Of a stretch of 64,000 nt of DNA, positions 1 to 64,000 are shown one piece after another (the stretch's first letter is position 1; each line of letters starts with the position of its first letter). The notes beneath the pieces are model-generated. The model was not told the origin of the DNA, ran no database searches, and saw only the letters and a list, made by a program, of their open reading frames with translations. The stretch spans positions 57,376-121,375 of the forward strand of contig CAJTTN010000006.1 of the NCBI GenBank assembly GCA_910579215.1, in the 5' to 3' direction. The position numbers and the translations under genes were made by a program. The stretch comes from an uncultured Anaeroplasmataceae bacterium (GTDB taxonomy: Bacteria > Bacillota_I > Bacilli_A > Acholeplasmatales > Anaeroplasmataceae).

Positions 1-3000
1 TTAAATTCAGTTTCTATGAATAATAGCGTAATTGTATCTTTTAACTACGATAAGAAAAAGGGCTTGCTTACAGGACAAACATATGGGTCAGGAGGAACCT
101 ATAATTTTTCTTATAACTCTAAACAGCAAATTACTGATATTCGCTTTAATGGAATTTTGAAGTATCACTATAGCTATGATGTTAATGATCGATTGAAAGA
201 TATTAAGGATGGAACGGGAAATATAATAAAGGCTTATACATATGATAATGATGGACAAGTATTAAAGGCAGAGGAAAAAGAATCAGTTATAGAATATGAA
301 TATAATACGTTAGGAGAAATTAATCGTAAAAAGAGACTGTTAAATTCAAAAACGATCTATGAATCCTATGATAATATTTCTAGTTCTAAAGGTTTTAGTC
401 CAGATAATTTAATTGGATATTTACAGGGAGATACAGACTATTTAGGAACCATGTTTCTTGATTCTGCAGAGTTGAAAAATCCGTTGTATATACTAAGTGC
501 TATAAATTATAATACAAATAATAAAAGTAACCCTATATATATAAGAAAGAAAAAAGTACCATGTGTTCATTGTGGATTATTTAATCCTATGAGTTATAAT
601 CCTCCTATGAAAAATAATACAGAGGATTGTGGAAGTATAGGATTCTGGTTTTATCCTACAAATTTACCTTTGGGCAGTAATAAAAAGTATCTATTTAGTA
701 TAAAGAATAAAACATTGCCATGCTTTGTAGCAGCATATTTCAATAGTTCAGGAAAACTAGTTTTAGAGACTAAAGATTCAAATAATGTAATAGAAACAAG
801 AACTATAGATTCTATAATAAGATTAAATACCTGGAATTTTTTTGGTCTTAATTTCGCATATCGGATAGATGAAGTTGGTACCTCAGGTGGCTTTTCATTT
901 GAACTATACCATAATTCTAAATATTTAAAGGGAACTATAAGCAGAACTATACGTGTGGGATCTATAACTCCATACCACATTGGCTATCGTTTTGATGGAA
1001 CTAAGGGATATGATAGTTTAGAATGTCCTATTACAGCATTAGTGCTAGGAAGAAGATTTTATTTAAGTTCAAAGCAAATGCAAGATTTTTATAGTACAAC
1101 TAAAGATTATATCTTAGGAAATTCTTATTTAGATGAGGATAGTGTCAACTTTAGTTCTACAACCATATACAATCTATCTGAATCTATGTTGAATCAATTT
1201 GAAATATACCCACTACAAAATAATGTAACTTCTTTAAAAGGAAAGAAACCAGTAGTCTTTGATGCAAGAGTTGTAAGTTCTACAGATAAAGATAGGACAT
1301 TTAACTTTAATAATTTAAGTAAAAGATGTGCGTTTATGGCAGAGGGAAATCGATTAGAGTATGATCTAGCTATGAGTCAAACAGGAACCATACTTATGAG
1401 AGCCTTTATAAAGGAGACTATTGATAAGCAATATCTATTAGAATGTAAGGATAGTAAAGGATATACCATTGGATTATATAGAGAATATGATACCTACTTA
1501 AGTATAAAGGTTAATAGTTCAACGATTAAAACAAATTTAAAACTTCCAACAGACATATGGAATACAGTAGGAATATCCTTTACAGAGGGTTCCATATCTT
1601 CTTCGACAGGAGATCAAAAATATTTAACTGTTCGTGTATATTTAAATGGAAATACTTATACAAGTAATATTCAAATTAATACATCCTTTGAATCTTTAAT
1701 TTTATCAGTAGGACGTACAACTAAAAAGGTAAGCATTCAAACTGCAATGGGAACTTATGAAACTTGCTATCCTATGCTAGGTCAAATTGAAATGCTTTCA
1801 ACTCGTGCTGCTTACTGTGAAGTAGAAACATTAAATACGTTGGCTGATGAATTAAAATCAACATCATTCGTATCAGAATATGACGAATTAGGGTTACTAA
1901 ATAAAAGAGCAATAAAAAAAGATAATGAAGATGACGTGATGTCTATTAATTATGAATATAAAAAAAGGTGTACTCCTGAAAGTTATCCTGAAATAGAATG
2001 TTTTATACGAGATGTGGAGCAGCTTTTTGAAATTAAACCAAATGAAAGCTTTACCTTCCAGAAAAATGGGGTCTATATAGGCTATGTTCAAGATGTTCAA
2101 CTATTAAACCCTGATATATTTCATACAAAGGTTGTATGGGATATAAGTGAAGAAGCGCTTGATGATTTTGGAGAGGAAGGACAAACTCATTATTACCATA
2201 TGGACCAAGCCTTCATGTTTTTAGAAAACAATACATGGACAAATACTTCTCAATATAGTATGTTCTTAATAGATTTAGGCTATAGTTTTGGAGATATCTC
2301 CTATATTTCTACTGCTATTAGTAAGGAGACCTATGATACTTATGGTGGCTATCATACAGAACGAACATATAAAACAAATGCCTTAGGTCATATAGAGAGT
2401 ATACAAGATTCTACCTTTGGAAGTCATACCTACAGTTATAATGCACGAGGCTTTTTAACAAAAGAGGACTCTATAAATTATGAATATGATGCAAATGGTA
2501 ATATAACTAAAGTGGGGACAATAACATTTAAATATGACACAACCATCAAGGATAGATTGATACTAGTAAATGGGAAAGAAATATCCTATGGAACCAATTC
2601 ACTTAATCCAAATAGTTACGATGGAATTACTTATGAATGGGAGGGAAGAAGACTAGTAGGCTTATCCAAGCGAGGAGAAACTAAGCATGTATACACCTAT
2701 AATTCAAATGGTCTTAGAATAAGTAAAAGTATTACCAATGAAAATACAAATGAAACAAAAAGAACAAGCTTTTATTATGATGGGGATAAATTAATTACAG
2801 AGATTTCTCCTAATTATAGATTAGACTTCTTATATAATGAAAATGATCAATTATATGGACTTATTTATAATAATGAAAAAAAGTTTTACTACGTTAGAGA
2901 TTTCTTACAAAATATATTAGGCTTAGTAGATAGTGATGGTGAGCTTGTGGTAAAATATGGATATACGGCTTATGGTAAAATCACTTCTATTACAGACACG

Positions 3001-3729
3001 TCTGCTATATCAATAGGAACTTATAATCCATTTAGATATAAAGGATATTATTATGATATAGAAACTGAAATGTATTATTGTAGAAGTAGATATTATGTTC
3101 CAGAATGGTGCAGATGGTTGAACGCAGATAATATTAATTATCTTCAATTTCAAAGCATAAATGATATGAATTTATTTTGTTATTGTAAAAATTATCCTGT
3201 ATCTTTTAGCGATAAATGTGGAACCAATTGGTGGACAGATATTTGGGATTGGTTTTCTAATACTTTTGGACTATCTATTACCTCTAAGAAGGAATTTGAA
3301 ATTGAGTCACATTACTTCATTGTTTCAACCATAACAACAGGGACTGGATATTCTAAATCTTATAGTAATGGTAAACCTGTGAATCTTGCGGTTACTCTTC
3401 CGACAAAATGGTATAGATTTTGGGAATTTTCTGTTGGCATTGATATAAATGTAAATGGATATGGTGTAAGTATGGGATTAGGAGGAGAAGCATCTTTTGG
3501 AATACATGCGGGAAAATCAAATTTTGATATATCTTATAATGCTAAGGGACGATTTGGTTTTCAATATACTGTACAGGAGGAAAATGGATTATATTCCTTT
3601 ATAAAGGGTACTATAAATTATCCTGAAATTGTAGCAGCAGCTGCATTAGCAGTTTATGGTTTACCAATAATAGCACCAGCGCTACCTTCTATAGTTCCTG
3701 CATTAGGTGTCGTCTTAGCATTCTTATAA
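1..3729 (+). CDS. RHS/YD-repeat polymorphic toxin, C-terminal part (5' end lies outside the window)
   Basis: Frame 1 is open from base 1 (no stop before the first ATG at 16), so the gene continues upstream. Many YD repeats are present (YSYDVNDRL, YTYDNDGQ, YEYNTLGE, YSYNARGF, YEYDANGN, YTYNSNGLR). An RHS repeat-associated core follows (FYYVRDFLQNILGLVDSDGELVVKYGYTAYGK...PFRYKGYYYDIETEMYYCRSRYYVPEWCRWLNADN), then a ~170 aa variable tail. Confidence 0.9.
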   Translation, partial: LNSVSMNNSVIVSFNYDKKKGLLTGQTYGSGGTYNFSYNSKQQITDIRFNGILKYHYSYDVNDRLKDIKDGTGNIIKAYTYDNDGQVLKAEEKESVIEYEYNTLGEINRKKRLLNSKTIYESYDNISSSKGFSPDNLIGYLQGDTDYLGTMFLDSAELKNPLYILSAINYNTNNKSNPIYIRKKKVPCVHCGLFNPMSYNPPMKNNTEDCGSIGFWFYPTNLPLGSNKKYLFSIKNKTLPCFVAAYFNSSGKLVLETKDSNNVIETRTIDSIIRLNTWNFFGLNFAYRIDEVGTSGGFSFELYHNSKYLKGTISRTIRVGSITPYHIGYRFDGTKGYDSLECPITALVLGRRFYLSSKQMQDFYSTTKDYILGNSYLDEDSVNFSSTTIYNLSESMLNQFEIYPLQNNVTSLKGKKPVVFDARVVSSTDKDRTFNFNNLSKRCAFMAEGNRLEYDLAMSQTGTILMRAFIKETIDKQYLLECKDSKGYTIGLYREYDTYLSIKVNSSTIKTNLKLPTDIWNTVGISFTEGSISSSTGDQKYLTVRVYLNGNTYTSNIQINTSFESLILSVGRTTKKVSIQTAMGTYETCYPMLGQIEMLSTRAAYCEVETLNTLADELKSTSFVSEYDELGLLNKRAIKKDNEDDVMSINYEYKKRCTPESYPEIECFIRDVEQLFEIKPNESFTFQKNGVYIGYVQDVQLLNPDIFHTKVVWDISEEALDDFGEEGQTHYYHMDQAFMFLENNTWTNTSQYSMFLIDLGYSFGDISYISTAISKETYDTYGGYHTERTYKTNALGHIESIQDSTFGSHTYSYNARGFLTKEDSINYEYDANGNITKVGTITFKYDTTIKDRLILVNGKEISYGTNSLNPNSYDGITYEWEGRRLVGLSKRGETKHVYTYNSNGLRISKSITNENTNETKRTSFYYDGDKLITEISPNYRLDFLYNENDQLYGLIYNNEKKFYYVRDFLQNILGLVDSDGELVVKYGYTAYGKITSITDTSAISIGTYNPFRYKGYYYDIETEMYYCRSRYYVPEWCRWLNADNINYLQFQSINDMNLFCYCKNYPVSFSDKCGTNWWTDIWDWFSNTFGLSITSKKEFEIESHYFIVSTITTGTGYSKSYSNGKPVNLAVTLPTKWYRFWEFSVGIDINVNGYGVSMGLGGEASFGIHAGKSNFDISYNAKGRFGFQYTVQEENGLYSFIKGTINYPEIVAAAALAVYGLPIIAPALPSIVPALGVVLAFL

Positions 3730-3778
3730 TTCTATATAAACAGCACTATATTAATTAGTAAATAGTTAAACTATTTCA

Positions 3779-3815
3779 GGGGCTGTTAAGAAACTAAAAA
3801 GTTTCTAGCAGCTTC
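3779..3815. repeat. IS terminal inverted repeat (end next to the transposase stop codon)
   Basis: ggggctgttaagaaactaaaaagtttctagcagcttc is the reverse complement of 5535..5571, with a 2-nt swap at positions 29-30. It contains an internal hairpin, agaaact-aaaa-agtttct. Confidence 0.9.
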
Positions 3816-5478
3816 TTTTTTTGTATTTATAAGACTTACGGAGAGATTCATTCACTCCTTTCTTTCGAGTTTTTTTAAAAATCTTATCATAGTCTATTTT
3901 TGGGATAGTTTCAGGTTTCAAATCTATAGGAGCAACCCAATAATCTGTTTTAGCTTTTCCCTCAATCAAAGAAAAGAGTTTTCTAATATTATAGCCAAGA
4001 CAAACCAGCATAAATTCTAAAGAAACGTTTTGAAGACCACGACGCCTAGTTCTATCATAAACCATATCTTGTTTAATAACACCAAAAGCCCCCTCTACTT
4101 GAGAACTCCGATTTACTCTCATCTCAATACCTTTGGGAGATAAAAGGTATTGAGTAACTTTCTTTTTGATTATAGAATAATCATAATTGACATCAAATAT
4201 ACGATAGTTTCTAATCACCTTGAGATTGGCTTGACAATACTTTTTTAATCTACAATAAGAACAAGATTGAATTACATATAAGAAAGATCCCTTGTGAGCA
4301 TATCTATTCTCAAAAAACCTAGTTTTAAGAGCCACTTTATGATTCATACAAATTAAATCTTCATTATCATTAAAGTAAAATAAATCATAAGTGTCACCAG
4401 AAACAACCTTAGCCCAATCAGCAAATTTTATATAGTTTTCAATGTTGTTATTTTGAAGGAAACTATAGTTTTTCAAAGAACCATACCCAGCATCACCACA
4501 AAGCCTTTTTGGGAAAAAGCCATATAATTGATAAAATTTTTGTAGAGTTGGAATTAAAGTATATTGATCTGTTCTATCGCAAGAGATATAAAAGGACAAA
4601 ATAATACCTTTAGAAACGATAATTTGGAAGTTATAAGCCGCATGAGTATTACTGCCTAGACCAGAATAGTAATCTTCTTTAAGACACATAGCAGTAGCAT
4701 CATGGTCAGTTTTAAAGTAAGAATTACGATTTGGACCACAAATTCTTTCTTTTTCTTCATAGTCTAAAAGTTTAATTAAATAAGTAGAAAGTAAAAGATA
4801 ATCAGAAACAATTTTAGGATTACGATGACCTCTACCAATCTTTATAGTATTGATATCTATATTTTGTTTTTTTAAAAGTTCTAGCATTAAAGAGACATAG
4901 GAGGCAACCTCTTTAGAAACGAAAGTAATTTTGTTTTCTGATAGAGGAAAGTATTGGATTAGAAGTAATTTAATTTTATCAAAGAGATTTATTTTAAAAG
5001 TGGTAGGTTTATATACAAATTTATATTTATTAGCATTGGCTTCAATTTTAGTACCATCAATGAAACAATCATCAAAACAGAAATTATACTTTAAGAGGAT
5101 GGTTTTAGTAATAGAGACAAAGATGGCTTCAAAGTGTTTAACAACTATGTTGTTAAGAAACTTAGAAATAGTAACATAGGAAGGGGTTTCTTGATTTAAT
5201 AGGTAAATAAATCTTAAATCAAATTTGATACTTTCCTCAATTTTTCTTAAACTACCTGAATGTTTTGAAAAGGCATAGATAATGGCAGCAAATAAACGAT
5301 ACGGATTATAGGAGTTTCTTCCTCCTAAACTTCTATCCTTATTAGTCTCTTTGTATATAATTTCACCCACACCAGATTCTTCTAATAATCTTAAAAAAGT
5401 ATCTATTTTTTCTCTTTCCCCTCGGTCTAGCTCAGCGGTAGGAAATAAATGGTCTTGAAAGACAGTAAAAAATGGCAT
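3805..5478 (-). CDS. IS1182-family DDE transposase
   Basis: The N-terminal segment (GGRNSYNPYRLFAAIIYAFSKHSGSLRKIE...PSYVTISKF) resembles the DUF772 transposase domain. DGTKIEANANKY and CGDAGYGS match DDE segments. The C-terminal VEGAFGVIKQDMVYDRTRRRGLQNV...LGYNIRKL is typical of IS1182/IS5 transposases. RBS ggaggtg lies upstream of the ATG. Confidence 0.85.
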   Translation of the reverse strand: MPFFTVFQDHLFPTAELDRGEREKIDTFLRLLEESGVGEIIYKETNKDRSLGGRNSYNPYRLFAAIIYAFSKHSGSLRKIEESIKFDLRFIYLLNQETPSYVTISKFLNNIVVKHFEAIFVSITKTILLKYNFCFDDCFIDGTKIEANANKYKFVYKPTTFKINLFDKIKLLLIQYFPLSENKITFVSKEVASYVSLMLELLKKQNIDINTIKIGRGHRNPKIVSDYLLLSTYLIKLLDYEEKERICGPNRNSYFKTDHDATAMCLKEDYYSGLGSNTHAAYNFQIIVSKGIILSFYISCDRTDQYTLIPTLQKFYQLYGFFPKRLCGDAGYGSLKNYSFLQNNNIENYIKFADWAKVVSGDTYDLFYFNDNEDLICMNHKVALKTRFFENRYAHKGSFLYVIQSCSYCRLKKYCQANLKVIRNYRIFDVNYDYSIIKKKVTQYLLSPKGIEMRVNRSSQVEGAFGVIKQDMVYDRTRRRGLQNVSLEFMLVCLGYNIRKLFSLIEGKAKTDYWVAPIDLKPETIPKIDYDKIFKKTRKKGVNESLRKSYKYKKRSC

Positions 5479-5534
5479 GAAAAAACACCTCCAGATACTT
5501 TATTGTATCAAAAAGGTGCATTTTCTAACAAAAT

Positions 5535-5571
5535 GAAGCTGTCAGAAACTTTTTAGTTTCTTAACAGCCCC
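5535..5571. repeat. IS terminal inverted repeat (end next to the transposase start codon)
   Basis: gaagctgtcagaaactttttagtttcttaacagcccc pairs with 3779..3815. Confidence 0.9.
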
Positions 5572-5644
5572 TTTTTTCTCTAAATGTAGGATTAATGTAT
5601 ATTGAAAAAAATAAAGAGGCCGATGAGCGTTACCAAGCCTCTTT

Positions 5645-5672
5645 AAAACAAGAAAAGGGACAATTTGTCCCT
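5645..5672 (-). terminator. Rho-independent terminator of rpmB
   Basis: On the minus strand, stem GGGACA / TGTCCC (5657-5662 / 5666-5671) with a 3-nt loop is followed by TTTTCTTGTTTT. Confidence 0.7.
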
Positions 5673-5688
5673 CTTAATATTACTCATA

Positions 5689-5877
5689 TTAAGCTCTTTC
5701 TAGCTTGCAATTTTTTAATGCTCTAGCAGAAATTTTTACCTTCTTAACGTTACCGTTCTCATCCTTGATATGAACAGTTTGAAGGTTAGCCTTCCATGTA
5801 CGACGAGTAGCATTTAAAGCATGAGATCTCTTGTTTCCTGTTACTGTTGTTTTACCAGTGATATAACATTTAGCCAT
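5689..5877 (-). CDS. rpmB: 50S ribosomal protein L28
   Basis: [33 protein letters not shown] is the L28 signature. The start was moved to the ATG at 5877, which has the RBS taaggaggt 8 nt upstream. The track ORF start at 5916 adds 13 unlikely residues. Confidence 0.95.
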
Positions 5878-5924
5878 AGTTCTATACCTCCTTATGACGT
5901 TAAAATAAAACTTCAAGCTTTATT

Positions 5925-5953
5925 AGTATACCTTAAATTAGTGAGAAAAGCAA
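5925..5953 (-). promoter_or_regulatory. Sigma-A type promoter for rpmB
   Basis: Minus strand reads TTGCTT-17 nt-TATACT, about 40 nt upstream of the rpmB ATG. Confidence 0.45.
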
Positions 5954-6043
5954 GAACTTTTTAATTTTTTTACATTATTTATTTGACTTTTTGTTAAAAA
6001 ATTGGTATATTTTAAAAGTCATCGCCTATTAATGCATTTTTTG

Positions 6044-6072
6044 TTTACATTTATAGGTTTTAGTGCTATAAT
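6044..6072 (+). promoter_or_regulatory. Sigma-A type promoter (extended -10) for the DAK2-recG unit
   Basis: TTTACA-17 nt-TATAAT with TGc immediately upstream of the -10. This leaves a ~150 nt leader before the ATG at 6228. Confidence 0.5.
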
Positions 6073-6227
6073 GTTAAATGAATTAAACATTTCGTTATAG
6101 TAGAGGTGAATTTTATCGAGTCGAATTGTGTAAATTTTTAATATTTTGGAAGAGTTTATTTGATTTTAATTACCCATAGCCAAGAGGCTATATACATATA
6201 CTTAATTTGATATTTAGGAGGATTACC

Positions 6228-7844
6228 ATGGCGGTAAGCAGTGTTAGCGTAGCTTTATTCAAGAAAATGGTAATGAATGGCGCTATTAATTTAAAGAATA
6301 ACCACAAAAAAGTGGATGAGTTAAATGTTTTCCCTGTGCCAGATGGAGATACTGGAACAAATATGTCGATGACAGTGATGTCAGGAGTACGTGAGATGGA
6401 TTCTTGCGTTTCCTCATCTATAATAGAAGTAGGTAAGGTTTTATCCCGTGGAGCATTAATGGGTGCTCGTGGAAACTCTGGAGTTATCTTATCTCAATTT
6501 TTCCGAGGAATATATGTTGGCATGCAGAAGTTGGAGCATAATTATTTATCTATAGAAGATTTAATGAATTGCTTAGAGTCTGGGTGCAAGGTTGCTTATA
6601 AGGCTGTAATGGAGCCAGTTGAGGGAACAATACTTACTGTAGTACGTGAGGCTGCAGAGCATACTAAGGAGCATTTGTCTGAATTTAAGACCGTAGAAGA
6701 TTTAATGAACTACTATGAAAATGAGGCAAAGAAATCTTTAGATAATACACCTAATCTATTACCAGTTTTAAAAGAGTCTGGTGTTGTTGATAGTGGTGGT
6801 GCTGGATTTTTAGAGATTATTAAGGGAATGATTATGGCTTTACGTGGTCAAATGCTTGAAGCTACTGATGGATCTCAAAAAACTGAAACAGAAAAGCCTG
6901 TAGAAGTAAAAAATATTTATTGTACAGAATTCTTTATTGAACTTAAGGATACCAAAAATTTTGATGAGAGTGCATTAAAATCTTCTTTATCATGCCTTGG
7001 AGAATCTTTGAATGTAGTTTTAGATGCTTCCGTTTGTAAAATACATTTACATACGGATCATCCTGGCTTAGTATTAGAGCAAGCCCTTAAACATGGAGAG
7101 CTTACAGATATAAAGATTGAAAATCAACGTGTAGGGCATACGCATCTAGAAAAAGGTGCTAAGGTTTTAGGTGCTATCCCAAAGAAGACCTTTGCTTTAG
7201 TAGCCGTTTGCTTTGGTGATGGAATTACACAAACCTTTCAGGATTTAGGTGTAGACTATGTGATTGAAGGGGGACAAACGATGAACCCTTCCACTGAAGC
7301 CTTTGTTGATGCATGTACGAAGGTAAATGCAGAGAATATTATTATAATTCCTAACAATGGGAATGTGATTATGGCAGCAAAACAAGCCTCTACAATGGTG
7401 AAGGAGTCAAAGGTAGCTGTACTTAATGCAAAGACGATAGCTCAAGGCTATGCATCTTTGATGGTTTTTGATTCAGAAGCTGATTTGGAAACAAATTTAG
7501 AGGCAATGAATGAAGCTGTTCAAAATGTAAAGACCGGCGAAATCACATATTCAGTTAGAGATACAGAAATTGGTGGAATTAAGATTCTAGCAGGGGATTT
7601 TATGGGTATTGCAAATGGAGAAATTGTAGTATCTACTAAACTTCAAGAAGATGCTCTAAAAGCACTTTTAGAGAAAATTATAGGCGAGGAAAGTCAAATT
7701 GTGACATTCTTTTGTGGAAAAGAAGCTTCTGAGGAAGAAAAAAGCTGTCTTGAGGAATTTTGCTTGGGTATAAATTCTGATATTGAAGTTGAAATTATTG
7801 ATGGGGAACAGGAGATTTATTCCTATATTATTGCTGTTGAATAA
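6228..7844 (+). CDS. DAK2 domain-containing protein (YloV-like)
   Basis: Dak phosphatase motif VFPVPDGDTGTNM plus GNSGVILSQ, a DegV-like C-terminal half, and conserved position between rpmB and recG. The start was taken at the ATG with RBS aggagg (6215-6220) rather than the TTG at 6207. Confidence 0.85.
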   Translation: MAVSSVSVALFKKMVMNGAINLKNNHKKVDELNVFPVPDGDTGTNMSMTVMSGVREMDSCVSSSIIEVGKVLSRGALMGARGNSGVILSQFFRGIYVGMQKLEHNYLSIEDLMNCLESGCKVAYKAVMEPVEGTILTVVREAAEHTKEHLSEFKTVEDLMNYYENEAKKSLDNTPNLLPVLKESGVVDSGGAGFLEIIKGMIMALRGQMLEATDGSQKTETEKPVEVKNIYCTEFFIELKDTKNFDESALKSSLSCLGESLNVVLDASVCKIHLHTDHPGLVLEQALKHGELTDIKIENQRVGHTHLEKGAKVLGAIPKKTFALVAVCFGDGITQTFQDLGVDYVIEGGQTMNPSTEAFVDACTKVNAENIIIIPNNGNVIMAAKQASTMVKESKVAVLNAKTIAQGYASLMVFDSEADLETNLEAMNEAVQNVKTGEITYSVRDTEIGGIKILAGDFMGIANGEIVVSTKLQEDALKALLEKIIGEESQIVTFFCGKEASEEEKSCLEEFCLGINSDIEVEIIDGEQEIYSYIIAVE

Positions 7845-7860
7845 TAATAGAAAATAGGCA

Positions 7861-7890
7861 AATGGTTGGAGGAATCCAACCATTTTTGTT
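7861..7890 (+). terminator. Intrinsic terminator or attenuator hairpin between the DAK2 gene and recG
   Basis: Perfect 10-bp stem aatggttgga / tccaaccatt with loop ggaa, followed by tttttgtt. Confidence 0.6.
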
Positions 7891-7904
7891 AAGAAAAAGG
7901 AGAG

Positions 7905-9899
7905 ATGATTTTGGATCTAAAGGATATTAAAAAAATTGGACCAGTTACATTAGAGCGCTTAAATGCAAATCATATTTATACGCCTAAAGATCTCCTTTTA
8001 TATTTTCCTAGAAAATATAATTATTATCAGGTGGACAATTCTAATGCCTTTTGTGGAGAGGCTTTATGCTTTAAGGCAAGGGTTGCTTCTCGACCCATAT
8101 GGATAAAGACGCATAAAAATTCTAGGGCATTTGTTTTCTATATTTTTGTAAATGAACGAAAAATAAAATGTGTAATTTATTCTAGTGATTATCTTCGGTT
8201 TAAGCTTCAAATTGGATTAGACATAATTTGTTTTGGAAAATATAAGGAAAAGGAAAATGAATTTAGTCTAAGTACAGTTTTTTTTGAAGATTTTTCTAGT
8301 CGAATTGAGTTAGATTATGGAATATTAGATATAAAAAATAAGATGCTACAAAATGCAGTAAAAAATGTTTTAGATTCGGGATTTAGTTTAGAGGATGATT
8401 TACCTATACAATTTATTGAAAAATACAGGTTAGGCTCTTTAAATGAAATTGTAAAGCTAGCACATTTTCCAAGAAATGTGCAGGATTGTGAAAGAGTTAG
8501 AAGAAGAATCCGTTATGAGGATTTCTTTTGGTATACTCTTTCATTAGAGGCTTTAAAAAAGCTTAGAAATGAAGATATAAAGCAACCTAAAATAATTAAT
8601 GAAAGTCTAATTGAAGATACAATTTCAAGTTTACCTTTTGAACTTACCATTGATCAAAGAAATGTAATTCAAGATTGCTTGCGTGATTTAAAATCAAATA
8701 AAACTATGAATCGATTGATTCAAGGAGATGTAGGTTCAGGTAAAACTATAGTAGCTTTTATTACAGCACTTGCTGCTATTACTGCTGGGTATCAGGTAGC
8801 TATAATGGTTCCTACAGAAATTCTTGCTAAACAGCATTTATTAACGATTAAAAGACTTTTTCCATTCTTGGCTTCAGAATTACTCGTTTCTTCCTTGAAA
8901 CAAAAAGAAAAAGAGGATATTTTATTTCGACTATTGCATGGGAGAGTTTCCATCTTAATTGGCACACATGCATTATTAGAGAATAAAGTTATTTTTAAAA
9001 ATTTGGGGTTAGTAGTAATTGATGAACAGCATCGTTTTGGTGTAAGGCAACGTCAAACCTTATTAAAAAAACTTAAGGGAGTTGATGCTCTATATCTCAC
9101 TGCAACCCCTATTCCAAGAACTTTAGGCTTAACCTCATTTGGTGATTTAGACCTATCCCTCATTCATACTATGCCAAAGAATAGGAGACCAGTGGAAACA
9201 AAGGTAATTTCAATGGAGGATATCTCTACCTTAGCACTGACTTTAAGAAGACATTTGGCATGTGATGAGCAAATCTATGTAGTTGTTCCCTTAATTAAAG
9301 AGAGTGAAAGCTTAGATTTTATTGATATGAATAAGGCTATGGAAATATTTGAACAGCTTTTACCAGAGGCAAAATTAGGAGTTCTCCATGGCAAAATGAA
9401 AGCAAACGAAAAAGATGAAATTATGTCTTCCTTTAAATCAGGTAAAATAGAATGTCTTTTATCTACAACGGTGATAGAGGTGGGAGTTGATGTTTCTAAT
9501 GCTACAGTAATGGTCATATTAGATGCAGAGCGATATGGACTATCTCAAATTCATCAGCTTCGTGGACGTGTTGGTAGAGGGGAAATTCAATCCTATTGTT
9601 ATCTAGTAACTACAAAAGCTTATGTGCAACGCCTAGATATTTTATCTAAAATTCAAGATGGATTTACACTTGCAGAAGAGGATTTCAAGCTGCGTGGACC
9701 AGGAGATTATTTGGGTGAAGAACAGTCAGGATTTATGAGTTTAAATTTTGATTATGAATCCAATGATGCGATTATTTGGAAATGTGCCTTAGAGGATAGC
9801 AGAGCCTATTTAGAGGAATATGGAAAGGATTTCCATAAAAATCAAAGAGTTGAAGATATTTTCAATCAGATTTCTTATAAAAAAAATAAAATAAACTAG
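7905..9899 (+). CDS. recG: ATP-dependent DNA helicase RecG
   Basis: Walker A GDVGSGKT, DEQHRFG box, QLRGRVGRG motif VI, an N-terminal wedge-type region, and a TRG-like LRGPGDYLG. Confidence 0.95.
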   Translation: MILDLKDIKKIGPVTLERLNANHIYTPKDLLLYFPRKYNYYQVDNSNAFCGEALCFKARVASRPIWIKTHKNSRAFVFYIFVNERKIKCVIYSSDYLRFKLQIGLDIICFGKYKEKENEFSLSTVFFEDFSSRIELDYGILDIKNKMLQNAVKNVLDSGFSLEDDLPIQFIEKYRLGSLNEIVKLAHFPRNVQDCERVRRRIRYEDFFWYTLSLEALKKLRNEDIKQPKIINESLIEDTISSLPFELTIDQRNVIQDCLRDLKSNKTMNRLIQGDVGSGKTIVAFITALAAITAGYQVAIMVPTEILAKQHLLTIKRLFPFLASELLVSSLKQKEKEDILFRLLHGRVSILIGTHALLENKVIFKNLGLVVIDEQHRFGVRQRQTLLKKLKGVDALYLTATPIPRTLGLTSFGDLDLSLIHTMPKNRRPVETKVISMEDISTLALTLRRHLACDEQIYVVVPLIKESESLDFIDMNKAMEIFEQLLPEAKLGVLHGKMKANEKDEIMSSFKSGKIECLLSTTVIEVGVDVSNATVMVILDAERYGLSQIHQLRGRVGRGEIQSYCYLVTTKAYVQRLDILSKIQDGFTLAEEDFKLRGPGDYLGEEQSGFMSLNFDYESNDAIIWKCALEDSRAYLEEYGKDFHKNQRVEDIFNQISYKKNKIN

Positions 9900-9948
9900 T
9901 TTTTATTTGGGTAAAATGCTAAAATTATAATTAAGTTGGAGGAATTTT

Positions 9949-10965
9949 ATGATTAAATTAGCAATAGATGCCAATGGTGGCGATTATGGTGTAAATACTA
10001 CGGTACTTGGTAGTATGATGGCCATTCAAAAATTTAAGGATTTAGAAATAATACTATATGGAGATGAGGATAAAATAAAGCCTCTTTTGAAGGATTCCAC
10101 AAGAATTCAAATTGTACATACTCCTGAAGTAATTCCTATGGGAGAGCATGATCCAGTTAAAGCAATACGTACTCTAAAGAATGCTTCCTTATGTTTAGCA
10201 ATGAAAGCTTGTAAAAATGGAGATGCCGATGCTTGTGTGACAAGCGGTCCTACACAATGTGTTGTTGTAGGGGCTCATTTGTTAGTTCGTAGATTACCTC
10301 AAATGGAAAGAGTTGCGTTATGTCCTTTTGTTCCAAATTTGGATGGGCATCCAAGATTGTTATTGGATGTTGGAGCTAATGTGGAATTAAGAAAGGAGCA
10401 TTTAGGTAGCTTAGCCATTTTTGCCTCCGTTGTTTCAAAAGAGGTTTTAAAGGTTCAAGAGCCTAAAGTGGGATTGCTTAATATTGGATCAGAGCCTGGT
10501 AAAGGTAGGGAAATTGAAAAAGAAGCCTATGATTACCTGAATGACTTAAAGGAAATTAATTTTTATGGAAATATTGAACCTACAGAGATGATAAATTGTC
10601 CATGTGATGTTGTTGTTACGGATGGATTTTCAGGTAATATTTGCTTGAAATCCATTGAAGGAACTGCAAAGGGGATGGCTACTATGCTATCCGAAGAAAT
10701 CAAATCCTCCTTGGGTGGAAAAATAGGCTATTTATTTATGCGTAAAAATTTAAAAAGATTTAAAAAGCGTATGAGTACTAAGGAGGTTGGAGGTGCTATG
10801 CTATTTGGTCTTTCAAAGATTGTAGTAAAAGCACATGGTAACTCAGATCCTTTTGCTTACTTTCATGCCATACGCTTAGCCTATGAAATGGCTTCTGCTA
10901 AAATCATAGAAAAGGTAGTAGAAAAATTGCCTAAATTTGAGGAGAAGAATGAAGAAACGATATAG
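9949..10965 (+). CDS. plsX: Phosphate acyltransferase PlsX
   Basis: IAIDANGGDYG start, TDGFSGNI and KAHGNS motifs, ~338 aa, conserved position after recG. Confidence 0.93.
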   Translation: MIKLAIDANGGDYGVNTTVLGSMMAIQKFKDLEIILYGDEDKIKPLLKDSTRIQIVHTPEVIPMGEHDPVKAIRTLKNASLCLAMKACKNGDADACVTSGPTQCVVVGAHLLVRRLPQMERVALCPFVPNLDGHPRLLLDVGANVELRKEHLGSLAIFASVVSKEVLKVQEPKVGLLNIGSEPGKGREIEKEAYDYLNDLKEINFYGNIEPTEMINCPCDVVVTDGFSGNICLKSIEGTAKGMATMLSEEIKSSLGGKIGYLFMRKNLKRFKKRMSTKEVGGAMLFGLSKIVVKAHGNSDPFAYFHAIRLAYEMASAKIIEKVVEKLPKFEEKNEETI

Positions 10966-11704
10966 AGTTTTAATATATATTGGATTAATTTTATATGTTA
11001 TTGGTGGATTTTTACTTACGGCGTATACAAAAAATATTATCTATATTATTATTGTATTTGCTAGTTTTTTCGTCCTAGCAATTTTGGCAACTCCTTTATA
11101 TATTATTAGAATTCGAAAGGAATTTAAAAGACAAGAAAAACTCTCTGTTGATGAGGCTATTGAGGAAATTAACGATAAAGAGGGATACAATCAATTGGAA
11201 TATAGTGTGCATCAAATCAAATCTGTGGTCGATACCTGGAAGCTTAGCAGTAAGGCTGATATTATAAAAGGTCTATTGTTTTTGATTTTCTTTATAGGTT
11301 GTATAATTGCTTTTGTCATCTTTATGTCTATGGAGAAGTTTGTTCTTGGGATTGTATTTTTTTGCTTGGCGGTAGGAGAAATTTTATGTGCTTTTATTGT
11401 GGTAAAGATTTTGGAAACGAAAGCCATTCTTCCTAAGAAAAAGGAAAAGCTTAGAAATGATATTGCTGTTGTGTTAGGCACAACAATATCAAGTCAATCC
11501 TCTACAGGAAATAGACATCATACTATTGGAGATACTACCTATAAGGTGTTTCTAAAAATAGGGGATCAAAGATTTGTTACTTATAGCAAAGAATATTATG
11601 AAATTGGAGATAAACTAAGGGTTTGTATAAATATAAAGAATGCGAAAAAAGTTTATATCGTAGAAAAAATAAAGGATATAGTAGATATTGAAGAAAATTT
11701 TTAG
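10949..11704 (+). CDS. Hypothetical multi-pass membrane protein with a soluble C-terminal domain
   Basis: Two plus three predicted hydrophobic helices (e.g. VLIYIGLILYVIGGFLLTAY, IIIVFASFFVLAILATPLYII, GLLFLIFFIGCIIAFVIF) precede a beta-rich tail. No family was recognised. The start is uncertain (10937 or 10949). Confidence 0.5.
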   Translation: MKKRYRVLIYIGLILYVIGGFLLTAYTKNIIYIIIVFASFFVLAILATPLYIIRIRKEFKRQEKLSVDEAIEEINDKEGYNQLEYSVHQIKSVVDTWKLSSKADIIKGLLFLIFFIGCIIAFVIFMSMEKFVLGIVFFCLAVGEILCAFIVVKILETKAILPKKKEKLRNDIAVVLGTTISSQSSTGNRHHTIGDTTYKVFLKIGDQRFVTYSKEYYEIGDKLRVCINIKNAKKVYIVEKIKDIVDIEENF

Positions 11705-11707
11705 GAG

Positions 11708-12382
11708 ATGATAAAGATGGATTTATCCGAATTAGAAAATAAATTGCAGTATCAATTTCATAATCTTGATTTATTAAAGACAGCTTTAACACATTCCTCT
11801 TATGCAAATGAGCATGGAGTGGAATGTAATGAACGACTAGAGTATTTAGGAGACGCAGTTTTACAGCTATGCATGTCATATTTTTTGTATCAAAATCTTC
11901 ATTTGGATGAAGGAGCATTATCTAAGACAAGAGCAAAGGCTGTATGTGAGGAAGCACTAAATATTTATGCGGAAAAATTAGATCTTTCCCAATATTTATC
12001 CTTGGGAAATGGTGAGGAGCATAGCGGTGGACGTAATCGACCTGCTATTATAGCTGATGCCTTTGAGGCGATGCTTGGAGCTATTCTTTTAGATTCTAAT
12101 TTTGAGGTAGTTTATAAAATATTTAATCATATTGTTCTTCCCTATAAGGATATAGTTTTAAAATTTAAGGATTATAAGTCTACGTTTCAGGAAAAGGTTC
12201 AAGCAGATAAGCGAACACTTCATTATGAAATAGTTCATGAGGAAGGACCAGCGAATGATAAAACCTATGAGGCAGTTGTTTATATGGATGATATTTTAAT
12301 GGGACGTGGAAGAGGTAAAACAAAGAAAGAAGCAGAACAAAATGCTGCAAAAGAGGCTTTAAAGAAGGAAGCAAGAAGCTGA
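11708..12382 (+). CDS. rnc: Ribonuclease III
   Basis: RNase III signature NERLEYLGDAVL, plus DAFEAMLGAI and a C-terminal dsRBD (GRGRGKTKKEAEQNAA). Confidence 0.95.
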   Translation: MIKMDLSELENKLQYQFHNLDLLKTALTHSSYANEHGVECNERLEYLGDAVLQLCMSYFLYQNLHLDEGALSKTRAKAVCEEALNIYAEKLDLSQYLSLGNGEEHSGGRNRPAIIADAFEAMLGAILLDSNFEVVYKIFNHIVLPYKDIVLKFKDYKSTFQEKVQADKRTLHYEIVHEEGPANDKTYEAVVYMDDILMGRGRGKTKKEAEQNAAKEALKKEARS

Positions 12383-12412
12383 ATCCTTTCATATAATACA
12401 TTGGTGATGTAT

Positions 12413-13042
12413 ATGCAAATGGCCATTATTGGTATTTGTGGAAAGATGGGAAGCAATGTATATGAATATTATAAAGAGGAATTTGATATTGTAGGTATAG
12501 ATGTTAAGCAGCATCCTAAGGTTAAAACGTTTCATTCTGCTAAAGAAATTTTAGATAAGGTAGATGTTGTTGTAGATTTCTCTTCTCCAGATGCCTATGA
12601 GCTGTTGATAGAGTCTATGAATTTAGGGTGTCCTATTCTAAGTGGTACAACGGGCTATAGCTTTGCTCAAATTGAGCAGCTTTATGAGCTTGCAAAGCAA
12701 AAGGAAATTTCTTTTTTGTGGAAAGCAAACTATGCTAAAGGAATAGATTTATTTACTAAGCTACTGAAGGAGTGTCATAAGGAGTTTGAAATTTTAGATT
12801 TTGTAGAAATTCATGCTACGTCAAAGAAAGATGCACCTAGTGGAACAGCAAAGGTTTTAGCCCGTAGCTTAAATATATCAGAAGATAAAATCCAATCCTT
12901 ACGATTAAATCAGGCGCCTGCAATTCATGAAATTATCTTTTCCTCTTTGGATGAACGTGTTTATCTACGTCATGAAATTTTAAATAAAAAAGCCTTTTTA
13001 ACTGGATTTGATGAGGAATTAAGGAAAAGACTTAGGAGTTGA
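12413..13042 (+). CDS. dapB: 4-hydroxy-tetrahydrodipicolinate reductase-like protein (short form)
   Basis: N-terminal Rossmann IIGICGKMG, then VVVDFSSPDA, SGTTGYS, and EIHATSKKDAPSGTA, which corresponds to the DapB E(L/I)HH..K.DAPSGTA motif. Only ~210 aa. The start is ambiguous (12401-12419). Confidence 0.7.
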   Translation: MQMAIIGICGKMGSNVYEYYKEEFDIVGIDVKQHPKVKTFHSAKEILDKVDVVVDFSSPDAYELLIESMNLGCPILSGTTGYSFAQIEQLYELAKQKEISFLWKANYAKGIDLFTKLLKECHKEFEILDFVEIHATSKKDAPSGTAKVLARSLNISEDKIQSLRLNQAPAIHEIIFSSLDERVYLRHEILNKKAFLTGFDEELRKRLRS

Positions 13043-13047
13043 TGTAT

Positions 13048-13647
13048 ATGTTAGAAAAACTATATAAAAAGGGATATTTGAATTATGAGAAGCTTATTTT
13101 AGAAAATGCCAAGGCATTAGGTCTAAATGCAGAAGAAGGTTTTTTATTAATTCATATTTTAAAGAATTATTTGATAACAAATACATTAGCTATTTCTGAT
13201 ATAGCAAAGCAGGTATTGCTTACCCCTGCAAAGCTGGACAAGCTTATTGCCTCCTTAATGGAGCGAGGATATTATGAGGTTTATTTATCCTATGATAATG
13301 GGAAGGGAACAGAATGTATTTCTTTTCAACCTTTGTTTAAGAAATTAGAATATCTTTTAGAACAAAAAACAGTACCTGATACTTATAATATAGAAAAAAC
13401 AATACAGTACATTACAGCTAAAATGAATCGAGTGTTGATTGCATCTGAATTAGAAGCTTTACAGAGTCTTATGATGGAGGATCGTTATTCCTATGATCAA
13501 ATTGCTGCAGTGGTGGATTCTATTATTGCTTCTAAAAAAACTTTATCTATGAAAAGTATTTTACAGGGACTTTCTAATAAAGTATATGATGTTCATCCAT
13601 CTAAGGAGGCACCCCAAGCCTTTAAGGATTTTATAAAGAGGATATAA
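13048..13647 (+). CDS. dnaD: DnaD-family replication initiation / membrane attachment protein
   Basis: Winged-helix N-terminal part and a DnaD/DnaB_2-like C-terminal part (LIASELEALQSLMMEDRYSYDQIAAVVDS). The conserved Firmicute dnaD-nth adjacency is present. The start is ambiguous (13039/13042/13048). Confidence 0.7.
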   Translation: MLEKLYKKGYLNYEKLILENAKALGLNAEEGFLLIHILKNYLITNTLAISDIAKQVLLTPAKLDKLIASLMERGYYEVYLSYDNGKGTECISFQPLFKKLEYLLEQKTVPDTYNIEKTIQYITAKMNRVLIASELEALQSLMMEDRYSYDQIAAVVDSIIASKKTLSMKSILQGLSNKVYDVHPSKEAPQAFKDFIKRI

Positions 13648-13649
13648 AT

Positions 13650-14279
13650 ATGAATCAAGTGTGTTCTAATGAAATTTTAAATGAAATACGTAAAATTATC
13701 CCTAATCCAAAATGTGAGCTTAAGTATTCTAATTTATTTGAATTACTTTGTGCAGTTATGATTTCTAGTCAGACGACAGATAAGCGTGTGAATCAAGTAA
13801 CACCAACTTTATTTTTAAAATATCCTACGCCTCAGGCTTTATCCATGGCAAAGTATGAAGAGGTTTATGAGATTATTCAATCCTTGGGCTTTGCTAAAAT
13901 GAAAGCAAAAAATCTAATTGCAATGGCTAATCGCCTACATACAGTTTATAAGGATGAGGTTCCTAAAACCTTAGAGGAGCTTCAAACCTTAAATGGTGTA
14001 GGAAGAAAGACTGCCAGTGTCATATTAGCAGAAGGATATAAAATTCCTGCCATGCCAGTAGATACTCATCTAGAGCGTATGGCAAAGCGTTTTGGGTATA
14101 CAGATGAAACAGCAACTGTAGTGGAAGCAGAAGCAGCATATCGCAAATATATACCTGAAGAGGAATGGATTGAGGCCCATCATCTTTTGTTATTGTTTGG
14201 AAGGTATTATTGTAAAGCCTTGCATCCTGCATGTGACTCCTGTACATTAAAAAAATATTGTAATAAAATTGATAAGTAG
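13650..14279 (+). CDS. nth: Endonuclease III
   Basis: HhH-GPD motif LNGVGRKTASV, catalytic PVDTH, and a C-terminal 4Fe-4S cluster loop CKALHPACDSCTLKKYC. Confidence 0.95.
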   Translation: MNQVCSNEILNEIRKIIPNPKCELKYSNLFELLCAVMISSQTTDKRVNQVTPTLFLKYPTPQALSMAKYEEVYEIIQSLGFAKMKAKNLIAMANRLHTVYKDEVPKTLEELQTLNGVGRKTASVILAEGYKIPAMPVDTHLERMAKRFGYTDETATVVEAEAAYRKYIPEEEWIEAHHLLLLFGRYYCKALHPACDSCTLKKYCNKIDK

Positions 14280-14301
14280 AAGAGGATTCTACTTTTTTTT
14301 C
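14275..14301 (+). terminator. Rho-independent terminator of nth
   Basis: Stem agtagaa / ttctact with loop gagga, followed by a T8 run. Confidence 0.7.
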
Positions 14302-14335
14302 TCTTAATAGGTGATATGCTCATATTGGTGATTTT

Positions 14336-14509
14336 ATGAAAGCAAAATTATTTGATTTTGAGCATGAGGCTGATTTAGAAGAGGCCTTGAATAAATTTTT
14401 TTCCGAGCATCCGAAAATGGAGATAAAGAACATATCCTACCAAACCAGCCATTTTGCTATCAATGGAGAACAAATTTATTCTTTTTCCTGTTTATTGGTT
14501 TATAAGTAA
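14336..14509 (+). CDS. Small protein (57 aa), Cse60/YteV-like; below the ORF-track length cutoff
   Basis: My own translation: MKAKLFDFEHEADLEEALNKFFSEHPKMEIKNISYQTSHFAINGEQIYSFSCLLVYK. The pattern K.KLFD.EHE.DLE...N.F ... YS...L.Y recalls the Cse60 family as I remember it. It sits between two terminator/promoter regions. Confidence 0.5.
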   Translation: MKAKLFDFEHEADLEEALNKFFSEHPKMEIKNISYQTSHFAINGEQIYSFSCLLVYK

Positions 14510-14619
14510 AATAAATTCAATAAAAAATTATTATTTTATCAAAACTTTTTTTCTTTTCTTCCCAATTTAATCAAGATATAATAGAAGTGCTAAAAAAGTG
14601 GGTAAAAAGGAGAATAAAA

Positions 14620-15801
14620 ATGAAGAAAAATATTTTTATTGATGAAATAAAACGTAGAGGAAAAGTAGATGAAAATGCCTATAGTATGATAGGGACAGAG
14701 TTAAAAAGAGTTAGAACAAGTCAATCTCAAACCCTATCTTCTATTGCAGGTGATTTATGTTCAGTATCCTATTTATGTAAAATAGAAAAGGCACAGTTAA
14801 AGCCAAATCGATACATGTTAAATGAGATATGTAAAAAATTGCATTTAGAATCTCCTAAATTAGATTTATTATTTGAATTAAAGAACTTGTTATTAAAACT
14901 TGTAAAATATTACTATGCAAGAGATTTTGAAGAAGTAAAAAAACTTTATGAGACCTGTAAGGATTTAGATAATTATAGAACCAAGCTTATTTTCTTAATC
15001 TATTATATAACCTTTTATATGCTTCAAGAGGCAAATGAGGTTTCAAAGGAATTGTTCAAAATAACTAGCGAAATGCTAGATGATGAGCTTAGTATATTTT
15101 TAGTTTTTTATTCTATTCTGAAATATTATGATGAATGTTATAATGAAACCATTGATAATCTTAAGCAGCTAAGCTCTATATATTATCTTGATGATACCTT
15201 AGGAAAAATAGCCTCTGTCCTGTGTTTGGAGTGCTATGTTAAAATCAATAGTCCAATGACCTTGCTTCATAGTCAAAAGCTTTTAGATTTGTTTTTAAAA
15301 TCATCTGAATTCTCAAAGGCTGAGTATGTTCGATATTTACAAACATTATATATGATTCATAATTCAATGCTTGAAAGTGCTGTTGTAGAGCTAGAATTTA
15401 TCAAGGATAAAGAATTTAAAAATACATTAGAGTTTTATTATGATATTAAAAATCAAACTCTACAAAATAAAGAGCATTATAAAAATTTACGACCCTTTGC
15501 AAGACTCATCTATATTCACTTGTTTGAGCCGAAAAAATATATAGAGGCATTTTTTAATCAAAATAAAAATGATTTTTATATGTGTGATTTTAGCTATAAT
15601 ATTGCAAACTATTTTACTTTTAGTGATGATAAGGAAAGGTATAAGGAATTAACGGATGTAATCATCCCTAATATATTGCAGACAAAGGATTATATTGATA
15701 AGCTCTTTTTTTTACGTGAATTTTGTCGAATTAGCAAGAAATATGGGAGATACAAATGCTTTTGTAACGCATATTCAGATTTAGAGGGAGAAATTTTATA
15801 A
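14620..15801 (+). CDS. XRE-family HTH transcriptional regulator with a long helical-repeat (TPR-like) C-terminal domain; RNPP-like architecture
   Basis: HTH_3-type N-terminus (IGTELKRVRTSQSQTLSSIAGDLCSVSYLCKIEKAQLKPN) is followed by ~320 aa of helix-rich Y/L/K sequence. The start was taken at the ATG with RBS aaaggag rather than the GTG at 14587. Confidence 0.7.
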   Translation: MKKNIFIDEIKRRGKVDENAYSMIGTELKRVRTSQSQTLSSIAGDLCSVSYLCKIEKAQLKPNRYMLNEICKKLHLESPKLDLLFELKNLLLKLVKYYYARDFEEVKKLYETCKDLDNYRTKLIFLIYYITFYMLQEANEVSKELFKITSEMLDDELSIFLVFYSILKYYDECYNETIDNLKQLSSIYYLDDTLGKIASVLCLECYVKINSPMTLLHSQKLLDLFLKSSEFSKAEYVRYLQTLYMIHNSMLESAVVELEFIKDKEFKNTLEFYYDIKNQTLQNKEHYKNLRPFARLIYIHLFEPKKYIEAFFNQNKNDFYMCDFSYNIANYFTFSDDKERYKELTDVIIPNILQTKDYIDKLFFLREFCRISKKYGRYKCFCNAYSDLEGEIL

Positions 15802-17243
15802 TGAAAAAACTTTTATGTTTATTGATATTTTTACCTTTATTATCCTCAATAAAGGCTAATGCTTCCAATTGGAAGTTTATATGGGATGATACAACTACCA
15901 CTATAGAAATTCCTTTAGGAGATAATCTACAAAGCTACATTTTCACTCCAAAGGCAACCTTATATAGGGATGGAATTCCATTAGAGGATGCAGAAATTCA
16001 CTATGTGAGAACGGGAGACTGGCTATATTTATTGACAGATGTTGATACGCATAAAGAAGGGGAATATTTTGTTTGGTATAAAGCTACAGAACAAAAATAT
16101 AAGCCTGGACAATGTCAAGGATATAAAGTGTTAATTACTTTTAAAGTTGTTGATCAAACCAAGCCTGTCATTTTGGAATGTCCCTCAGAGGTAACGTATT
16201 GGATTGGAACGCCTATACCAGATTACAGTGCACTTATTATAGCTACTGATAATAGTGGATTTTGTGAAAAAGAAACAGATTTATCTTTGGTTAACTTTGT
16301 AATACCTGGAGAATATCAAGCCATTGCTCGAGCCAAGGATCGCCATTTTATTACGGAGCAATCTTTCACAATTTTTGTGAAGGATCCTATTGGACCAGTT
16401 GTAACCTTTTTAGGAGAAAACAAAAGAATTATACTTCCTAAAGGAGAGCCTCCTAGTTTGATTTCTTACTTTAAAGCTATAGATAAAACAGATGGAGATG
16501 TGACAGACTCCATTTCATATCCTGATTTTTCTACAGATGAGGAACAAAGCTTTGAACTTGAAGTTTCTTTTTCAGACAAGAATCAAAATATATCAAAAAT
16601 TAAAGTTTGGATAGAAATTGTTGATCAAGATGAAATCGTTATTGAACTATATAAATCCACCTTACTTTTAGAATTTAATAGTAATTTTGAAGAAGCCATC
16701 TTAAACAATATAAAAAGAGCAACGCATGGTAATATAAATATTTTTGATGAAATAAAAATAGATAGTGCGAAATTAGAAAATAAGGTAGGTAGCTATAAAG
16801 TTTTTTATCTTTATCAGCAACAGGATAAATTTAAAAAAATTGAATGTGAAGTCAAGGTGTTAGCTAGTCAGGCTCCAGTTTTATTAGTTGAAAATATAAC
16901 GACTAAGCTAAATGAAAAAGTAAATATTTTATCCTACATTATTGCGCAAGATCCTTCTGATGAAGAAATAGATAGAAAGGTAGAATATGATGACAGCCTA
17001 GTAGATTATACGAAACCTGGGGTGTATCCTGTTCGGATAAGTGTTACTAATTCATCTGGTCTATCCACAAGTGAAACACTTTTAGTTACAGTCTTTGAAG
17101 ATACCCAATCCAAATGGGAGCAAGTTCAGCCAATATATTATCTTCCAATGATTCTAGGTAGCTTAGGAATTATAGGTGGAGTTGTGTTATTTTTGTATAT
17201 AAAGAAAAAGAGAAATTGCAAAGCTGAGGAAAATCAACTATAA
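15801..17243 (+). CDS. Secreted, membrane-anchored surface protein with Ig-like (DUF5011-type) repeats
   Basis: Signal peptide MKKLLCLLIFLPLLSSIKANA. Three segments of the form (K/G/A)PV...G....DY..A.D..G are present. C-terminal TM anchor LPMILGSLGIIGGVVLFLYIKKKR. The start overlaps the regulator stop codon (taATG). Confidence 0.7.
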   Translation: MKKLLCLLIFLPLLSSIKANASNWKFIWDDTTTTIEIPLGDNLQSYIFTPKATLYRDGIPLEDAEIHYVRTGDWLYLLTDVDTHKEGEYFVWYKATEQKYKPGQCQGYKVLITFKVVDQTKPVILECPSEVTYWIGTPIPDYSALIIATDNSGFCEKETDLSLVNFVIPGEYQAIARAKDRHFITEQSFTIFVKDPIGPVVTFLGENKRIILPKGEPPSLISYFKAIDKTDGDVTDSISYPDFSTDEEQSFELEVSFSDKNQNISKIKVWIEIVDQDEIVIELYKSTLLLEFNSNFEEAILNNIKRATHGNINIFDEIKIDSAKLENKVGSYKVFYLYQQQDKFKKIECEVKVLASQAPVLLVENITTKLNEKVNILSYIIAQDPSDEEIDRKVEYDDSLVDYTKPGVYPVRISVTNSSGLSTSETLLVTVFEDTQSKWEQVQPIYYLPMILGSLGIIGGVVLFLYIKKKRNCKAEENQL

Positions 17244-17278
17244 TATAAGAAAGTATTTATAGAATAGGGGTGCAGCTA

Positions 17279-20215
17279 ATGAAGGGCTTTTTATATGGTC
17301 AAACAGAATATAATTTATTAAATAATTCTATTCATTTAAAGGATTATATAGAGGCTGCTAAGGCTGCCAATTTTACTTTTCTTTCAATGACTGATAAATA
17401 TATGTATGGTAGCTATAAATTTTATCAGGAGTGTGTGAAAAATAATCTTAGTCCTATTATAGGTATTGAAATCGAATATATGGATGAGGATAGTCTTATC
17501 AGCAAGCTTTTAGCCTATGCTATGAATGAGGAAGGATACAAGAATTTATTGAAAATAAGTTCCTTTCTAGCTATAAATGAAAAACCTTTTGGATTGGATT
17601 TTCTTTCCTCCTACAAATCAGGTTTATCCTTTATAATGGTATTTAATGAGTCCATATTAGAAAGGTATCTGTATTCCAAGGCAACGAATGAACTGAAAAA
17701 TAAACTTATAAGCTTAAATCAAAGTTTTTCCTTTTATGTGGGATATTCCTATACAAATCGTTTGGATCGATTAAATGAGAATCAAAGCATATGCAAAATA
17801 GCTTTGGAGTTAGGTGTAAAAACTATTCCTTTGCATAATTGTCGATATTTGATTGAAGAGGACATTCAGGTTTATGAGGCTTTAACTCAAATAGGTGGAC
17901 ATGCTAAAGAAATTAAGGATTATGAAGATTATAGCTTTGATAATCACCCGTTAATAACAGAAGAGCTTACTAATTTTATTAATCAAATTCACTTGAATTT
18001 GTATCCTAAAAAATTTTATTTGCCCTCTTATCCGAATACAAAAGGAGAAAGTGCCATATCCTATTTAAATGCTTTATGTGCAAAGGGACTATACCGTCGA
18101 TGTCAAGGAAGAGTAAAACCAGAATATCAAAATAGATTAAATTACGAGCTTTCTGTAATTGAAAAAATGGGATTTAGTGATTATTTTTTAATCGTTTGGG
18201 ATTTTATTCGTCATGCGAAAAAAAATAATATTTTGGTGGGTCCTGGTCGTGGTTCTGCGGCAGGCTCCTTAGTATCCTATTGCTTAGGCATCACGGATAT
18301 AGATCCTTTAAAATATGATTTATTGTTTGAAAGGTTTTTAAATCCAGAGCGTATTAGTATGCCAGATATTGATACAGATTTTCCTGATACTTACCGCGAT
18401 GAAATTATTCAATATGTTAACCAATTATATGGAGCTAAGCATGTATGCTACATTTCAGCTTTCAATACATTTCAAATTAAATCCTCTATTCGTGATTTAG
18501 GTAGAATTCAGAAGATTGATACCTCAAGATTAAATGAAATTATTCGTATGGTTGAAGCTAATCCTAATTATGACGAGCTTTTACAGCAATTTATTTCAAG
18601 ACCAGAGCTTTATAAATTTCTCTATATTATTCGTGGATTAGATGGGCTGCCAAGGCATATCTCTACCCATGCTGCTGGTATTATTATTTGTTCTACACCA
18701 CTAGATGACATTATCCCTTTACAGTTAGGCTTGAATCATGTTTATCAATCTCAATTTGAAGCTACAGATTTAGAAAAAATCGGTTTGTTAAAGATGGATT
18801 TTTTAGGAATTCGTAACCTGACTATAATTGATGAAATTCTTAAGAATATTCCAGATTTTACTATGGAAAGACTTAGGGCTATTCCCTTAAATGATAAAAA
18901 TACATTTACATTGTTACAAAAAGCAGATACACTAGGGGTATTTCAATTAGAATCTGAGGGGATTCGTCGTGTATTATTAAATTTAAAACCTGAACGATTT
19001 GATGATATAGTAGCTGTTTTAGCTTTATATCGACCAGGACCGATGGAGAATATTGATGAATTTATTGCAAGGCGACATGGTAAGCCATTTACTTATGAGC
19101 ATCCAGTTTTAGAGCCTATTTTAAAAAGTACTTATGGCATTATAGTTTATCAAGAACAAATTATGCAAATTGCTCAAAGTTTTGCTAATTTTACACTAGG
19201 TCAAGCTGATTTGCTACGAAGAGCAATTTCTAAAAAGGATGAAGCTCAGCTAAAGGCACAAGAAACAGCATTTCTTAATGGAGCTATGAATCGTGGGCAC
19301 TCTTTAGAAACAGCCAAGCAAATCTACAGATATTTCTTAAAATTTAATAACTATGGGTTCAATAAATCTCATGCTGTTGCGTATGGTTTGGTTTCCTATC
19401 AAATGGCCTATTTGAAAGCAAATTACTTTAAAATTTTCATTTCTAAAATATTGAATAATGTCATAGGTGCTACTAAAACTATGGTAAGCTATATTCAATA
19501 TGCTAAGGCACATCATGTTATAACCTATAAGCCGAATATAAATATTTCTACGAATCAATTTGAGGTAACAAAATTAGGGATGTTTATGCCCCTGCAGGCA
19601 ATTCATTCTATAGGAGAATCAACTACTCAAGAAATTGTTAGAGAAAGAAAGAAAAATGGTTTATTTAAAAACATTTCAGATTTAAGGGAACGTACAAATA
19701 TCAATGAATCCATAATGGAAGCATTAATTTATAGTGGAGCCTTAGATGGGTTTGGTATGACGAAAAAGCAAATGATAGAGGCTAAGGATTCATTGAATGA
19801 AATTTTTGCAAGACATTTAGAAGATAAAATTGAAGATGTGACAGAATTTGAGTTTTCCCATCTGCAAAAAATGGAATTACATTATTTGGGCTTTAATTTG
19901 TCTTATGACATATTCATAAATTTAGAGCCTTTACAAAGAAGCTTTCAAGCAGGATATTTAAATCAAAAAACGGGGCGTGCTATTGGCGCTTTTGAGGATT
20001 CTAAGCAAATCATGACAAAAAAGAATGAACCTATGCTTGTTGGTAAATTTAAAGATAGCTTTTCTGTTTTAAATGTTGTAATATTTCCTACGGAATATAA
20101 AAGGCTGCAGTTTGAAATAAAGGAGAATAAATTATATTGTATAGACTATACTATTCGGTTAGATGAAAAGACAAAAAAAGAACAGCTTATTATTAAAAAT
20201 GTGATAGAGTGCTAG
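17279..20215 (+). CDS. dnaE: DNA polymerase III alpha subunit, DnaE type
   Basis: Palm/fingers motifs GPGRGSAAGSLVSYCLGITDIDP, PDIDTDF, KMDFLGIRNLT, ALYRPGP and YGFNKSHAVAYG. The alternative GTG start is at 17270. Confidence 0.93.
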   Translation: MKGFLYGQTEYNLLNNSIHLKDYIEAAKAANFTFLSMTDKYMYGSYKFYQECVKNNLSPIIGIEIEYMDEDSLISKLLAYAMNEEGYKNLLKISSFLAINEKPFGLDFLSSYKSGLSFIMVFNESILERYLYSKATNELKNKLISLNQSFSFYVGYSYTNRLDRLNENQSICKIALELGVKTIPLHNCRYLIEEDIQVYEALTQIGGHAKEIKDYEDYSFDNHPLITEELTNFINQIHLNLYPKKFYLPSYPNTKGESAISYLNALCAKGLYRRCQGRVKPEYQNRLNYELSVIEKMGFSDYFLIVWDFIRHAKKNNILVGPGRGSAAGSLVSYCLGITDIDPLKYDLLFERFLNPERISMPDIDTDFPDTYRDEIIQYVNQLYGAKHVCYISAFNTFQIKSSIRDLGRIQKIDTSRLNEIIRMVEANPNYDELLQQFISRPELYKFLYIIRGLDGLPRHISTHAAGIIICSTPLDDIIPLQLGLNHVYQSQFEATDLEKIGLLKMDFLGIRNLTIIDEILKNIPDFTMERLRAIPLNDKNTFTLLQKADTLGVFQLESEGIRRVLLNLKPERFDDIVAVLALYRPGPMENIDEFIARRHGKPFTYEHPVLEPILKSTYGIIVYQEQIMQIAQSFANFTLGQADLLRRAISKKDEAQLKAQETAFLNGAMNRGHSLETAKQIYRYFLKFNNYGFNKSHAVAYGLVSYQMAYLKANYFKIFISKILNNVIGATKTMVSYIQYAKAHHVITYKPNINISTNQFEVTKLGMFMPLQAIHSIGESTTQEIVRERKKNGLFKNISDLRERTNINESIMEALIYSGALDGFGMTKKQMIEAKDSLNEIFARHLEDKIEDVTEFEFSHLQKMELHYLGFNLSYDIFINLEPLQRSFQAGYLNQKTGRAIGAFEDSKQIMTKKNEPMLVGKFKDSFSVLNVVIFPTEYKRLQFEIKENKLYCIDYTIRLDEKTKKEQLIIKNVIEC

Positions 20216-20245
20216 GCTCTATCATATTTTTAATTAGGTGATAAA

Positions 20246-21334
20246 ATGGAAACTTGCTATGTTTATCGAAAAGAACTTTCTCATGAGGAATTGTTGCACA
20301 TTTATGAAACCAAGCTTCATGAAAATCCTAAATTTTCATATGAATTTGAGGCAAATCATATATCTATTGCACAAGGATTCTGGGTATATCCCATATTTGA
20401 TGCAAGTATTAAAAATTTACAATATCTAACCTTGAGAAATGGGAAACAGCAATCGGGAGTAATTGATATAAATTGTAATATGGTTTCGAGAGACTTTTTA
20501 ATTAGAGAATTATCAACAAAACAATTTACAATGGAAGAACATGCTATTCAAGAGTATGTTATTTTTAACCTGAAGGATGTTGAGGAGTATGAAAAAGAAT
20601 TTATCAATCGTATTCTTGAAAAGGCTAAAAAATCAATTTGCAAAAGACATAATTTAATTTATACCGATAGAGCTAATGATATGGATATTTCTCCTATTAA
20701 GGATTTTAAAATTTTAGATAAGAAATACATGTTAGAAGAAATCTATTGTATAGATTATTTTGAGAAGGGAAAGAAAAAGCCCTGGAAAAGCTTTTATTCT
20801 ACAATCCATGATGATTTCTATAGTTTAGATTATTGTAAATCAAAGGAATTTGAACTCTATTACAAAACCTTTAAAAGACCTGTTGTCTATATTCCTAAGG
20901 ATTACTATGATCTCTATTATGATTTATCTTTTCAGGTATATTTAGAAACTACAGAGGAACTCAAATATATCAAAACCTCTCAACTACTATCCAAGCTTAG
21001 AAAAAATGTAAAATTTAAAGAATATACAAAATATAAGGATTATTTAAATCAATTAATTTTTTATTATCGTAAAAAGGAGTACTTAAGAGAATTTCAAAAT
21101 CCTTTTACAGACTTTAGAGGTGAAATATTTTATTATTATTTGACTTTAAAATATAATTCGTTAAGTGGATATAAATTAGCTGAATTAGTTTCTAGTCATG
21201 TATTAGAGGATAATTATTTAAAATTATTAGAGATTTCTGCTAGACAGGAAAATACGCTAGCTAAAAAAACTCTTTTTGAATACTATTCAGAGCCGTATAG
21301 CTATAGTGATTATCAATTGAGACGCTATTCTTAG
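20246..21334 (+). CDS. Hypothetical protein (362 aa), no recognisable domain
   Basis: Long ORF in the same orientation as its neighbours. It is Tyr/Lys/Glu-rich with no TM segment or signal peptide. The C-terminus has a Sel1/TPR-like flavour (LAKKTLFEYYSEPYSY). Confidence 0.55.
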   Translation: METCYVYRKELSHEELLHIYETKLHENPKFSYEFEANHISIAQGFWVYPIFDASIKNLQYLTLRNGKQQSGVIDINCNMVSRDFLIRELSTKQFTMEEHAIQEYVIFNLKDVEEYEKEFINRILEKAKKSICKRHNLIYTDRANDMDISPIKDFKILDKKYMLEEIYCIDYFEKGKKKPWKSFYSTIHDDFYSLDYCKSKEFELYYKTFKRPVVYIPKDYYDLYYDLSFQVYLETTEELKYIKTSQLLSKLRKNVKFKEYTKYKDYLNQLIFYYRKKEYLREFQNPFTDFRGEIFYYYLTLKYNSLSGYKLAELVSSHVLEDNYLKLLEISARQENTLAKKTLFEYYSEPYSYSDYQLRRYS

Positions 21335-21362
21335 GTATTGCATATATTAAAATGGTGGTTCT

Positions 21363-21578
21363 ATGAAAATTACATATTTTATTTTTTGTCTAATTTGCTT
21401 ATTTCTTTTTATTTTTATAAATATGTTTCATCCATATTTTGTAATTCAGCGTATGCAAAGAAAAGTTTTACGGAAAGAATATCAATATAAGTGTATAATC
21501 CTTTTACCGAGTTTTATATTATTTTTCATGCTAGAGTGCCTGTTTATTTTTTTACTTATTTTAGAATTTTTTAAATAA
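21363..21578 (+). CDS. Small hypothetical membrane protein (71 aa, 2 TM)
   Basis: Two hydrophobic helices (ITYFIFCLICLFLFIFI; IILLPSFILFFMLECLFIFLLIL) are separated by a basic loop. Confidence 0.4.
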   Translation: MKITYFIFCLICLFLFIFINMFHPYFVIQRMQRKVLRKEYQYKCIILLPSFILFFMLECLFIFLLILEFFK

Positions 21579-21717
21579 GGTGAAAGAAAAAAAGAAGAAG
21601 GTAGAAAAAATAATTTTTTGTAATACGCTTTCTAATAATTTTATTTGAAATAAAAGCATAATAATGATATAATGAAGTGTAAAAAAAATAGCTTTATTTT
21701 TGGAGGAATAATTAAAT

Positions 21718-22908
21718 ATGGCTAAAAAAATTGTATCAGATTTAAATGTAAAAGGAAAAAAAGTTTTAATTCGTGTGGATTTTAATGTTCCAATGAAGGA
21801 TGGAGTAATCACAGATGACACACGTATCCGTGCAGCTTTACCAACGATTGAATATGTAGTAAATCATGGCGGTAAGGCAATTGTTTTCTCTCATTTGGGA
21901 CGCGTTAAAGAAGAAACTGATTTAGCAAAAAATGATTTGACCGTAGTAGCAAAAAGATTAGAAAGCTTATTAAACAAGCCTGTGAATTTTGTAAATGCGA
22001 CTCGTGGAAAAGCCTTAGAGGATGCAGCTTCTAAGCTTGGTGAGGGTGAAATATTAATGTTCCAAAACACCAGATATGAGGATTTAGATGGCAAGAAGGA
22101 ATCTAAAAATGACCCTGAGCTAGGGAAATATTGGGCTTCTTTAGGTGATGTATTTGTTAATGATGCGTTTGGTACTGCTCATCGTGCTGCTGCATCAAAT
22201 GTTGGTATTGCAGCAAATGTAAGTGAGACTGCAGCCGGCTTCCTTCTTGAAAAGGAAATTAAATATATTGGCGGTGCTGTTGATGAACCTGTTCGTCCTT
22301 ACATTGCTATTTTGGGTGGTGCAAAGGTTTCTGATAAGATTGGTGTTATTGAAGCACTTTGTGAGAAAGCCGATAAGATTTTAATAGGTGGTGCTATGAT
22401 GTTCACCTTCTTAAAGGCTTTAGGAAAAAATATTGGTGCCTCTAAATGTGAAGAGGATAAGCTTGATCTAGCTAAGGAGCTTTTAGCAAAGGCTGGATCT
22501 AAATTGGTATTGCCAGTAGATACTGTATGTGCTAAGGAATTTGCAGATGTACCTGGAACTGTGAAGTCTGTTGATGCGTTAGCTGCAGATGACATGGGCT
22601 TAGATATCGGACCTAAAACATTAGAGCTATTTGCTTCTGTATTAGCTGGTGCTAAAACGGTAGTATGGAATGGACCAATGGGCGTATTTGAAATGAAGAA
22701 TTATGCTGCAGGAACCATAGGAGTTTGTGAATTACTTGCGAATCTTGAGGGTGCTAATACAATCATTGGTGGTGGAGATTCTGCTGCAGCAGCTGAAAGT
22801 CTAGGCTATGCAGATAAGATGTCACATATATCAACTGGTGGTGGTGCTTCTTTAGAATATTTAGAGGGAAAGGTATTACCAGGAATTGCTTGTGTTGATG
22901 AATTATAA
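21718..22908 (+). CDS. pgk: Phosphoglycerate kinase
   Basis: [24 protein letters not shown] and GGGDSAAA motifs. RBS ggagg upstream. Confidence 0.97.
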
Positions 22909-22929
22909 AAAATAAGGAGAAATGGAAAA

Positions 22930-23178
22930 ATGCAAAAACAAATTGTAGTAAAAAGCACGGTAGGTTTACATGCGAGCTTGGCTGCGAAGGTGGTTCAGGC
23001 AGCATCTAAATATTCTGTAGATATTAATTTACATTATCATAATAAGGTAATAGATGTAAAATCAATATTGGGATTGATGTCTTTGGCTATACCTAGAGGA
23101 GAAAATGTTGTAATTGAGGCTACAGGGGATCAGGCTGAGGCTGCAATTCATGATATTGCATCTATCCTTGAAAAATAA
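22930..23178 (+). CDS. HPr-family phosphocarrier-like protein (atypical active-site loop)
   Basis: 82 aa. VGLHASLAAKVVQAASKY corresponds to HPr GIHARPA...ASKY, and KSILGLMSL corresponds to the Ser46 region KSIMGVMSL. Confidence 0.8.
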   Translation: MQKQIVVKSTVGLHASLAAKVVQAASKYSVDINLHYHNKVIDVKSILGLMSLAIPRGENVVIEATGDQAEAAIHDIASILEK

Positions 23179-23199
23179 TAGATTTAGAGGAAATAAGTT

Positions 23200-23955
23200 A
23201 TGAGAAAACCCGTAATGGCTGGAAATTGGAAGATGAATAAAACGCGTGACGAGGCTTTAGAATTCATTTATGCCGTAAGTGATAAGTTGCCAAGTCAGAA
23301 GCAATTAGATTCTATCATATGTGCTCCAGCAGTCATTTTAAGAGATTTAGTTAAAAGAAAGGGAGATTCATTAAAAATAGGCGCTCAAAATGTTCATTTT
23401 GCAGAAAGTGGTGCCTATACTGGTGAAATTTCACCTGCTATGCTTACAACTACAGGTGTAGAATATGTAATTATAGGACATAGTGAAAGAAGGGCCTATT
23501 TCAATGAAACAGATGAAACTGTAAATTTGAAAATAAAGGCAGCTTTAGCTAATGATTTAAAGCCTATTGTTTGTTGTGGAGAATCCTTAGAGGAAAGAGA
23601 AAGTGGTCAAACACATGAGGTGTTGAAAAGACAAATCTCTAAAGCCTTAGAAGAAATTTCTAGCGAAAGCTTAAGTAATGTTATCATTGCTTATGAGCCA
23701 ATTTGGGCGATTGGAACAGGAAAGGTTGCATCTGATGAAATGGCTGATGAAGCTTGTGGCTATATTCGTTCCTTGATTGCTTCCTTATATTGTGCAGCAT
23801 GTGCAGAAGAAATACGTATCCTTTATGGAGGGTCTGTATCTACAAAAACAGTAAGTGGTCTTATGGCACAGCCAAATATTGATGGTGGCTTGGTTGGTGG
23901 AGCTTCTCTTAAGGCAGATAGCTTTATAGAGCTTTGTGCAAAAGCAGCTGAATAA
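23200..23955 (+). CDS. tpiA: Triosephosphate isomerase
   Basis: AGNWKMN, IIGHSERR, AYEPIWAIGTG and YGGSV motifs. Confidence 0.97.
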   Translation: MRKPVMAGNWKMNKTRDEALEFIYAVSDKLPSQKQLDSIICAPAVILRDLVKRKGDSLKIGAQNVHFAESGAYTGEISPAMLTTTGVEYVIIGHSERRAYFNETDETVNLKIKAALANDLKPIVCCGESLEERESGQTHEVLKRQISKALEEISSESLSNVIIAYEPIWAIGTGKVASDEMADEACGYIRSLIASLYCAACAEEIRILYGGSVSTKTVSGLMAQPNIDGGLVGGASLKADSFIELCAKAAE

Positions 23956-24049
23956 AAATATAAGTCTAGTGTAGAAATGCACTAGATTTTTTTTATTGAT
24001 TTTACTTAGAAATTTGCTATAATAAAAATAAGAAAGTAGGGAAATAATT

Positions 24050-26374
24050 ATGAAAAAAATAGGCATCCTTTGGATGATTTTTATGGGATTATTTTTTGTT
24101 GGCTGTACACAAAAAGGCTTTACTGTTCAATTTGAGACGAATGGTCATGGCACCTTAGTTCAACCTTTAGAGGAAGTAGTAGAGTTACCTGCTGATTTGC
24201 CTACATTAACCGAGGAAGGCTGGAATTTTGAAGGCTGGTTTTGGGATAATAATACCTTCCAAAATTCTGCTAAGCCAAATCAAAGGATAAATGCAAATAC
24301 AATAGTATATGCAAAGTGGGTAGAGGATATAAAAACCTATACGGTTACTTATGTTACGAATGGTCATGGAATAGCACCTACGATCTTAAGTGAAGTAACA
24401 GCATTGCCAGATCAATTACCAGTATTAGAAGAAACTGGTTGGAGCTTCGGTGGTTGGTTTATGGATAATGGTTCCTTTCAAAAGGAAGCTTCAGCTAATC
24501 AAATACTATCTCAGGATATAACTTTGTATGCCAAATGGACGCAAAGGACTTATACTATAAGTTTTGTAAATAATGGACATGGAGAAAATTTAGAAAGCTT
24601 AAAGGATGTAACTGCTGTTCCAGAGGAATTACCCGTTTTAACGGAAGAGGGTTGGAGCTTTGAGGGTTGGTATTTAGATAATGAATCTTTTCTTAAGCCT
24701 GTAGAATTACAACAAAAGCTAACTGGGGATTTAAAGCTATATGCCAAATGGAGCTGGGTAGATCCAGACTCTACGTTAGAGGGATATGATTCTATTAAAA
24801 TTTTAGATGCAAAAATAAAGAAAAATCTTTCTGTGGATGGGTATGCTCAATTTGGAATTGAGGATTTTAAGCAATATTTAAATACAGATGCTTATAGAGT
24901 AGTGTCTACACCATTAGAGTTTTTACAAGCTCTTTCTGATGCTAAATATGATTATACAAATACATGGGATGAGGAAACAAAGACAGTTACTCAAAGCTTA
25001 AATAAAGCAGGAAGTGTTCATGTAATTGAAATAGCGAATGATTTGAATCTGGGCTATTTTAAATTAGGAGCTTCAGAAAAGGCAACAAATCTAGTTACCG
25101 ACTTTGCGAGCAATATGAATAAATTGAGTTCCTCACTTTGTATGTCAGACATGCTAAAGGAGAATGGAATTTCTCAAATAAAGATTGAAAATACATCAAA
25201 TCTTTTAATTTATTCTAAACATGGTGCTAAATTAACGCATTGTGGCTTTAAACTAACAAGTGATACAAATGTAATCTTTAGAAATTTAGAATTTGATGAG
25301 CTATGGCAGTGGGAGGATGCATTTGTGAATACTGCATCCAAAATTGGAGATTATGATTGGTTTGGTTGGGCATATTTTAAAATTTCCTTTTGTGGATTTA
25401 TTTGGATTGATCATTGTACCTTTGGAAAATCCTATGATGGTCAGATTGATTATGCCAATCCCGTATATAATGCAAATGCAGGAACTGCATTTCGTGCACC
25501 ATATGGAGGGAATGGAGAAAATGGTCTTCATATTTCATGGTGTAAGTTCAATGCAGGAAGTGATGATTCTTCTGGTTATCTTTACAAGATGATGGAGCAA
25601 ATAGAAAAAGAGTATCAGGAGGGAAAAAAGAATTATTTGTATTATAATGCTTTAAGGGATGCGAATATCAGCTTTGAGGACATTTTATATGGGTTAGCAA
25701 TTCCTCAGAAAAAAGGATTCCTTTGTGGGGATGATGCTAAGTTCTCTGGCTCCTATGAAACGGCTGATGATTATAATTTTAATTTGAGACTTAAAGTTTC
25801 CTTTGCGAACTGTATTTTTAAAAATTTAGAGGATCGACTTCCTAAGCTTAGAGGAGGAAACGCCTATCTTTATAATTGCTTAGTTGATAGCTCAGAATAT
25901 TATGGATATAGAACTAAGCTATTAAATGCTAATGCTAGAGGCATTGTAACAAGGGTAAATAGTGGTTGGAAATGTGCTCTTGTTAGTCAGGGTATTGTCT
26001 GTGGAAATGGTGGAAGTGTACAAGCAGAAAATACAATTTTCCGTGGTATTGATACCTTAATTAAGCACAATGATACGAAGAATGTTTCACCCTATGTGGA
26101 TGGTGGCTTTAGAATAAAGAATTGTAGTTATCAAAGAACAAATAATTCTATTGTATATGTTGGTTCATCAGATGATCCAGGTACAGCTTTTATTTCAAGT
26201 ATTCCTTCAAAATTAAACACAGCCAATTTTTCTTGGAAAACAGAGGATGAGTTGCCTCCATATGAGGTTCAATGCTTTGAATTAAATGAATTAGAAGCAA
26301 TTTTAAATCATTCTATCTATGGTTGTGGAACAACAATAGCATTACAACAGATGCTTTTAAAAAAACAATATTAA
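24050..26374 (+). CDS. Lipoprotein pectate lyase (PL1-like) with three N-terminal Listeria-Bacteroides (Flg_new) repeats
   Basis: Lipobox LFFVGC at residues 14-19. Three copies of a 67 aa repeat end in YAKW. The catalytic-domain motifs FIWIDHCTFGKSYDGQIDY and RLPKLRGGNAYLYNC match the vWIDH...DG..D and R.P..R.G..H..NN blocks of pectate lyases. Confidence 0.8.
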   Translation: MKKIGILWMIFMGLFFVGCTQKGFTVQFETNGHGTLVQPLEEVVELPADLPTLTEEGWNFEGWFWDNNTFQNSAKPNQRINANTIVYAKWVEDIKTYTVTYVTNGHGIAPTILSEVTALPDQLPVLEETGWSFGGWFMDNGSFQKEASANQILSQDITLYAKWTQRTYTISFVNNGHGENLESLKDVTAVPEELPVLTEEGWSFEGWYLDNESFLKPVELQQKLTGDLKLYAKWSWVDPDSTLEGYDSIKILDAKIKKNLSVDGYAQFGIEDFKQYLNTDAYRVVSTPLEFLQALSDAKYDYTNTWDEETKTVTQSLNKAGSVHVIEIANDLNLGYFKLGASEKATNLVTDFASNMNKLSSSLCMSDMLKENGISQIKIENTSNLLIYSKHGAKLTHCGFKLTSDTNVIFRNLEFDELWQWEDAFVNTASKIGDYDWFGWAYFKISFCGFIWIDHCTFGKSYDGQIDYANPVYNANAGTAFRAPYGGNGENGLHISWCKFNAGSDDSSGYLYKMMEQIEKEYQEGKKNYLYYNALRDANISFEDILYGLAIPQKKGFLCGDDAKFSGSYETADDYNFNLRLKVSFANCIFKNLEDRLPKLRGGNAYLYNCLVDSSEYYGYRTKLLNANARGIVTRVNSGWKCALVSQGIVCGNGGSVQAENTIFRGIDTLIKHNDTKNVSPYVDGGFRIKNCSYQRTNNSIVYVGSSDDPGTAFISSIPSKLNTANFSWKTEDELPPYEVQCFELNELEAILNHSIYGCGTTIALQQMLLKKQY
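24119..24751 (+). repeat. Three tandem 67-codon coding repeats (Flg_new / InlB B-repeat type)
   Basis: The repeats are FTVQFETNGHG...IVYAKW, YTVTYVTNGHG...ITLYAKW and YTISFVNNGHG...LKLYAKW. The shared core is LP..LP.L.E.GW.F.GW. Confidence 0.85.
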
Positions 26375-26380
26375 AATAGA

Positions 26381-26428
26381 AGCAAATCTTTTACTTGTAT
26401 TGTAGAGGATTTGCTTTTTCTTTTTTTT
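26381..26428 (+). terminator. Rho-independent terminator of the pectate lyase gene
   Basis: Stem agcaaatc / gatttgct with a 19-nt loop, followed by tttttctttttttt. Confidence 0.6.
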
Positions 26429-26507
26429 AAAATAACAAAATAAAATTTAAATGAAACATAAATAATGTTACATTTTTGGTTAGAATATAAGTGAAGGAGC
26501 TGGAATT

Positions 26508-27737
26508 ATGTATTTGTGTATTGATATGAAATGCTTTTTTGCCTCAGTAGAATGTGCAGAGCGTGGCTTAAATCCTATGAATACTCCTTTACTTGTAGCG
26601 GACCCAGTAAGAGGCAAAGGAGCGCTATGTTTGGCAGTTAGTCCTTATTTAAAACAATTGGGAGTGAAAAATCGATGTAGATTATATGATATTCCGAATC
26701 ATATTCCTTACATAACAGCTAAACCTCGCATGAAAAAATATATTGAATATGCGGTGCTTATTCATCGAATATTTTTAAGATTTGTGGAGGCTTCTGATAT
26801 TCATACCTATAGTATAGATGAGGCTTTTATTGATGTTTCAGACTATTTGCATTTATATAATGGCGTTTCTGATATAGCTTTTCGTATAATGCGGAGTATT
26901 AAAGAAGAATTAGGCATTACATCGACCTGTGGGGCAGGAGAAAATTTGTTTTTAGCAAAAATTTCCTTAGATTTATTGTCTAAAAATAAATATCCTTATT
27001 TTCATTTTCTTTCCTTAGAAGAATTTTATAATAAAGTATGGTATCATAAAAATTTGAAAGATATCTGGCAAATAGGAAATGGAATTCAAAAAAGATTACA
27101 TCGGATGGGTATATATACCTTACATGATTTGGCAATGACAGATGTGGAAATACTAAAGAAAGAGTTTGGTGTTATAGGGTTAGATTTATATGAGCATTCT
27201 TGGGGAAAGGATGCTACTACAATAGCCGATATTAAGGGCTATGAGCCTCTTTCTAAGAGCTTTTCAAGAAATCAAATTTTAATGAGAGACTATACAAAAA
27301 AGGAAGCTTGGACACCATTAATTGAAATGCTATTTGTTTTATCTATTGAACTTATTGCTAAAAAAATAAAAGCTAGGCATCTTTCAATTTATATAGGGTA
27401 TAGTCATAATCAAGAATCCTATCATAAGAGCACTACACTTTATTTTTATACGGATGACTATTATTTTTTAAAAGAAGAGTTAAAAAAATTATATGAGCCC
27501 GTACCTAAAGGCGAAATAAGAAGAATTGGGATTTCTTTTTCAGATTTTATACAAAAGGGCAAAGAGCAGAATACTTTATTCTTTGAGAATAATGTAAAGC
27601 ATGAGCGATTAGAAAAAACAATACAAGAGATATGGCAGAAGCATGGAAAAAATCAGCTAGTTTTAGGAACATCCTTGTGTGAAGAATCAACCTTATTCGA
27701 AAGAAATAAACAAATAGGAGGACATAACAGTGAATGA
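26508..27737 (+). CDS. Y-family (translesion) DNA polymerase, UmuC/YqjW/UvrX-like
   Basis: IDMKCFFASVECAERGL (the Y-family D-x-x-FFA-xVE motif), YSIDEAFIDV, and a helix-hairpin-helix region IWQIGNGIQKRL. Confidence 0.88.
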   Translation: MYLCIDMKCFFASVECAERGLNPMNTPLLVADPVRGKGALCLAVSPYLKQLGVKNRCRLYDIPNHIPYITAKPRMKKYIEYAVLIHRIFLRFVEASDIHTYSIDEAFIDVSDYLHLYNGVSDIAFRIMRSIKEELGITSTCGAGENLFLAKISLDLLSKNKYPYFHFLSLEEFYNKVWYHKNLKDIWQIGNGIQKRLHRMGIYTLHDLAMTDVEILKKEFGVIGLDLYEHSWGKDATTIADIKGYEPLSKSFSRNQILMRDYTKKEAWTPLIEMLFVLSIELIAKKIKARHLSIYIGYSHNQESYHKSTTLYFYTDDYYFLKEELKKLYEPVPKGEIRRIGISFSDFIQKGKEQNTLFFENNVKHERLEKTIQEIWQKHGKNQLVLGTSLCEESTLFERNKQIGGHNSE

Positions 27738-28056
27738 TCGAGAAAGAAGAGCAGCAAAATATTTACCTTTTGATTCGTTAAAAGGACTAAAGGAAGCAAT
27801 AGATTTGGAGGACCATAAGTCCAATGGTAAGCTTAAGCTACCTACTATTACAGAAGAGGAAAAGCTTCAAATGAATCTTATTCTTTTTGAATGCTTCAGT
27901 AAAAATAGAGCGATACGGTTATTTTATTTGGAAGAAGGAGAGCTTTTAGAATATAGTGGAGTTATCAAAAATATAGATGTTTTAAATAAGCAAATTACAC
28001 TATTACCAAAAAAGAAATTTTCTATCGATTCTATCTATCGGTTAACCATAAAGTAA
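27730..28056 (+). CDS. YolD-like protein (UmuD functional-analogue family)
   Basis: 108 aa with an 8-nt overlap on the polymerase gene and a GTG start behind RBS aggagga. Size, position and the FDSLKGL / C-terminal beta region fit the YolD-like partners of Firmicute UmuC homologues. Confidence 0.6.
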   Translation: MNDRERRAAKYLPFDSLKGLKEAIDLEDHKSNGKLKLPTITEEEKLQMNLILFECFSKNRAIRLFYLEEGELLEYSGVIKNIDVLNKQITLLPKKKFSIDSIYRLTIK

Positions 28057-28082
28057 GGACTCAAAAGAGTCCTTTTCTCTTG
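28055..28082 (+). terminator. Rho-independent terminator
   Basis: Stem aaggactc / gagtcctt with loop aaaa, followed by ttctctt. Confidence 0.65.
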
Positions 28083-28132
28083 TAACTTTTTCAAAAAAAT
28101 GGTATGATAATGAACGATAGGAGCTGAGGGAT

Positions 28133-30016
28133 TTGTATGATGTTGTTGTTGTAGGTGGTGGTCATGCAGGCTGTGAAGCATGTTTGGCGACAAGCCAAAT
28201 GGGCTTTAAGACCCTACTAGTTACAGGTAATCTTAATATGTTGGGTTCCATGCCCTGCAATCCATCTATTGGTGGACCAGCAAAAGGAGTTGTGGTTCGT
28301 GAAATAGATGCACTTGGTGGATATATGGGGAAAAATGCAGATTTATGCCAAATCCAAACCAAAATGTTAAACAGCTCCAAAGGTCCTGCTGTGCGAGCAT
28401 TACGATTTCAAGAGGATAAGCTTTTGTATATGGAAATGATGAAAAAGCATTTAGAAGAACAAAAGCATTTGGAACTATTAGAAGGTATAGTAGAGGATAT
28501 CATTGTTGAAAATGATCAAGTTCAGGGTGTGGTTTTGGAAACAGGGAAAATAATACTTGCTAAAACTGTGATTTTAACTACAGGAACCTATTTAGATAGT
28601 CGCATTTTGCGTGGACATTGGACTTCTAAGGAAGGACCAGATGGGCAAAAGACCTCTAAAGGAATTTCTAATGCCTTACGTCGATTGGGATTTGAAATTC
28701 AAAGACTTAAAACAGGGACTCCACCACGTATTCAAGCCTCTTCTATTGATTTTTCAAAGGTCAAATTAGAACCGGGGGATGATAAGGTTTGGCAATTTAG
28801 TTTTGATAAGGGTTATCATTCTTTATTAAATACGAAAATCCCATGCTATTTAACCTATACTACTAAGGAAATTCATGACCTGATCATGAACAATTTGGAT
28901 CAATCAGCCATGTATGGAGGCATAGTAGAGGGAGTAGGTCCTAGATATTGTCCCTCCATAGAGGATAAGGTTGTTAAATTCAGTGATAAGGAAAGGCATC
29001 AAATCTTTTTTGAACCAGAATCTTTACAATTAGATCAAGAATATATACAAGGATTTTCAACTTCTATGCCTATAGAGATTCAAGATCAAATGATTCGCTT
29101 GCTTCCAGGCTTAGAAAACTGTAAGGTCATACGATATGCTTATGCAATAGAATATGATGCAATTAATCCTTTAGAAATCCATCCTAGCTTAGAAACAAAA
29201 CGAGTTCAGAATCTTTTTACTGCTGGACAAATCAATGGCACTTCTGGCTATGAGGAGGCTGCTGGTCAAGGGATAGTAGCGGGAATTAATGCAGGTAAAA
29301 AATTAAAAAATGAGGCTCCACTTATTTTGAAACGTGATGAAGCTTATATAGGTGTTATGATTGATGATTTGGTAACTAAGGGAACGAAGGAGCCTTATCG
29401 TTTGCTTACCTCTAGAGCAGAATATCGCTTATTATTGCGTCACGATAATGCGGATTTAAGATTAAGAGAATATGGATATGAGGCTGGTTTGATTAAAGAG
29501 GAAGACTTTCAGCTTCTTAAAAAAAAGAAGGCTTGTATTCTAAAGCTATGTCAAGAATTTAAAGTATTAAAAGTAAAACCTGTGGCTTATGTAAATGATA
29601 TTTTAAAAAGTGCTAATTCTGCACCTATTTCTGAAGGTGTTTCTCTTTATTCTTTATTAAAGCGTCCTGAAATATCCTATAAAATTATAGGAGAGCTTTA
29701 TCCGGAAATTCAGGTGGATTATCCTTATCCAGAGGAGGTCCTAGAGCAAGTGGAAATAGAAATTAAATATGAGGGGTATATCTCTAAATCCTTACTTCAA
29801 GCTCAAAGAATGCATAATTATGAAAGAAAAATAATTCCTGAAGATATTGATTATGATCTTGTAGATAATATCGCGATAGAAGCAAAAGAAAAGCTTAAAA
29901 AAATAAGACCCGTAACCATTGGACAGGCATCGCGAATAAGCGGTGTAAATCCTGCGGATATTTCTGTTTTGGTTGTTTATATAGAGCATTGGAAAAATCA
30001 AAGAGAGGCAAAATAG
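28133..30016 (+). CDS. mnmG: tRNA uridine 5-carboxymethylaminomethyl modification enzyme MnmG (GidA)
   Basis: FAD motif VVVVGGGHAGCEA, plus GPRYCPSIEDK, FAGQINGTSGYEEAA and a C-terminal GQASRISGVNPADI. TTG start. Confidence 0.96.
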   Translation: MYDVVVVGGGHAGCEACLATSQMGFKTLLVTGNLNMLGSMPCNPSIGGPAKGVVVREIDALGGYMGKNADLCQIQTKMLNSSKGPAVRALRFQEDKLLYMEMMKKHLEEQKHLELLEGIVEDIIVENDQVQGVVLETGKIILAKTVILTTGTYLDSRILRGHWTSKEGPDGQKTSKGISNALRRLGFEIQRLKTGTPPRIQASSIDFSKVKLEPGDDKVWQFSFDKGYHSLLNTKIPCYLTYTTKEIHDLIMNNLDQSAMYGGIVEGVGPRYCPSIEDKVVKFSDKERHQIFFEPESLQLDQEYIQGFSTSMPIEIQDQMIRLLPGLENCKVIRYAYAIEYDAINPLEIHPSLETKRVQNLFTAGQINGTSGYEEAAGQGIVAGINAGKKLKNEAPLILKRDEAYIGVMIDDLVTKGTKEPYRLLTSRAEYRLLLRHDNADLRLREYGYEAGLIKEEDFQLLKKKKACILKLCQEFKVLKVKPVAYVNDILKSANSAPISEGVSLYSLLKRPEISYKIIGELYPEIQVDYPYPEEVLEQVEIEIKYEGYISKSLLQAQRMHNYERKIIPEDIDYDLVDNIAIEAKEKLKKIRPVTIGQASRISGVNPADISVLVVYIEHWKNQREAK

Positions 30017-30017
30017 T

Positions 30018-30722
30018 ATGGATTTTGTAAAAGAAATAGAAGCATTAGGTATGACGATAACTAAAGAAAATTTAGAAAAATTTTCTATTTATTATGAAAC
30101 TTTAATTCAAGTAAATCAGGTTATGAATTTAACAGCTATTACGGAAAAGGATGAGGTATATCGTAAGCATTTTTTAGATTCCTTAGAAATTAAAAGAGTT
30201 TTACCAACCACTCCCTATTCCTTATGCGATGTTGGAAGTGGTGCTGGCTTTCCCTCAGTACCTTTAGCTATTTTAGATTCTAATATAAAAGTTACAATTA
30301 TTGATGCCTTAAATAAAAGAATTCAATTTTTAAATACATTAACTGAAAAATTAGATTTGGCGCATGTTTGTGCTATACATGCGCGAGCAGAGGATTACGT
30401 AAAAGAGAAAAGAGAAGCCTTTGATGTTGTTACTGCTCGGGCAGTTGCACGTCTTTCTATATTAGCTGAATTATGTCTTCCATTAACTAAGGTTGGTGGA
30501 CTATTTATAGCTATGAAGGGCTCTTCTGGAGAAGAAGAAATGAAAGAAGCTAACAGAGCTATTGAGCTACTAGGAGGAAGAGTAAAGGAAATAGTTTCCT
30601 TTACGTTACCTGATGAAGAAGAGATGCGTCAACTCATTGTAATAGAAAAGATTAAAGCAACACCACTTAAATATCCTAGAAGTTATGGAAAAATTAAGGA
30701 GAAACCATTATGTACGCTTTAA
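30018..30722 (+). CDS. rsmG: 16S rRNA (guanine527-N7)-methyltransferase RsmG (GidB)
   Basis: NLTAI...HFLDS, the SAM motif DVGSGAGFP, VTARAVA, and its position after mnmG. Confidence 0.93.
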   Translation: MDFVKEIEALGMTITKENLEKFSIYYETLIQVNQVMNLTAITEKDEVYRKHFLDSLEIKRVLPTTPYSLCDVGSGAGFPSVPLAILDSNIKVTIIDALNKRIQFLNTLTEKLDLAHVCAIHARAEDYVKEKREAFDVVTARAVARLSILAELCLPLTKVGGLFIAMKGSSGEEEMKEANRAIELLGGRVKEIVSFTLPDEEEMRQLIVIEKIKATPLKYPRSYGKIKEKPLCTL

Positions 30723-30874
30723 ATGATATTATTAAGACAAGGAAGCCTCATGTCTGTGGGTGTAATAGCTGGAGAGTTCTACGTATTGGTGCTGATATAA
30801 AGCTAGAATGCTGTGAATGTAAAAGGGTGATTATGCTTGCCTCTTATGAGCTAGATAAAAGGATAAAAAAGTAA
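30710..30874 (+). CDS. DUF951 family small protein (54 aa); not in the ORF track
   Basis: My own translation: MYALNDIIKTRKPHVCGCNSWRVLRIGADIKLECCECKRVIMLASYELDKRIKK. The motif KPH.CG...W...R.GADI...C..C is the DUF951 pattern commonly found next to gidB in Firmicutes. It overlaps the rsmG 3' end by 13 nt. Confidence 0.75.
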   Translation: MYALNDIIKTRKPHVCGCNSWRVLRIGADIKLECCECKRVIMLASYELDKRIKK

Positions 30875-30875
30875 A

Positions 30876-30910
30876 GGTGTCAAGAAAAAATACTTGACAC
30901 CATTTTATTT
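30876..30910 (+). terminator. Rho-independent terminator
   Basis: Stem ggtgtcaag / cttgacacc followed by attttatttt. The 3' arm also supplies the -35 of the rpsP promoter. Confidence 0.7.
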
Positions 30911-30921
30911 TATGTTATAAT
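30894..30921 (+). promoter_or_regulatory. Sigma-A type promoter for rpsP
   Basis: TTGACA-16 nt-TATAAT with TGt extended -10. Confidence 0.6.
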
Positions 30922-30958
30922 ATATAACGTATATTGAAAAAGAAGGAGTGTAATTATC

Positions 30959-31207
30959 ATGGTAAAAATTAGATTACAAAGATTTGGTGCACATAAGGCT
31001 CCTAAATATCGTATTGTTGCTGCTGATTCCAGATCACCTCGTGATGGTAAATTCCTAGAAATTTTAGGAACTTATAATCCATTAACTGAACCTGCAACAA
31101 TCACATTGGATGCTGAAAAGGTAACTAAATGGTTAGCAAATGGTGCACAACCAACAGTCACTGTAAAAAATATATTAGAAGCAAACAATATCAAGACTAC
31201 TAAGTAA
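30959..31207 (+). CDS. rpsP: 30S ribosomal protein S16
   Basis: [41 protein letters not shown] is the S16 signature. Confidence 0.97.
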
Positions 31208-31217
31208 GAGGTGGGCG

Positions 31218-31463
31218 ATGATAAAGTTTGAAGAGTTAATTAAGAATTTAATTCTTCCTTTGGTAGCTTATCCTGAAGATGTTGAAATTATTAAGGTGAA
31301 AGATGAAGCAGAAGATCTTGAATTTCAGGTGAAGATTAACCCTAATGATTTTGGTAGAGTTATTGGTAAGGATGGCTATATAGCAAGAGCAATTCGTACA
31401 ATTCTTTATGCAGGCGCTTCAAAAGAAGGAAAAAGAATTCACTTAGATATTAATAGTAAATAA
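31218..31463 (+). CDS. KH domain RNA-binding protein (YlqC/UPF0109)
   Basis: GRVIGKDGYIARAIRTIL is a KH GxxG motif. 81 aa, at the conserved position after rpsP. Confidence 0.88.
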   Translation: MIKFEELIKNLILPLVAYPEDVEIIKVKDEAEDLEFQVKINPNDFGRVIGKDGYIARAIRTILYAGASKEGKRIHLDINSK

Positions 31464-31493
31464 AAATAGGTATATATTTTTAAGAAGATTAGG

Positions 31494-31528
31494 TTCACTT
31501 TGGATAAAGTGGGCTTTTTCTTTTTTTT
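31494..31528 (+). terminator. Probable intrinsic terminator
   Basis: Weak AT-rich stem cacttt / aaagtg, followed by gctttttctttttttt. Confidence 0.45.
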
Positions 31529-31560
31529 ACTAATTATTGCTAAAATAAGAAAGGTCAAAA

Positions 31561-31610
31561 AAATCTTTATAAATCTTTATAAATTTTTATGAATTTTGTT
31601 GAATTTTTAT
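31561..31610 (+). repeat. Five tandem 10-bp A/T-tract units (helically phased)
   Basis: aaatctttat aaatctttat aaatttttat gaattttgtt gaatttttat. The exact 10-bp periodicity runs into the -35 of the downstream promoter. Confidence 0.8.
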
Positions 31611-31627
31611 TAATTATCGTATATAAT
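31599..31627 (+). promoter_or_regulatory. Sigma-A type promoter of the ORF125-NfeD-stomatin operon
   Basis: TTGAAT-17 nt-TATAAT, 24 nt upstream of the ATG at 31651. Confidence 0.6.
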
Positions 31628-31650
31628 ACCATTATAAGGAGGTAAATAAT

Positions 31651-32028
31651 ATGCTAGAATTTTTCGAATATGATGATTCTAACGGTTATGCAAGTGTTTA
31701 TGATAGTCATATTACCCTTAATAAAACACTTCTAAAATATCTTAAGGATGCATATCGTGTTAGAGTAGCAGTAGATAAGGTTAAGGATAATATTCATATT
31801 TATGTGATCAATAAGGATTATGCATTAAGTGGTGAATTAAAGGAATCCTCTTTATTACCTGTTTCTATTTCTAAATCCTATGCAAGAATCTGTTCTAGAC
31901 CATTAATAGAGTATATTTCTAATGTTTTTGGCCTAACGATTGCTAAAAAAGAATTTAAAAGATTTAAGGCGTGTTATGATGATGTAAAACAGGTTATACT
32001 AATAGATATGAAAGGAGAGGTATCCTAA
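31651..32028 (+). CDS. Hypothetical cytoplasmic protein (125 aa)
   Basis: RBS aaggaggt upstream. The stop overlaps the NfeD start (taATG). No TM segment and no family recognised. Confidence 0.55.
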   Translation: MLEFFEYDDSNGYASVYDSHITLNKTLLKYLKDAYRVRVAVDKVKDNIHIYVINKDYALSGELKESSLLPVSISKSYARICSRPLIEYISNVFGLTIAKKEFKRFKACYDDVKQVILIDMKGEVS

Positions 32029-32471
32029 TGGAAGCTTATATGGTTTGGATTTGGCTGAGTGCCTTTATTATCACTCTTGTTATAGAATCCATAACACAGG
32101 ATTTAGTAGCAGTGTGGTTTTCTCTAGGTTCAATTATTGCTTTAATATTATCAGCCTTTCCAGCAATTGATTGGTATATTGAGGTCGTTGTTTTTGCTGT
32201 GGTTTCTTTCTTGTCTTTAGGCTTGACTAGACCATTTGCTAAAAAATTATTATTTAATGCTACTAGATATACTAATGTTGATGAATTTGTAGGGAAAAGG
32301 GTAAAGGTTATTTCTGACATTTCAAAGTATGAGAATGGAGAAGTAAAAATTCATGATATTATTTATAATGCAAGTCTAATGGAGGAAGAGACGGAAACCA
32401 TTCATAAGGATGAAATTGTAGAAATTGTGACCTTGAAGGGGAACAAAGTAGTAGTAAGAAAAATTCAGTAA
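32028..32471 (+). CDS. NfeD family membrane protein
   Basis: Three N-terminal TM helices plus a C-terminal OB-fold-like segment (GKRVKVISDI...GEVKIHDIIYNA...IVEIVTLKGNKVVVRK), located directly upstream of an SPFH gene. Confidence 0.8.
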   Translation: MEAYMVWIWLSAFIITLVIESITQDLVAVWFSLGSIIALILSAFPAIDWYIEVVVFAVVSFLSLGLTRPFAKKLLFNATRYTNVDEFVGKRVKVISDISKYENGEVKIHDIIYNASLMEEETETIHKDEIVEIVTLKGNKVVVRKIQ

Positions 32472-32492
32472 AGGAAAGGAATAGTTTAATAT

Positions 32493-33434
32493 ATGAATAC
32501 AGGAATTATTGTTGCTATTGTATGTAGTGTAATTTTAGTTGTTATTGTTATTTTATTGATTACGAGAATAAAAATTGTTCGTCAAACACAGAAGTTGATT
32601 GTTGAGCGTTTAGGGGCCTATCACGCTACGTGGTCTGTAGGATTTCATTTCTTGGTACCATTTATTGATCGTGTAGCTCAGGTAGTATCTATGAAGGAGC
32701 AGGTTAACGATTTTGATCCACAGCCTGTGATTACAAAAGATAATGTTACTATGCAAATTGATACCGTGGTTTTCTTTCAGGTTACAGATCCAAAGCTATA
32801 TTCCTATGGTGTAGAAAATCCAATTGCCGCTTTAGAAAACTTATCTTCTACAACTTTACGTAATATTATTGGTGAATTAGATTTGGATGAAACTTTAACT
32901 TCACGAGATATTATAAATACAAAGATGAGATCTATTCTAGATGAAGCAACAGATCCTTGGGGTATTAAGGTTAATCGTGTAGAGGTTAAAAATATTTTAC
33001 CACCAAAGGATATTCGAGATGCTATGGAGCGTCAAATGCGTGCTGAGCGTGAACGTCGTGAGAAAATTTTGCTTGCAGAAGGTGAAAAAAGAAGTCAAAT
33101 ACTTCAAGCAGAGGGAGAAAAAGAATCTCAAATCTTAAGAGCAGAGGCAGAAAAGGAAGCCACAATTAAAAAGGCAGAAGCAGAGGCAGCTGCAATTCTT
33201 AAGGTAAGAACAGCAGAGGCTGAAGGTGTTAGACTTACTCGTCAGGCACAAGCAGAAGGATATAGAATGCTAGTAGATGCAGGCTTAACAAAAGAGGTTT
33301 TAGCAATTAAATCCTTTGAAGCTCTAGAGAAGGTTGCTGATGGGCAGTCTACTAAACTAATCATTCCATCTGATATGCAAAATTTAGCTGCTACTATTGC
33401 AAGTTTAGCAGAGGTTGTTAAGGATAAGAAATAA
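32493..33434 (+). CDS. SPFH/band-7 protein, stomatin (QmcA/slipin)-like
   Basis: N-terminal TM helix, SPFH core (IVERLGAYH..., ITKDNVTMQIDTVVFFQVTDP, RNIIGELDLDETLTSRD, WGIKVNRVEVKNI), and an EA-rich coiled-coil tail. Confidence 0.9.
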   Translation: MNTGIIVAIVCSVILVVIVILLITRIKIVRQTQKLIVERLGAYHATWSVGFHFLVPFIDRVAQVVSMKEQVNDFDPQPVITKDNVTMQIDTVVFFQVTDPKLYSYGVENPIAALENLSSTTLRNIIGELDLDETLTSRDIINTKMRSILDEATDPWGIKVNRVEVKNILPPKDIRDAMERQMRAERERREKILLAEGEKRSQILQAEGEKESQILRAEAEKEATIKKAEAEAAAILKVRTAEAEGVRLTRQAQAEGYRMLVDAGLTKEVLAIKSFEALEKVADGQSTKLIIPSDMQNLAATIASLAEVVKDKK

Positions 33435-33445
33435 GAAATCAAATG

Positions 33446-33476
33446 ATGCCAAGTGTAAAACCTGGCATTTTTTTGT
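33446..33476 (+). terminator. Rho-independent terminator
   Basis: Stem atgcca / tggcat with an 11-nt loop, followed by tttttttg. Confidence 0.6.
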
Positions 33477-33569
33477 CTTTAAAAACTTGTATTATTTATT
33501 TTTGACAAAAAATGGTAAAATTTACCAATTTATGATATAATGAATAACATAAATCATAAGAGGTCAAAA

Positions 33570-34892
33570 ATGAAAAAGAAATATTTAGAACTAGATGTCT
33601 ATGAAAGCCTAATGAATAGATTAAAATTTATATTTGAAGAATTTGAAAATATTTTTGTTTCTTTTTCTGGTGGAAAGGATAGCGGACTTTTATTAAATTT
33701 AGTTTTAGATTATAAAAGAAAGTATTATCCAGAACGTGTAATAGGTGTTTTTCATCAGGATTTTGAAGCACAATATGACTATACAACTAAATATGTAGAA
33801 AGTACCTTTGAGCGAATAAAAAATGAGGCAGAGCTCTATTGGGTTTGTCTTCCAATGGCTACTAGAACGGCGCTAAGTAGCTATGAAATGTATTGGTATC
33901 CTTGGGATGATAGGCTTCAAGACATTTGGGTAAGACCTCTACCTCAGCATGAATATGTTATTTCATTAGAAAACAATCCTATTACGACTTATAAATATAA
34001 AATGCATCAAGAGGATTTGGCAAAGCAATTTGGAAGATGGTACCGCGCAGTGCATGGAGAAACGTCTACAATATGCTTATTAGGAATTCGTGCTGATGAA
34101 TCCCTACATCGTTACAGTGGATTTTTAAATAAAAAAAAGGGATATAAGCATAAATGCTATATCACACAGCAATTTAAAAATGTATGGTGTGCCTCTCCTT
34201 TATATGATTGGAGTGTTCAGGATGTTTGGCATGCAATAGCGATGCTAGGATATGATTATAATCCTTTGTATGATATTTTTTATCAGGTTGGACTTAAGCC
34301 CTCTATGATGAGAGTTGCCTCTCCATTTAATGATTATGCAAAGGACAGCCTGAATTATTATAGAGTTATTGAACCTGAGACCTGGACAAAGCTTTTAGGT
34401 CGTGTACAGGGTGTTAATTTTGCAGGTATTTATGGTAGAACTAAGGCCTTAGGGTATAGGAGTGTTACCTTACCTGAAGGACATACTTGGGAATCCTATA
34501 CAAAGTTTTTACTTGCCACCTTACCAACAAGAATTAGAAATGGATATTTGAAAAAATTTAAAACCTCTATCGATTTTTGGCATAATGTTGGTGGAGGCTT
34601 AGAAGAATCCACCATTCAAGAATTAGAGGAAAAAGGATATAATATTCAAAGAAATGGTGTTTCAAACTATACTATATTTAAAAATACTAGAATAATTTTT
34701 ATAGGTAAAATACCTGACCATACCGATGACATCAAATCCTCTCGTGATATACCTTCGTGGAAAAGAATGTGCTATTGTATTTTGAAAAATGATCATTTAT
34801 GTAGAAGTATGGGATTTGGTTTGACTAGAGATCAACAAAGAAATTTAGATGTTATAAAGCAAAAATATCTTGCTTTGGAGGAAATAGAATGA
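33570..34892 (+). CDS. ibrA: IbrA-like protein: PAPS-reductase/PP-loop ATP pyrophosphatase domain plus DUF3440-like C-terminal domain
   Basis: PP-loop VSFSGGKDSGLLL near the N-terminus. GIRADES corresponds to the PAPS-reductase/DndC-type block. A long C-terminal extension follows. The start was taken at the ATG with RBS aagagg; the track start at 33540 overlaps a TATAAT. Confidence 0.75.
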   Translation: MKKKYLELDVYESLMNRLKFIFEEFENIFVSFSGGKDSGLLLNLVLDYKRKYYPERVIGVFHQDFEAQYDYTTKYVESTFERIKNEAELYWVCLPMATRTALSSYEMYWYPWDDRLQDIWVRPLPQHEYVISLENNPITTYKYKMHQEDLAKQFGRWYRAVHGETSTICLLGIRADESLHRYSGFLNKKKGYKHKCYITQQFKNVWCASPLYDWSVQDVWHAIAMLGYDYNPLYDIFYQVGLKPSMMRVASPFNDYAKDSLNYYRVIEPETWTKLLGRVQGVNFAGIYGRTKALGYRSVTLPEGHTWESYTKFLLATLPTRIRNGYLKKFKTSIDFWHNVGGGLEESTIQELEEKGYNIQRNGVSNYTIFKNTRIIFIGKIPDHTDDIKSSRDIPSWKRMCYCILKNDHLCRSMGFGLTRDQQRNLDVIKQKYLALEEIE

Positions 34893-35455
34893 GTTCAAAA
34901 AGTCCAGTTTATAAAATTAAGGCAGTTCCAATAGAGAAAATTAATCCTAATTCCTATAATCCTAATTCTGTGGCACCACCAGAAATGAGATTACTTTATG
35001 ATAGTATCAAAGAGGATGGGTATACGATGCCTATCGTTTGTTACTATAATCCAGAGGATGATACATATATCATAGTCGATGGATTTCATAGATATAGAGT
35101 TATGCTTGATTATAAGGATATTTATGAGCGAGAGGGAGGCTGTCTTCCTGTAACTGTAATAGATAAGCCCTTAGATAAACGTATGGCTAGTACAATTCGA
35201 CATAATCGTGCAAGAGGCTCTCATAATGTTGATTTGATGAGTAATATAGTTAGTGAATTGCATGAATTGGGAAGATCTGATGCTTGGATATGTAAGCATT
35301 TAGGTATGCAAAAAGATGAGGTTTTAAGACTAAAACAAATTACAGGATTAGCATCTTTATTTAAGGATATAGACTTTAGTAAGGGCTGGATTCCAGAAGA
35401 TGATTTTGAAACGGAATTTAAGCAATTGGAAGCAGCGTATGTAAATAGAAAATAG
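34889..35455 (+). CDS. ibrB: IbrB-like ParB/sulfiredoxin-fold protein
   Basis: ParB N-terminal domain motifs: IEKINPNSYNPN, IVDGFHRYRV (DGxHR) and IRHNRARGSH. ATGA overlap with the upstream gene. Confidence 0.75.
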   Translation: MSSKSPVYKIKAVPIEKINPNSYNPNSVAPPEMRLLYDSIKEDGYTMPIVCYYNPEDDTYIIVDGFHRYRVMLDYKDIYEREGGCLPVTVIDKPLDKRMASTIRHNRARGSHNVDLMSNIVSELHELGRSDAWICKHLGMQKDEVLRLKQITGLASLFKDIDFSKGWIPEDDFETEFKQLEAAYVNRK

Positions 35456-35578
35456 TTTATTTCTTAAATTAAATTTTAATAAGGTTATCTATAGTGAACC
35501 CAATTATTTTTATCTTAAGGAATTAAGAGAAGATAATTGTGATTTTATAATGTAGGGAACAATAGAAAATAAAGCTAA

Positions 35579-35607
35579 TAAAAACAAAAAAAGCCAATCA
35601 TCTGGCT
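35579..35607 (-). terminator. Rho-independent terminator of the tRNA pair
   Basis: Minus strand: stem AGCCA / TGGCT with a 6-nt loop, followed by TTTTTTTGTTTTT. Confidence 0.65.
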
Positions 35608-35618
35608 ATTATTAACTA

Positions 35619-35695
35619 TGGCGCACCCTAGAGGATTCGAACCCCTAACCTTTTGATCCGTAGTCAAACGATCTATCCAATTGATCTAAGGGTGC
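35619..35695 (-). tRNA. tRNA-Arg (anticodon ACG), CCA encoded
   Basis: The reverse complement folds by hand as a cloverleaf. Acceptor GCACCCT/AGGGTGC, D stem GATC/GATC, anticodon stem TTTGA/TCAAA with loop CTACGGA, T arm AGGGG-TTCGAAT-CCTCT, then G-CCA. Confidence 0.92.
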
Positions 35696-35709
35696 ATATG
35701 ATTTATTTT

Positions 35710-35785
35710 TGGCGGTTCGGACGGGACTTGAACCCGCGATCTCCAGTGTGACAGACTAGCATGTTAACCACTACACCACCGAACC
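35710..35785 (-). tRNA. tRNA-Asp (anticodon GTC), CCA encoded
   Basis: The reverse complement is GGTTCGGTGGTGTAGTGGTTAACATGCTAGTCTGTCACACTGGAGATCGCGGGTTCAAGTCCCGTCCGAACCGCCA. Anticodon stem CTAGT/ACTGG with loop CTGTCAC, and T arm GCGGG-TTCAAGT-CCCGT. Confidence 0.92.
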
Positions 35786-35804
35786 ATATCTGTAACGCTT
35801 GATT

Positions 35805-35834
35805 ATTATATCACAAATATAGACAGAAAAACAA
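35805..35834 (-). promoter_or_regulatory. Sigma-A type promoter for the tRNA-Asp/tRNA-Arg unit
   Basis: Minus strand reads TTGTTT-18 nt-TGaTATAAT, about 20 nt upstream of the tRNA-Asp 5' end. Confidence 0.5.
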
Positions 35835-35894
35835 GTACTTTTTTTCTTTTTTTAAAAAGCGTATAATTAGAATCATAGGAAAAGAGGGATATTT

Positions 35895-36932
35895 ATGGAT
35901 ATGAATTATATTAGAGATATTGCTATGCAGTTGTTTCTTTGTGATTCTCCAACAGGATATAGTAAAGAGATTAATTTACTTTTACTAAAATTTCTTAATG
36001 AGCTTGGCTATCAAGCAGAATTAACTAATAAAGGAAATGTTAAACTATTCATAGAAGGAAGGAGTCATGAAAAGCGAATTGCCACTAGTGCTCATGTAGA
36101 TACCTTAGGTTTAATGGTACGTTCTATAAATGGAGATGGGACTCTAGCTATTACTAATGTTGGAGGACCTAGTATTCCAACATTAGATGGAGAATATTGT
36201 AAAATAGTAACCAGAGAAGGAAAAGTATTTACAGGAACAATTTTATGTAATAGTTCCTCTGTGCATGTGTATGAGGATGCAAAAAATAAGCCTAGAACGT
36301 TAGATTCTATGTTTATTAGAATAGATGAAAAAGTGCATTCTAAAGAGGATGTTAAAATTCTTGGAATTGAGCATGGAGATTATGTATGTATAGATCCTAA
36401 AATAGTTTTTACAGAGCAAGGCTTTTTAAAAAGTCGTTTTATTGATGATAAGGGAAGTGTATGTGCTATTTTAGGTGTATTAAAGGAACTTAAGGATAAG
36501 AGTATTTTACCTACCTATGATACCTATGTTTATTTTGTTAACCAAGAAGAAGTTGGACATGGGGCAGCAGCTGTTGATATAAGCATTGATGAATTTGTTA
36601 CAGTTGACATGGGATGTATTGGTAAGGATTTAGCCGGAAATGAATTTAATGTATCTATTTGTGCAAAGGATTCAGGAGGTCCCTATAGCTATGAATTAAC
36701 CTCAAAATTGATAAGCCTAGCTAAGGAGAATCATATTGGGTATGTAGTGGATATTTTTCCTTTCTACGGCTCTGATATTGGAGCTGCATGGAGAAGTGGA
36801 GTAGATTGTGCAGGCGCATTAATTGGACCTGGTGTGCATGCTAGTCATGGAATGGAACGTACACATTTAGATGCTATTGAAAATACAATGAAACTATTAT
36901 TTTTATATTTAACTACAAAAGGAGAAGCGTAA
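35895..36932 (+). CDS. M42 family metallo-aminopeptidase (glutamyl aminopeptidase/YsdC/FrvX-like)
   Basis: SAHVDTLGLMV, RFIDDKGSV and QEEVGHGAA metal-ligand blocks. 345 aa. Confidence 0.85.
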   Translation: MDMNYIRDIAMQLFLCDSPTGYSKEINLLLLKFLNELGYQAELTNKGNVKLFIEGRSHEKRIATSAHVDTLGLMVRSINGDGTLAITNVGGPSIPTLDGEYCKIVTREGKVFTGTILCNSSSVHVYEDAKNKPRTLDSMFIRIDEKVHSKEDVKILGIEHGDYVCIDPKIVFTEQGFLKSRFIDDKGSVCAILGVLKELKDKSILPTYDTYVYFVNQEEVGHGAAAVDISIDEFVTVDMGCIGKDLAGNEFNVSICAKDSGGPYSYELTSKLISLAKENHIGYVVDIFPFYGSDIGAAWRSGVDCAGALIGPGVHASHGMERTHLDAIENTMKLLFLYLTTKGEA

Positions 36933-37756
36933 TGAAACGAGTATTAACAATTCAAGATATTTCTTGTGTGGGACAATGTTCCTTAACAGTTGCCCTTCCT
37001 ATCATTTCATCCTTTGGTATTGAAACTGCGGTAATTCCTACGGCAGTTCTATCAACACATACTGCCTTTACAGGGTTCACGTTTGCTGATTTAACAGAAG
37101 AACTACCAAAGATAGAAAAGCATTGGGAAAAGGAAAAGATAAAATTTGATGGCTTTTATACGGGCTATATTGGTTCAATCCGACAAATTGAGTATATCAT
37201 TTCCATTATGAAACATTTAGGAAATGACAAAGCTTTAAAGGTTGTTGATCCATGCATGGCGGATCATGGAAAGCTTTATACTGGATTTTCTAAGGATTTT
37301 CCAAACTATATGCTTGCTCTATGCAAGGAGGCAGATGTCATTCTTCCTAACCTTACAGAACTATGCTTATTACTAGACCTACCTTACAAGGAATACTCAA
37401 AATTGGAGCTTGAGGGTATGGTAAAACAAATTAGTACTATCACAGGAGCCTCTGTCGTATTAACTGGAGTGAGCTTTAAGGAAGATGAATTAGGAGCAAT
37501 GACCTATGATAAAACAAAAGATGAATTAAGCTATTTTTTTACAGAACGAGTTCCAATGCTTTTTCATGGTACTGGGGATTGTTTTGCAAGTGCCTTTTTT
37601 GGAGCTGTACTCAAAGGGTACACCTTTGCAAAAGCGGCTGAAGTTGCTTGTACATTTACATATTTGTCTGTTAAAAATACTAGAGAGGATGCAAAGGAAC
37701 ATTGGTATGGTGTGCATTTTGAATCAGCTTTAGGCTATCTCAATAGTTTAACTTAA
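36932..37756 (+). CDS. pdxK: Pyridoxal/pyridoxamine kinase
   Basis: Ribokinase-fold PdxK/PdxY pattern: LTIQDISCVG, GYIGS, VVDPCMADHGKLY, ILPNLTE and GTGDCFASAF. Confidence 0.85.
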   Translation: MKRVLTIQDISCVGQCSLTVALPIISSFGIETAVIPTAVLSTHTAFTGFTFADLTEELPKIEKHWEKEKIKFDGFYTGYIGSIRQIEYIISIMKHLGNDKALKVVDPCMADHGKLYTGFSKDFPNYMLALCKEADVILPNLTELCLLLDLPYKEYSKLELEGMVKQISTITGASVVLTGVSFKEDELGAMTYDKTKDELSYFFTERVPMLFHGTGDCFASAFFGAVLKGYTFAKAAEVACTFTYLSVKNTREDAKEHWYGVHFESALGYLNSLT

Positions 37757-37774
37757 AATTATCGATTTTTATTG

Positions 37775-37801
37775 GGAAATTATTTATAATTTCCTTTTTT
37801 T
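37775..37801 (+). terminator. Rho-independent terminator
   Basis: Stem ggaaatta / taatttcc with a 4-nt loop and a T7 run. Confidence 0.65.
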
Positions 37802-37866
37802 ATTGTATAATAGATTTAGCATTATAATTATATATAATTTTAAAAAAGGAAAAGAGGTTGATTTTT

Positions 37867-39381
37867 ATGGAATTCCCAATACTTATTACAATTATAGTAG
37901 TGGCAGTAGTAATTTTTTTAGTGATTCTTTTCGCTTTATCTTATGTTAAGGCAGGTCCTGATACGGCAATTATGGTAACAGGAGCAGGAAAAAAGAAAAT
38001 TTTAATTGGTAAGGCGGGCTTTAGAATACCCTTTTTTCAAAGAACCGATTCCCTTTCTTTAAAAGCCTTTCAAGTAGATATTAAAACAGAGGAAGCCATT
38101 CCAACTAAGGAATTTATAAACATTAATGTAGATGGTGTAGCTAATTTAAAAATATCTTCTGATACGGAGATGCTAGAAAAGGCATTTGAATCTATTTTAA
38201 ATATGGCTGAATCTGAGCTTCAAAATCAGCTCCAGCAGGTATTGCAGGGAAACATGCGTGAAATTGTTGGTACAGTTGAAATTAAAGAGCTAGTAAGAGA
38301 TCGTCAAGGAGTTGCAAATAAGGTTAAGGAAAATGTTGTACCTGATATGGCTAAGCTTGGAATAGAGGTTGTAAACTTCAATATACAGTCCTTTTCAGAT
38401 GATAATAAGGTTATTGAAAATCTAGGTATAGATAATATTAGTCAAATTTCTAAGGATGCCTCAATAGCTAGAGCGAATGCTGAGCGAGATGTAGCTATTG
38501 CCTCAAGTGCAGCAAGTGAAGCAGCTAATAAAGCTAAAGTAGAATCTCAAATGAAGATTGTGCAGCAAAATACAGATTATGAGCTTCAGGCTGCAGCATT
38601 GAAGCAAAAATCAGATACGGCAAAGGCTGTTGCAGATGCTGCCTATGATATTGAAAAGCAGAAGCGTTTAGAACAGATTAATGTTGCCGAGGTGAACGCA
38701 AATATTGCTAAACGCGAAAGAGAAGTTGAGCTTGGAAATCGTGAAGTTGAATTAAAGGAAAAGAAGCTTCAGGCTGAGGTAAATAAGGTAGCAGATTCAA
38801 AAAAATATGCTGACCAAATGGCTGCAGAAGCGGATTTATTCACGCGTCAAAAGGCTGCAGAAGCAAAGAAATATGAATTAGAACAAGAAGCAGAAATGCA
38901 AAAGATAAAAGCAGAAGCAGATAAAATTGCAAGACAAAAATCAGCAGAGGCTTTTAAGATTCAAGCAGATTTAGAGGCTGCAGCGCAAATTGCGAGAGCA
39001 AACGCAGCTAAAGAAGCAGCTTTAGCTGAAGCCCAGGGAATAGAGGCTAAGGGTAAAGCAGAAGCGGATGCAATACGTGCTAAAGCAGAGGCTATGAAAC
39101 AATATGGAGAAGCTGCAACCTTACAGTTAATTTTAGATTCAGGTGTACTTCCTGAAATGGTTAAGGCTTATGCAGAACCAGTGGCTAGTGCAATGAGTAA
39201 GATAGATAGTATTACTATGTATGGAGAAGGAAATACAGCTAAGCTTACGGAGGAGATATCTAAAAATGGAACCCAAATTTTTGCAGGACTTGAAAAGGCA
39301 ACAGGACTAGATATAAAATCCTTACTTGCAGGTTTTTTGGGTGGTAAGCTGATAGAAAAAAGCAAATCTGACAAAGAATAA
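37867..39381 (+). CDS. floT: Flotillin (SPFH domain, FloT/YuaG-like)
   Basis: N-terminal membrane hairpin, SPFH core, and a ~200 aa Ala/Glu/Lys-rich flotillin coiled-coil (AEAKKYELEQEAEMQKIKAEADKIARQKSAEA...). About 505 aa. The start was taken at the ATG behind RBS aaagagg rather than the TTG at 37858. Confidence 0.88.
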   Translation: MEFPILITIIVVAVVIFLVILFALSYVKAGPDTAIMVTGAGKKKILIGKAGFRIPFFQRTDSLSLKAFQVDIKTEEAIPTKEFININVDGVANLKISSDTEMLEKAFESILNMAESELQNQLQQVLQGNMREIVGTVEIKELVRDRQGVANKVKENVVPDMAKLGIEVVNFNIQSFSDDNKVIENLGIDNISQISKDASIARANAERDVAIASSAASEAANKAKVESQMKIVQQNTDYELQAAALKQKSDTAKAVADAAYDIEKQKRLEQINVAEVNANIAKREREVELGNREVELKEKKLQAEVNKVADSKKYADQMAAEADLFTRQKAAEAKKYELEQEAEMQKIKAEADKIARQKSAEAFKIQADLEAAAQIARANAAKEAALAEAQGIEAKGKAEADAIRAKAEAMKQYGEAATLQLILDSGVLPEMVKAYAEPVASAMSKIDSITMYGEGNTAKLTEEISKNGTQIFAGLEKATGLDIKSLLAGFLGGKLIEKSKSDKE

Positions 39382-39390
39382 AATCAGTTG

Positions 39391-39416
39391 AGGAAGCCAT
39401 AACGCTTCCTTTTTGT
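39391..39416 (+). terminator. Rho-independent terminator
   Basis: Stem aggaagc / gcttcct with loop cataac, followed by ttttgtt. Confidence 0.7.
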
Positions 39417-39454
39417 TCCTTTAACGAGTATAGGTATTTATTATTAAGGAAAGG

Positions 39455-40549
39455 ATGAAGAATATGTTAAAATCGTTGATTTTGGAAAATGAAAATAAAA
39501 TAGAAACCTTTGATATCTCCTATTATGAGGCACAAAGGAATCATCCTGTAATGGCAGCTATTTCTGCCCTTGAGACAACCAATGAAATTCAAAAGTGCTA
39601 TTTTGATTTAGAGGACTCTAGTTTGGACTTTAATGCTTTAAAATTGTATGCCTTACTTCAAAGCCTATTTGTCTCTGTTGACTCCTTATATGCTTTATCC
39701 ATCTCCTTGACTAAGTCTAAAAATTTAATCAATATAAATAGAAATCCTGTATTAAGAGAATTAAAATACATAAGAAATGATGTGGTTGGACATCCTGCAA
39801 ACAGGATGTTTAATTCTACAACCTTGGCATATTGCATTTTAGATATAGAGAGTATAAATAAATATGAATTCTCATATAATATTTTTTCTGGACAAGGAAT
39901 AGAAAGAAAAAAAATAAATCTTACAGAGCTTGTAGAAAACTATTATATAGAATGTAATAGCTTTTTAGAGGAACTTCATCGTGTAGAAGTTAAAGAAAGA
40001 CAAACCTCAAATTTTTCTAAATTATCCTTGGAGGCATTAAATCTTTTTGATATGAGAGGAGATTACTATGCTTGCTTAGCTAAATTGAAAAAGTTATATT
40101 TAAAACATTATCCAACAGCGACGCCAAGTCAGCATAGGTTTTTATGGAGAATGGAGCTGATTGATGAGCTTAGAGACTTTTCCTACCAAGATTTTGATAT
40201 TCAGGATTTAAAAGAGTATGCCATAGGGCTGGAAATAATAAAAATATATCAGTCCTTTTCGGGGAAGGAATATTCTGTATTTTTAGGTAGACGAAAGCCA
40301 TCGCTAATCTCAGAATTTTACCGTTTTTTAAAGAAAAATAAAAAAAGCTTACCATTGATTGATAAAATTAATGATATAAAGCAGCCCTTATTAAAGGATT
40401 CCTTAAATCAGCTATTTCAATTAGCAAAAGAAAAGAATGCCCATGGGGTTATAAAGTATTTAAATTTTTTGAAAACATTATATGATAATAAGGAAGCTAC
40501 CTTATTATATGCCTTTGCTTTGCCACTCAAAGATTATAAAAATAAGTAA
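39455..40549 (+). CDS. Hypothetical all-helical protein with a HEPN-like Rx5H motif
   Basis: 364 aa with no TM segment. The motif LKYIRNDVVGHPANR (R107...H113, nt 39773-39793) follows a long helix (LKLYALLQSLFVSVDSLYALSISL). It is a monocistronic unit between two terminator/promoter regions. Confidence 0.5.
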   Translation: MKNMLKSLILENENKIETFDISYYEAQRNHPVMAAISALETTNEIQKCYFDLEDSSLDFNALKLYALLQSLFVSVDSLYALSISLTKSKNLININRNPVLRELKYIRNDVVGHPANRMFNSTTLAYCILDIESINKYEFSYNIFSGQGIERKKINLTELVENYYIECNSFLEELHRVEVKERQTSNFSKLSLEALNLFDMRGDYYACLAKLKKLYLKHYPTATPSQHRFLWRMELIDELRDFSYQDFDIQDLKEYAIGLEIIKIYQSFSGKEYSVFLGRRKPSLISEFYRFLKKNKKSLPLIDKINDIKQPLLKDSLNQLFQLAKEKNAHGVIKYLNFLKTLYDNKEATLLYAFALPLKDYKNK

Positions 40550-40613
40550 GATTTCTATAGATATATGCTTTATTTTGGTGTATAATTAGGTTTGTTTTGT
40601 TGGAGGTTATTTT

Positions 40614-42446
40614 ATGGATATAAGAAATATTGCAATTATAGCACACGTTGACCACGGAAAAACCACTTTAGTAGATAAGCTTTTGAGAAGCTCACACACC
40701 TTTAGAGATAATCAAGTGGTAGAAGAACGTGTAATGGATTCTAATGCTTTAGAGAAAGAGCGAGGAATTACCATTCTAGCAAAAAACACGGCAATTACCT
40801 ATAAGAATACAAAGATAAATATTTTAGATACTCCAGGACATGCTGATTTTTCTGGGGAAGTTGAACGAATCATGAAGATGGTTGATGGTGTTGTCTTAGT
40901 TGTAGATGCATATGAGGGGACTATGCCACAAACTAGATTTGTTCTAAAAAAAGCCTTTGAAGAACATTTAAAGCCTATTGTAGTTATTAACAAGGTGGAT
41001 AAACCCTCTGCTAGACCACTTGAGGTTATTGATGAGGTCTTAGAGCTATTTATAGATTTGGGATGTGATGTGGAAGAATTAGATTTTCCTGTTTGTTATG
41101 CCTCAGCAGTTAATAATACCTGTTCCTTATCCAGTGATTTGGCAACACAGACTAATGGGATGGAGCCATTGCTAGATATGATTATAAAATATATCCCTGC
41201 TCCTAATATGGATAAGGAAGCTCCTTTACAGCTCCAGCCTGCATTATTAGATTATACAGATTTTGTTGGACGTATAGGAATTGGTAGAATAGCTAGAGGA
41301 ACGATTCATACGGGAGAGGTTGTTTCATGTTGTCGTGTAGATGGCTCCATTAAATCCTTTCGCGTACAAAAGCTTTATGGATTTTTAGGGTTGGACCGTA
41401 TAGAAATCAAAGAAGCATCTGCTGGAGAAATAGTTGCTGTCTCTGGCTTGGGAGACATTTCTGTAGGAGAAACGATTTGTACGTTAGGGCAAGAAGAACC
41501 ACTAGAAAAAATACACATTTCTGAACCAACTGTACAAATGACCTTTGGAACAAATACCTCTCCTTTTTGTGGAAAAGATGGGAAAAATGTGACTGCAACC
41601 AAAATTGAAGAACGCCTTTTTCGTGAGGTTCAAAAGGATGTTTCCTTAAGAGTGAAACGTCTTGAGGCTTTAGAGGAATGGTTAGTATCTGGTAGGGGAG
41701 AGCTTCATTTAGGGATTTTAATAGAAACTATGAGAAGAGAGGGCTATGAGTTTCAGGTATCTAGACCACAGGTTATAATGAAAGAAATTGATGGAGTTCT
41801 TTGTGAACCTTATGAATATTGTGTGATAGATGTTCCTAATGAATCCGCAGGAGCTATCATTGAAATGATGGGAAATCGTCATGGAACTATGGAAACCATG
41901 AGTAATACAGAAACACAGACGAGATTGATTTATAAAATGCCGTCACGTGGATTGATAGGTTTTAATACAAATTTTATGACCTTGACAAAAGGCTATGGAA
42001 TAATCAATCATAGCTTTCTAGAGTATAGACCTGTTGAGTCTATTAATATTGCAGAACGACCTACAGGAGTTTTAGTATCTATGGCACAGGGACAATCTAC
42101 GGCCTATTCTATTGGGGCATTGGAGGATAGAGGCTCTATGTTTATTGCTCCAGGAGAAGAAATTTATGAAGGTATGATAGTTGGAGAGGCAAATAAGCCC
42201 CTAGATCTTGCTGTTAATGTTGTAAGAGCAAAACAGCAAACAAATACACGCTCCTCAAACAAGGATATGACAGTTGTATTGAAAACACCAAGAGTTCTTA
42301 CCCTAGAAGCATGCTTAGAGTTTATTAATGAAGATGAGCTTGTGGAAATCACACCTAAAAAAATAAGATTACGTAAAAAGATTTTAGATACGGTAGAACG
42401 CAAGAAATATGATGCGAAAATGAGAGCTTCTAAGGAAGAAAGTTAA
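40614..42446 (+). CDS. typA: Translational GTPase TypA/BipA
   Basis: G motifs AHVDHGKTTL, DTPGHADF and NKVD, with EF-G-like domains. 610 aa. Confidence 0.96.
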   Translation: MDIRNIAIIAHVDHGKTTLVDKLLRSSHTFRDNQVVEERVMDSNALEKERGITILAKNTAITYKNTKINILDTPGHADFSGEVERIMKMVDGVVLVVDAYEGTMPQTRFVLKKAFEEHLKPIVVINKVDKPSARPLEVIDEVLELFIDLGCDVEELDFPVCYASAVNNTCSLSSDLATQTNGMEPLLDMIIKYIPAPNMDKEAPLQLQPALLDYTDFVGRIGIGRIARGTIHTGEVVSCCRVDGSIKSFRVQKLYGFLGLDRIEIKEASAGEIVAVSGLGDISVGETICTLGQEEPLEKIHISEPTVQMTFGTNTSPFCGKDGKNVTATKIEERLFREVQKDVSLRVKRLEALEEWLVSGRGELHLGILIETMRREGYEFQVSRPQVIMKEIDGVLCEPYEYCVIDVPNESAGAIIEMMGNRHGTMETMSNTETQTRLIYKMPSRGLIGFNTNFMTLTKGYGIINHSFLEYRPVESINIAERPTGVLVSMAQGQSTAYSIGALEDRGSMFIAPGEEIYEGMIVGEANKPLDLAVNVVRAKQQTNTRSSNKDMTVVLKTPRVLTLEACLEFINEDELVEITPKKIRLRKKILDTVERKKYDAKMRASKEES

Positions 42447-42501
42447 ATTTTTCTTGTAATACATAAGAGTTTGATGTAGAATAGAATTGGAGGGAAAGGC
42501 T

Positions 42502-42831
42502 ATGGAAAAGAGAGACATTATAGTTGTAATTTTGTTAGGTCTATTTACCTGTGGTATCTATTCCATTTATTGGTTCTATGTAAATGCTGAAGCTTTAAAT
42601 AAAGAAGTAGAGGATGACGAGCCATTAATGAATTATATACTAGCTGTTCTATTAGGAATGGTAACTTGTGGCATCTTTATGCTATATTGGTTATATAAAT
42701 TCTATCTTAAAGTGGATAAATATACAGGTGAAAATAATGCCATTTTAAATTTCTTGCTAGGTATTATTGCTACACCTATTGTTGGAATGGCTATCGCACA
42801 AAATTCAATTAACAAAAAATTAGAAAATTAA
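42502..42831 (+). CDS. DUF4234 family membrane protein
   Basis: The repeated motif LFTCGIYSIYWFY / MVTCGIFMLYWLY is typical of DUF4234. The start was taken at the ATG behind RBS ggaggg. Confidence 0.7.
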   Translation: MEKRDIIVVILLGLFTCGIYSIYWFYVNAEALNKEVEDDEPLMNYILAVLLGMVTCGIFMLYWLYKFYLKVDKYTGENNAILNFLLGIIATPIVGMAIAQNSINKKLEN

Positions 42832-42837
42832 AAAAAA

Positions 42838-42875
42838 TTCACTTGCTTGGTTTGGCAAGTGAATTTGTTTCTTTT
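42838..42875 (+). terminator. Rho-independent terminator
   Basis: Stem ttcacttgc / gcaagtgaa followed by tttgtttcttttt. Confidence 0.7.
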
Positions 42876-42898
42876 TGGGGAAAGGAGGAGGTAAGGGT

Positions 42899-43330
42899 AT
42901 GAAAAAACCTTTATTAAACATAATGAGTTTTATTAGTAGATTTAATATTCCAATCTGTTTATTTGGACTTTATGTATTCCTTACACGTGCAATGGAAATT
43001 CAAAATTGTGTTATTAAGTGGATAATAGGATACCCTTGTCCAGGCTGTGGCATGACAAGAGCAGTCTTTTCCCTAATCCAATTTGATTTTATTCAAGCTT
43101 TTAGATATAACCCCTTTGTCTATCTTTTACCCTTTCTTTTTCTTGGTATAGCCTTTCAGCACATAGACTTTGTAAAAAAAATCATTTCAAACAAATGGTT
43201 GGCCATTGGTATAGCTTCCTTGATTTTAATTGCTTATATTTTACGTTTTGTATATATCTATCCTGCTCCCCCTATGGATTTTTATGAGCATAACTTACTT
43301 TCTTATATTTTAAAACTGTTTAGTTCTTAA
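42899..43330 (+). CDS. DUF2752 family membrane protein
   Basis: The CPGCGMTRA motif after the first TM helix is the DUF2752 hallmark. The start was taken at the ATG behind aaaggaggagg. Confidence 0.7.
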   Translation: MKKPLLNIMSFISRFNIPICLFGLYVFLTRAMEIQNCVIKWIIGYPCPGCGMTRAVFSLIQFDFIQAFRYNPFVYLLPFLFLGIAFQHIDFVKKIISNKWLAIGIASLILIAYILRFVYIYPAPPMDFYEHNLLSYILKLFSS

Positions 43331-43342
43331 TGTATTAAAACA

Positions 43343-43369
43343 GCCTGAATTTTTTCAGGCATTTTTTTC
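43343..43369. terminator. Shared (bidirectional) terminator hairpin between convergent genes
   Basis: Stem gcctgaa / ttcaggc with loop tttt and a T7 run on the + strand. It overlaps the pepT stop codon. Confidence 0.6.
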
Positions 43370-44572
43370 TATTTTAGCAATTTCTATTAAAATTTTTGTA
43401 ACTAGTTCCATTTCTTCTAAACAAGCAAACTCATAAGGACCATGACAATTATATCCGCCTGTTCCTAGATTGGGAGTTGGAAGTCCCATAAAGGTTAATC
43501 TTGCACCATCTGTTCCTCCACGAATAGGAGAAGTAGTAGGAGCAAGATTTAATCTTTCCATTGCCCTTTTTGCTTGTTCTACACAAACGGGATGCTTAGT
43601 TATAATATCAGACATATTTTTATAAGAATCTTTTATTGTTACAGATATTGTAGTTTTTCCATATTTTTGATTTAAATAGACTTCTGCCTCTTTTAAAAGT
43701 TTTTTCTTGGTTTCTAATAAGGATTTATTATGATCTCTTATAATATAGTGTAATGTAGCTTCCCCAACAGCTCCCTCTATATTTGTTAGATGGATGAAAC
43801 CTTCATAGCCTTCTGTATATTCAGGCTTTTGTTCCTTAGGGAGCATGGAGGCAAATTCCATTGCTATTTCGCTTGCATTTTTCATTTGATTTTTTGCGGA
43901 ACCAGGATGAATATCTAAGCCTTTTATTTTGACAGTTGCCGAAGCTGCATTAAAGTTTTCATAATTTATATCATGATATGCTCCTCCATCTACTGTATAA
44001 GCATAGGAGCAAGGAAATTTGGATAGATCAAAATGCTCAATTCCACTCCCTATTTCCTCATCAGGTGTAAAGGCTACATGAATTTCAGCATGGGGAGCTT
44101 CTGTAGTGGTATAATACCAAAGCATAGTCATTATACACGCAATTCCAGCCTTATCATCAGCTCCAAGAACAGTGGTTCCATCTGTAGTGATTAAAGTTTT
44201 CCCCTTTAATGTCTTTAAAACAGGAAATTGCCTTGGGTTTAATTCAATAGAGTTTAAGGAAATTGTTTTTCCATCATAATCGTTAATTACCTGTGGATTA
44301 ACATTTGTGCCACTGAAGTCAGGGATTGTATCCATATGAGCAATAAAGCCTATGGCGTCACTAGTGTCCTTCGTATTTGCAGGTAGTGTAGCATAAACAA
44401 AGCAATCCTTAGATAGGTAGACATCCTTTAGTCCTAGCTCTTTTAGTTCTTCACATAAAATTTCTGCCAATTGAAATTGCTTTTCTGTGGAGGGAGTTTT
44501 TGCTATACTATCATCTGACATAGTATCTATTTTTACATATTTTAAAAAATTATGGAGTAATTTAGTTTTCAT
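43355..44572 (-). CDS. pepT: Peptidase T (tripeptide aminopeptidase, M20B)
   Basis: LLHNFLKYVKIDTMSD, IAHMDT, LGADDKAG, FTPDEEIG and IRGGTDGA blocks. 405 aa. Confidence 0.93.
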   Translation of the reverse strand: MKTKLLHNFLKYVKIDTMSDDSIAKTPSTEKQFQLAEILCEELKELGLKDVYLSKDCFVYATLPANTKDTSDAIGFIAHMDTIPDFSGTNVNPQVINDYDGKTISLNSIELNPRQFPVLKTLKGKTLITTDGTTVLGADDKAGIACIMTMLWYYTTTEAPHAEIHVAFTPDEEIGSGIEHFDLSKFPCSYAYTVDGGAYHDINYENFNAASATVKIKGLDIHPGSAKNQMKNASEIAMEFASMLPKEQKPEYTEGYEGFIHLTNIEGAVGEATLHYIIRDHNKSLLETKKKLLKEAEVYLNQKYGKTTISVTIKDSYKNMSDIITKHPVCVEQAKRAMERLNLAPTTSPIRGGTDGARLTFMGLPTPNLGTGGYNCHGPYEFACLEEMELVTKILIEIAKIEKNA

Positions 44573-44663
44573 AAACGTTCCGCCTTTCTATAAGATATTA
44601 TAACGCAATCCTTTAAAATTTTCACTAAATCATGGTAAATTTAACCAAAAAATAAGAAAATTC

Positions 44664-44692
44664 TTGCCTGTTTACAATTTCTGCGTTATAAT
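44664..44692 (+). promoter_or_regulatory. Sigma-A type promoter of the cold-shock gene
   Basis: TTGCCT-17 nt-TATAAT. Confidence 0.5.
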
Positions 44693-44724
44693 CTATATGT
44701 AGAAAAGTTTGAAAGGAGTCTCTG

Positions 44725-44922
44725 ATGAAGGGTAAAGTTAAATGGTTTAATGCTGAAAAAGGCTACGGCTTCATTGTATCTGAAGAAGGCAAAGAAGTTT
44801 TTGTTCACTTTAGTTCAATCTGTGCTGATGGTTATAAAACATTAAATGAAGGCGAAGAAGTTACCTTTGACGTAGTTGAAGGTGAAAAGGGTCAGTTAGC
44901 AAAGGAAGTTTATAAAGCTTAG
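44725..44922 (+). CDS. Cold-shock protein (CspA family)
   Basis: [15 protein letters not shown] (RNP1) and VFVHFS (RNP2). 65 aa. Confidence 0.97.
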
Positions 44923-44929
44923 TCATCCT

Positions 44930-44960
44930 AAGGAGATTTTAGTATCTCCTTTTCTTTTTT
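44930..44960 (+). terminator. Rho-independent terminator
   Basis: Stem aaggagat / atctcctt followed by ttctttttt. Confidence 0.75.
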
Positions 44961-44985
44961 CTTCATATTATATATTGGTGATAAA

Positions 44986-45861
44986 ATGTTAAAAGGAAGT
45001 ATTGTTGCTCTTATAACTCCTTTTACTGAGCAAAATGAAATAAATTATGATGAGCTTTCAAAGTTATTAGACCATCATATTGAAAATAAAACAGATGGAA
45101 TTTTATTGTTGGGAACTACTGCAGAGGCTGAAAGTCTTTCAGATGAAGAAAAGGTTTCTTTAGTTTCTTTTTCTTTAAATTATTTGAATGGAAGAATCCC
45201 TGTCATGATAGGGATTATTTCTAATCATCCAAAAAAAGTGGTAGAATTAGCTAAACTTTTTGAAAATTTTGAGTTTGATAGTTATCTTGTGAGTGCTCCT
45301 TTTTATATTAAAGGCAATACAGAGGGTATCCTTGGGCATTTTCGTTATATAGCTGATCATGTTGATAAGCCGATTGTCTTATACAATGTTCCTAAAAGAA
45401 CTGGTATGGAGATTCCATATGAGGTTGTAAGAATTTTATCTTATCATCCTAATATAATTGGAATTAAGGAAGCTTCTGGTGACATAAGCTATCAAACGAA
45501 AATCGCTTCTCTATGTAAAGAGGGATTTGTACTATATGGGGGAGATGACATGACAATGCTTGCCTCTTTAGCCTTAGGTGCTCAGGGTATGATTTCTGTT
45601 ATAGCAAATGCATATCCAAAAGAGGTTAAGCTTATTTTAGATTCCTTTTTAAAAAATATAGAAATTTCTCGTCTAGTCTTTCATAGACTTTTAATTTTAA
45701 CAGAGGATATCTTTAAGGAGACATCTCCTATCCCTGTAAAATATCTTCTTTATTTACAAGGCTTTCAAACAAAAAAGCTTAGACTACCTTTAGCAGAAGC
45801 CTCCATCCAATTAAGAAGAAAGCTTGAAGAGGATTATTTGCTTTATCAAGAGGAAGAATAA
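44986..45861 (+). CDS. dapA: 4-hydroxy-tetrahydrodipicolinate synthase
   Basis: GSIVALITPF, LLGTTAEAESLS, YNVPKRTG and GIKEASGD (the Schiff-base Lys region). Confidence 0.9.
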   Translation: MLKGSIVALITPFTEQNEINYDELSKLLDHHIENKTDGILLLGTTAEAESLSDEEKVSLVSFSLNYLNGRIPVMIGIISNHPKKVVELAKLFENFEFDSYLVSAPFYIKGNTEGILGHFRYIADHVDKPIVLYNVPKRTGMEIPYEVVRILSYHPNIIGIKEASGDISYQTKIASLCKEGFVLYGGDDMTMLASLALGAQGMISVIANAYPKEVKLILDSFLKNIEISRLVFHRLLILTEDIFKETSPIPVKYLLYLQGFQTKKLRLPLAEASIQLRRKLEEDYLLYQEEE

Positions 45862-45886
45862 TAATAACTATATAATGTATACTTTT

Positions 45887-45920
45887 TGTGATAAGATGCT
45901 TTATTTTATCACATTTTTTA
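45887..45920 (+). terminator. Rho-independent terminator
   Basis: Stem tgtgataa / ttatcaca with an 11-nt loop, followed by ttttttatt. Confidence 0.6.
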
Positions 45921-46136
45921 TTATGAAAAAGAAAGAATAAATGTGTTAAAATTTAGAAGAAAAAATTATAAAGTTTATAATAAAATAATTTGTTTAATTT
46001 CTCTTCTAAATAAAGAAATAGTGCTTTACTAAGTAAAAAAGAGTGTAGCATAAAGTAGAAAATTGTAAAACGTTTTTAATTATGATAAAAAAGTTACAAA
46101 AAAACAAAAAAAATTGGTTAGTTCGTTGGTTATTAG

Positions 46137-46165
46137 TTGATAAATCATATTAAAAAGATTATAAT
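46137..46165 (+). promoter_or_regulatory. Sigma-A type promoter of the PFOR gene
   Basis: TTGATA-17 nt-TATAAT, 40 nt upstream of the ATG. Confidence 0.55.
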
Positions 46166-46205
46166 AGAGACGTATGAAAATATTTTATCTCATTAGGAGG
46201 AAATT

Positions 46206-49200
46206 ATGAGTGAGAAAAAGAAAAGAATGGCGATAGATGGTAACTATGCTGCCGCATATGCATCTTATGCGTTTACAGAGGTTGCAGGAATCTATCCTAT
46301 TACTCCATCATCACCAATGGCGGAGTATACTGACGAATGGGCTTCTCAGGGTAAGAAAAACTTATTTGGAATGCCTGTTAAAGTTGTTGAAATGCAATCT
46401 GAAGGAGGAGCTGCTGGTACAGTTCATGGTTCACTACAGGCTGGTGCTTTAACTACAACTTATACTGCATCTCAAGGTTTATTATTAAAAATTCCTAACA
46501 TGTATAAGATTGCAGGTGAATGCTTACCTGGTGTAATTCATGTATCTGCACGTACGTTAGCTGCACAATCTCTATCTATATTTGGTGATCATCAGGATGT
46601 TATGGCATGTCGTCAAACAGGTTTTGCAATGCTATGTTCTGGTTCTGTTCAGGAGGTTATGGATTTAGGTGGTGTTGCACATTTATCTGCAATTGAATCT
46701 AGTATTCCATTCCTACATTTCTTTGATGGCTTTAGAACTTCTCATGAAGTAAATACGATTGAGCCAATTGATTATGAAGTGTTTGATAAGCTGCTTGACC
46801 GTGAGGCTGTAGCTAGATTTAGAGAAAATGCTTTGAATCCTGCGCATCCTAAAACACGTGGAACTGCACAAAACGATGACGTTTATTTTCAAACTAGAGA
46901 GCTTCAGAATTTTAAATATGAGGGCTTATATGATGTAGTAGAAAAATATATGAAAGCTATATCTAAGGCTACTGGACGTAAATATCAACCTTATACTTAT
47001 TACGGAGCAAAAGATGCTAAATATGTAATTGTTGCTATGGGTTCTGTAACAGAGTGTGCTGAAGAGGTTGTAGATTTCTTAACAGCAAGAGGAGAAAAGG
47101 TTGGTATCTTAAAGGTTCATCTTTATCGTCCATTTGTTGTAGATAAGTTCTTAAAGGCTATGCCAAAAACTGCAAAGAAAATTGCTGTTTTAGATAGAAC
47201 TATTGAGCAAGGTGCTTTATATGAGCCATTATGCTTAGATGTTAAGGCTGCATATTTTGGCGCAAAAGATGCTCCTGTGATTGTAGGTGGACGTTATGGT
47301 CTATCTAGTAAGGATACTACACCAGATATGGTTAATGCTGTATTCTCTAATTTAAAGAAATCAAAACCAAAGGATCATTTCACTCTTGGTATTTATGATG
47401 ATATTAAGTATACATCTTTAGATGTGACTGAGAAGATTGATGTTGCAGATGCAACTACAACAGAATTATTGTTCTTTGGATTAGGATCTGATGGTACTGT
47501 TGGTGCTTGTAAGAATATTTCAAAGATTGTAGGAGATTATACCTCTTTCTATTCTCAAAGCTATGCTGCATATGATTCAAAGAAGTCAGGTGGTTCTACA
47601 AGATTACATTTACGCTTCTCTAAGAATCCAATTCGTTCTACTTATTTAGTAAATAAGCCTCACTTTGTATCTTGTTCTTTAGATGCTTATCTTGATAAAT
47701 TTGATATGATTTCAGGCTTACGTGATGGTGGTACATTCTTATTAAATACAGTTGTTGATGCGAAAAATATTGAAAAGCGTCTTCCTAACCGTTATAAGAG
47801 ATTATTAGCAGAAAAGCATGCTAAATTCTATATTATTGCTGCAAATGCTGCCGCAAGAGAGTGTGGCTTCCGTCCAGGCTTAGGTGTAAATACAATTATG
47901 CAATCTGCATTCTTCAAATTAAATGAACAAATTATGGATTATGAAGAAGCAAAAGAGCATATGAAGGAATTTGCTACTAAGACCTATTTAAGAAAGGGTC
48001 AAGAATTAGTAGACCAAAACCATAAAGCAATTGACATGGGTGGTACTAAGCTAGTTGAAGTTGAGGTAAAACCTGAATGGGCTGCTTTAGAGGATGAAGA
48101 GAAGAAGGTTGATATGAAGAGACCTGCTTTCGTAAGAGAAATTGCAGATGTTATTAATGCAATTGATGGAGACTCTCTACCATTATCTGTATTTGCTAAG
48201 TATGGGGATGACTGTCATATGCCTCAAGGAACTGCTGCATATGAAAAGCGTGGAGTTGCAACCGATGTACCTCTATGGAATTCCGAAAATTGTATTCAAT
48301 GTAACCAATGTGCATTTGTATGTCCACATGCATGTATTCGTCCTTTCCTTTGTACAGAGGAAGAAGTTGCTAAAGCTCCTAAGGGTGCTCAATTCTTAGA
48401 CGCAACTGGATTTAAGGGATATAAATATACCTTACAGGTATCTACTTTAGATTGTACAGGCTGTGGTGTTTGTTTATCCGTTTGTCCTGGTAAGAAGGTT
48501 AAGGATGAGACAGGTGCTATGGTACAACGTCCTGCGTTAACTTCTCATTCTATGGCTGAATCTAACAAAAATAAAGAAGCAAAGGTTTGTGAGTATTTCT
48601 ATAATAAGGTAAGCTATAAGGGCGATTTAGCAGGAACTAATAATGCTAAGAATGTACAATTCTCTAAGCCTTTATTTGAATTCTCAGGAGCATGTGGCGG
48701 ATGTGGTGAAACTCCTTATGTTAAGGCAGTTTCTCAGTTGTTTGGAGATCGTATGCTAGTTGCTAATGCAACAGGATGTACCTCAATCTATTCTGGTTCT
48801 TATCCATCTAGTCCATATACAACAAATGCGGAAGGACGTGGACCAGCTTGGGCAAACTCTTTATTTGAAGATAATGCTGAATTTGGCTTTGGTATGCGTA
48901 TGGCTGTTGAAACCTTACGTGATAGAATTCAAAATGTTATGGCACTCAATATGGAAGAAATGCCTGTTGCAGCACAGAAGCTATGTACTGAGTGGATGGA
49001 GAATAGAACTTCTGGTGCTAAAACAAAGGAATTAGCTCCTAAAATTGTAGAAGCGATGAAGGGGATTGATGCTCCTTATGCAAAAGAAATTCTATCTTTA
49101 AAGGATTATCTAGTTAAGGTAAGCCAATGGATTATCGGTGGCGATGGTTGGGCTTATGATATTGGCTATGGTGGACTTGACCATGTTATTGCTAACAACG

Positions 49201-49784
49201 AAGATGTAAATATTTTGGTTGTTGATACTGAGGTTTACTCAAATACAGGTGGACAATCCTCTAAGTCTTCAAGAACTGGTGCTATCGCTAAATTTGCAGC
49301 TGCAGGTAAGCCAACCTTCAAGAAGGATCTAGCTTCCATTGCGATGTCCTATGGACATGTTTATGTTGCGACAGTATCTCATGGATATAATCAAAATCAA
49401 GTGATTAAGGCTTTAAAGGAGGCAGAGGCTTACAATGGACCATCTATTGTAATCTGCTACTCTCCTTGTATAGCACATAATATAAAGAAGGGCTTATATA
49501 TGAGTCAAATGGAGGCTAAGAAGGCTACAGAATGTGGATATTGGCCAACCTTCAGATATAATCCTGATTTAGCTAAGGAAGGTAAAAATCCATTCACAAT
49601 GGATTCTAAGGAGCCAGATTGGACAAAGTATAATGATTTCTTAATGAATGAGGGACGTTATGCACAATTGGTAAAGATAAATCCTGAAAAAGCACAGGAA
49701 TTACTTGAAATGAATATGAAGGATGCTCAAAAGCGTTTTGCAAATTATACACATTTAGCAAATATTGAATATCCTAATAAGTAA
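46206..49784 (+). CDS. nifJ: Pyruvate:ferredoxin (flavodoxin) oxidoreductase, single-polypeptide type
   Basis: 1192 aa. Two ferredoxin-type cluster motifs (CIQCNQCAFVCPHACIRP and CTGCGVCLSVCP). TPP-binding region GGDGWAYDIGYGGLDH. N-terminal DGNYAAAYASYAFTEVAGIYPITPSS. Confidence 0.96.
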   Translation: MSEKKKRMAIDGNYAAAYASYAFTEVAGIYPITPSSPMAEYTDEWASQGKKNLFGMPVKVVEMQSEGGAAGTVHGSLQAGALTTTYTASQGLLLKIPNMYKIAGECLPGVIHVSARTLAAQSLSIFGDHQDVMACRQTGFAMLCSGSVQEVMDLGGVAHLSAIESSIPFLHFFDGFRTSHEVNTIEPIDYEVFDKLLDREAVARFRENALNPAHPKTRGTAQNDDVYFQTRELQNFKYEGLYDVVEKYMKAISKATGRKYQPYTYYGAKDAKYVIVAMGSVTECAEEVVDFLTARGEKVGILKVHLYRPFVVDKFLKAMPKTAKKIAVLDRTIEQGALYEPLCLDVKAAYFGAKDAPVIVGGRYGLSSKDTTPDMVNAVFSNLKKSKPKDHFTLGIYDDIKYTSLDVTEKIDVADATTTELLFFGLGSDGTVGACKNISKIVGDYTSFYSQSYAAYDSKKSGGSTRLHLRFSKNPIRSTYLVNKPHFVSCSLDAYLDKFDMISGLRDGGTFLLNTVVDAKNIEKRLPNRYKRLLAEKHAKFYIIAANAAARECGFRPGLGVNTIMQSAFFKLNEQIMDYEEAKEHMKEFATKTYLRKGQELVDQNHKAIDMGGTKLVEVEVKPEWAALEDEEKKVDMKRPAFVREIADVINAIDGDSLPLSVFAKYGDDCHMPQGTAAYEKRGVATDVPLWNSENCIQCNQCAFVCPHACIRPFLCTEEEVAKAPKGAQFLDATGFKGYKYTLQVSTLDCTGCGVCLSVCPGKKVKDETGAMVQRPALTSHSMAESNKNKEAKVCEYFYNKVSYKGDLAGTNNAKNVQFSKPLFEFSGACGGCGETPYVKAVSQLFGDRMLVANATGCTSIYSGSYPSSPYTTNAEGRGPAWANSLFEDNAEFGFGMRMAVETLRDRIQNVMALNMEEMPVAAQKLCTEWMENRTSGAKTKELAPKIVEAMKGIDAPYAKEILSLKDYLVKVSQWIIGGDGWAYDIGYGGLDHVIANNEDVNILVVDTEVYSNTGGQSSKSSRTGAIAKFAAAGKPTFKKDLASIAMSYGHVYVATVSHGYNQNQVIKALKEAEAYNGPSIVICYSPCIAHNIKKGLYMSQMEAKKATECGYWPTFRYNPDLAKEGKNPFTMDSKEPDWTKYNDFLMNEGRYAQLVKINPEKAQELLEMNMKDAQKRFANYTHLANIEYPNK

Positions 49785-49801
49785 TTAAATAAGAGAATAA
49801 A

Positions 49802-49836
49802 AATGCTATTGGAGAGATCTAATAGCATTTTTTTCT
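49802..49836 (+). terminator. Rho-independent terminator
   Basis: 9-bp stem aatgctatt / aatagcatt followed by tttttttc. Confidence 0.75.
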
Positions 49837-49973
49837 TAAATGTATGAATGTCTTTCTTTTGTAAAATATAAAAATGAAGAAGCAGATCATAGAATGCTAA
49901 AAATAAAAACATTCTTTGACAAATTTATTCTTTTTTATAACAAATTATGATAAAATAAAAATTGGTGATTCGT

Positions 49974-50564
49974 ATGAAAATACTTTTAACTGGATTTAAG
50001 CCATTTGGTAAAAATAGTAGTAATCCAACATTAAAATTAATAGAAGAATTGAAAAAAAGAAGAAAAGAAAATATAGATACACTTAATCTTGAGGTTGTAT
50101 ATGGATTAGACGGAGAAAAGGCTGTGGAAAGAATAAGAGATACTCAGCCTAATCTTGTTCTTTCCTTTGGCTTGGCTGGTGGACGCGAAGCAGTTTGCTT
50201 AGAAACTCGGGCTGTAAATTCACGAGATTCTCATATGAGAGACAATCAAGGACAAATCTTTACAAATGAAAAGATTAGTGATGGCCCCTTATTTTATGAG
50301 ACAAATTTAAATGTTGAACATTTGCAAAAAAGTATAAATCTGAGAAACTTTATGATTTCTACTTCTGCAGGAACATACGTTTGTAATGATGTTTATTATC
50401 AAGAGCTTGATTACATCTATCAAAATCATTTAAATATTCTTTGTGGGTTTATTCACATTCCATATATTGAATCCAATAATGGAATGCCGTTTCTTGAGTT
50501 TGAGATAGTTTATCAATTGGTTTCTACTATAATAGATTTAATTTTGGAGGAATATGATGTTTAA
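49974..50564 (+). CDS. pcp: Pyroglutamyl-peptidase I
   Basis: ILLTGFKPFG, the catalytic Cys context SAGTYVCN, and the His context GFIHIP. Confidence 0.85.
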   Translation: MKILLTGFKPFGKNSSNPTLKLIEELKKRRKENIDTLNLEVVYGLDGEKAVERIRDTQPNLVLSFGLAGGREAVCLETRAVNSRDSHMRDNQGQIFTNEKISDGPLFYETNLNVEHLQKSINLRNFMISTSAGTYVCNDVYYQELDYIYQNHLNILCGFIHIPYIESNNGMPFLEFEIVYQLVSTIIDLILEEYDV

Positions 50565-51390
50565 AATAGGATGTCACTTATCTATAGCGAATGGATTTTT
50601 AAAAGCTGGGAAAAATATAATGGAGTTGGGTGGAAATACATTTCAGTATTTTTCTAGAAACCCTCAAGGAGGCAGAGCTAGACCATGGGATCAAAAGGAT
50701 TTTGAGGGCTTTATGCAATATGCTTCTTTTGTGGGGATAGAGGGGTTACTTTGTCATGCACCATATACCTTAAATGCCTGTTCTGCAAATCCACAAACGC
50801 GTGAATTTGCTAGAATGGTTTTTAAATCGGATTTGGAAATGTTAGAACATTTTCCTAATGCTTTATATAATTTTCATCCTGGCAGTCATACAGGACAAGG
50901 TGTTGAGATTGGGATTAAGCAAATTGTAGAAATTTTAAATGAGGTTATTACTCCCGATATGTCTACTACCATTCTTTTAGAGACTATGTCAGGAAAGGGA
51001 AGTGAAGTGGGTAGAAGCTTTGAAGAGCTTGCAGAAATTATTTCTTGTGTAGAGCATAAGGAAAAGCTAGGTGTTTGTTTAGATACCTGTCATGTTTATT
51101 CGGCAGGCTATGATATTGTAAATCATTTGGATGATGTTTTAGAGGAGTTTGATTCTATCGTTGGGCTTGAAAAATTAAAGGCAATTCATTTGAATGATTC
51201 TATGATGCCCTTTGCATCGAATAAAGACAGACATGCAAAGATAGGTGAGGGCACAATTGGATTAGATGCAATCGTTAGAATCATAAATCATCCCAAATTA
51301 AAGGATTTACCTTTTTATCTAGAGACTCCGAATGAGGATGAGGGCTATAAAAAGGAAATTACATTATTGAAAAATTGTCGAACCTATTAA
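50554..51390 (+). CDS. nfo: Deoxyribonuclease IV (endonuclease IV)
   Basis: AP-endonuclease family 2 TIM-barrel blocks: HAPYTLN, FHPGSH, LETMSGKG, CLDTCH and HLNDS...DRH. Confidence 0.9.
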   Translation: MMFKIGCHLSIANGFLKAGKNIMELGGNTFQYFSRNPQGGRARPWDQKDFEGFMQYASFVGIEGLLCHAPYTLNACSANPQTREFARMVFKSDLEMLEHFPNALYNFHPGSHTGQGVEIGIKQIVEILNEVITPDMSTTILLETMSGKGSEVGRSFEELAEIISCVEHKEKLGVCLDTCHVYSAGYDIVNHLDDVLEEFDSIVGLEKLKAIHLNDSMMPFASNKDRHAKIGEGTIGLDAIVRIINHPKLKDLPFYLETPNEDEGYKKEITLLKNCRTY

Positions 51391-51469
51391 TTTTTGTGCA
51401 AATTTTTCCTTTTATTCTTTGGCATTTTTAACTATAATAATACTATATGAGAAAAGGAGGAGTTAGCCT

Positions 51470-53218
51470 ATGTTTAAATTTATTAAGAGCCTATGGTGGT
51501 TTATCTCTAAAAACTGGTATCATTATATTGCGATTTTAATTGTAGGGTTACTCCTACCAATTTTAAATCTTGCTCCAGCAGCAATAGTAAAACTATTAAT
51601 TGATGCAGTAGGTAAAGAGGATAATATCACAATGGCTTTTTTATTATGGTATATTATTCTTCCATATGCAGTAACGATGCTATTGATTTATGTAGTTGCA
51701 ACGACAAAGAGACTATTACAAAATCGCCTAAAGATTAAATTATATTATGCTTTACAGGTTCGCTATATGGAAAACATTTTAGTTCAGGATGCAACCTTTT
51801 TTGAACGATTCCAATCTGGAGACCTATTAACGAGAGCCTTAGGAGATGTTAAAAGTGTCAATTTTAGTGGAGGAAACCGTTTATTAAATATCATTTTGGA
51901 ATTTTTGACTGTTATAGTAACTCTAGTTGCCATGATTTGGATTGATCCTGTTTTGGCTGTATTATGCTTTATTCCTTTAAGTTTTATTTTTATAGCCAAT
52001 CTGATATTAAAGAGAAAAGTAAAAAGAAATTGGCAATTGGTAAGAGAAAAATCCTCTTTAATGGGAAATGTTATTTTAGAAAGTATAACAAATGTTCGGA
52101 CAATCCGTGCTTTTTCTAAAGAAGAAGAAAATTATCAAAAGAATTTAAAGTTTTCTAAAGATACCTATGATGTGGAAAAGGCAAATTTAAAGATAAATGT
52201 AATATTTCAGCCTATGTTTCAGTCAATTGTTGCTGTTGCGACGATCATTGCCTATGGTTTAGGTGCTTATTTTTGTTATTTAGAAAAGATAGAAATACCT
52301 GAGCTTGCTCAATTTATATTATATTTAAATCTTTTCCAAGCTCCGCTAACGAATATTGGCAATATGATCAATAATTTTTATCAATCCTTGATTTCTGCTG
52401 ATCGTATTAACGAAATCTATGATTCAAAGAGTAGCGTTATAGATAAAAGTGATGAGGAAGTGGAAGAAATTAAAACCATTGAATTTAAAGATTTTTCTTT
52501 CCGATATATGGGAGATAATGATGATGTGCTAAAGCATATTAATCTTACAATTAAGGAAGGTCAAACTTTAGGTATTGTGGGAAAAACAGGAAGTGGCAAA
52601 TCCACCTTAGTACGTCAGCTTGTTAGACAGCTTCCGATTGAAGAAGGTAAATTATTTATAAATGGAGAAGAGATTGAGTCCTATGATCAGCAAGATGTTC
52701 GTAAGCATATTGGATATGTTCCGCAGGAGCATATGCTATTTTCTCGTTCTGTATTAAAAAATGTGTTGATTGGAGATTCAACTGCCTCCTTAGAGGAAGT
52801 CAATGAGGCTGTTCTTATGGCAGATTTTGAAAAAGATATTGCTGAGCTTTCAAATGGATTTGAAACAGTTGTGGGAGAATATGGAGTTACCCTATCTGGA
52901 GGGCAGAAACAAAGACTTGCCATTGCGAGAGCTTTTCTTAAAAATGCAGATGTATTAATTCTAGATGATTCCTTGTCTGCAGTAGATGGTAAAACAGAAT
53001 CTAATATTATACATTCCTTACGTAAGTTTAGATCAAAGCGTACGAATATCATAGTAGCGCATCGTCTATCTGCGGTAATGAATGCGAATCTAATTATTGT
53101 ATTAGATCAAGGAAAGATAGTTGAACAGGGTACACATGAGGAGCTTATGCAAAACAAGGGTTGGTACTATGAGCAATTCTTAGCACAACAGATGGAAGAG
53201 GGTGAAGACCATGAGTAA
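51470..53218 (+). CDS. ABC transporter permease/ATP-binding protein (exporter half, type I)
   Basis: Six-TM N-terminal domain, Walker A GKTGSGKST, signature LSGGQKQR and Walker B LILDDSLSAVD. Confidence 0.9.
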   Translation: MFKFIKSLWWFISKNWYHYIAILIVGLLLPILNLAPAAIVKLLIDAVGKEDNITMAFLLWYIILPYAVTMLLIYVVATTKRLLQNRLKIKLYYALQVRYMENILVQDATFFERFQSGDLLTRALGDVKSVNFSGGNRLLNIILEFLTVIVTLVAMIWIDPVLAVLCFIPLSFIFIANLILKRKVKRNWQLVREKSSLMGNVILESITNVRTIRAFSKEEENYQKNLKFSKDTYDVEKANLKINVIFQPMFQSIVAVATIIAYGLGAYFCYLEKIEIPELAQFILYLNLFQAPLTNIGNMINNFYQSLISADRINEIYDSKSSVIDKSDEEVEEIKTIEFKDFSFRYMGDNDDVLKHINLTIKEGQTLGIVGKTGSGKSTLVRQLVRQLPIEEGKLFINGEEIESYDQQDVRKHIGYVPQEHMLFSRSVLKNVLIGDSTASLEEVNEAVLMADFEKDIAELSNGFETVVGEYGVTLSGGQKQRLAIARAFLKNADVLILDDSLSAVDGKTESNIIHSLRKFRSKRTNIIVAHRLSAVMNANLIIVLDQGKIVEQGTHEELMQNKGWYYEQFLAQQMEEGEDHE

Positions 53219-54977
53219 ATCTAATAAAAGTTACTCTAAAACTACATTATTTAAAAAGACATTGCCTTATATCAAAAGAGAAAAATGGGTAGTCTTGTTA
53301 AGCTTACTCCTATCCATAGGAGTTGCTGTATTGACGACAATATCACCCTTGCTTACAAAACGAATTATTGATGAATTCATTCCAAATAATAATTTTGATG
53401 GTATATTAAAATATTTAATTCTTTATTTTGTGCTGATTATCATTGTTGTCATCATGCGTTATTTTGGACAATATTTTCAGACGCTTACAGGAATGCATAT
53501 TGAGCGACGTTTAAGAGAAGAGGCAATTCGTAAAATAGATTATCTACCAGTAGATTACTTTGCTTTAGAGCCAGACGGAAAAATTGTTGCTAAGATTACC
53601 TCTGATAGTAATGGAGTAAGAACCTTTTATATGACGATGTTTTCTATAGTAAACTCTTTATTAAATATAGCTATCGTCTATGTGGGCTTGATTATATTAG
53701 AACCAATTCTAGGCTTAATTATACTTGCAGTTGTTCCAATCATACTCATTTGGATTACAGTATATCGGAAAAAGGTTCATGGATATTATTTAGATTTGCG
53801 AGAAACAGGATCAAGAATTACAGGTAAATTGAATGAATTGATAAGTGGTGCCTTAATTATTCAGGATTTTAATCAAGAAGAAAATATGCTAAATGAATAT
53901 AAGGAGCTTGTGAATCGTTATAATTATAATGATAAGAAAGCTAATACAATAAATATATATTTTGGTTGGGAGCTATTGGTTGTTGTTAGAAGGCTTGCAG
54001 AGACAGGAATCTTATTTTTCTTAGGATTTCAAGCTACGCAAATAGGTGGTATTGTTGTTACTGCTGGTTTAATTACGACTTTTATAGATTATATAAGCAG
54101 AATGATTAATCCAATCAATGCAATTTTTAACAATTTAAATGAATTAGAGGATTCCTTAGTTGCTGCAAATCGCGTTTATATGTTTATGGATGAGGCTAAT
54201 GATACAAGAATTTTAGATGGTAAAGAGGCTCCAGAGACTATAGAGGGAGCTGTAGAATTTAAAAATATTAAGTTTGCATATATAGAGAATAATTATGTTT
54301 TAAAGGATTTATCCTTGAAGGTAGAAGCAGGGAAAAAGATAGGAATTGTTGGACATACAGGGAGTGGAAAATCCTCCTTAATGAATTTATTATTAGGCTA
54401 TAATGATTATCAAGAAGGAAGTCTTTTAGTAGATGGAGTTGATATTAAGGAATATAATAAAGCCTCATATCGGAAGAATCTAGGTATTGTTTTACAAACG
54501 CCAGCATTATTTGCAGGTACTATTCGTTCAAATGTAACTATGGAAAGAGATTGCTATACGGATGAGGAAATAGCTAAGGTTCTTGAAGAGGTTGGAGCTG
54601 GATATATGCTGCAAAAAAATGAATTAGGCTTAGACACGCCAATTTCATTTAAAGGAGATAACCTATCCTTAGGAGAAAAACAACTATTGTCTTTTGCAAG
54701 AATTCTCCTTAGAAAACCTAAAATTTTAGTATTGGATGAAGCGACAGCTAATATTGATAGTGAAACAGAAATAAGGATTAAACATGCTATGGATGTTGTT
54801 GCCAAAGGAAGAACAACATTTATAATCGCACATAGATTATCAACAATTAAGGATGCTGATGAAATAGTTGTTCTAGATCATGGCATTATCGCAGGACAGG
54901 GTAGTCATAGTTCATTATATCAAGAATGTCCTATTTATAAGGATATGTATGATTCACAATTTGAACAAAAATCATAA
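53211..54977 (+). CDS. ABC transporter permease/ATP-binding protein (exporter half, partner subunit)
   Basis: Six-TM domain, Walker A GHTGSGKSS, a degenerate signature LSLGEKQL and Walker B LVLDEATANID. It overlaps the upstream gene by 8 nt. The ATG behind ggaagaggg was chosen over the GTG at 53202. Confidence 0.9.
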   Translation: MSKSNKSYSKTTLFKKTLPYIKREKWVVLLSLLLSIGVAVLTTISPLLTKRIIDEFIPNNNFDGILKYLILYFVLIIIVVIMRYFGQYFQTLTGMHIERRLREEAIRKIDYLPVDYFALEPDGKIVAKITSDSNGVRTFYMTMFSIVNSLLNIAIVYVGLIILEPILGLIILAVVPIILIWITVYRKKVHGYYLDLRETGSRITGKLNELISGALIIQDFNQEENMLNEYKELVNRYNYNDKKANTINIYFGWELLVVVRRLAETGILFFLGFQATQIGGIVVTAGLITTFIDYISRMINPINAIFNNLNELEDSLVAANRVYMFMDEANDTRILDGKEAPETIEGAVEFKNIKFAYIENNYVLKDLSLKVEAGKKIGIVGHTGSGKSSLMNLLLGYNDYQEGSLLVDGVDIKEYNKASYRKNLGIVLQTPALFAGTIRSNVTMERDCYTDEEIAKVLEEVGAGYMLQKNELGLDTPISFKGDNLSLGEKQLLSFARILLRKPKILVLDEATANIDSETEIRIKHAMDVVAKGRTTFIIAHRLSTIKDADEIVVLDHGIIAGQGSHSSLYQECPIYKDMYDSQFEQKS

Positions 54978-54991
54978 TATGATTGATTAGT

Positions 54992-55026
54992 AAAAAGCTT
55001 ATTAACTATTTGTTAGTAAGCTTTTT
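54992..55026 (+). terminator. Terminator hairpin
   Basis: 15-bp stem aaaaagcttattaac / gttagtaagcttttt (one T-G pair) with a 5-nt loop. Confidence 0.6.
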
Positions 55027-55152
55027 AAAATTCTATTTTAAAAAAATAATGTCGATATTTGTAATTTTTTCGGATAAATAAAATGTTGAATATTACTATA
55101 ATTTCATATAAAATCATAGTAAAGGAATATTTATTTTAAGGAGGGCAGTACA

Positions 55153-56391
55153 ATGAAAAGAATTTGTTTGATATTTGTGTGTTTGTTATTTTTAGTATCT
55201 TGTCAAAGTTCTCAAAATAAGGATAATAGAACAAATAGTAATTATGGATCAGAAAGTAATGAAAAGGAAATTTTAACAAAACTTAATCAATTTTCGTTTC
55301 AAGCATCAGAAAAATATTTTAACGAAGTTAAAGAGGATAATGATGCATTTTCTCCATTATCATTTTATTTTAATTTGGCAATGATAAACTCAATGGCAAA
55401 AAATATAGTTTCAAAAGAAATTGCAGATGTTCTCTCCATGAGTCAAAATGATATTGAAATAATTGCTGAGAAATTTAAGAATAATAAACTGTTTTATGGA
55501 GATGAAATAAAAGAGTCAAATGAAGGAAAATTAGAAGCAATTGAAGAGGGATTTTTTGGGTTAGATAATAGTTTTTGGATAAATGAAAATCAGTCTATTA
55601 ATAACAAGATATTACCAAAATTAATCAATACATTTAATGCTAATGTTTATAAAATAGATTTTTCTAATCAAAAATTTTTAGAAGATTATACTCGAAATTT
55701 TATGAAAAACGATAAAATTATTCTTCCAAAATTTGATGTGTCCTCTATTTTTACAATTATGAATTTGCTAAGTTTAAAGGATGTATGGTCTTTCGGTGAC
55801 TTAAAGGAAAGTACAGAAGATTATCAATTCAATACGATTTCTTCAAAAATGCTATTAGGAAATTATGAAGATGGTAAAATATATGAAGAAGATGATTTTA
55901 AATCTTTCTATATTAATACTAAAAATGGATATATATTAACATTTATTCTTCCAAAAAATAATACGTCTTTGCAAGATGTAATGTCTAAAAAGACTATAGA
56001 AAAAGTAATTAACATCAACTATACTATGTCTAATGAAAAAACAAGTTATAAAACAAGATGTATTTTCCCTAAGTTTACTATTTCTAATTCTAAGTCTTTA
56101 AAAAAATTATGTCAAAACCTTGGAATAAAAGAAATGTTTCTTCCTTCTACAGATTTTTTAATTTTTAATGAAAATAGTAGCTTTGTCCATGATGTAATAC
56201 AAAATATTTATATTGAGGTTAATAAAAATGGTATTGACGCAGGTGCTATAACTTATACTTCATTTTTTGGGAATAATTCACAACAAACAGAGTATTTTGA
56301 TTTTGTTGTAGATCGTTCCTTTGGTTTTGTTATAACGGATGTTAAGGCTAATAATTTACTTTTTTCTGGCATAGTCCAAAATATAATTTGA
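55153..56391 (+). CDS. Serpin-family protease inhibitor, lipoprotein-anchored
   Basis: Lipobox FLVSC at residues 13-17. Serpin blocks FSPLSFYFNLAM, hinge IEVNKNGIDAGAIT, and the C-terminal signature FVVDRSFGFVITD...LLFSGIV. Confidence 0.8.
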   Translation: MKRICLIFVCLLFLVSCQSSQNKDNRTNSNYGSESNEKEILTKLNQFSFQASEKYFNEVKEDNDAFSPLSFYFNLAMINSMAKNIVSKEIADVLSMSQNDIEIIAEKFKNNKLFYGDEIKESNEGKLEAIEEGFFGLDNSFWINENQSINNKILPKLINTFNANVYKIDFSNQKFLEDYTRNFMKNDKIILPKFDVSSIFTIMNLLSLKDVWSFGDLKESTEDYQFNTISSKMLLGNYEDGKIYEEDDFKSFYINTKNGYILTFILPKNNTSLQDVMSKKTIEKVININYTMSNEKTSYKTRCIFPKFTISNSKSLKKLCQNLGIKEMFLPSTDFLIFNENSSFVHDVIQNIYIEVNKNGIDAGAITYTSFFGNNSQQTEYFDFVVDRSFGFVITDVKANNLLFSGIVQNII

Positions 56392-56485
56392 TAGATTAAA
56401 TTTCTAAAAAATCTGTTCTTTTGTTTGTTCAACAATGAAAGCTTGGACTAGTGAAAAAGCAAGGTTAAAGAACTGTATGATAATT

Positions 56486-56522
56486 GGGCATTTCTTTTGA
56501 AGTGCCCTTTTCCTTTTTTTGC
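56486..56522 (+). terminator. Rho-independent terminator of the serpin gene
   Basis: Stem gggca / tgccc (extendable with a wobble pair), followed by ttttccttttttt. Confidence 0.6.
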
Positions 56523-56527
56523 TTTTC

Positions 56528-56556
56528 TTGAATATACCTTTATTTTGTGATAAAAT
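56528..56556 (+). promoter_or_regulatory. Sigma-A type promoter of the aro operon
   Basis: TTGAAT-17 nt-TAAAAT with TGa extended -10, ~30 nt upstream of the ATG at 56589. Confidence 0.55.
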
Positions 56557-56588
56557 GTTAATAATATAGATATAGTGAGGTTTTATGT

Positions 56589-57602
56589 ATGATTATTAAA
56601 ATGAAAGAATCAATTTCTAATAAGGAATATCAAAACATTATAGATTATTTTAAAATGCGTGGACTTGAAATTAAAGATGCAAGTAGTGGAGATGTAAAAG
56701 TTATAGGTATAATTGGAGATACTACTAAAATTATGGATAGTGATGTCTATGCTCTTTCAGGTGTGGAAAATATTACGAGAATACAAGTGCCATATAAAAA
56801 GGCCTCTAAAGCGTTTCATCCTGAGCCTACAGTAATTGATGTGTGTGGTGTAAAAATTGGTGGTAAAAATTTTACAGTAATGGCAGGTCCATGTTCTGTT
56901 GAAAATCATGATCAAATTGTTAGTGTAGCCCAAAGTGTAAAAGAAAGTGGTGCCCACGTTTTAAGAGGTGGTGCTTACAAGCCTAGAACCTCTCCCTATG
57001 CGTTTCAGGGTTTAGAACTAGAAGGGTTAGACTTATTAATGGAAGCACGTGAAGCGACTCATTTACCTATTATTACAGAAATTCAATCGGAGGATATGAT
57101 AGAACGATATGTTAAGGATGTAGATATCATTCAGGTTGGTGCTAGAAATATGCAGAACTTTCATTTATTAAAGGCATTAGGTAAAATTGATAAGCCAATT
57201 TTACTTAAGCGTGGATTATCTGCAACAATAGAGGAATGGTTAATGGCAGCAGAATATATTCTTGCTGGTGGAAATGATAAGGTAATTCTATGTGAGCGCG
57301 GTATTCGTACATTTGAAAAATATACTAGAAATACGTTAGACTTATCTGCAGTTCTTGCAGTAAAGGAATTATCGCATTTGCCTGTAATTGTTGATCCATC
57401 TCATGCAGCAGGAAAATGGTCTATGGTAGAGGATTTATCTAAAGCAGCCTTAGCTGTAGGTGCAGATGGTATTATAGTTGAAGTACATAATAATCCAGAA
57501 TGCGCATTGTGTGACGGAGCTCAAAGCTTAAAGCCAGAGCGCTTTGATCATATGATGAAGCAGTTAAAGCAAATTGCTCCTATTGTGGATAAGAAGCTAT
57601 AA
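56589..57602 (+). CDS. aroF: 3-deoxy-7-phosphoheptulonate (DAHP) synthase, type I-beta with an N-terminal regulatory domain
   Basis: About 80 aa of ferredoxin-like N-terminal domain is followed by MAGPCSVEN, LRGGAYKPRTSPY, QVGARNMQN, LKRG and DPSHA blocks (Thermotoga-type architecture). Confidence 0.9.
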   Translation: MIIKMKESISNKEYQNIIDYFKMRGLEIKDASSGDVKVIGIIGDTTKIMDSDVYALSGVENITRIQVPYKKASKAFHPEPTVIDVCGVKIGGKNFTVMAGPCSVENHDQIVSVAQSVKESGAHVLRGGAYKPRTSPYAFQGLELEGLDLLMEAREATHLPIITEIQSEDMIERYVKDVDIIQVGARNMQNFHLLKALGKIDKPILLKRGLSATIEEWLMAAEYILAGGNDKVILCERGIRTFEKYTRNTLDLSAVLAVKELSHLPVIVDPSHAAGKWSMVEDLSKAALAVGADGIIVEVHNNPECALCDGAQSLKPERFDHMMKQLKQIAPIVDKKL

Positions 57603-58432
57603 TGAAAATTTGTATTGTTGGTCTAGGATTAATTGGAGGTTCTTATGCTATGGGCCTTTCAAAGAAGGGGCATAAGGTTTATGGTATTGATAAGAATATT
57701 CAAGCGATTCAGTTTGCAAAAGATAAGGGTTTTATCTTAGAAGGCTTTAATAAAGAAACTGCGATTATAGAGGAATGTGATTGTATAATTTTAGCAATTT
57801 ATCCTCAGGCTATTCTAGATTTTTTATATAAAAATCAAGCACATTTTAAAGAAAATCAGATAATTACTGATGTTTGTGGTGTCAAGAATTCATTTGTTAG
57901 AAAGGCAACTCTTCTTGCAAGAAAAGCTACCTATTTGTCTCATCATCCTATGGCTGGAAGGGAGAAGTTAGGAATAGAATATGCAGATGATAAAATTTTT
58001 AATGGAGCAAATTTTATTATCACTCCCTTAGAAGAGACTCCACAACAAGCTATGGATGTTTTGAAAGAAATTGCTCAGGATTTAAATTTTGGTAAAATAA
58101 CAACAGTTTCTTTAGATAAGCATGATCAAATGATTGGGTTTACAAGTCAGCTTACCCATGCGATTGCAGTATCTTTAGTTAATAGTGATTATGCAGAAGA
58201 TACGCAACGCTTTATCGGAGATTCCTATCGTGATTTGACAAGAATAGCAATGATTAATGAAGTTTTATGGAGTGAGCTTTTTTTGGAAAATCGAGAGACT
58301 TTATTAAAGCATATTGAAAATTTTGAGTCTGAATTGAATGTATTAAAATTAGCTTTAAAACAAGGAGATCGTGCATTGTTACAGGAGCTTTTCATAAAAT
58401 CAACGAATATAAGAAGGAAGATGGAAAAATGA
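57602..58432 (+). CDS. tyrA: Prephenate dehydrogenase
   Basis: NAD motif ICIVGLGLIGGS, DVCGVK, HPMAG, and a C-terminal helical dimerisation domain. Confidence 0.88.
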   Translation: MKICIVGLGLIGGSYAMGLSKKGHKVYGIDKNIQAIQFAKDKGFILEGFNKETAIIEECDCIILAIYPQAILDFLYKNQAHFKENQIITDVCGVKNSFVRKATLLARKATYLSHHPMAGREKLGIEYADDKIFNGANFIITPLEETPQQAMDVLKEIAQDLNFGKITTVSLDKHDQMIGFTSQLTHAIAVSLVNSDYAEDTQRFIGDSYRDLTRIAMINEVLWSELFLENRETLLKHIENFESELNVLKLALKQGDRALLQELFIKSTNIRRKMEK

Positions 58433-59439
58433 AATCTCTAAGAATCAATTTACAGGAGGATTCCTATAACATATTTATAGAGGATGATTTGCTTTTGCAT
58501 CTTTCTTTTTATATTAGACAGATTTTTAAAGGTGATAAAATTTATATTATTACAGATGATATTGTAGAAGCACTTTATTTAAAGGTGGTTCAGGAAAGCT
58601 TAAAGGAATTTACTATCCAAACGGTAATTGTACCTCATGGCGAAGGAGCTAAAAGCTTAGATACGTATGCTGAGGTTTGCCAAAAGCTTTTAACGATGGA
58701 TATTAGAAGAAATGAGCTTCTGCTAGCCTTAGGTGGAGGTGTTGTTGGTGATTTAACGGGATTTATTGCTGCGACCTTATTTAGAGGATTACCTTATGTT
58801 AATGTACCAACTACCCTGCTGAGTCAAATGGATTCCTCTATTGGAGGGAAAACTGGAATAGACTTTGCAGGCAGGAAAAATATGATTGGCTGCTTTAAGC
58901 AACCTAAAGTTGTTTTAATAGATCCTAAAGTGCTTAGAACATTACCTAAGCAGGAATGGAATAATGGTATGGGAGAATTAATAAAGCATGCCATAATAGG
59001 AAATCCTACCTTATTTGAGATGCTTTTGCAAAAACCAGAAATTGATGAAATTATGATTTTTGAAAGCCTAAAGGTAAAGCAAAAGGTTGTGGAGAAGGAT
59101 GTATATGATACAGGAGAAAGAATGCTTCTTAACTTTGGGCATACCTTTGGTCATGTGATAGAATTAGAAATGAATTTAAAGCATGGAGAAGCTGTAGCCT
59201 TAGGAATGCTGATGATGCTACGTTTTGGTATTGATAAGGGGATTACAGAAGAAGTATGCTATACAAGAGTAATGGATATTTTACGACTTTATGAGTTACC
59301 ATTCATGGAAGTAGATTATCATAGATATCTTAATGAAATTTTTAAAGACAAGAAGAATCTAGCGGGAAAATTATCCTTAGTCTTGATTAAGAATATTGGA
59401 GAAGCTTTCTTATATGTATTAAACGAAAATGAAGTATAG
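58429..59439 (+). CDS. aroB: 3-dehydroquinate synthase
   Basis: LGGGVVGDLTGF, VPTTLLSQMDSSIGGKTGID and NFGHTFGH motifs. Confidence 0.93.
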   Translation: MKSLRINLQEDSYNIFIEDDLLLHLSFYIRQIFKGDKIYIITDDIVEALYLKVVQESLKEFTIQTVIVPHGEGAKSLDTYAEVCQKLLTMDIRRNELLLALGGGVVGDLTGFIAATLFRGLPYVNVPTTLLSQMDSSIGGKTGIDFAGRKNMIGCFKQPKVVLIDPKVLRTLPKQEWNNGMGELIKHAIIGNPTLFEMLLQKPEIDEIMIFESLKVKQKVVEKDVYDTGERMLLNFGHTFGHVIELEMNLKHGEAVALGMLMMLRFGIDKGITEEVCYTRVMDILRLYELPFMEVDYHRYLNEIFKDKKNLAGKLSLVLIKNIGEAFLYVLNENEV

Positions 59440-59451
59440 GAGATATGAAGT

Positions 59452-60717
59452 ATGAATGTAACTATTTTTCCAAAAAAGCTAAAGGGTAATGTGAATATTC
59501 CTCCCTCTAAAAGCCTTTCTCATCGTGCTATTATAGCCGCTTGTCTTGCAGAAGGCGAAAGCATCCTATCTAATGTTATGTTTTCTAAGGATGTTTTAGC
59601 AACCATTTCAGGTATGGAGGCTTTAGGAGCAAGGGTAAGCATTGTTGGAAATACGCTTAGAATACAGGGGAGTAAGGTTCTTCGTAAGGAAAGTGAAATA
59701 CATGCAAATGAGTCTGGCTCTACTTTACGCTTTTTAATTCCAATTGCGTTAGTAAATCCTGAACCAATATGTTTTTATGGGAAAAATAACTTAGTTAATC
59801 GTCCATTGGACTCCTATTTTACTTTATTTGAAGCCTATAATATTTCTTATCATCATCCTAAGGAGGCTTATTTGCCTTTATCTATTAAAGGGGGCTTACA
59901 ACCAGGAAGCTATGAGATGAAAGGTAATATTTCCTCTCAATTCATTACAGGGTTATTATTTGCTTTACCCTTGCTAGATGGAAATTCTAAAATAATTGTG
60001 ACTACACCTCTTGAGTCTAAGGGATATGTAGATTTGACTTTGGACATTTTAAAGAAGTTTGGGATCCAAATAACGCATAGGAATTACGAAGAATTTTATA
60101 TTTTAGGAAATCAAAGCTATAAGCCTTACTCCTATAAAATAGAAGGAGATTATTCTCAAACAGCCTTCTTTTTAACAGCTGGCGCCATGGGAGCAGAGCT
60201 GAAGCTTTTAGGAATGTCTAGCTGCTCCTATCAAGGAGATAAAAAGATTTTAAAGGATATGGAGGCTTTTGGAGCTAAGCCTATCTTTACAGATATGGAA
60301 TTGTACTGTAGTCCAACAAAGACGAATGGAGCTACAATTGATTTTTCTCAATCGCCAGATTTAGGACCTGCTCTTACAGTTTTGGCTAGTGTTTCAGAAG
60401 GAGAATCTCACTTTATTAATGCTGGTAGATTAAGGATTAAAGAATGTGATAGAATCACTTGTATGAAAGATGAACTTACTAAGCTAGGCGCACAAATAGA
60501 AGAAACAGAGGATACGATGTACATAAGGGGTGTTTCAATGCTTCGAGGTGGTATTGTAGATTCACATAATGACCATCGAGTTGCGATGGCACTTGCAATG
60601 GCTACTTTAAAAATGACAGAGCCCTTAACAATTTTAAATGCAGAATGTGTTTCTAAATCCTATCCTGAATTTTGGGAAATATTTGAATCCATTGGAGGAA
60701 ACATTAAGTATGAATAA
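59452..60717 (+). CDS. aroA: 3-phosphoshikimate 1-carboxyvinyltransferase (EPSP synthase)
   Basis: PPSKSLSHRA, ESGSTLRF, SSQFITGLL, DHRVAMA and VSKSYPEFW blocks. Confidence 0.93.
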   Translation: MNVTIFPKKLKGNVNIPPSKSLSHRAIIAACLAEGESILSNVMFSKDVLATISGMEALGARVSIVGNTLRIQGSKVLRKESEIHANESGSTLRFLIPIALVNPEPICFYGKNNLVNRPLDSYFTLFEAYNISYHHPKEAYLPLSIKGGLQPGSYEMKGNISSQFITGLLFALPLLDGNSKIIVTTPLESKGYVDLTLDILKKFGIQITHRNYEEFYILGNQSYKPYSYKIEGDYSQTAFFLTAGAMGAELKLLGMSSCSYQGDKKILKDMEAFGAKPIFTDMELYCSPTKTNGATIDFSQSPDLGPALTVLASVSEGESHFINAGRLRIKECDRITCMKDELTKLGAQIEETEDTMYIRGVSMLRGGIVDSHNDHRVAMALAMATLKMTEPLTILNAECVSKSYPEFWEIFESIGGNIKYE

Positions 60718-60976
60718 ATTAGAGGAAGCAAGAAGCATCATTCAGAATGTGGATCAGCAAATCATAGAATTATTTTTAAAGCGTATGCAAGCTGCAAAAA
60801 TGGTTGCAGAATATAAAATGGAAAATCAATTGCCAGTAGAGGATAAGCTAAGAGAACAAGAACTTTTAAAGAGAAATCTAAGGGCAGTTCCATTAGAGCT
60901 TCAGAAATACTATATACTATTTTTTGAAGGCATCCTTAAGGCATCTAAAGCCTATCAGGAGGATTTAATGGGATGA
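60710..60976 (+). CDS. Chorismate mutase (AroQ class, monofunctional)
   Basis: LEEARSIIQNVDQQIIELFLKRMQAAKMVAEYK...PVEDKLREQE matches the AroQ helical motif. The start was moved to the ATG behind ggagga, which overlaps the aroA stop. The track ORF start at 60638 lies inside aroA. Confidence 0.85.
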   Translation: MNKLEEARSIIQNVDQQIIELFLKRMQAAKMVAEYKMENQLPVEDKLREQELLKRNLRAVPLELQKYYILFFEGILKASKAYQEDLMG

Positions 60977-62391
60977 AGCAGTATGGCTTATTAGGAGAAA
61001 AGCTTGCTCATAGCTATTCAAAATGTATCCATACTTATATATTTCAAGCTCTGCATATAGAGGCTGAATATCATTTATTAGAGTGTAAAGAAGCAGAACT
61101 TCCTAAGTATATTGCAAAGCTTCGAAGAAAAGAATATAACGGATTTAATGTAACGATTCCTTATAAGAAAGTTATTATGAAGTATTTAGATGAAATCGAT
61201 GCTAAGGCAAAAAAAATTGGTAGTGTAAATACGATTTATATTAAGAAGGATAAGGTTATTGGAACAAATACAGATTATGATGGATTTTTTGAAACTATAA
61301 AGAAATATAAGATTGAAGTTAAAAATAAAGATTGCTTTATACTTGGTACGGGTGGAGCTTCTTTGGCGATATCACAGGTTTTATCGGATTTAGGAGGGAA
61401 TTGTCATTTTGTTTCTCGCACTCCAAGAGGGTCTGTTTTAGGATATCCAGATTTAGAAGCTAAAGAAATTGATCTTTTAGTCAATACGACGCCAGTAGGG
61501 ATGTTTCCTACTATTGATGAAAGTCCTGTAAGTAAGGAAATTGCGCAAAAAGCAAGGGTTGCGATGGATATAATTTTTAATCCTAGACAGACGAAGTTTT
61601 TAAGCTATGCCAATTCCTCTATTGATGGCTTTTACATGCTGATTATGCAGGCTATAAAGGCAGAAGAAATATGGCAAAATCAAATACTATCCTTAGATAT
61701 TGATAAAATGATTTCTATGATAAGTATACATCTTGTTCTTCCTTATAAGATTTGGTCTATTGTAAAGGATTTGAACTTTAATAAAATTACGGATGGCTGT
61801 AGTGAGGATGAGGTATACAATTTTGATAGTCAATATATATTGAAAATATCTTCTTATCCAGATAGACTCTTAAGAGAAAAAGAAAGAATGGATTGGCTTC
61901 AGAATAAAATTCCTACTGCTAAAAGTGTAGTCTATGAGGAATATAATTCTAGGTATTATTTTTTAAGAACCTGTATTCAAGGAGATAGCTTAGCTGCAGA
62001 ACGTTTTTTAAAGAATCCAAAAGTATTAATTGAAATTTTACCAACAATTATAAAGGTATTGAGAAGCTTAGATACTACCCAATGTCCCTTTAATTCTATA
62101 GAGAGTCAGGGCAATACATTTGTCCATGGAGATTTATGCTTGCCCAATATTTTAGTTAATAAAAAAAATGAGTTTGTCGGTTTTATTGATTTGGATAATG
62201 CAGGCTTAGGAGATTGCTGGTATGACTATGCTTGGCTATTGTGGAGTGTGGCATATAATCTAAAAACTAAAGCTTGGATTCCCTATCTATTAGATGTGTG
62301 TCAGCTCAAATTTGACGAAGAAAAATTTCGAAAATATATTCCTAAGTGTAACCTAGAGGAATTAGAAAAGGTGTTGCAGGAGAACATATGA
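60973..62391 (+). CDS. aroE: Fusion protein: shikimate dehydrogenase (AroE, ~aa 1-250) plus APH/choline-kinase-type phosphotransferase domain (~aa 255-472)
   Basis: AroE blocks: LLGEKLAHSYS, NVTIPYKK, GTNTDYDGF and ILGTGGAS. C-terminal kinase blocks: EDEVYNFDSQYILKIS, EKERMDWL, HGDLCLPNILV and GFIDLDNAGLGDCWYDYAW. Confidence 0.85.
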   Translation: MKQYGLLGEKLAHSYSKCIHTYIFQALHIEAEYHLLECKEAELPKYIAKLRRKEYNGFNVTIPYKKVIMKYLDEIDAKAKKIGSVNTIYIKKDKVIGTNTDYDGFFETIKKYKIEVKNKDCFILGTGGASLAISQVLSDLGGNCHFVSRTPRGSVLGYPDLEAKEIDLLVNTTPVGMFPTIDESPVSKEIAQKARVAMDIIFNPRQTKFLSYANSSIDGFYMLIMQAIKAEEIWQNQILSLDIDKMISMISIHLVLPYKIWSIVKDLNFNKITDGCSEDEVYNFDSQYILKISSYPDRLLREKERMDWLQNKIPTAKSVVYEEYNSRYYFLRTCIQGDSLAAERFLKNPKVLIEILPTIIKVLRSLDTTQCPFNSIESQGNTFVHGDLCLPNILVNKKNEFVGFIDLDNAGLGDCWYDYAWLLWSVAYNLKTKAWIPYLLDVCQLKFDEEKFRKYIPKCNLEELEKVLQENI

Positions 62392-62933
62392 AACAAATAA
62401 AGATACAGGATAAAGCTTACACGATAATAAAGCTTTTGGGTAAGGGCAAAGGTGGCTACTCTTATCTTGTTACAGATGGGGCTAAGCAATATGTTTGTAA
62501 GCAAATTCATCATGAGCCCTGCTCCTATTATACCTTTGGGGATAAATTGGCATCAGAGCTTAGGGATTATGAGATTTTAAAAAATATAGGAATCCCTGTG
62601 CCAGAGTTACTAAGTGTGGATGAACAACAGGAACGCCTACTAAAGGAGTATATTGAGGGCCCTACCCTATATGATTTAGTAGTTGATGATAAAGTAAAAG
62701 ATGAGTATCTTACCCAAATTAAACAAATGTGTAAATTGTTATATGCCTCAAATATCAACATTGATTATTTTCCGACAAACTTTGTTGTACAGAAGGAAAT
62801 GCTTTATTATATTGATTATGAATGTAATTCTTATATGGAAGAATGGAATTTTGAAAATTGGGGTATTAAATATTGGTCAAAGACGCAAGAATTTATGGAT
62901 TATTTTAAGTCCTTAGAGAAAGGAGAATCATAG
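62388..62933 (+). CDS. Small protein-kinase-like fold protein (181 aa), function unknown
   Basis: Gly-rich loop LGKGKGGYSYLV, candidate beta3 lysine YVCKQI, hinge LKEYIEGPTL, catalytic-loop-like NIDYFPTNFVV, then YYIDYE. ATGA overlap with the upstream gene, and 1 nt gap before aroC. Confidence 0.6.
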   Translation: MKQIKIQDKAYTIIKLLGKGKGGYSYLVTDGAKQYVCKQIHHEPCSYYTFGDKLASELRDYEILKNIGIPVPELLSVDEQQERLLKEYIEGPTLYDLVVDDKVKDEYLTQIKQMCKLLYASNINIDYFPTNFVVQKEMLYYIDYECNSYMEEWNFENWGIKYWSKTQEFMDYFKSLEKGES

Positions 62934-62934
62934 T

Positions 62935-63927
62935 ATGAATCATTTTGGAAGATTATTTCAAATGACTTTATTTGGAGAAAGTCATGGAAGCTCTGTTGGC
63001 GTAGTACTAGATGGCGTCCCTGCTGGATTACCTCTTACTGAAAAAGATTTTCAAGCTGATTTATTAAGGAGAAAGTCTGGTGGTTTAGGAACAACTCCTA
63101 GAATAGAAGCAGATGAGATTCTACTAGAAACAGGCATTTTTGAGGGTAAAACGACAGGAGCTCCAATAATGATTCGTTTCTTGAATCAAAATACGAGAAG
63201 CAAGGATTATACTCAGCTACTAGCTCATCCTCGACCTTCACATGCAGATTATGTAGCCAATGTAAAATATCAAGGCTTTCAGGATTATAGAGGTGGAGGA
63301 GCATTTTCTGGCAGACTTACCTTAGGATTAGTTTCGGCAGGAGTGATTGCTAAAAAGATTCTTAACAAGTATGTTTTTTCAACAACAATAATTAATTTAG
63401 GGGGGAATACTGTACCATCTGAATTTGATAAAGTACTAAGGGATGTTGTTTTAGAAAAGGATTCTATTGGTGGGATAGTAGAAATTAGAGTTGCTAATGT
63501 TTTGGCAGGCTTAGGAGAGCCCTATTTTGATTCTTTGGAATCAACTATTTCTCACCTTTTATTTTCTGTTGGTGGTGTAAAGGGTGTTTCCTTTGGTGCT
63601 GGCTTTTCAGGTGTTACTTTAAAGGGAAGTGCCTTTAATGATTTAATTATTGATGCTTCAGGAAAGACGAAAACAAATCATAATGGTGGTATTAATGGTG
63701 GTATATCTAATGGAAATGAGCTTATAGTATCTGTTTTTGTCAAGCCAACCCCTTCTATAGGAAAGCCACAACAAACCTTTAATTTTCAATCCAATCAAAT
63801 AGAGGAGCTTGTCATAGAGGGAAGGCATGATGCTGCAATAATTTTAAGAGCACAGGTGGTATTAGAGGCTTGTGTAGCGATTGCTTTAGCAGATGCTTAC
63901 CTGATTCATAAAGCATATAAAGATTAA
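62935..63927 (+). CDS. aroC: Chorismate synthase (short, 330 aa)
   Basis: TLFGESHGSSVGVVLDGVPAG, RPSHADY, GGGAFSGR and GRHDA blocks. Confidence 0.92.
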   Translation: MNHFGRLFQMTLFGESHGSSVGVVLDGVPAGLPLTEKDFQADLLRRKSGGLGTTPRIEADEILLETGIFEGKTTGAPIMIRFLNQNTRSKDYTQLLAHPRPSHADYVANVKYQGFQDYRGGGAFSGRLTLGLVSAGVIAKKILNKYVFSTTIINLGGNTVPSEFDKVLRDVVLEKDSIGGIVEIRVANVLAGLGEPYFDSLESTISHLLFSVGGVKGVSFGAGFSGVTLKGSAFNDLIIDASGKTKTNHNGGINGGISNGNELIVSVFVKPTPSIGKPQQTFNFQSNQIEELVIEGRHDAAIILRAQVVLEACVAIALADAYLIHKAYKD

Positions 63928-64000
63928 ATAAAAAAGAGCTAATGAATAAAATAGACCCTATAAAGTAGACACGAATAAAAAAAGGTGTAGATTCTACTTT

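Follow-up and report, generated by a model that had tools for sequence, protein, structure and literature searches.

A widespread family of RHS payload domains with a hydrophobic tail, probably directed against membranes

Organization of the RHS locus

The window, meaning the whole 64-kb stretch of DNA that was analyzed, opens inside a gene for an RHS/YD-repeat protein whose reading frame is open from the first base. The start of the gene lies some 2 kb before the first window base, and the full-length protein has 1903 amino acids; the window product is 98.95% identical to the C-terminal 1242 residues of the complete protein in the related locus L016. The elements of this region are as follows.

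1-3729, forward strand: RHS/YD-repeat protein, 3′ part (1242 codons and the stop codon, the latter at 3727-3729)
2962-3222, forward strand: RHS repeat-associated core (self-cleaving plug), matched by TIGR03696 (Rhs_assc_core) at residues 983-1069 of the ORF 16-3726
3223-3264, forward strand: N-terminal Trp-rich amphipathic helix, tip residues 1-14 (TNWWTDIWDWFSNT), AlphaFold prediction
3265-3618, forward strand: predicted nine-stranded antiparallel beta domain, tip residues 15-132
3616-3627, forward strand: N-x-P-E hinge (NYPE) joining the beta domain to the tail, defined by family conservation
3628-3726, forward strand: hydrophobic C-terminal tail, tip residues 136-168 (IVAAAALAVYGLPIIAPALPSIVPALGVVLAFL), defined by composition, AlphaFold and family columns
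3778-5572, reverse strand: insertion sequence with 43-nt terminal inverted repeats (3778-3820 and 5530-5572)
3805-5478, reverse strand: DDE transposase of 557 amino acids (DDE_Tnp_1_6, DUF772 and DDE_Tnp_1 matches)

The YD repeats of a polymorphic-toxin shell are recognized in the protein by PF05593 (RHS_repeat, E 2.7e-10) and TIGR01643 (E 2.1e-08), and TEN_YD-shell is recorded on its homologs. The shell also matches the solved Rhs chains 8h8a and 8qjb (E 3e-14 to 7e-11) as well as TcC chains. The core scores 59.5 bits against TIGR03696 (cut-off 32.5), covering profile positions 1-75 of 76, and contains both conserved catalytic aspartates: D1038 in LNAD (nt 3127-3129) and D1066 in FSDKCG (nt 3211-3213). 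In a residue-by-residue comparison with RHS2, TccC2 and TccC3 these align with the Asp residues of RWLSADP and NNPVxxxDxxG, the window protein having DKCG in place of the usual DPxG. Since the TIGR03696 match ends directly after ...SFSDKCG, the variable tip was taken to start at nt 3223 and to comprise 168 residues (3223-3726), which agrees with the domain of about 170 residues proposed in an earlier note on this DNA; the three peptides quoted there are all present in the ORF. From the conserved core motif we infer that the tip would be released by self-cleavage and encapsulated by the shell.

In the full locus the RHS gene is preceded by genes for a holin and a nucleotidyltransferase. A literature search for the combination of holin, RHS and nucleotidyltransferase, and for RHS proteins in Mollicutes, retrieved nothing relevant. 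The insertion sequence is separate from the toxin gene and occupies the site at which the gene of the relatives has its terminator. It is present in the window and in L018, and loci L015, L016, L017 and L019-L021 represent the allele free of it. The supposition that the insertion had displaced or destroyed an immunity gene was first entertained and then rejected because the insertion-free allele carries only a 22-nt terminator hairpin at this position.

Predicted architecture of the tip

Modeling confidently predicts a small, beta-barrel-like tip in which an amphipathic helix leads into nine amphipathic beta-strands and a hydrophobic helix of 33-35 residues forms the end; the AlphaFold prediction from the single tip sequence was poor (pLDDT 49.6). 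The first helix, placed by AlphaFold at residues 2-14, has a helical hydrophobic moment of 0.51, a value reached by 0.6% of shuffled sequences, and its hydrophobic positions 3, 4, 7, 10 and 11 are conserved family-wide.

The beta-rich body ascribed to the tip in the earlier note is borne out by the nine strands of the model, which are amphipathic at beta periodicity with significant moments for strands 3, 4, 6, 7 and 8. One face of the domain is rich in Ile, Val and Phe (I 18%, V 15%, F 13%, L 9%), and the other is built of conserved Gly, Ser, Asn and acidic residues (G 22%, S 18%, N 12%, E 10%). Residue identity is better conserved on the polar than on the hydrophobic face (1.82 versus 2.76 bits, p = 2e-6); in a reduced amino-acid alphabet both faces are conserved equally, which counts against the membrane reading given below. 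The glycines G79, G83 and G87 lie four residues apart with G81 and G85 in between, in a segment predicted to form a beta-hairpin. Associations between acidic and basic positions (e.g. 24-128 and 74-128) were significant in Fisher's test, but they were dropped as evidence of contacts because they follow the splits between subfamilies.

The hinge that follows is conserved to 78% (N132), 59% (P134) and 65% (E135), and the N-x-P-E motif was seen in most of the tails listed for the family. Beyond it the 33 residues of IVAAAALAVYGLPIIAPALPSIVPALGVVLAFL, whose lack of charge had been noticed earlier, run to the stop codon and include no D, E, K, R, H, N or Q. Ala accounts for 27% of the tail, Leu for 18%, Val for 15%, and Ile and Pro for 12% each; the prolines stand at intervals, at tip residues 148, 152, 155 and 159. 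Its mean Eisenberg hydrophobicity is 0.77 and its highest 19-residue Kyte-Doolittle value 2.18, and AlphaFold draws residues 133-167 as a single long helix (pLDDT 88-94). The uncharged tail is no chance feature: none of the 45 other window ORFs of at least 120 amino acids has uncharged last 33 residues, and across the family the share of charged residues is 0% in alignment columns 136-143 and roughly 0-18% in columns 144-160. The motif Y145, P148, P152, P155 is conserved in the family, and 85% of the 82 complete members have a 19-residue Kyte-Doolittle window of at least 1.6 within their last 45 residues. On the model and these properties we take the tail to be a membrane-inserting segment.

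The tip defines a family of RHS payloads

A word-indexed protein search suggested that the tip was an orphan: queried alone it retrieved one adapter-chimeric fragment of the same gene, and with an alignment nine proteins. This was refuted by an exhaustive HMMER scan, which yielded 116 representative clusters at E ≤ 1e-3 and 66 at E ≤ 1e-10, nearly all of them from uncultured bacteria (metagenomes and MAGs). The search for the same tip on other scaffolds, which the earlier note had called for, placed an RHS core motif directly upstream in 44 of the 46 members with at least 90 residues of upstream sequence, and the RHS proteins concerned differ in their N-termini (bare cocoon, signal peptide or CBM96). 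By these sequence comparisons the tip belongs to a widespread family of RHS payloads that had not been annotated before.

The family signature is GxGYSKSF..GKP.NFY..P..WW.FWE.S.G.D.N..GYG.G...G.E.S...H......GR.G.K.....G.Y.Y.K...N. and conservation of at least 90% is confined to G40, K51, G72, N76 and G87. The window tip retains nearly all family-conserved residues, with T38, N100 and Q114 in place of the family E, S and K; E38 and K114, conserved elsewhere in the family, are missing also from its closest relative, a point against the membrane reading.

The earlier note had found no recognizable enzymatic toxin family in the tip, and the remote-homology and structure searches concur. Neither the tip nor 63 family members gave a significant match in Pfam, NCBIfam or PHROGs, and the family profile run against all PDB chain sequences found nothing beyond a chance match (E 0.088). 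The best fold matches of the tip model were outer-membrane barrels, with none at E ≤ 1e-3 in Foldseek searches of PDB and BFVD.

An immunity-like partner in related loci

In all nine related loci the RHS gene is followed, at a distance of 9-183 nt, by an ORF of 157-212 amino acids whose product has one or two N-terminal transmembrane segments. Eight of the nine products are mutually homologous; an HMM built from six of them detected the seventh at 5.6e-29 and the eighth at 2.9e-4. Family member P0012 (locus L024) belongs to an orphan toxin-immunity array of the classic type, placed behind a further RHS gene. The downstream protein of the relatives looks like a membrane-bound immunity protein.

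Such a gene directly downstream, found in nine of nine loci of the relatives, is lacking in the species studied here. Apart from the insertion sequence no ORF lies between the stop codon (3729) and rpmB, and no immunity-like gene was detected anywhere in the 64-kb window, the 20-kb loci L016-L021 or the insertion-free allele; the immunity HMM and tblastn gave no match in the window or L016. An ORF of 169 amino acids between the holin and nucleotidyltransferase genes was considered as a relocated immunity gene and rejected because its product shows no obvious transmembrane-like hydrophobic stretch (by eye) and no similarity to the immunity family. The missing gene is unusual for an active self-targeting toxin and counts against a membrane toxin.

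Discussion

We consider it somewhat probable that the tip is a polymorphic RHS toxin cargo from an un-annotated cargo family acting on membranes. Sequence and model suggest that it most likely harms the membrane of neighbouring bacteria and is not an enzyme, as a membrane-inserting, probably pore-forming payload; toxicity, insertion and pore formation are all inferred. This reading is strengthened because the tail is found family-wide, the strands are amphipathic, the best fold matches are outer-membrane barrels and a membrane-anchored protein is encoded downstream in nine of nine related loci. The same observations uphold the membrane direction of the earlier proposal of a membrane payload rather than an enzyme, a proposal that stands in part. 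Its variant of a mere anchoring tail appears unlikely, as the tail lies past the predicted RHS self-cleavage site.

Alternatively, the beta domain could be a soluble barrel with a hydrophobic interior that binds a lipid or another ligand, as in lipocalin, START, PRELI or helix-grip proteins, and shields the C-terminal hydrophobic helix at rest; the toxin would then extract or sequester a membrane lipid or lipid-linked precursor, or be merely tethered by its tail, and no pore would form. We regard this as unlikely. Also unlikely, in our estimate, is an enzyme of an unrecognized class, acting for example on lipids or cell-envelope precursors and only anchored by the tail, with an active site drawn from the conserved polar residues E24, E38, K51, D74, N76, E89 and H95: all near-invariant residues except K51 and N76 are glycines, H95 is conserved to only 62%, the window protein departs from the family at positions 38, 100 and 114, and comparison with Pfam, NCBIfam and PDB sequences reveals no enzymatic family.

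Two further explanations concern the tail and the state of the locus. The conserved N-x-P-E immediately before the hydrophobic stretch recalls the tripartite sorting signals of the LPXTG and PEP-CTERM kind (motif, transmembrane helix, basic end), by which the RHS protein would be held at the producer membrane, and a minority of members do end in a single K or R (e.g. P0002, P0012, P0014, P0015, P0031, P0033, P0037 and P0038). The basic end is nevertheless missing from the window tail and most members, the CTERM-type models of NCBIfam give no match, and gene calls in the neighbourhoods examined include nothing sortase- or exosortase-like. A sorting signal would also fail to explain why a beta domain of 120 residues is conserved and why a protein is paired with it downstream; since the tail lies downstream of the predicted self-cleavage site, it would not remain on the shell. 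We hold this to be very improbable. That the locus is a decaying or non-functional remnant, with a tip devoid of current function in this species, would accord with the lack of an immunity-like gene in the window and the 20-kb loci and with the insertion sequence standing in place of the terminator hairpin in the window and L018. It is improbable nonetheless, for the 1903-codon ORF is intact in six of the six contigs fetched (L016-L021), the upstream holin and nucleotidyltransferase cassette is likewise intact, and the tip has kept nearly all residues conserved in the family.

For a membrane-directed cargo the following course may be envisaged. The RHS aspartyl protease would cut after ...SDKCG(T), and the greasy 168-residue fragment would stay soluble within the RHS cocoon, which, having no signal peptide, would be assisted in its release by the phage-type holin encoded in the same locus. 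Once at a neighbouring cell, the cocoon would free its cargo, whose uncharged tail may insert spontaneously in the manner of a tail anchor. The beta domain would insert after the tail with its Ile/Val/Phe face towards the lipid and the Gly/Ser/Asn/acidic face bordering either a narrow lumen or the interface of an oligomer, and the resulting ion leak would dissipate the membrane potential. Producers would normally be shielded by the membrane-bound immunity protein; in this species its gene may have been lost, may never have stood at this position or may be encoded elsewhere.

The closest functional parallel is Tse5 (PA2684) of Pseudomonas aeruginosa, whose pore-forming C-terminal domain is encapsulated by an RHS shell and is countered by Tsi5, an immunity protein with two transmembrane segments (PMC9637101, PMC10684867). 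Both cargoes span about 150-170 residues directly after an RHS core of the self-cleaving kind with a conserved Asp, lack an enzymatic signature, are strongly hydrophobic and presumably depend on the cocoon for their solubility. The cognate immunity of Tse5 is a small integral membrane protein, and a protein of this kind is the candidate for the tip family; depolarization would be the expected outcome for the tip. The two differ in predicted architecture, transmembrane and amphipathic helices in Tse5-CT (PMC9637101) and nine beta-strands with terminal helices in the tip. No sequence similarity is detectable between the two: the family profile did not match Tse5-CT in a chain library that has Tse5 entries 8cp6 and 9i9y but perhaps not the CT chain. 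Tse5 is delivered by the T6SS through a PAAR-like N-terminus and VgrG; the RHS protein studied here has no such N-terminus, its gene follows a holin gene, and the organism is of low GC content and probably related to the Anaeroplasmataceae. On the best reading the tip would thus be functionally like Tse5-CT, unrelated to it in sequence and predicted fold.

The glycine-zipper LXG toxins TelE, EsxX and TspA, which depolarize membranes and belong to the Gram-positive T7SSb (PMC10434224, PMC12744356), would resemble the tip, on the membrane reading, as Bacillota polymorphic-toxin cargoes with the cytoplasmic membrane as target, conserved Gly-rich motifs and membrane-protein immunity partners. They are carried on an LXG scaffold in place of the RHS core that precedes the tip in 44 of 46 members, no sequence match connects them with it, and no LXG or WXG genes occur in the tip-family neighbourhoods examined. 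The tip glycines G79, G81, G83, G85 and G87 alternate in a predicted beta-hairpin and so are probably unlike the helical GxxxGxxxG zipper that these toxins need for toxicity. The small outer-membrane beta-barrels OpcA, KdgM/NanC, Omp33 and OmpT and the designed TMB10_163 are also among the closest known systems.

As to the scaffold, WapA, other Bacillota RHS toxins and TcC/TccC share with the protein studied here the YD-repeat cocoon and the two-aspartate core, and with the tip family the variable C-terminal cargo, the downstream immunity gene (putative in the tip family) and the orphan modules. The cargoes known from WapA and TcC are soluble enzymes, among them tRNases and ADP-ribosyltransferases; the tip differs from them in being non-enzymatic by every test applied here and, as sequence and model suggest, membrane-directed.

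A more far-reaching combination of ideas is put forward tentatively, as a possibility that we find doubtful when taken as a whole. The tip might be the first self-inserting membrane protein made of a small beta-barrel and a transmembrane helix to serve as RHS cargo, that is, an outer-membrane-like barrel from bacteria without an outer membrane, solubilized by the cocoon and meant for the cytoplasmic membrane of competitors. It might form part of a so far undescribed system for RHS delivery in gut Bacillota and Mollicutes-like bacteria, composed of a phage holin, one or two proteins of nucleotidyltransferase fold and a bare cocoon with lectin-like inserts. The missing immunity gene might then mean that the producer is intrinsically insensitive, for instance by not having a required receptor or envelope feature.

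Conclusions

RHS cargo domains rank among the main sources of new antibacterial activities. To our knowledge almost all characterized RHS cargoes are soluble enzymes, Tse5 being the best-studied exception. The tip family, with more than 100 sequence clusters, would represent a second membrane-directed RHS cargo family unrelated to Tse5, combining a fold predicted with high confidence, without a solved or annotated relative, with matching membrane-anchored immunity candidates. If the beta-barrel reading is true, the tip would be a compact self-inserting barrel of use in pore engineering and in studies of how barrels insert independently of BAM. The family is also a pointer to a route of RHS export, linked to a holin, in wall-less or Gram-positive gut bacteria.

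Boundaries and distribution of the RHS tip

The RHS open reading frame runs without a stop from window base 1 to the stop codon at 3727-3729. The RHS repeat-associated core model TIGR03696 (NCBIfam) matches residues 983-1069 of the 16..3726 ORF with 59.5 bits (cut-off 32.5), and the end of this match therefore places the start of the variable tip at nt 3223 and its length at 168 amino acids, in agreement with the earlier note, whose quoted peptides were all found in the ORF. Residue-level alignment to the solved RHS2, TccC2 and TccC3 chains recovered both aspartates of the self-cleaving core, with DKCG standing where DPxG is usual:

D1038, core aspartate in ...RWLNAD...
D1066, core aspartate in ...PVSFSDKCG

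The RHS shell also carries large non-YD inserts (window about 400-1700, window-ORF residues about 130-560), assigned to Laminin_G_3 (concanavalin-like lectin) by precomputed Pfam matches on two homologues, P0032 and P0038. They may be the receptor-binding modules of a cocoon with no other targeting domain.

A word-indexed search with the tip retrieved a single match, an ENA fragment of the same gene (P0001) fused to translated sequencing adapter; its C-terminal end, ...RSEEHTSELQSQR, is presumably Illumina adapter, in which case the public contig behind it would be an adapter chimera. Exhaustive scanning of 1.84 billion representatives with HMMER yielded 116 clusters with E<=1e-3, of which 66 reached E<=1e-10. 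The matching part is in every case the protein C-terminus, and an RHS core motif directly precedes it in 44 of the 46 members with at least 90 amino acids of upstream sequence. The N-termini of the carriers vary (bare cocoons starting M..GLKxYTKQ, signal peptides, a CBM96 domain), the modular behaviour expected of polymorphic-toxin cargo. The closest full-length relative, from an uncultured Anaeroplasmataceae MAG from rabbit, has a tip 56% identical, and the best label among named members is 'hypothetical protein [Clostridia bacterium]'. Pfam and NCBIfam gave no match for any of 63 members; searches of the window tip against PHROGs and of the family profile against solved (PDB) chains were equally negative. 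At the level of sequence these searches show a large, un-annotated cargo family restricted to RHS C-termini and a tip devoid of an enzymatic signature, as the earlier note had read it.

Two of the contig loci fetched for comparison hold classic RHS orphan-module arrays (L024 1-6135, L009 12946-14111). In L024 a full RHS gene and its 124-aa partner come first; next are a 389-aa orphan core-plus-tip of the tip family and its 187-aa partner, then more pairs. P0012, a member of the tip family, belongs to this orphan toxin-immunity array, preceded by another RHS gene. In L009 there is a second RHS fragment downstream.

Predicted structure of the tip

Structure prediction, suggested in the earlier note, yielded a confident AlphaFold2 model with the 63-sequence tip alignment (mean pLDDT 94.4, pTM 0.79; 49.6 in the single-sequence run), in which the beta-strand-like body described there appears as nine predicted antiparallel strands between terminal helices.

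Predicted anatomy of the tip (helices and strands from AlphaFold2)
Tip residues 2-14: N-terminal helix, Trp-rich, amphipathic
Tip residues 15-131: nine antiparallel strands with strict two-face alternation
Between strands and tail helix: N-x-P-E hinge
Tail helix: 35 residues, covering the hydrophobic tail

The helical moment of the N-terminal helix (0.51) was matched by only 0.6% of shuffles, and in some relatives this helix is enlarged to repeated W..D helices. One strand face is rich in I (18%), V (15%), F (13%) and L (9%), the other, polar, in G (22%), S (18%), N (12%) and E (10%). Almost all conserved family residues lie on the polar face (G16, E24, E38, G40, G42, G72, D74, N76, G81, G87, E89, H95, S100, Y124, Y126), whose columns have an entropy of 1.82 bits, lower than the 2.76 of the other face (p=2e-6); when the amino-acid alphabet is reduced, both faces are equally constrained. 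Beta-periodic hydrophobic moments are significant in strands 3, 4, 6, 7 and 8. The tip is confidently predicted to combine beta and helix, with the amphipathic pattern of membrane strands.

Foldseek found nothing at E<=1e-3 in the PDB or a viral library, and fold matches include soluble up-and-down barrels and helix-grip folds (DUF3224, UPS1/PRELI, START, dirigent/AOC, lipocalins). Because of these results the modelled fold is classed as a small up-and-down barrel or strongly curved sheet without a solved homologue; small outer-membrane barrels resemble it in architecture only. Two indirect arguments favour the hydrophobic strand face as the barrel exterior in the model. The polar face is one-fifth glycine and bears the conserved residues; such a face is what the inside of a narrow membrane barrel typically shows, and is unusual for a sheet exposed to solvent. 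The tail helix, uniformly hydrophobic over 33 residues with four prolines and no polar side, is too big for the interior of an 8-9-stranded barrel. Weak covariation of position pairs 36-130 and 42-124, which have an equal register sum, among 82 related sequences is compatible with pairing of strands 9 and 2, that is, with barrel closure, and gives only a hint of it.

The hydrophobic tail

The roughly 33 uncharged residues that the earlier note had seen at the stop codon were borne out: the last 33 residues of the tip lack D, E, K, R, H, N and Q altogether, consist of Ala 27%, Leu 18%, Val 15%, Ile 12% and Pro 12% among others, and have a mean Eisenberg hydrophobicity of 0.77. Among the window's other large ORFs, 45 in number, none has such an ending. 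Family-wide, alignment columns 136-143 are 0% charged, the motif Y-A-P-x-x-L-P-x-L-x-P is conserved, and in 85% of 82 complete members a stretch of the last 45 residues reaches the classical transmembrane threshold. Judged by sequence, the transmembrane-type tail at the extreme C-terminus is shown to be a family-wide property.

Partner genes in relatives

Nine related loci (L001, L002/3, L004, L005, L006-8, L009-11, L012-14, L022/23, L024) carry a 157-212 aa ORF 9-183 nt downstream of the tip-bearing gene. Each product has one or two N-terminal hydrophobic segments, in most followed by a Lys-rich stretch and a helical domain; the L004 partner gave weak TPR-like matches, and Pfam gave no family above threshold for any partner. 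With an HMM from six partners, a seventh, independent one was recovered at 5.6e-29 and the eighth at 2.9e-4. The last of the nine, missed by this immunity HMM, accompanies the most divergent tip subfamily, whose tails read ...YIRTIPT...:

L012 9440-9913, different partner protein with two TM segments and weak matches to DUF5381 and YcxB-like families

If the toxin acts on membranes, its immunity protein would be expected to be just such a small, membrane-anchored partner that co-varies with the cargo. For Tsi5, which confers immunity to the RHS pore-former Tse5, two transmembrane segments are predicted (PMC9637101).

Organization of the locus in this species

The whole locus was seen in L015, a JGI metagenome contig 99.2-99.4% identical to the window over two aligned blocks, and in six further same-species contigs (L016-L021).

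Genes of the locus
Gene 1: 96-aa TM plus coiled-coil protein (phrog_1863)
Gene 2: 97-aa phage-type holin (Phage_holin_5_2; phrog_1129, E 9e-16)
Gene 3: 169-aa protein
Gene 4: 305-aa Polbeta/NTP_transf_2 protein
Gene 5: 1903-aa RHS protein, 98.95% identical to the window ORF
Gene 6: rpmB, convergent
Window 3778-5572: IS, 43-nt inverted repeats, 557-aa transposase (DDE_Tnp_1_6/DUF772)

The IS is polymorphic within the species: the window and GCA_948611885.1 (L018) carry it, and L015, L016, L017 and L019-L021 lack it. It took the exact place of the 22-nt terminator hairpin of the RHS gene, accatctcagtaatgagatggt (accatctc-agtaat-gagatggt), with no obvious target-site duplication. Removal of an immunity gene by the IS is ruled out, since in the IS-free allele (L015 4507-4690) only this hairpin and a T-run separate the RHS stop from rpmB. 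An immunity-like gene after the toxin, present in 9/9 loci of other members, is absent here (window 3730-5688 and IS-free L015), and neither tblastn nor the immunity HMM found a partner homologue in the 64-kb window or the 20-kb loci. Possible reasons are an immunity gene at another genomic position, intrinsic insensitivity of the producer, or a system not directed at kin.

Directly upstream of signal-peptide-less RHS genes, in this species and relatives, lies a conserved cassette whose members are a ~96-aa protein with TM and coiled-coil parts (phrog_1863), a phage-type holin of ~97 aa (Phage_holin_5_2, phrog_1129) and, once or twice, a nucleotidyltransferase-fold protein of ~290-305 aa (Polbeta/NTP_transf_2):

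L016 16110-18114, same species, upstream of window base 1
L001 2166-5075; L002 3637-5989; L005 2473-3981; L006 1544-3983; L012 1636-3988, relatives

Proposed mechanism and alternatives

The earlier note had proposed a membrane payload, and the family-wide tail, the amphipathic strands and the membrane-anchored partners of relatives speak for it, whereas the lack of an immunity-like gene in this species does not. We lean, by a little, towards the tip as a membrane-inserting RHS cargo that depolarises its target through a leaky barrel or oligomer. The RHS protein would cleave itself, encapsulate the tip and be released with the help of the holin, for which the holin-dependent T10SS release of the Yersinia entomophaga Tc toxin is a precedent (PMC10847048). 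The tail would insert first, spontaneously, into the cytoplasmic membrane of the target, and the beta domain would then assemble.

A soluble lipid-binding barrel tethered by its tail is an alternative that we think unlikely. Slightly more doubtful is an unrecognised enzyme with an anchor. That the tip is a functionless remnant in this species, as the missing immunity gene could suggest, seems improbable: the RHS ORF and cassette are intact in every contig fetched, which argues against simple decay of the locus. A sorting or anchor signal acting on the producer side we consider very improbable.

As a membrane-inserting cargo the tip would share with Tse5-CT, and with the LXG glycine-zipper toxins TelE and EsxX, a non-enzymatic, membrane-directed action countered by membrane immunity, but it falls outside both families, having no detectable sequence similarity to them and differing in predicted secondary structure, scaffold and delivery context. 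Except for the adjacent immunity gene, every feature testable here places it fully within the RHS polymorphic-toxin class. We found no paper on a holin-dependent RHS release cassette. In L002 (12840-16749) the holin-NTase-RHS-immunity cassette adjoins the conjugative-element genes PcfJ, PcfK and ArdA, neighbours that suggest horizontal mobility, and the conserved upstream genes suggest that gut Bacillota and Anaeroplasmataceae release RHS proteins through a holin-dependent system.

Follow-up and report, generated by a model that had tools for sequence, protein, structure and literature searches.

The gene pair at positions 33570 to 35455 of the 64-kb window, the whole stretch of DNA that was analysed, belongs to the IbrA/IbrB family, which corresponds to YbdN/YbdM of E. 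coli, and stands alone on the chromosome. The cassette adds another member to a known, uncharacterised family and the window itself adds little that is surprising; the new feature is a dyad that is borne by the cassette and overlaps its core promoter elements. The cassette resembles a domesticated phage module that carries a control site of its own, and not an anti-phage defence system. Our preferred reading, to which we give a probability of roughly 0.4, is that the pair is an autoregulated, DNA-directed modification or regulation module that uses ATP adenylylation and is a resident of the genome, not an immune system. The features of the locus are as follows:

33446-33476, plus strand: hairpin (33446-33468) followed by a T-run, the terminator of the SPFH gene that precedes the cassette, which it also insulates (sequence, terminator scan)
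33513-33527, unstranded: operator-like palindrome TGGTAAAATTTACCA (TGGTAAA-A-TTTACCA)
33533-33541, plus strand: extended −10 element TGATATAAT (TGnTATAAT; sequence)
33558-33563, plus strand: RBS AAGAGG of gene A, 6 nt ahead of the ATG (sequence)
33570-34892, plus strand: gene A, PP-loop ATP pyrophosphatase of the PAPS-reductase fold with DUF3440, 440 aa
33660-33686, plus strand: PP-loop SFSGGKDSG, aa 31-39 of A, motif that binds the alpha/beta-phosphates of ATP (alignment)
34083-34103, plus strand: GIRADES block of the PAPS-reductase fold, aa 172-178 of A (alignment)
34290-34841, plus strand: DUF3440 domain, aa 241-424 of A (Pfam, alignment, AF2 secondary structure)
34770-34772, plus strand: Cys401 of A in the motif PSW(K/R)R(M/I)C (alignment)
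34877-34881, plus strand: RBS GGAGG of gene B, within the end of gene A and 7 nt ahead of the ATG of B (sequence)
34889-35455, plus strand: gene B, a mini-ParB whose N-domain is of the ParB/Srx type and whose C-terminal part is HTH-like, 188 aa
35078-35101, plus strand: DGFHRYRV, aa 64-71 of B, which falls on the GERRxRA arginine box (box II) of ParB/Noc (HMMER)
35201-35224, plus strand: HNRARGSH, aa 105-112 of B, a family-specific basic motif (alignment)
35273-35353, plus strand: putative helix-turn-helix, aa 129-155 of B, RSDAWICKHLGMQKDEVLRLKQITGLA (sequence reading)
35619-35695, minus strand: tRNA-Arg(ACG)
35710-35785, minus strand: tRNA-Asp(GUC)

The open reading frame of gene A extends from 33540 to 34892. 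We placed the true start at the ATG at 33570 because it is preceded by the AAGAGG sequence, because the ATG at 33540 lies within the −10 hexamer and because homologues begin with MKKKYL. The start codon of gene B overlaps the stop codon of gene A (ATGA at 34889-34892), and the order A then B was kept in 98 of 100 related loci as well as in E. coli K-12 and a coliphage. An earlier note on this DNA had described the two genes, correctly, as translationally coupled and as a self-contained unit. Its sequence-level statements on the motifs, the overlap, the terminator ending at 33476 and the orientation of the tRNA-Arg and tRNA-Asp genes, which converge on the cassette from the minus strand, were all correct.

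Pfam, PHROGs and pairwise matches showed that A and B are homologous to E. coli YbdN/YbdM and to phage IbrA/IbrB, in agreement with the earlier assignment of the pair as a PP-loop PAPS-reductase-like enzyme with DUF3440 and a ParB-fold partner. Among the profiles that had been proposed for this assignment, DUF3440 (PF11922, E 2.3e-84, 282 bits, cut-off 25) and PAPS_reduct (PF01507, E 1.5e-13, 51.6 bits, cut-off 22.5) were found in A, whereas the match of B to ParB_N (E 4.8e-5, 23.8 bits) was under the Pfam gathering score of 26.3. FSGGKDS is invariant in window A, E. coli YbdN, coliphage IbrA and Lactobacillus phage CR28, and the alignment showed G-R--ES--R to be invariant family-wide. IbrA/IbrB are encoded by E. 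coli prophages, and YbdN/YbdM are their chromosomal paralogues in K-12. E. coli IbrA/YbdN share with A the PAPS_reduct and DUF3440 domains, the FSGGKDS, G-R-ES-R and YDW motifs and one conserved cysteine, and IbrB/YbdM share VDG-HR, RHNRARG-H and GM-DE-LRLKQ with B. The E. coli genes also have the same order and overlap, with A 30% identical to YbdN and B 48% identical to YbdM (over 164 aa, E 2e-51). In contrast, YbdN/IbrA lack an insert of ~55 aa that is present in A (aa 340-395), YbdM/IbrB carry an N-terminal extension of ~40 aa that is absent from B, and the LysR-type regulator CitR adjoins E. coli ybdNM where the window has a TGG[T/A]A dyad instead.

In the original E. coli work, IbrA/IbrB reportedly activate expression of prophage eib genes, which to our knowledge is the only genetic phenotype of the family; this phenotype is not transferable to the window organism. 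In public records, both proteins carry the annotation 'co-activator of prophage gene expression'. Our literature search on IbrA/IbrB, DUF3440, ybdN/ybdM and prophage co-activator returned no biochemistry for the family, and the reappraisal of Dnd by the Aravind group does not mention it.

The best structural matches of A were FAD synthase, APS/PAPS reductases and CysD, whose substrates are FMN, sulfate and APS/PAPS. A PDB sequence search with A gave no matches. Our first AF2 model of A was based on a shallow alignment (72-93% identity) and had a pLDDT of 68; the second, for which the phage-type clade was added to the alignment, reached 84.7. AF2 and the alignment show DUF3440 as largely helical apart from a small beta insert at aa 340-395, and the PDB searches showed no structural neighbour of the domain. 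Cys401 is the sole cysteine conserved family-wide (window A, YbdN, IbrA, CR28 and the gut clade), with conservation of at least 90% in an alignment of 73 sequences, and is a candidate catalytic or persulfide-carrying residue. Since only a single cysteine is conserved, an Fe-S cluster in A is unlikely. We also considered A as an assimilatory PAPS/APS reductase (CysH), which would call for a CysH-family score and a C-terminal catalytic ECGLH cysteine, and rejected this identity. A Pfam scan of longer family members for fusions to extra domains yielded none that were informative, and the seemingly chimeric ABC_tran and PGA_cap N-termini of two such members are probably gene-call artefacts.

B matched phrog_2159 with an E value of 3.8e-82, and its N-domain also matched phrog_498, the N-terminus of phage DNA methyltransferases (E 4e-13). 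Residues 9-73 gave profile matches to Noc (7ol9) and Spo0J (1vz0); a PDB search with B returned weak ParB, Noc, SerK and Srx matches alone. B shares the N-domain fold of ParB/Spo0J and Noc, with an arginine box at the same position, where the HMMER alignment to 7ol9/1vz0 placed IVDGFHRYR of B over LIAGERRWR. It differs from them in having GFHR where ParB/Noc have GERR, in lacking a C-terminal dimerisation domain and in its length of 188 aa, and its scores against TIGR00180 (23.8, cut-off 58.45) and Noc (26.1, cut-off 315) were far below the cut-offs. No parA gene adjoins the cassette. Within the family, VDG-HR is invariant in the alignment, HNRARGSH belongs to an invariant R-A-T-RHNRARG-H block and GM--DE-LRLKQ--GL is invariant in the putative HTH region. 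Residues 129-155 appear to resemble the HTH of ParB, as judged from the sequence; they had no model matches.

The palindrome ahead of gene A consists of two TGG[T/A]A half-sites separated by a 5-nt spacer, with the left half-site at the −35 position of the cassette promoter. A two-hexamer promoter scan misses this promoter because no canonical −35 element lies 16-18 nt upstream of the −10 element, which is kept as TG(A/C)TATAAT in related loci with differing upstream genes. Each of the 14 Anaeroplasmataceae-type loci, whatever its genomic context, has a single copy of the exact palindrome, located 57-64 nt ahead of A. Of 71 genome loci, 35 have the dyad with a 5-nt spacer upstream of A, compared with ~0.4 expected from a background of 0.006 per 150 nt (~80-fold), whereas dyads with 3-, 4-, 6- or 7-nt spacers were found in just 0-3 of these loci. 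Both the half-site and the C-terminal part of B are conserved across the clade. B may bind the dyad, or a host regulator could bind it instead. The dyad is missing from the phage versions of the cassette. A parS-like spread of the dyad was rejected, as the exact dyad occurs twice in the 64-kb window, once in the cassette promoter and once in coding sequence. A palindrome with one mismatch at 44633 is at chance level.

The cassette lies within a housekeeping block, with mnmG, rsmG, DUF951, rpsP, KH, NfeD and SPFH genes in this order upstream and the tRNAs, an M42 peptidase, a pyridoxal-kinase-like gene, flotillin and BipA downstream, so that the earlier description of the surroundings as membrane-scaffold and peptidase genes was too narrow. 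Three related Anaeroplasmataceae genomes share the order Band_7, SDR, A, B, NERD, tRNA-Arg, tRNA-Asp, M42 peptidase, with SDR and NERD optional, and in these genomes the pair diverges at the rate of its neighbours. In other lineages the pair lies beside rpmF/plsX, mutL/miaA or MTHFR. All-against-all clustering of open reading frames from ~120 loci revealed no third conserved gene in chromosomal contexts, and no restriction, nuclease, ATPase or cysteine-desulfurase partner was conserved beside the pair in these loci.

The pair belongs to a large gut-Firmicute clade with at least 575 species representatives, and the same clade is present on Firmicute plasmids. Records of the family as a whole include more than 700 on plasmids, many of them conjugative, and 224 on phages. 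Identity of A and B between bacterial classes is 72-80%, compared with 36-54% for housekeeping proteins, which together with the plasmid copies indicates horizontal movement. The pair was inherited vertically within the genus-level group of the window and spread horizontally across classes. One Blautia MAG has a deletion of B with A intact. To the earlier note the cassette looked accessory, and universal conservation as a syntenic core pair was what it named as evidence against its reading. On a longer timescale, cross-class transfer, the plasmid copies and the phage sisters agree with the accessory label; retention at the same site in three related genomes, with divergence at the rate of the neighbours, and the report of the pair in the core genome of Listeria monocytogenes (PMC7020466) speak in part against it.

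A tree of A placed the stand-alone chromosomal clade as sister to phage modules in which a helicase precedes A and B. On IMG/VR contigs the module order is a ~380-aa protein, an SNF2 helicase, A and B: 15 viral loci had an SNF2-family helicase immediately ahead of A, and in 11 of the 15 the ~380-aa protein (phrog_16123, with an N-terminal Cys-rich motif) preceded the helicase. The helicase-A-B order is likewise found in Lactobacillus phage CR28 and in Streptococcus phages. In the clustering of ~120 loci, the helicase and the ~380-aa protein recurred solely in viral loci, and neither the window nor the chromosomal clade contains a helicase homologue. The phage modules carry the same A-B pair as the window, with identities of 66-80% for B and 38-62% for A. 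The better conservation of B than of A is the opposite of what is expected for a variable specificity subunit.

In the reading that we prefer, B would bind DNA via its HTH-like C-terminal part and would probably repress its own operon, a role suggested by the dyad of the form TGG[T/A]A-N5-TGG[T/A]A that overlaps the −35 position of its own promoter. Enrichment of the dyad at the 5-nt spacer only, its travel with the cassette and its overlap with the core promoter all argue for autoregulation. The ParB/Srx N-domain of B (DGxHR, RHNRARG) would bind a nucleoside triphosphate and keep A on DNA. A would adenylylate an oxyanion with ATP and release PPi, like its structural relatives CysD and FMN adenylyltransferase, and by analogy with DndC and SspD its target would most plausibly be a DNA phosphate. 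The activated group would then be resolved, possibly through Cys401. The outcome would be a covalent mark on DNA, or a change to it, through which expression is altered or the DNA is protected, which would fit the activation of prophage eib genes.

The proposed link to DNA is drawn from the viral SNF2 helicase, the match of B to methyltransferase N-termini, a Dam fusion in Vibrio phages and the precedent of Dnd, Ssp and Dpd, in which the modification enzyme likewise has a ParB-fold partner (PMC12839542, PMC12914056). In DpdA/DpdB, which place 7-deazaguanine in DNA, and in ParB-methyltransferase fusions, a ParB-fold NTPase or targeting domain serves the DNA-modifying enzyme (PMC12839542); their catalytic partner is a transglycosylase or methyltransferase, whereas that of the window is a PP-loop enzyme. 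As the helicase is missing from the chromosomal clade, this part of the DNA link is borrowed from phage relatives. That the nearest solved structures of A are all small-molecule enzymes counts against a DNA-directed reading. Phosphorothioation is an unlikely product, since gut isolates without dndCD, sspBCD and brxPC contained no phosphorothioate by LC-MS (PMC12914056). The lack of a restriction partner suggests that in this genome the module is resident and not an immune system.

We regard a more far-reaching proposal as rather doubtful, namely a minimal two-protein DNA-marking system that works without a restriction partner and by novel chemistry. A DNA phosphate or base would be adenylylated and resolved by the conserved cysteine. 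Phages would have invented the system, together with the SNF2 helicase, to mark or shield DNA, and it would then have been domesticated in hundreds of gut Firmicute species and as E. coli YbdNM, serving as an autoregulated epigenetic or regulatory device with the dyad as the loading site of B.

It is unlikely that the pair is a transcriptional co-activator or anti-silencer that leaves no covalent mark on DNA. B would then be a ParB/VirB/KorB-like NTP-dependent DNA-binding switch on a few promoters including its own, and A would make, consume or sense a nucleotide ligand or modify B. The public annotation of IbrA/IbrB and the specific operator-like dyad at the cassette promoter are consistent with such a role, as are the alignment of B with the NTP-binding box of ParB/Noc and its extreme conservation, as for a protein touching a fixed DNA site and a nucleotide. 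Moreover, the E. coli ybdNM locus is repressed by CitR and lies beside an H-NS-regulated gene (PMC9068703), and PP-loop enzymes can modify proteins, for example in the Cap9-CdnD structure 9nto. However, the change from GERR to GFHR makes canonical CTP clamp chemistry doubtful, and the single non-coding exact dyad in the 64-kb window also argues against the switch. Neither the obligate coupling to a 440-aa ATP pyrophosphatase in 98 of 100 loci nor the helicase in the phage block would be explained.

The earlier note had named the cassette a candidate modification or defence module. A defence or anti-defence module, in which the pair would use phosphorothioation or a similar chemistry to tag DNA, either for self-discrimination or as a restriction shield, now appears quite unlikely. 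The parallels that the note drew with DndC, SspD and BREX type 4 (BrxP) are genuine at the domain level: DndB/DndC likewise combine a PP-loop PAPS-reductase-like ATP pyrophosphatase with a ParB-fold protein of the DGxHR type, and in SspB/SspD and BrxP a PAPS-reductase enzyme acts with, or is fused to, a DNA-handling partner in DNA modification (PMC12914056). However, A scored 27.4 bits against the DndC equivalog TIGR03183 (cut-off 290.4), the PADLOC DndC models covered only ~80-100 of its residues and its PADLOC match to BrxP was partial (22.5 bits). B had no matches in PADLOC and no DndB or DGQHR-family match in NCBIfam at E <= 0.01. Membership of a known defence system was rejected, as the PADLOC and NCBIfam matches were domain-level and far under the cut-offs. 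Dnd differs further in having DndA/IscS, DndD and DndE as partners, where the window has NfeD, SPFH, tRNAs and an M42 peptidase as neighbours. Ssp and BREX type 4 have SspA, SspC, BrxC, BrxZ and BrxL, which are absent here (no ATPase gene such as SspC/BrxC adjoins the window pair), and DUF4007 where A has DUF3440. The frequency of the family on phages and conjugative plasmids would suit defence or anti-defence, as would a PAPS-domain::Dam fusion with anti-Dnd activity in Vibrio phages (bioRxiv 10.1101/2021.05.05.442762), PAPS reductases within Aca-regulated anti-defence loci (PMC13551039) and the NERD-domain gene that adjoins the pair in one close relative. Against this, the pair has no conserved nuclease, ATPase or desulfurase partner and is surrounded by housekeeping genes, not by a defence island; it is syntenic in relatives and evolves at the neighbours' rate, and its cross-class conservation of 72-80% contrasts with defence genes, which usually diversify. 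The isolates free of phosphorothioate that lack dnd, ssp and brx genes (PMC12914056) point the same way.

A role in sulfur or nucleotide small-molecule metabolism is improbable. Here A would be a CysD/FMNAT-like adenylyltransferase of a metabolite, as its top structural matches suggest, and B a ParB-fold kinase akin to sulfiredoxin, SerK and SbnI, with control of the operon as a second role. Derepression of ybdNM in an E. coli citR mutant does coincide with induction of the cys regulon (PMC9068703), and B weakly matches the archaeal serine kinase SerK and sulfiredoxin. Those matches were no better than chance, with E values of 0.5-0.8 in PDB and of 2e-4 in NCBIfam, and weaker than those to ParB/Noc, B is related to DNA methyltransferase N-termini, the phage versions lie in a helicase-containing block, and no metabolic gene or transporter was conserved adjoining the pair in any context.

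Modification of tRNA or other RNA by A, as a PP-loop enzyme like TilS, TtuA or ThiI, is very improbable. The tRNA-Arg and tRNA-Asp genes, which suggest such a role, lie 164 nt downstream of the cassette; as the adjacency is restricted to the syntenic group of the window, and other lineages carry the pair at unrelated sites, we rejected a functional link and regard the adjacency as incidental. The nearest folds of A belong to the PAPS-reductase branch and not to the tRNA branch, and no tRNA-modifying enzyme is known to us to have a ParB-fold partner. A toxin-antitoxin pair of DUF3440 toxin and ParB-like antitoxin is scarcely credible: TASmania lists lmo1309 (ParB) and lmo1310 (DUF3440) by guilt-by-association as a putative core-genome pair in Listeria (PMC7020466), and the window pair is a two-gene, probably autoregulated operon, but the order and sizes are atypical, with a 440-aa enzyme first, both partners are extremely conserved and the Blautia MAG retains intact A without B, which would be lethal if B were the antitoxin.

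The IbrA/IbrB family is widespread, on phages and plasmids, in E. coli K-12 and in the Listeria core genome, and we found no paper on its substrate or product. The version in the window stands alone, is compact and highly conserved, has a defined promoter and offers a candidate for the operator. Comparison points to an origin in phage helicase-A-B modules and excludes identity with a defence system of the Dnd, Ssp or BREX type or with an assimilatory PAPS reductase. This narrows the experiments needed to establish what the pair, which abounds in the gut microbiome of humans and animals, does.

The earlier note had proposed a self-contained two-gene unit, and its layout was recovered here. Two co-directional genes, A (IbrA/YbdN-like, 440 aa), ending at 34892, and B (IbrB/YbdM-like mini-ParB, 188 aa), share an ATGA overlap, and the four motifs that had been named in the two proteins were found in their places, as were the upstream terminator and the tRNA pair. 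The features of the region are as follows.

33446-33468: hairpin followed by a T-run, closing the upstream SPFH gene (sequence and terminator scan)
33513-33527: palindrome TGGTAAAATTTACCA, perfect 7+1+7, upstream of A
33533-41: extended -10 promoter TGATATAAT (sequence)
33558-33563, plus strand: RBS of A, AAGAGG (sequence)
33570-34892, plus strand: gene A, start ATG 33570 (listed ORF from 33540)
34889-35455, plus strand: gene B, ATG/TGA overlap with A at ATGA 34889-34892
35619-35785, strand opposite to A-B: tRNA-Arg(ACG) and tRNA-Asp(GUC)

Because ATG 33540 falls within the -10 hexamer of what is the sole plausible promoter for A, AAGAGG precedes ATG 33570, and the N-terminus MKKKYL is common to all A homologues, we assigned the start of A to ATG 33570. 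GGAGG lies 7 nt 5′ of the B start codon. Two separate SPFH/Band_7 loci flank the cassette within 7 kb (32028-33434 and 37858-39381); one is an NfeD-stomatin-type pair and the other encodes a flotillin-like protein of 507 aa. Upstream of NfeD, and syntenic in relatives, is a conserved protein of 125 aa (31651-32028) that has no match in Pfam.

A matched PAPS_reduct (1.5e-13) and DUF3440 (2.3e-84) in Pfam as well as phrog_2302 (1.7e-97), and was 30% identical to E. coli K-12 YbdN (E 3e-62). The match of B to Pfam ParB_N was weak (23.8 bits; cut-off 26.3) and that to phrog_2159 strong (3.8e-82), with 48% identity to E. coli K-12 YbdM (E 2e-51). These matches bear out the proposed assignment to IbrA/IbrB, a family that is already known and annotated, including in a coliphage record of a homologous pair. 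The window pair has every testable defining feature of IbrA/IbrB (YbdN/YbdM), whereas it lacks the features tested for Dnd, Ssp/BREX-4, CysH and partition ParB; scores of A and B against the DndC, CysH, ParB and Noc equivalog models were far under the cut-offs. The literature searched contained no paper establishing the chemistry of the family.

Alignment from Firmicutes to E. coli showed that A keeps the blocks FSGGKDS, D-EAQ, G-R-ES--R and P-YDW---D-W; only one cysteine is kept, Cys401 of PSW(K/R)R(M/I)C. Modelling of A with AF2 gave a poor result (pLDDT 68) from a shallow alignment and pLDDT 84.7 once the phage-type clade had been added. The N-domain has the PAPS-reductase fold, its closest matches in structural comparison being the FAD synthase PAPS domain (16.2), APS reductase (15.0), CysD (14.6) and PAPS reductases (about 14), followed by TilS (12.5), TtuA (11.9) and NcsA (11.2), while DUF3440 had no recognisable structural neighbour in this comparison. 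B keeps N-YNPN--AP-E, VDG-HR, R-A-T-RHNRARG-H and GM--DE-LRLKQ--GL over the same range, and its IVDGFHRYR aligns in HMMER with the GERRxRA arginine box of Noc (7ol9) and Spo0J (1vz0). The N-domain of B is of the ParB/Srx type, its arginine box is modified, and phage DNA methyltransferases carry this domain at their N-terminus as well. Two predicted proteins, P0121 (323 aa, also with a precomputed DUF262 (PF03235) match) and P0122 (237 aa), contain the IbrB sequence duplicated in tandem, in full or in part; these could be real duplications or assembly artefacts.

Relatives of A made up more than 5,800 clusters at 90% identity in the protein database. The best 120 of these were 72-100% identical and came from Anaeroplasmataceae, Lachnospiraceae, Hungatella and others; relatives of B followed the same pattern (73-88%), and clustering at 50% placed the entire gut clade in one cluster. 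In a scan of one genome per species, close relatives were carried by at least 575 species, those listed including Anaeroplasmataceae, other Bacilli, Erysipelotrichaceae, Lachnospiraceae, Oscillospiraceae and Ruminococcaceae. The pairing of A with B is obligate, with B directly 3′ of A in 98 of 100 loci. In a Blautia MAG (L060, 9320-9400) A is intact and B is cut to its last ~20 codons directly after the A stop codon, reflecting either a natural internal deletion or assembly collapse. Contexts differed from lineage to lineage: rpmF, A-B and two intervening genes before plsX-acpP-rnc-smc; mutS-mutL-miaA-aroK-aroQ-(surface protein)-A-B-(MATE transporter)-efp; and ADH, A-B, MTHFR. All three are housekeeping contexts, in which we found no mobile-element or defence genes, and clustering of all flanking ORFs of the chromosomal contexts yielded no third conserved gene. 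Firmicute-type cassettes (72-73% identity) also occurred in two Bacteroidota-labelled MAGs, 'Prevotella sp.' (L089, 503-kb contig) and 'Alistipes sp.' (L094); since L089 is nearly identical to L080, a MAG of the same study labelled 'Anaeroplasma bactoclasticum', mis-binning or mislabelling is suggested rather than transfer.

The cassette had also been described as accessory, which holds only in part. Three related Anaeroplasmataceae genomes carry it at the same site (L010, A 93%; L044 and L045, A 83-84%), in the order Band_7, optional SDR, A, B, optional NERD, tRNA-Arg, tRNA-Asp, M42 peptidase. Identity to the window is 54-91% for the neighbouring proteins of L045, and A (82%) and B (79%) fall within this range, indicating an ordinary rate and vertical inheritance there. 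An SDR gene lies between the SPFH gene and A in L010 (7106-7900) and L045 (7063-7830), and a NERD-domain gene between B and tRNA-Arg in L010 (10024-10698); the window has neither (33435-33569, 35456-35618). Hence the flanks vary by gene-sized insertions or deletions, and the cassette itself is fixed in place. In contrast, Lachnospiraceae loci were 72-74% (A) and ~77% (B) identical to the window, compared with 36-54% for those housekeeping orthologues that chanced to be present in both loci. Taken with the ordinary rate inside the family, this excess of similarity from class to class points to A-B having spread horizontally once the classes had diverged. Plasmid copies directly support such spread: members of the same clade, at 69-73% identity, are present on 240-kb plasmids of Enterococcus faecalis and, as an A-B pair, on a mobilizable plasmid of Clostridium perfringens, and the E. 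coli-type clade is found on hundreds of enterobacterial plasmids. Between close relatives the pair is therefore stable and core-like, and between distant ones it is mobile.

IMG/VR contained 20 loci related to the cassette, 15 of which had an SNF2-family helicase (SNF2-rel_dom plus Helicase_C, phrog_62) directly upstream of A. A phrog_16123 protein lay upstream of the helicase, and always 5′ of it, in 11 of these 15 (L024 2833-3969 and homologues); most copies of this protein are ~380 aa long (range 223-454 aa), its N-terminus bears a Cys-rich motif (C-x-H ... CxxC), and it has no Pfam match. The order helicase-A-B is also that of cultured Lactobacillus and Streptococcus phages. Proteins of the helicase-linked modules were 38-62% (A) and 66-80% (B) identical to those of the window, and the 64-kb window has no homologue of the helicase. 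In a neighbour-joining tree the stand-alone chromosomal clade formed a single group, with Bacilli-type and Clostridia-type sub-groups, sister to the helicase-linked viral group.

The left arm of TGGTAAAATTTACCA sits at the -35 position of the extended -10 promoter. The exact palindrome occurred once per locus, 57-64 nt 5′ of the start codon, in 14/14 Anaeroplasmataceae-type loci, which include unrelated genomic contexts. Clostridia-type loci have a different promoter, TTGTTGAATTT ... TGTGCTAAATT, and their dyad, built from the same half-site, falls downstream of the -10 element and ahead of the RBS (for example TTCCAAATATTGGAA, TGGAAAAAAATGGTA and TACCAAATTTTGGAA). In 71 loci, we counted pairs of TGG[T/A]A half-sites over the 150 nt preceding A, whatever their orientation. 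A 5-nt spacer was found in 35/71 loci, compared with 0-3/71 at each spacer of 3, 4, 6 or 7 nt; the 36 sites with a 5-nt spacer, which are not independent events because the loci are related, compare with ~0.4 expected in all 71 loci at the background frequency of 0.006 per 150 nt. Orientation varied (18 direct, 10 inverted, 6 everted) while half-site and spacing stayed fixed, the pattern expected from selection on a binding site. The dyad was not found in the phage modules, E. coli or the C. perfringens plasmid copy, and the only other exact dyad in the window is within a coding region. A one-mismatch near-copy of the palindrome, TGGTAAATTTAACCA (44633-44647), lies between a minus-strand M20 peptidase gene and a cold-shock protein gene (44726-44920); it is at chance level alone (at least 2 matches in 18/100 shuffles). 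Placement over core promoter elements suggests repression. As the dyad travels with the cassette, and the C-terminal HTH-like segment of B is conserved to the same degree, B is the most economical candidate for the protein that binds it.

PP-loop enzymes of the branch to which A belongs (CysD, FMN adenylyltransferase) use an oxyanion to attack the ATP alpha-phosphate, with release of PPi. In A the PP-loop is intact. The phage relatives of the pair are linked to a DNA translocase. DndC and SspD are ATP pyrophosphatases required for DNA phosphorothioation alongside ParB-fold proteins (PMC12914056, PMC12839542), and DpdB is a ParB-like ATPase that aids DNA modification by DpdA (PMC12839542). A PAPS-domain::Dam fusion of Vibrio phages defeats Dnd (bioRxiv 10.1101/2021.05.05.442762). 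In our preferred reading, to which we give a probability of roughly 0.42, B would bind DNA and nucleotide, repress the cassette's own promoter and position A, which would adenylylate a group on DNA that is then resolved, possibly via Cys401. Several observations stand against this reading: conservation is higher in B than in A, which is not what a variable specificity factor would show; the helicase is lost from the chromosomal clade; and the nearest solved structures to A act on small molecules. Phosphorothioate specifically is also an unlikely product, since none was found in gut isolates without dndCD, sspBCD or brxPC (PMC12914056) and the single conserved cysteine makes an Fe-S cluster in A improbable.

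A purely regulatory ParB/VirB-like switch seems unlikely. Defence or anti-defence is improbable: PADLOC returned partial DndC and BrxP matches for A only and none for B, and the contexts are housekeeping ones. The proposed family assignment is supported, and the reading as an accessory defence module only in part. Small-molecule metabolism is quite improbable. In E. coli, CitR represses ybdNM, and in a K-12 citR deletion, derepression of ybdN/ybdM (L007 4748-6570) coincides with an induction by 2-3 units of the cys regulon as a whole (cysDNC, cysJI, cysAWU) (PMC9068703). This is a possible hint that a sulfur intermediate is consumed by the pair, a point not discussed in that paper. Modification of tRNA, set beside the tRNA neighbours in the window and the varied contexts elsewhere, is very improbable. 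A toxin-antitoxin pair is barely plausible. The core-genome Listeria locus (lmo1309/1310) was flagged as a possible one by association only (PMC7020466).

Our analysis sets the stand-alone chromosomal clade apart from the helicase-linked phage modules, provides evidence of vertical stability together with cross-class transfer, and adds a conserved promoter dyad. Although the locus itself would not surprise a specialist, as a model for an unsolved gene pair it is both clean and abundant.
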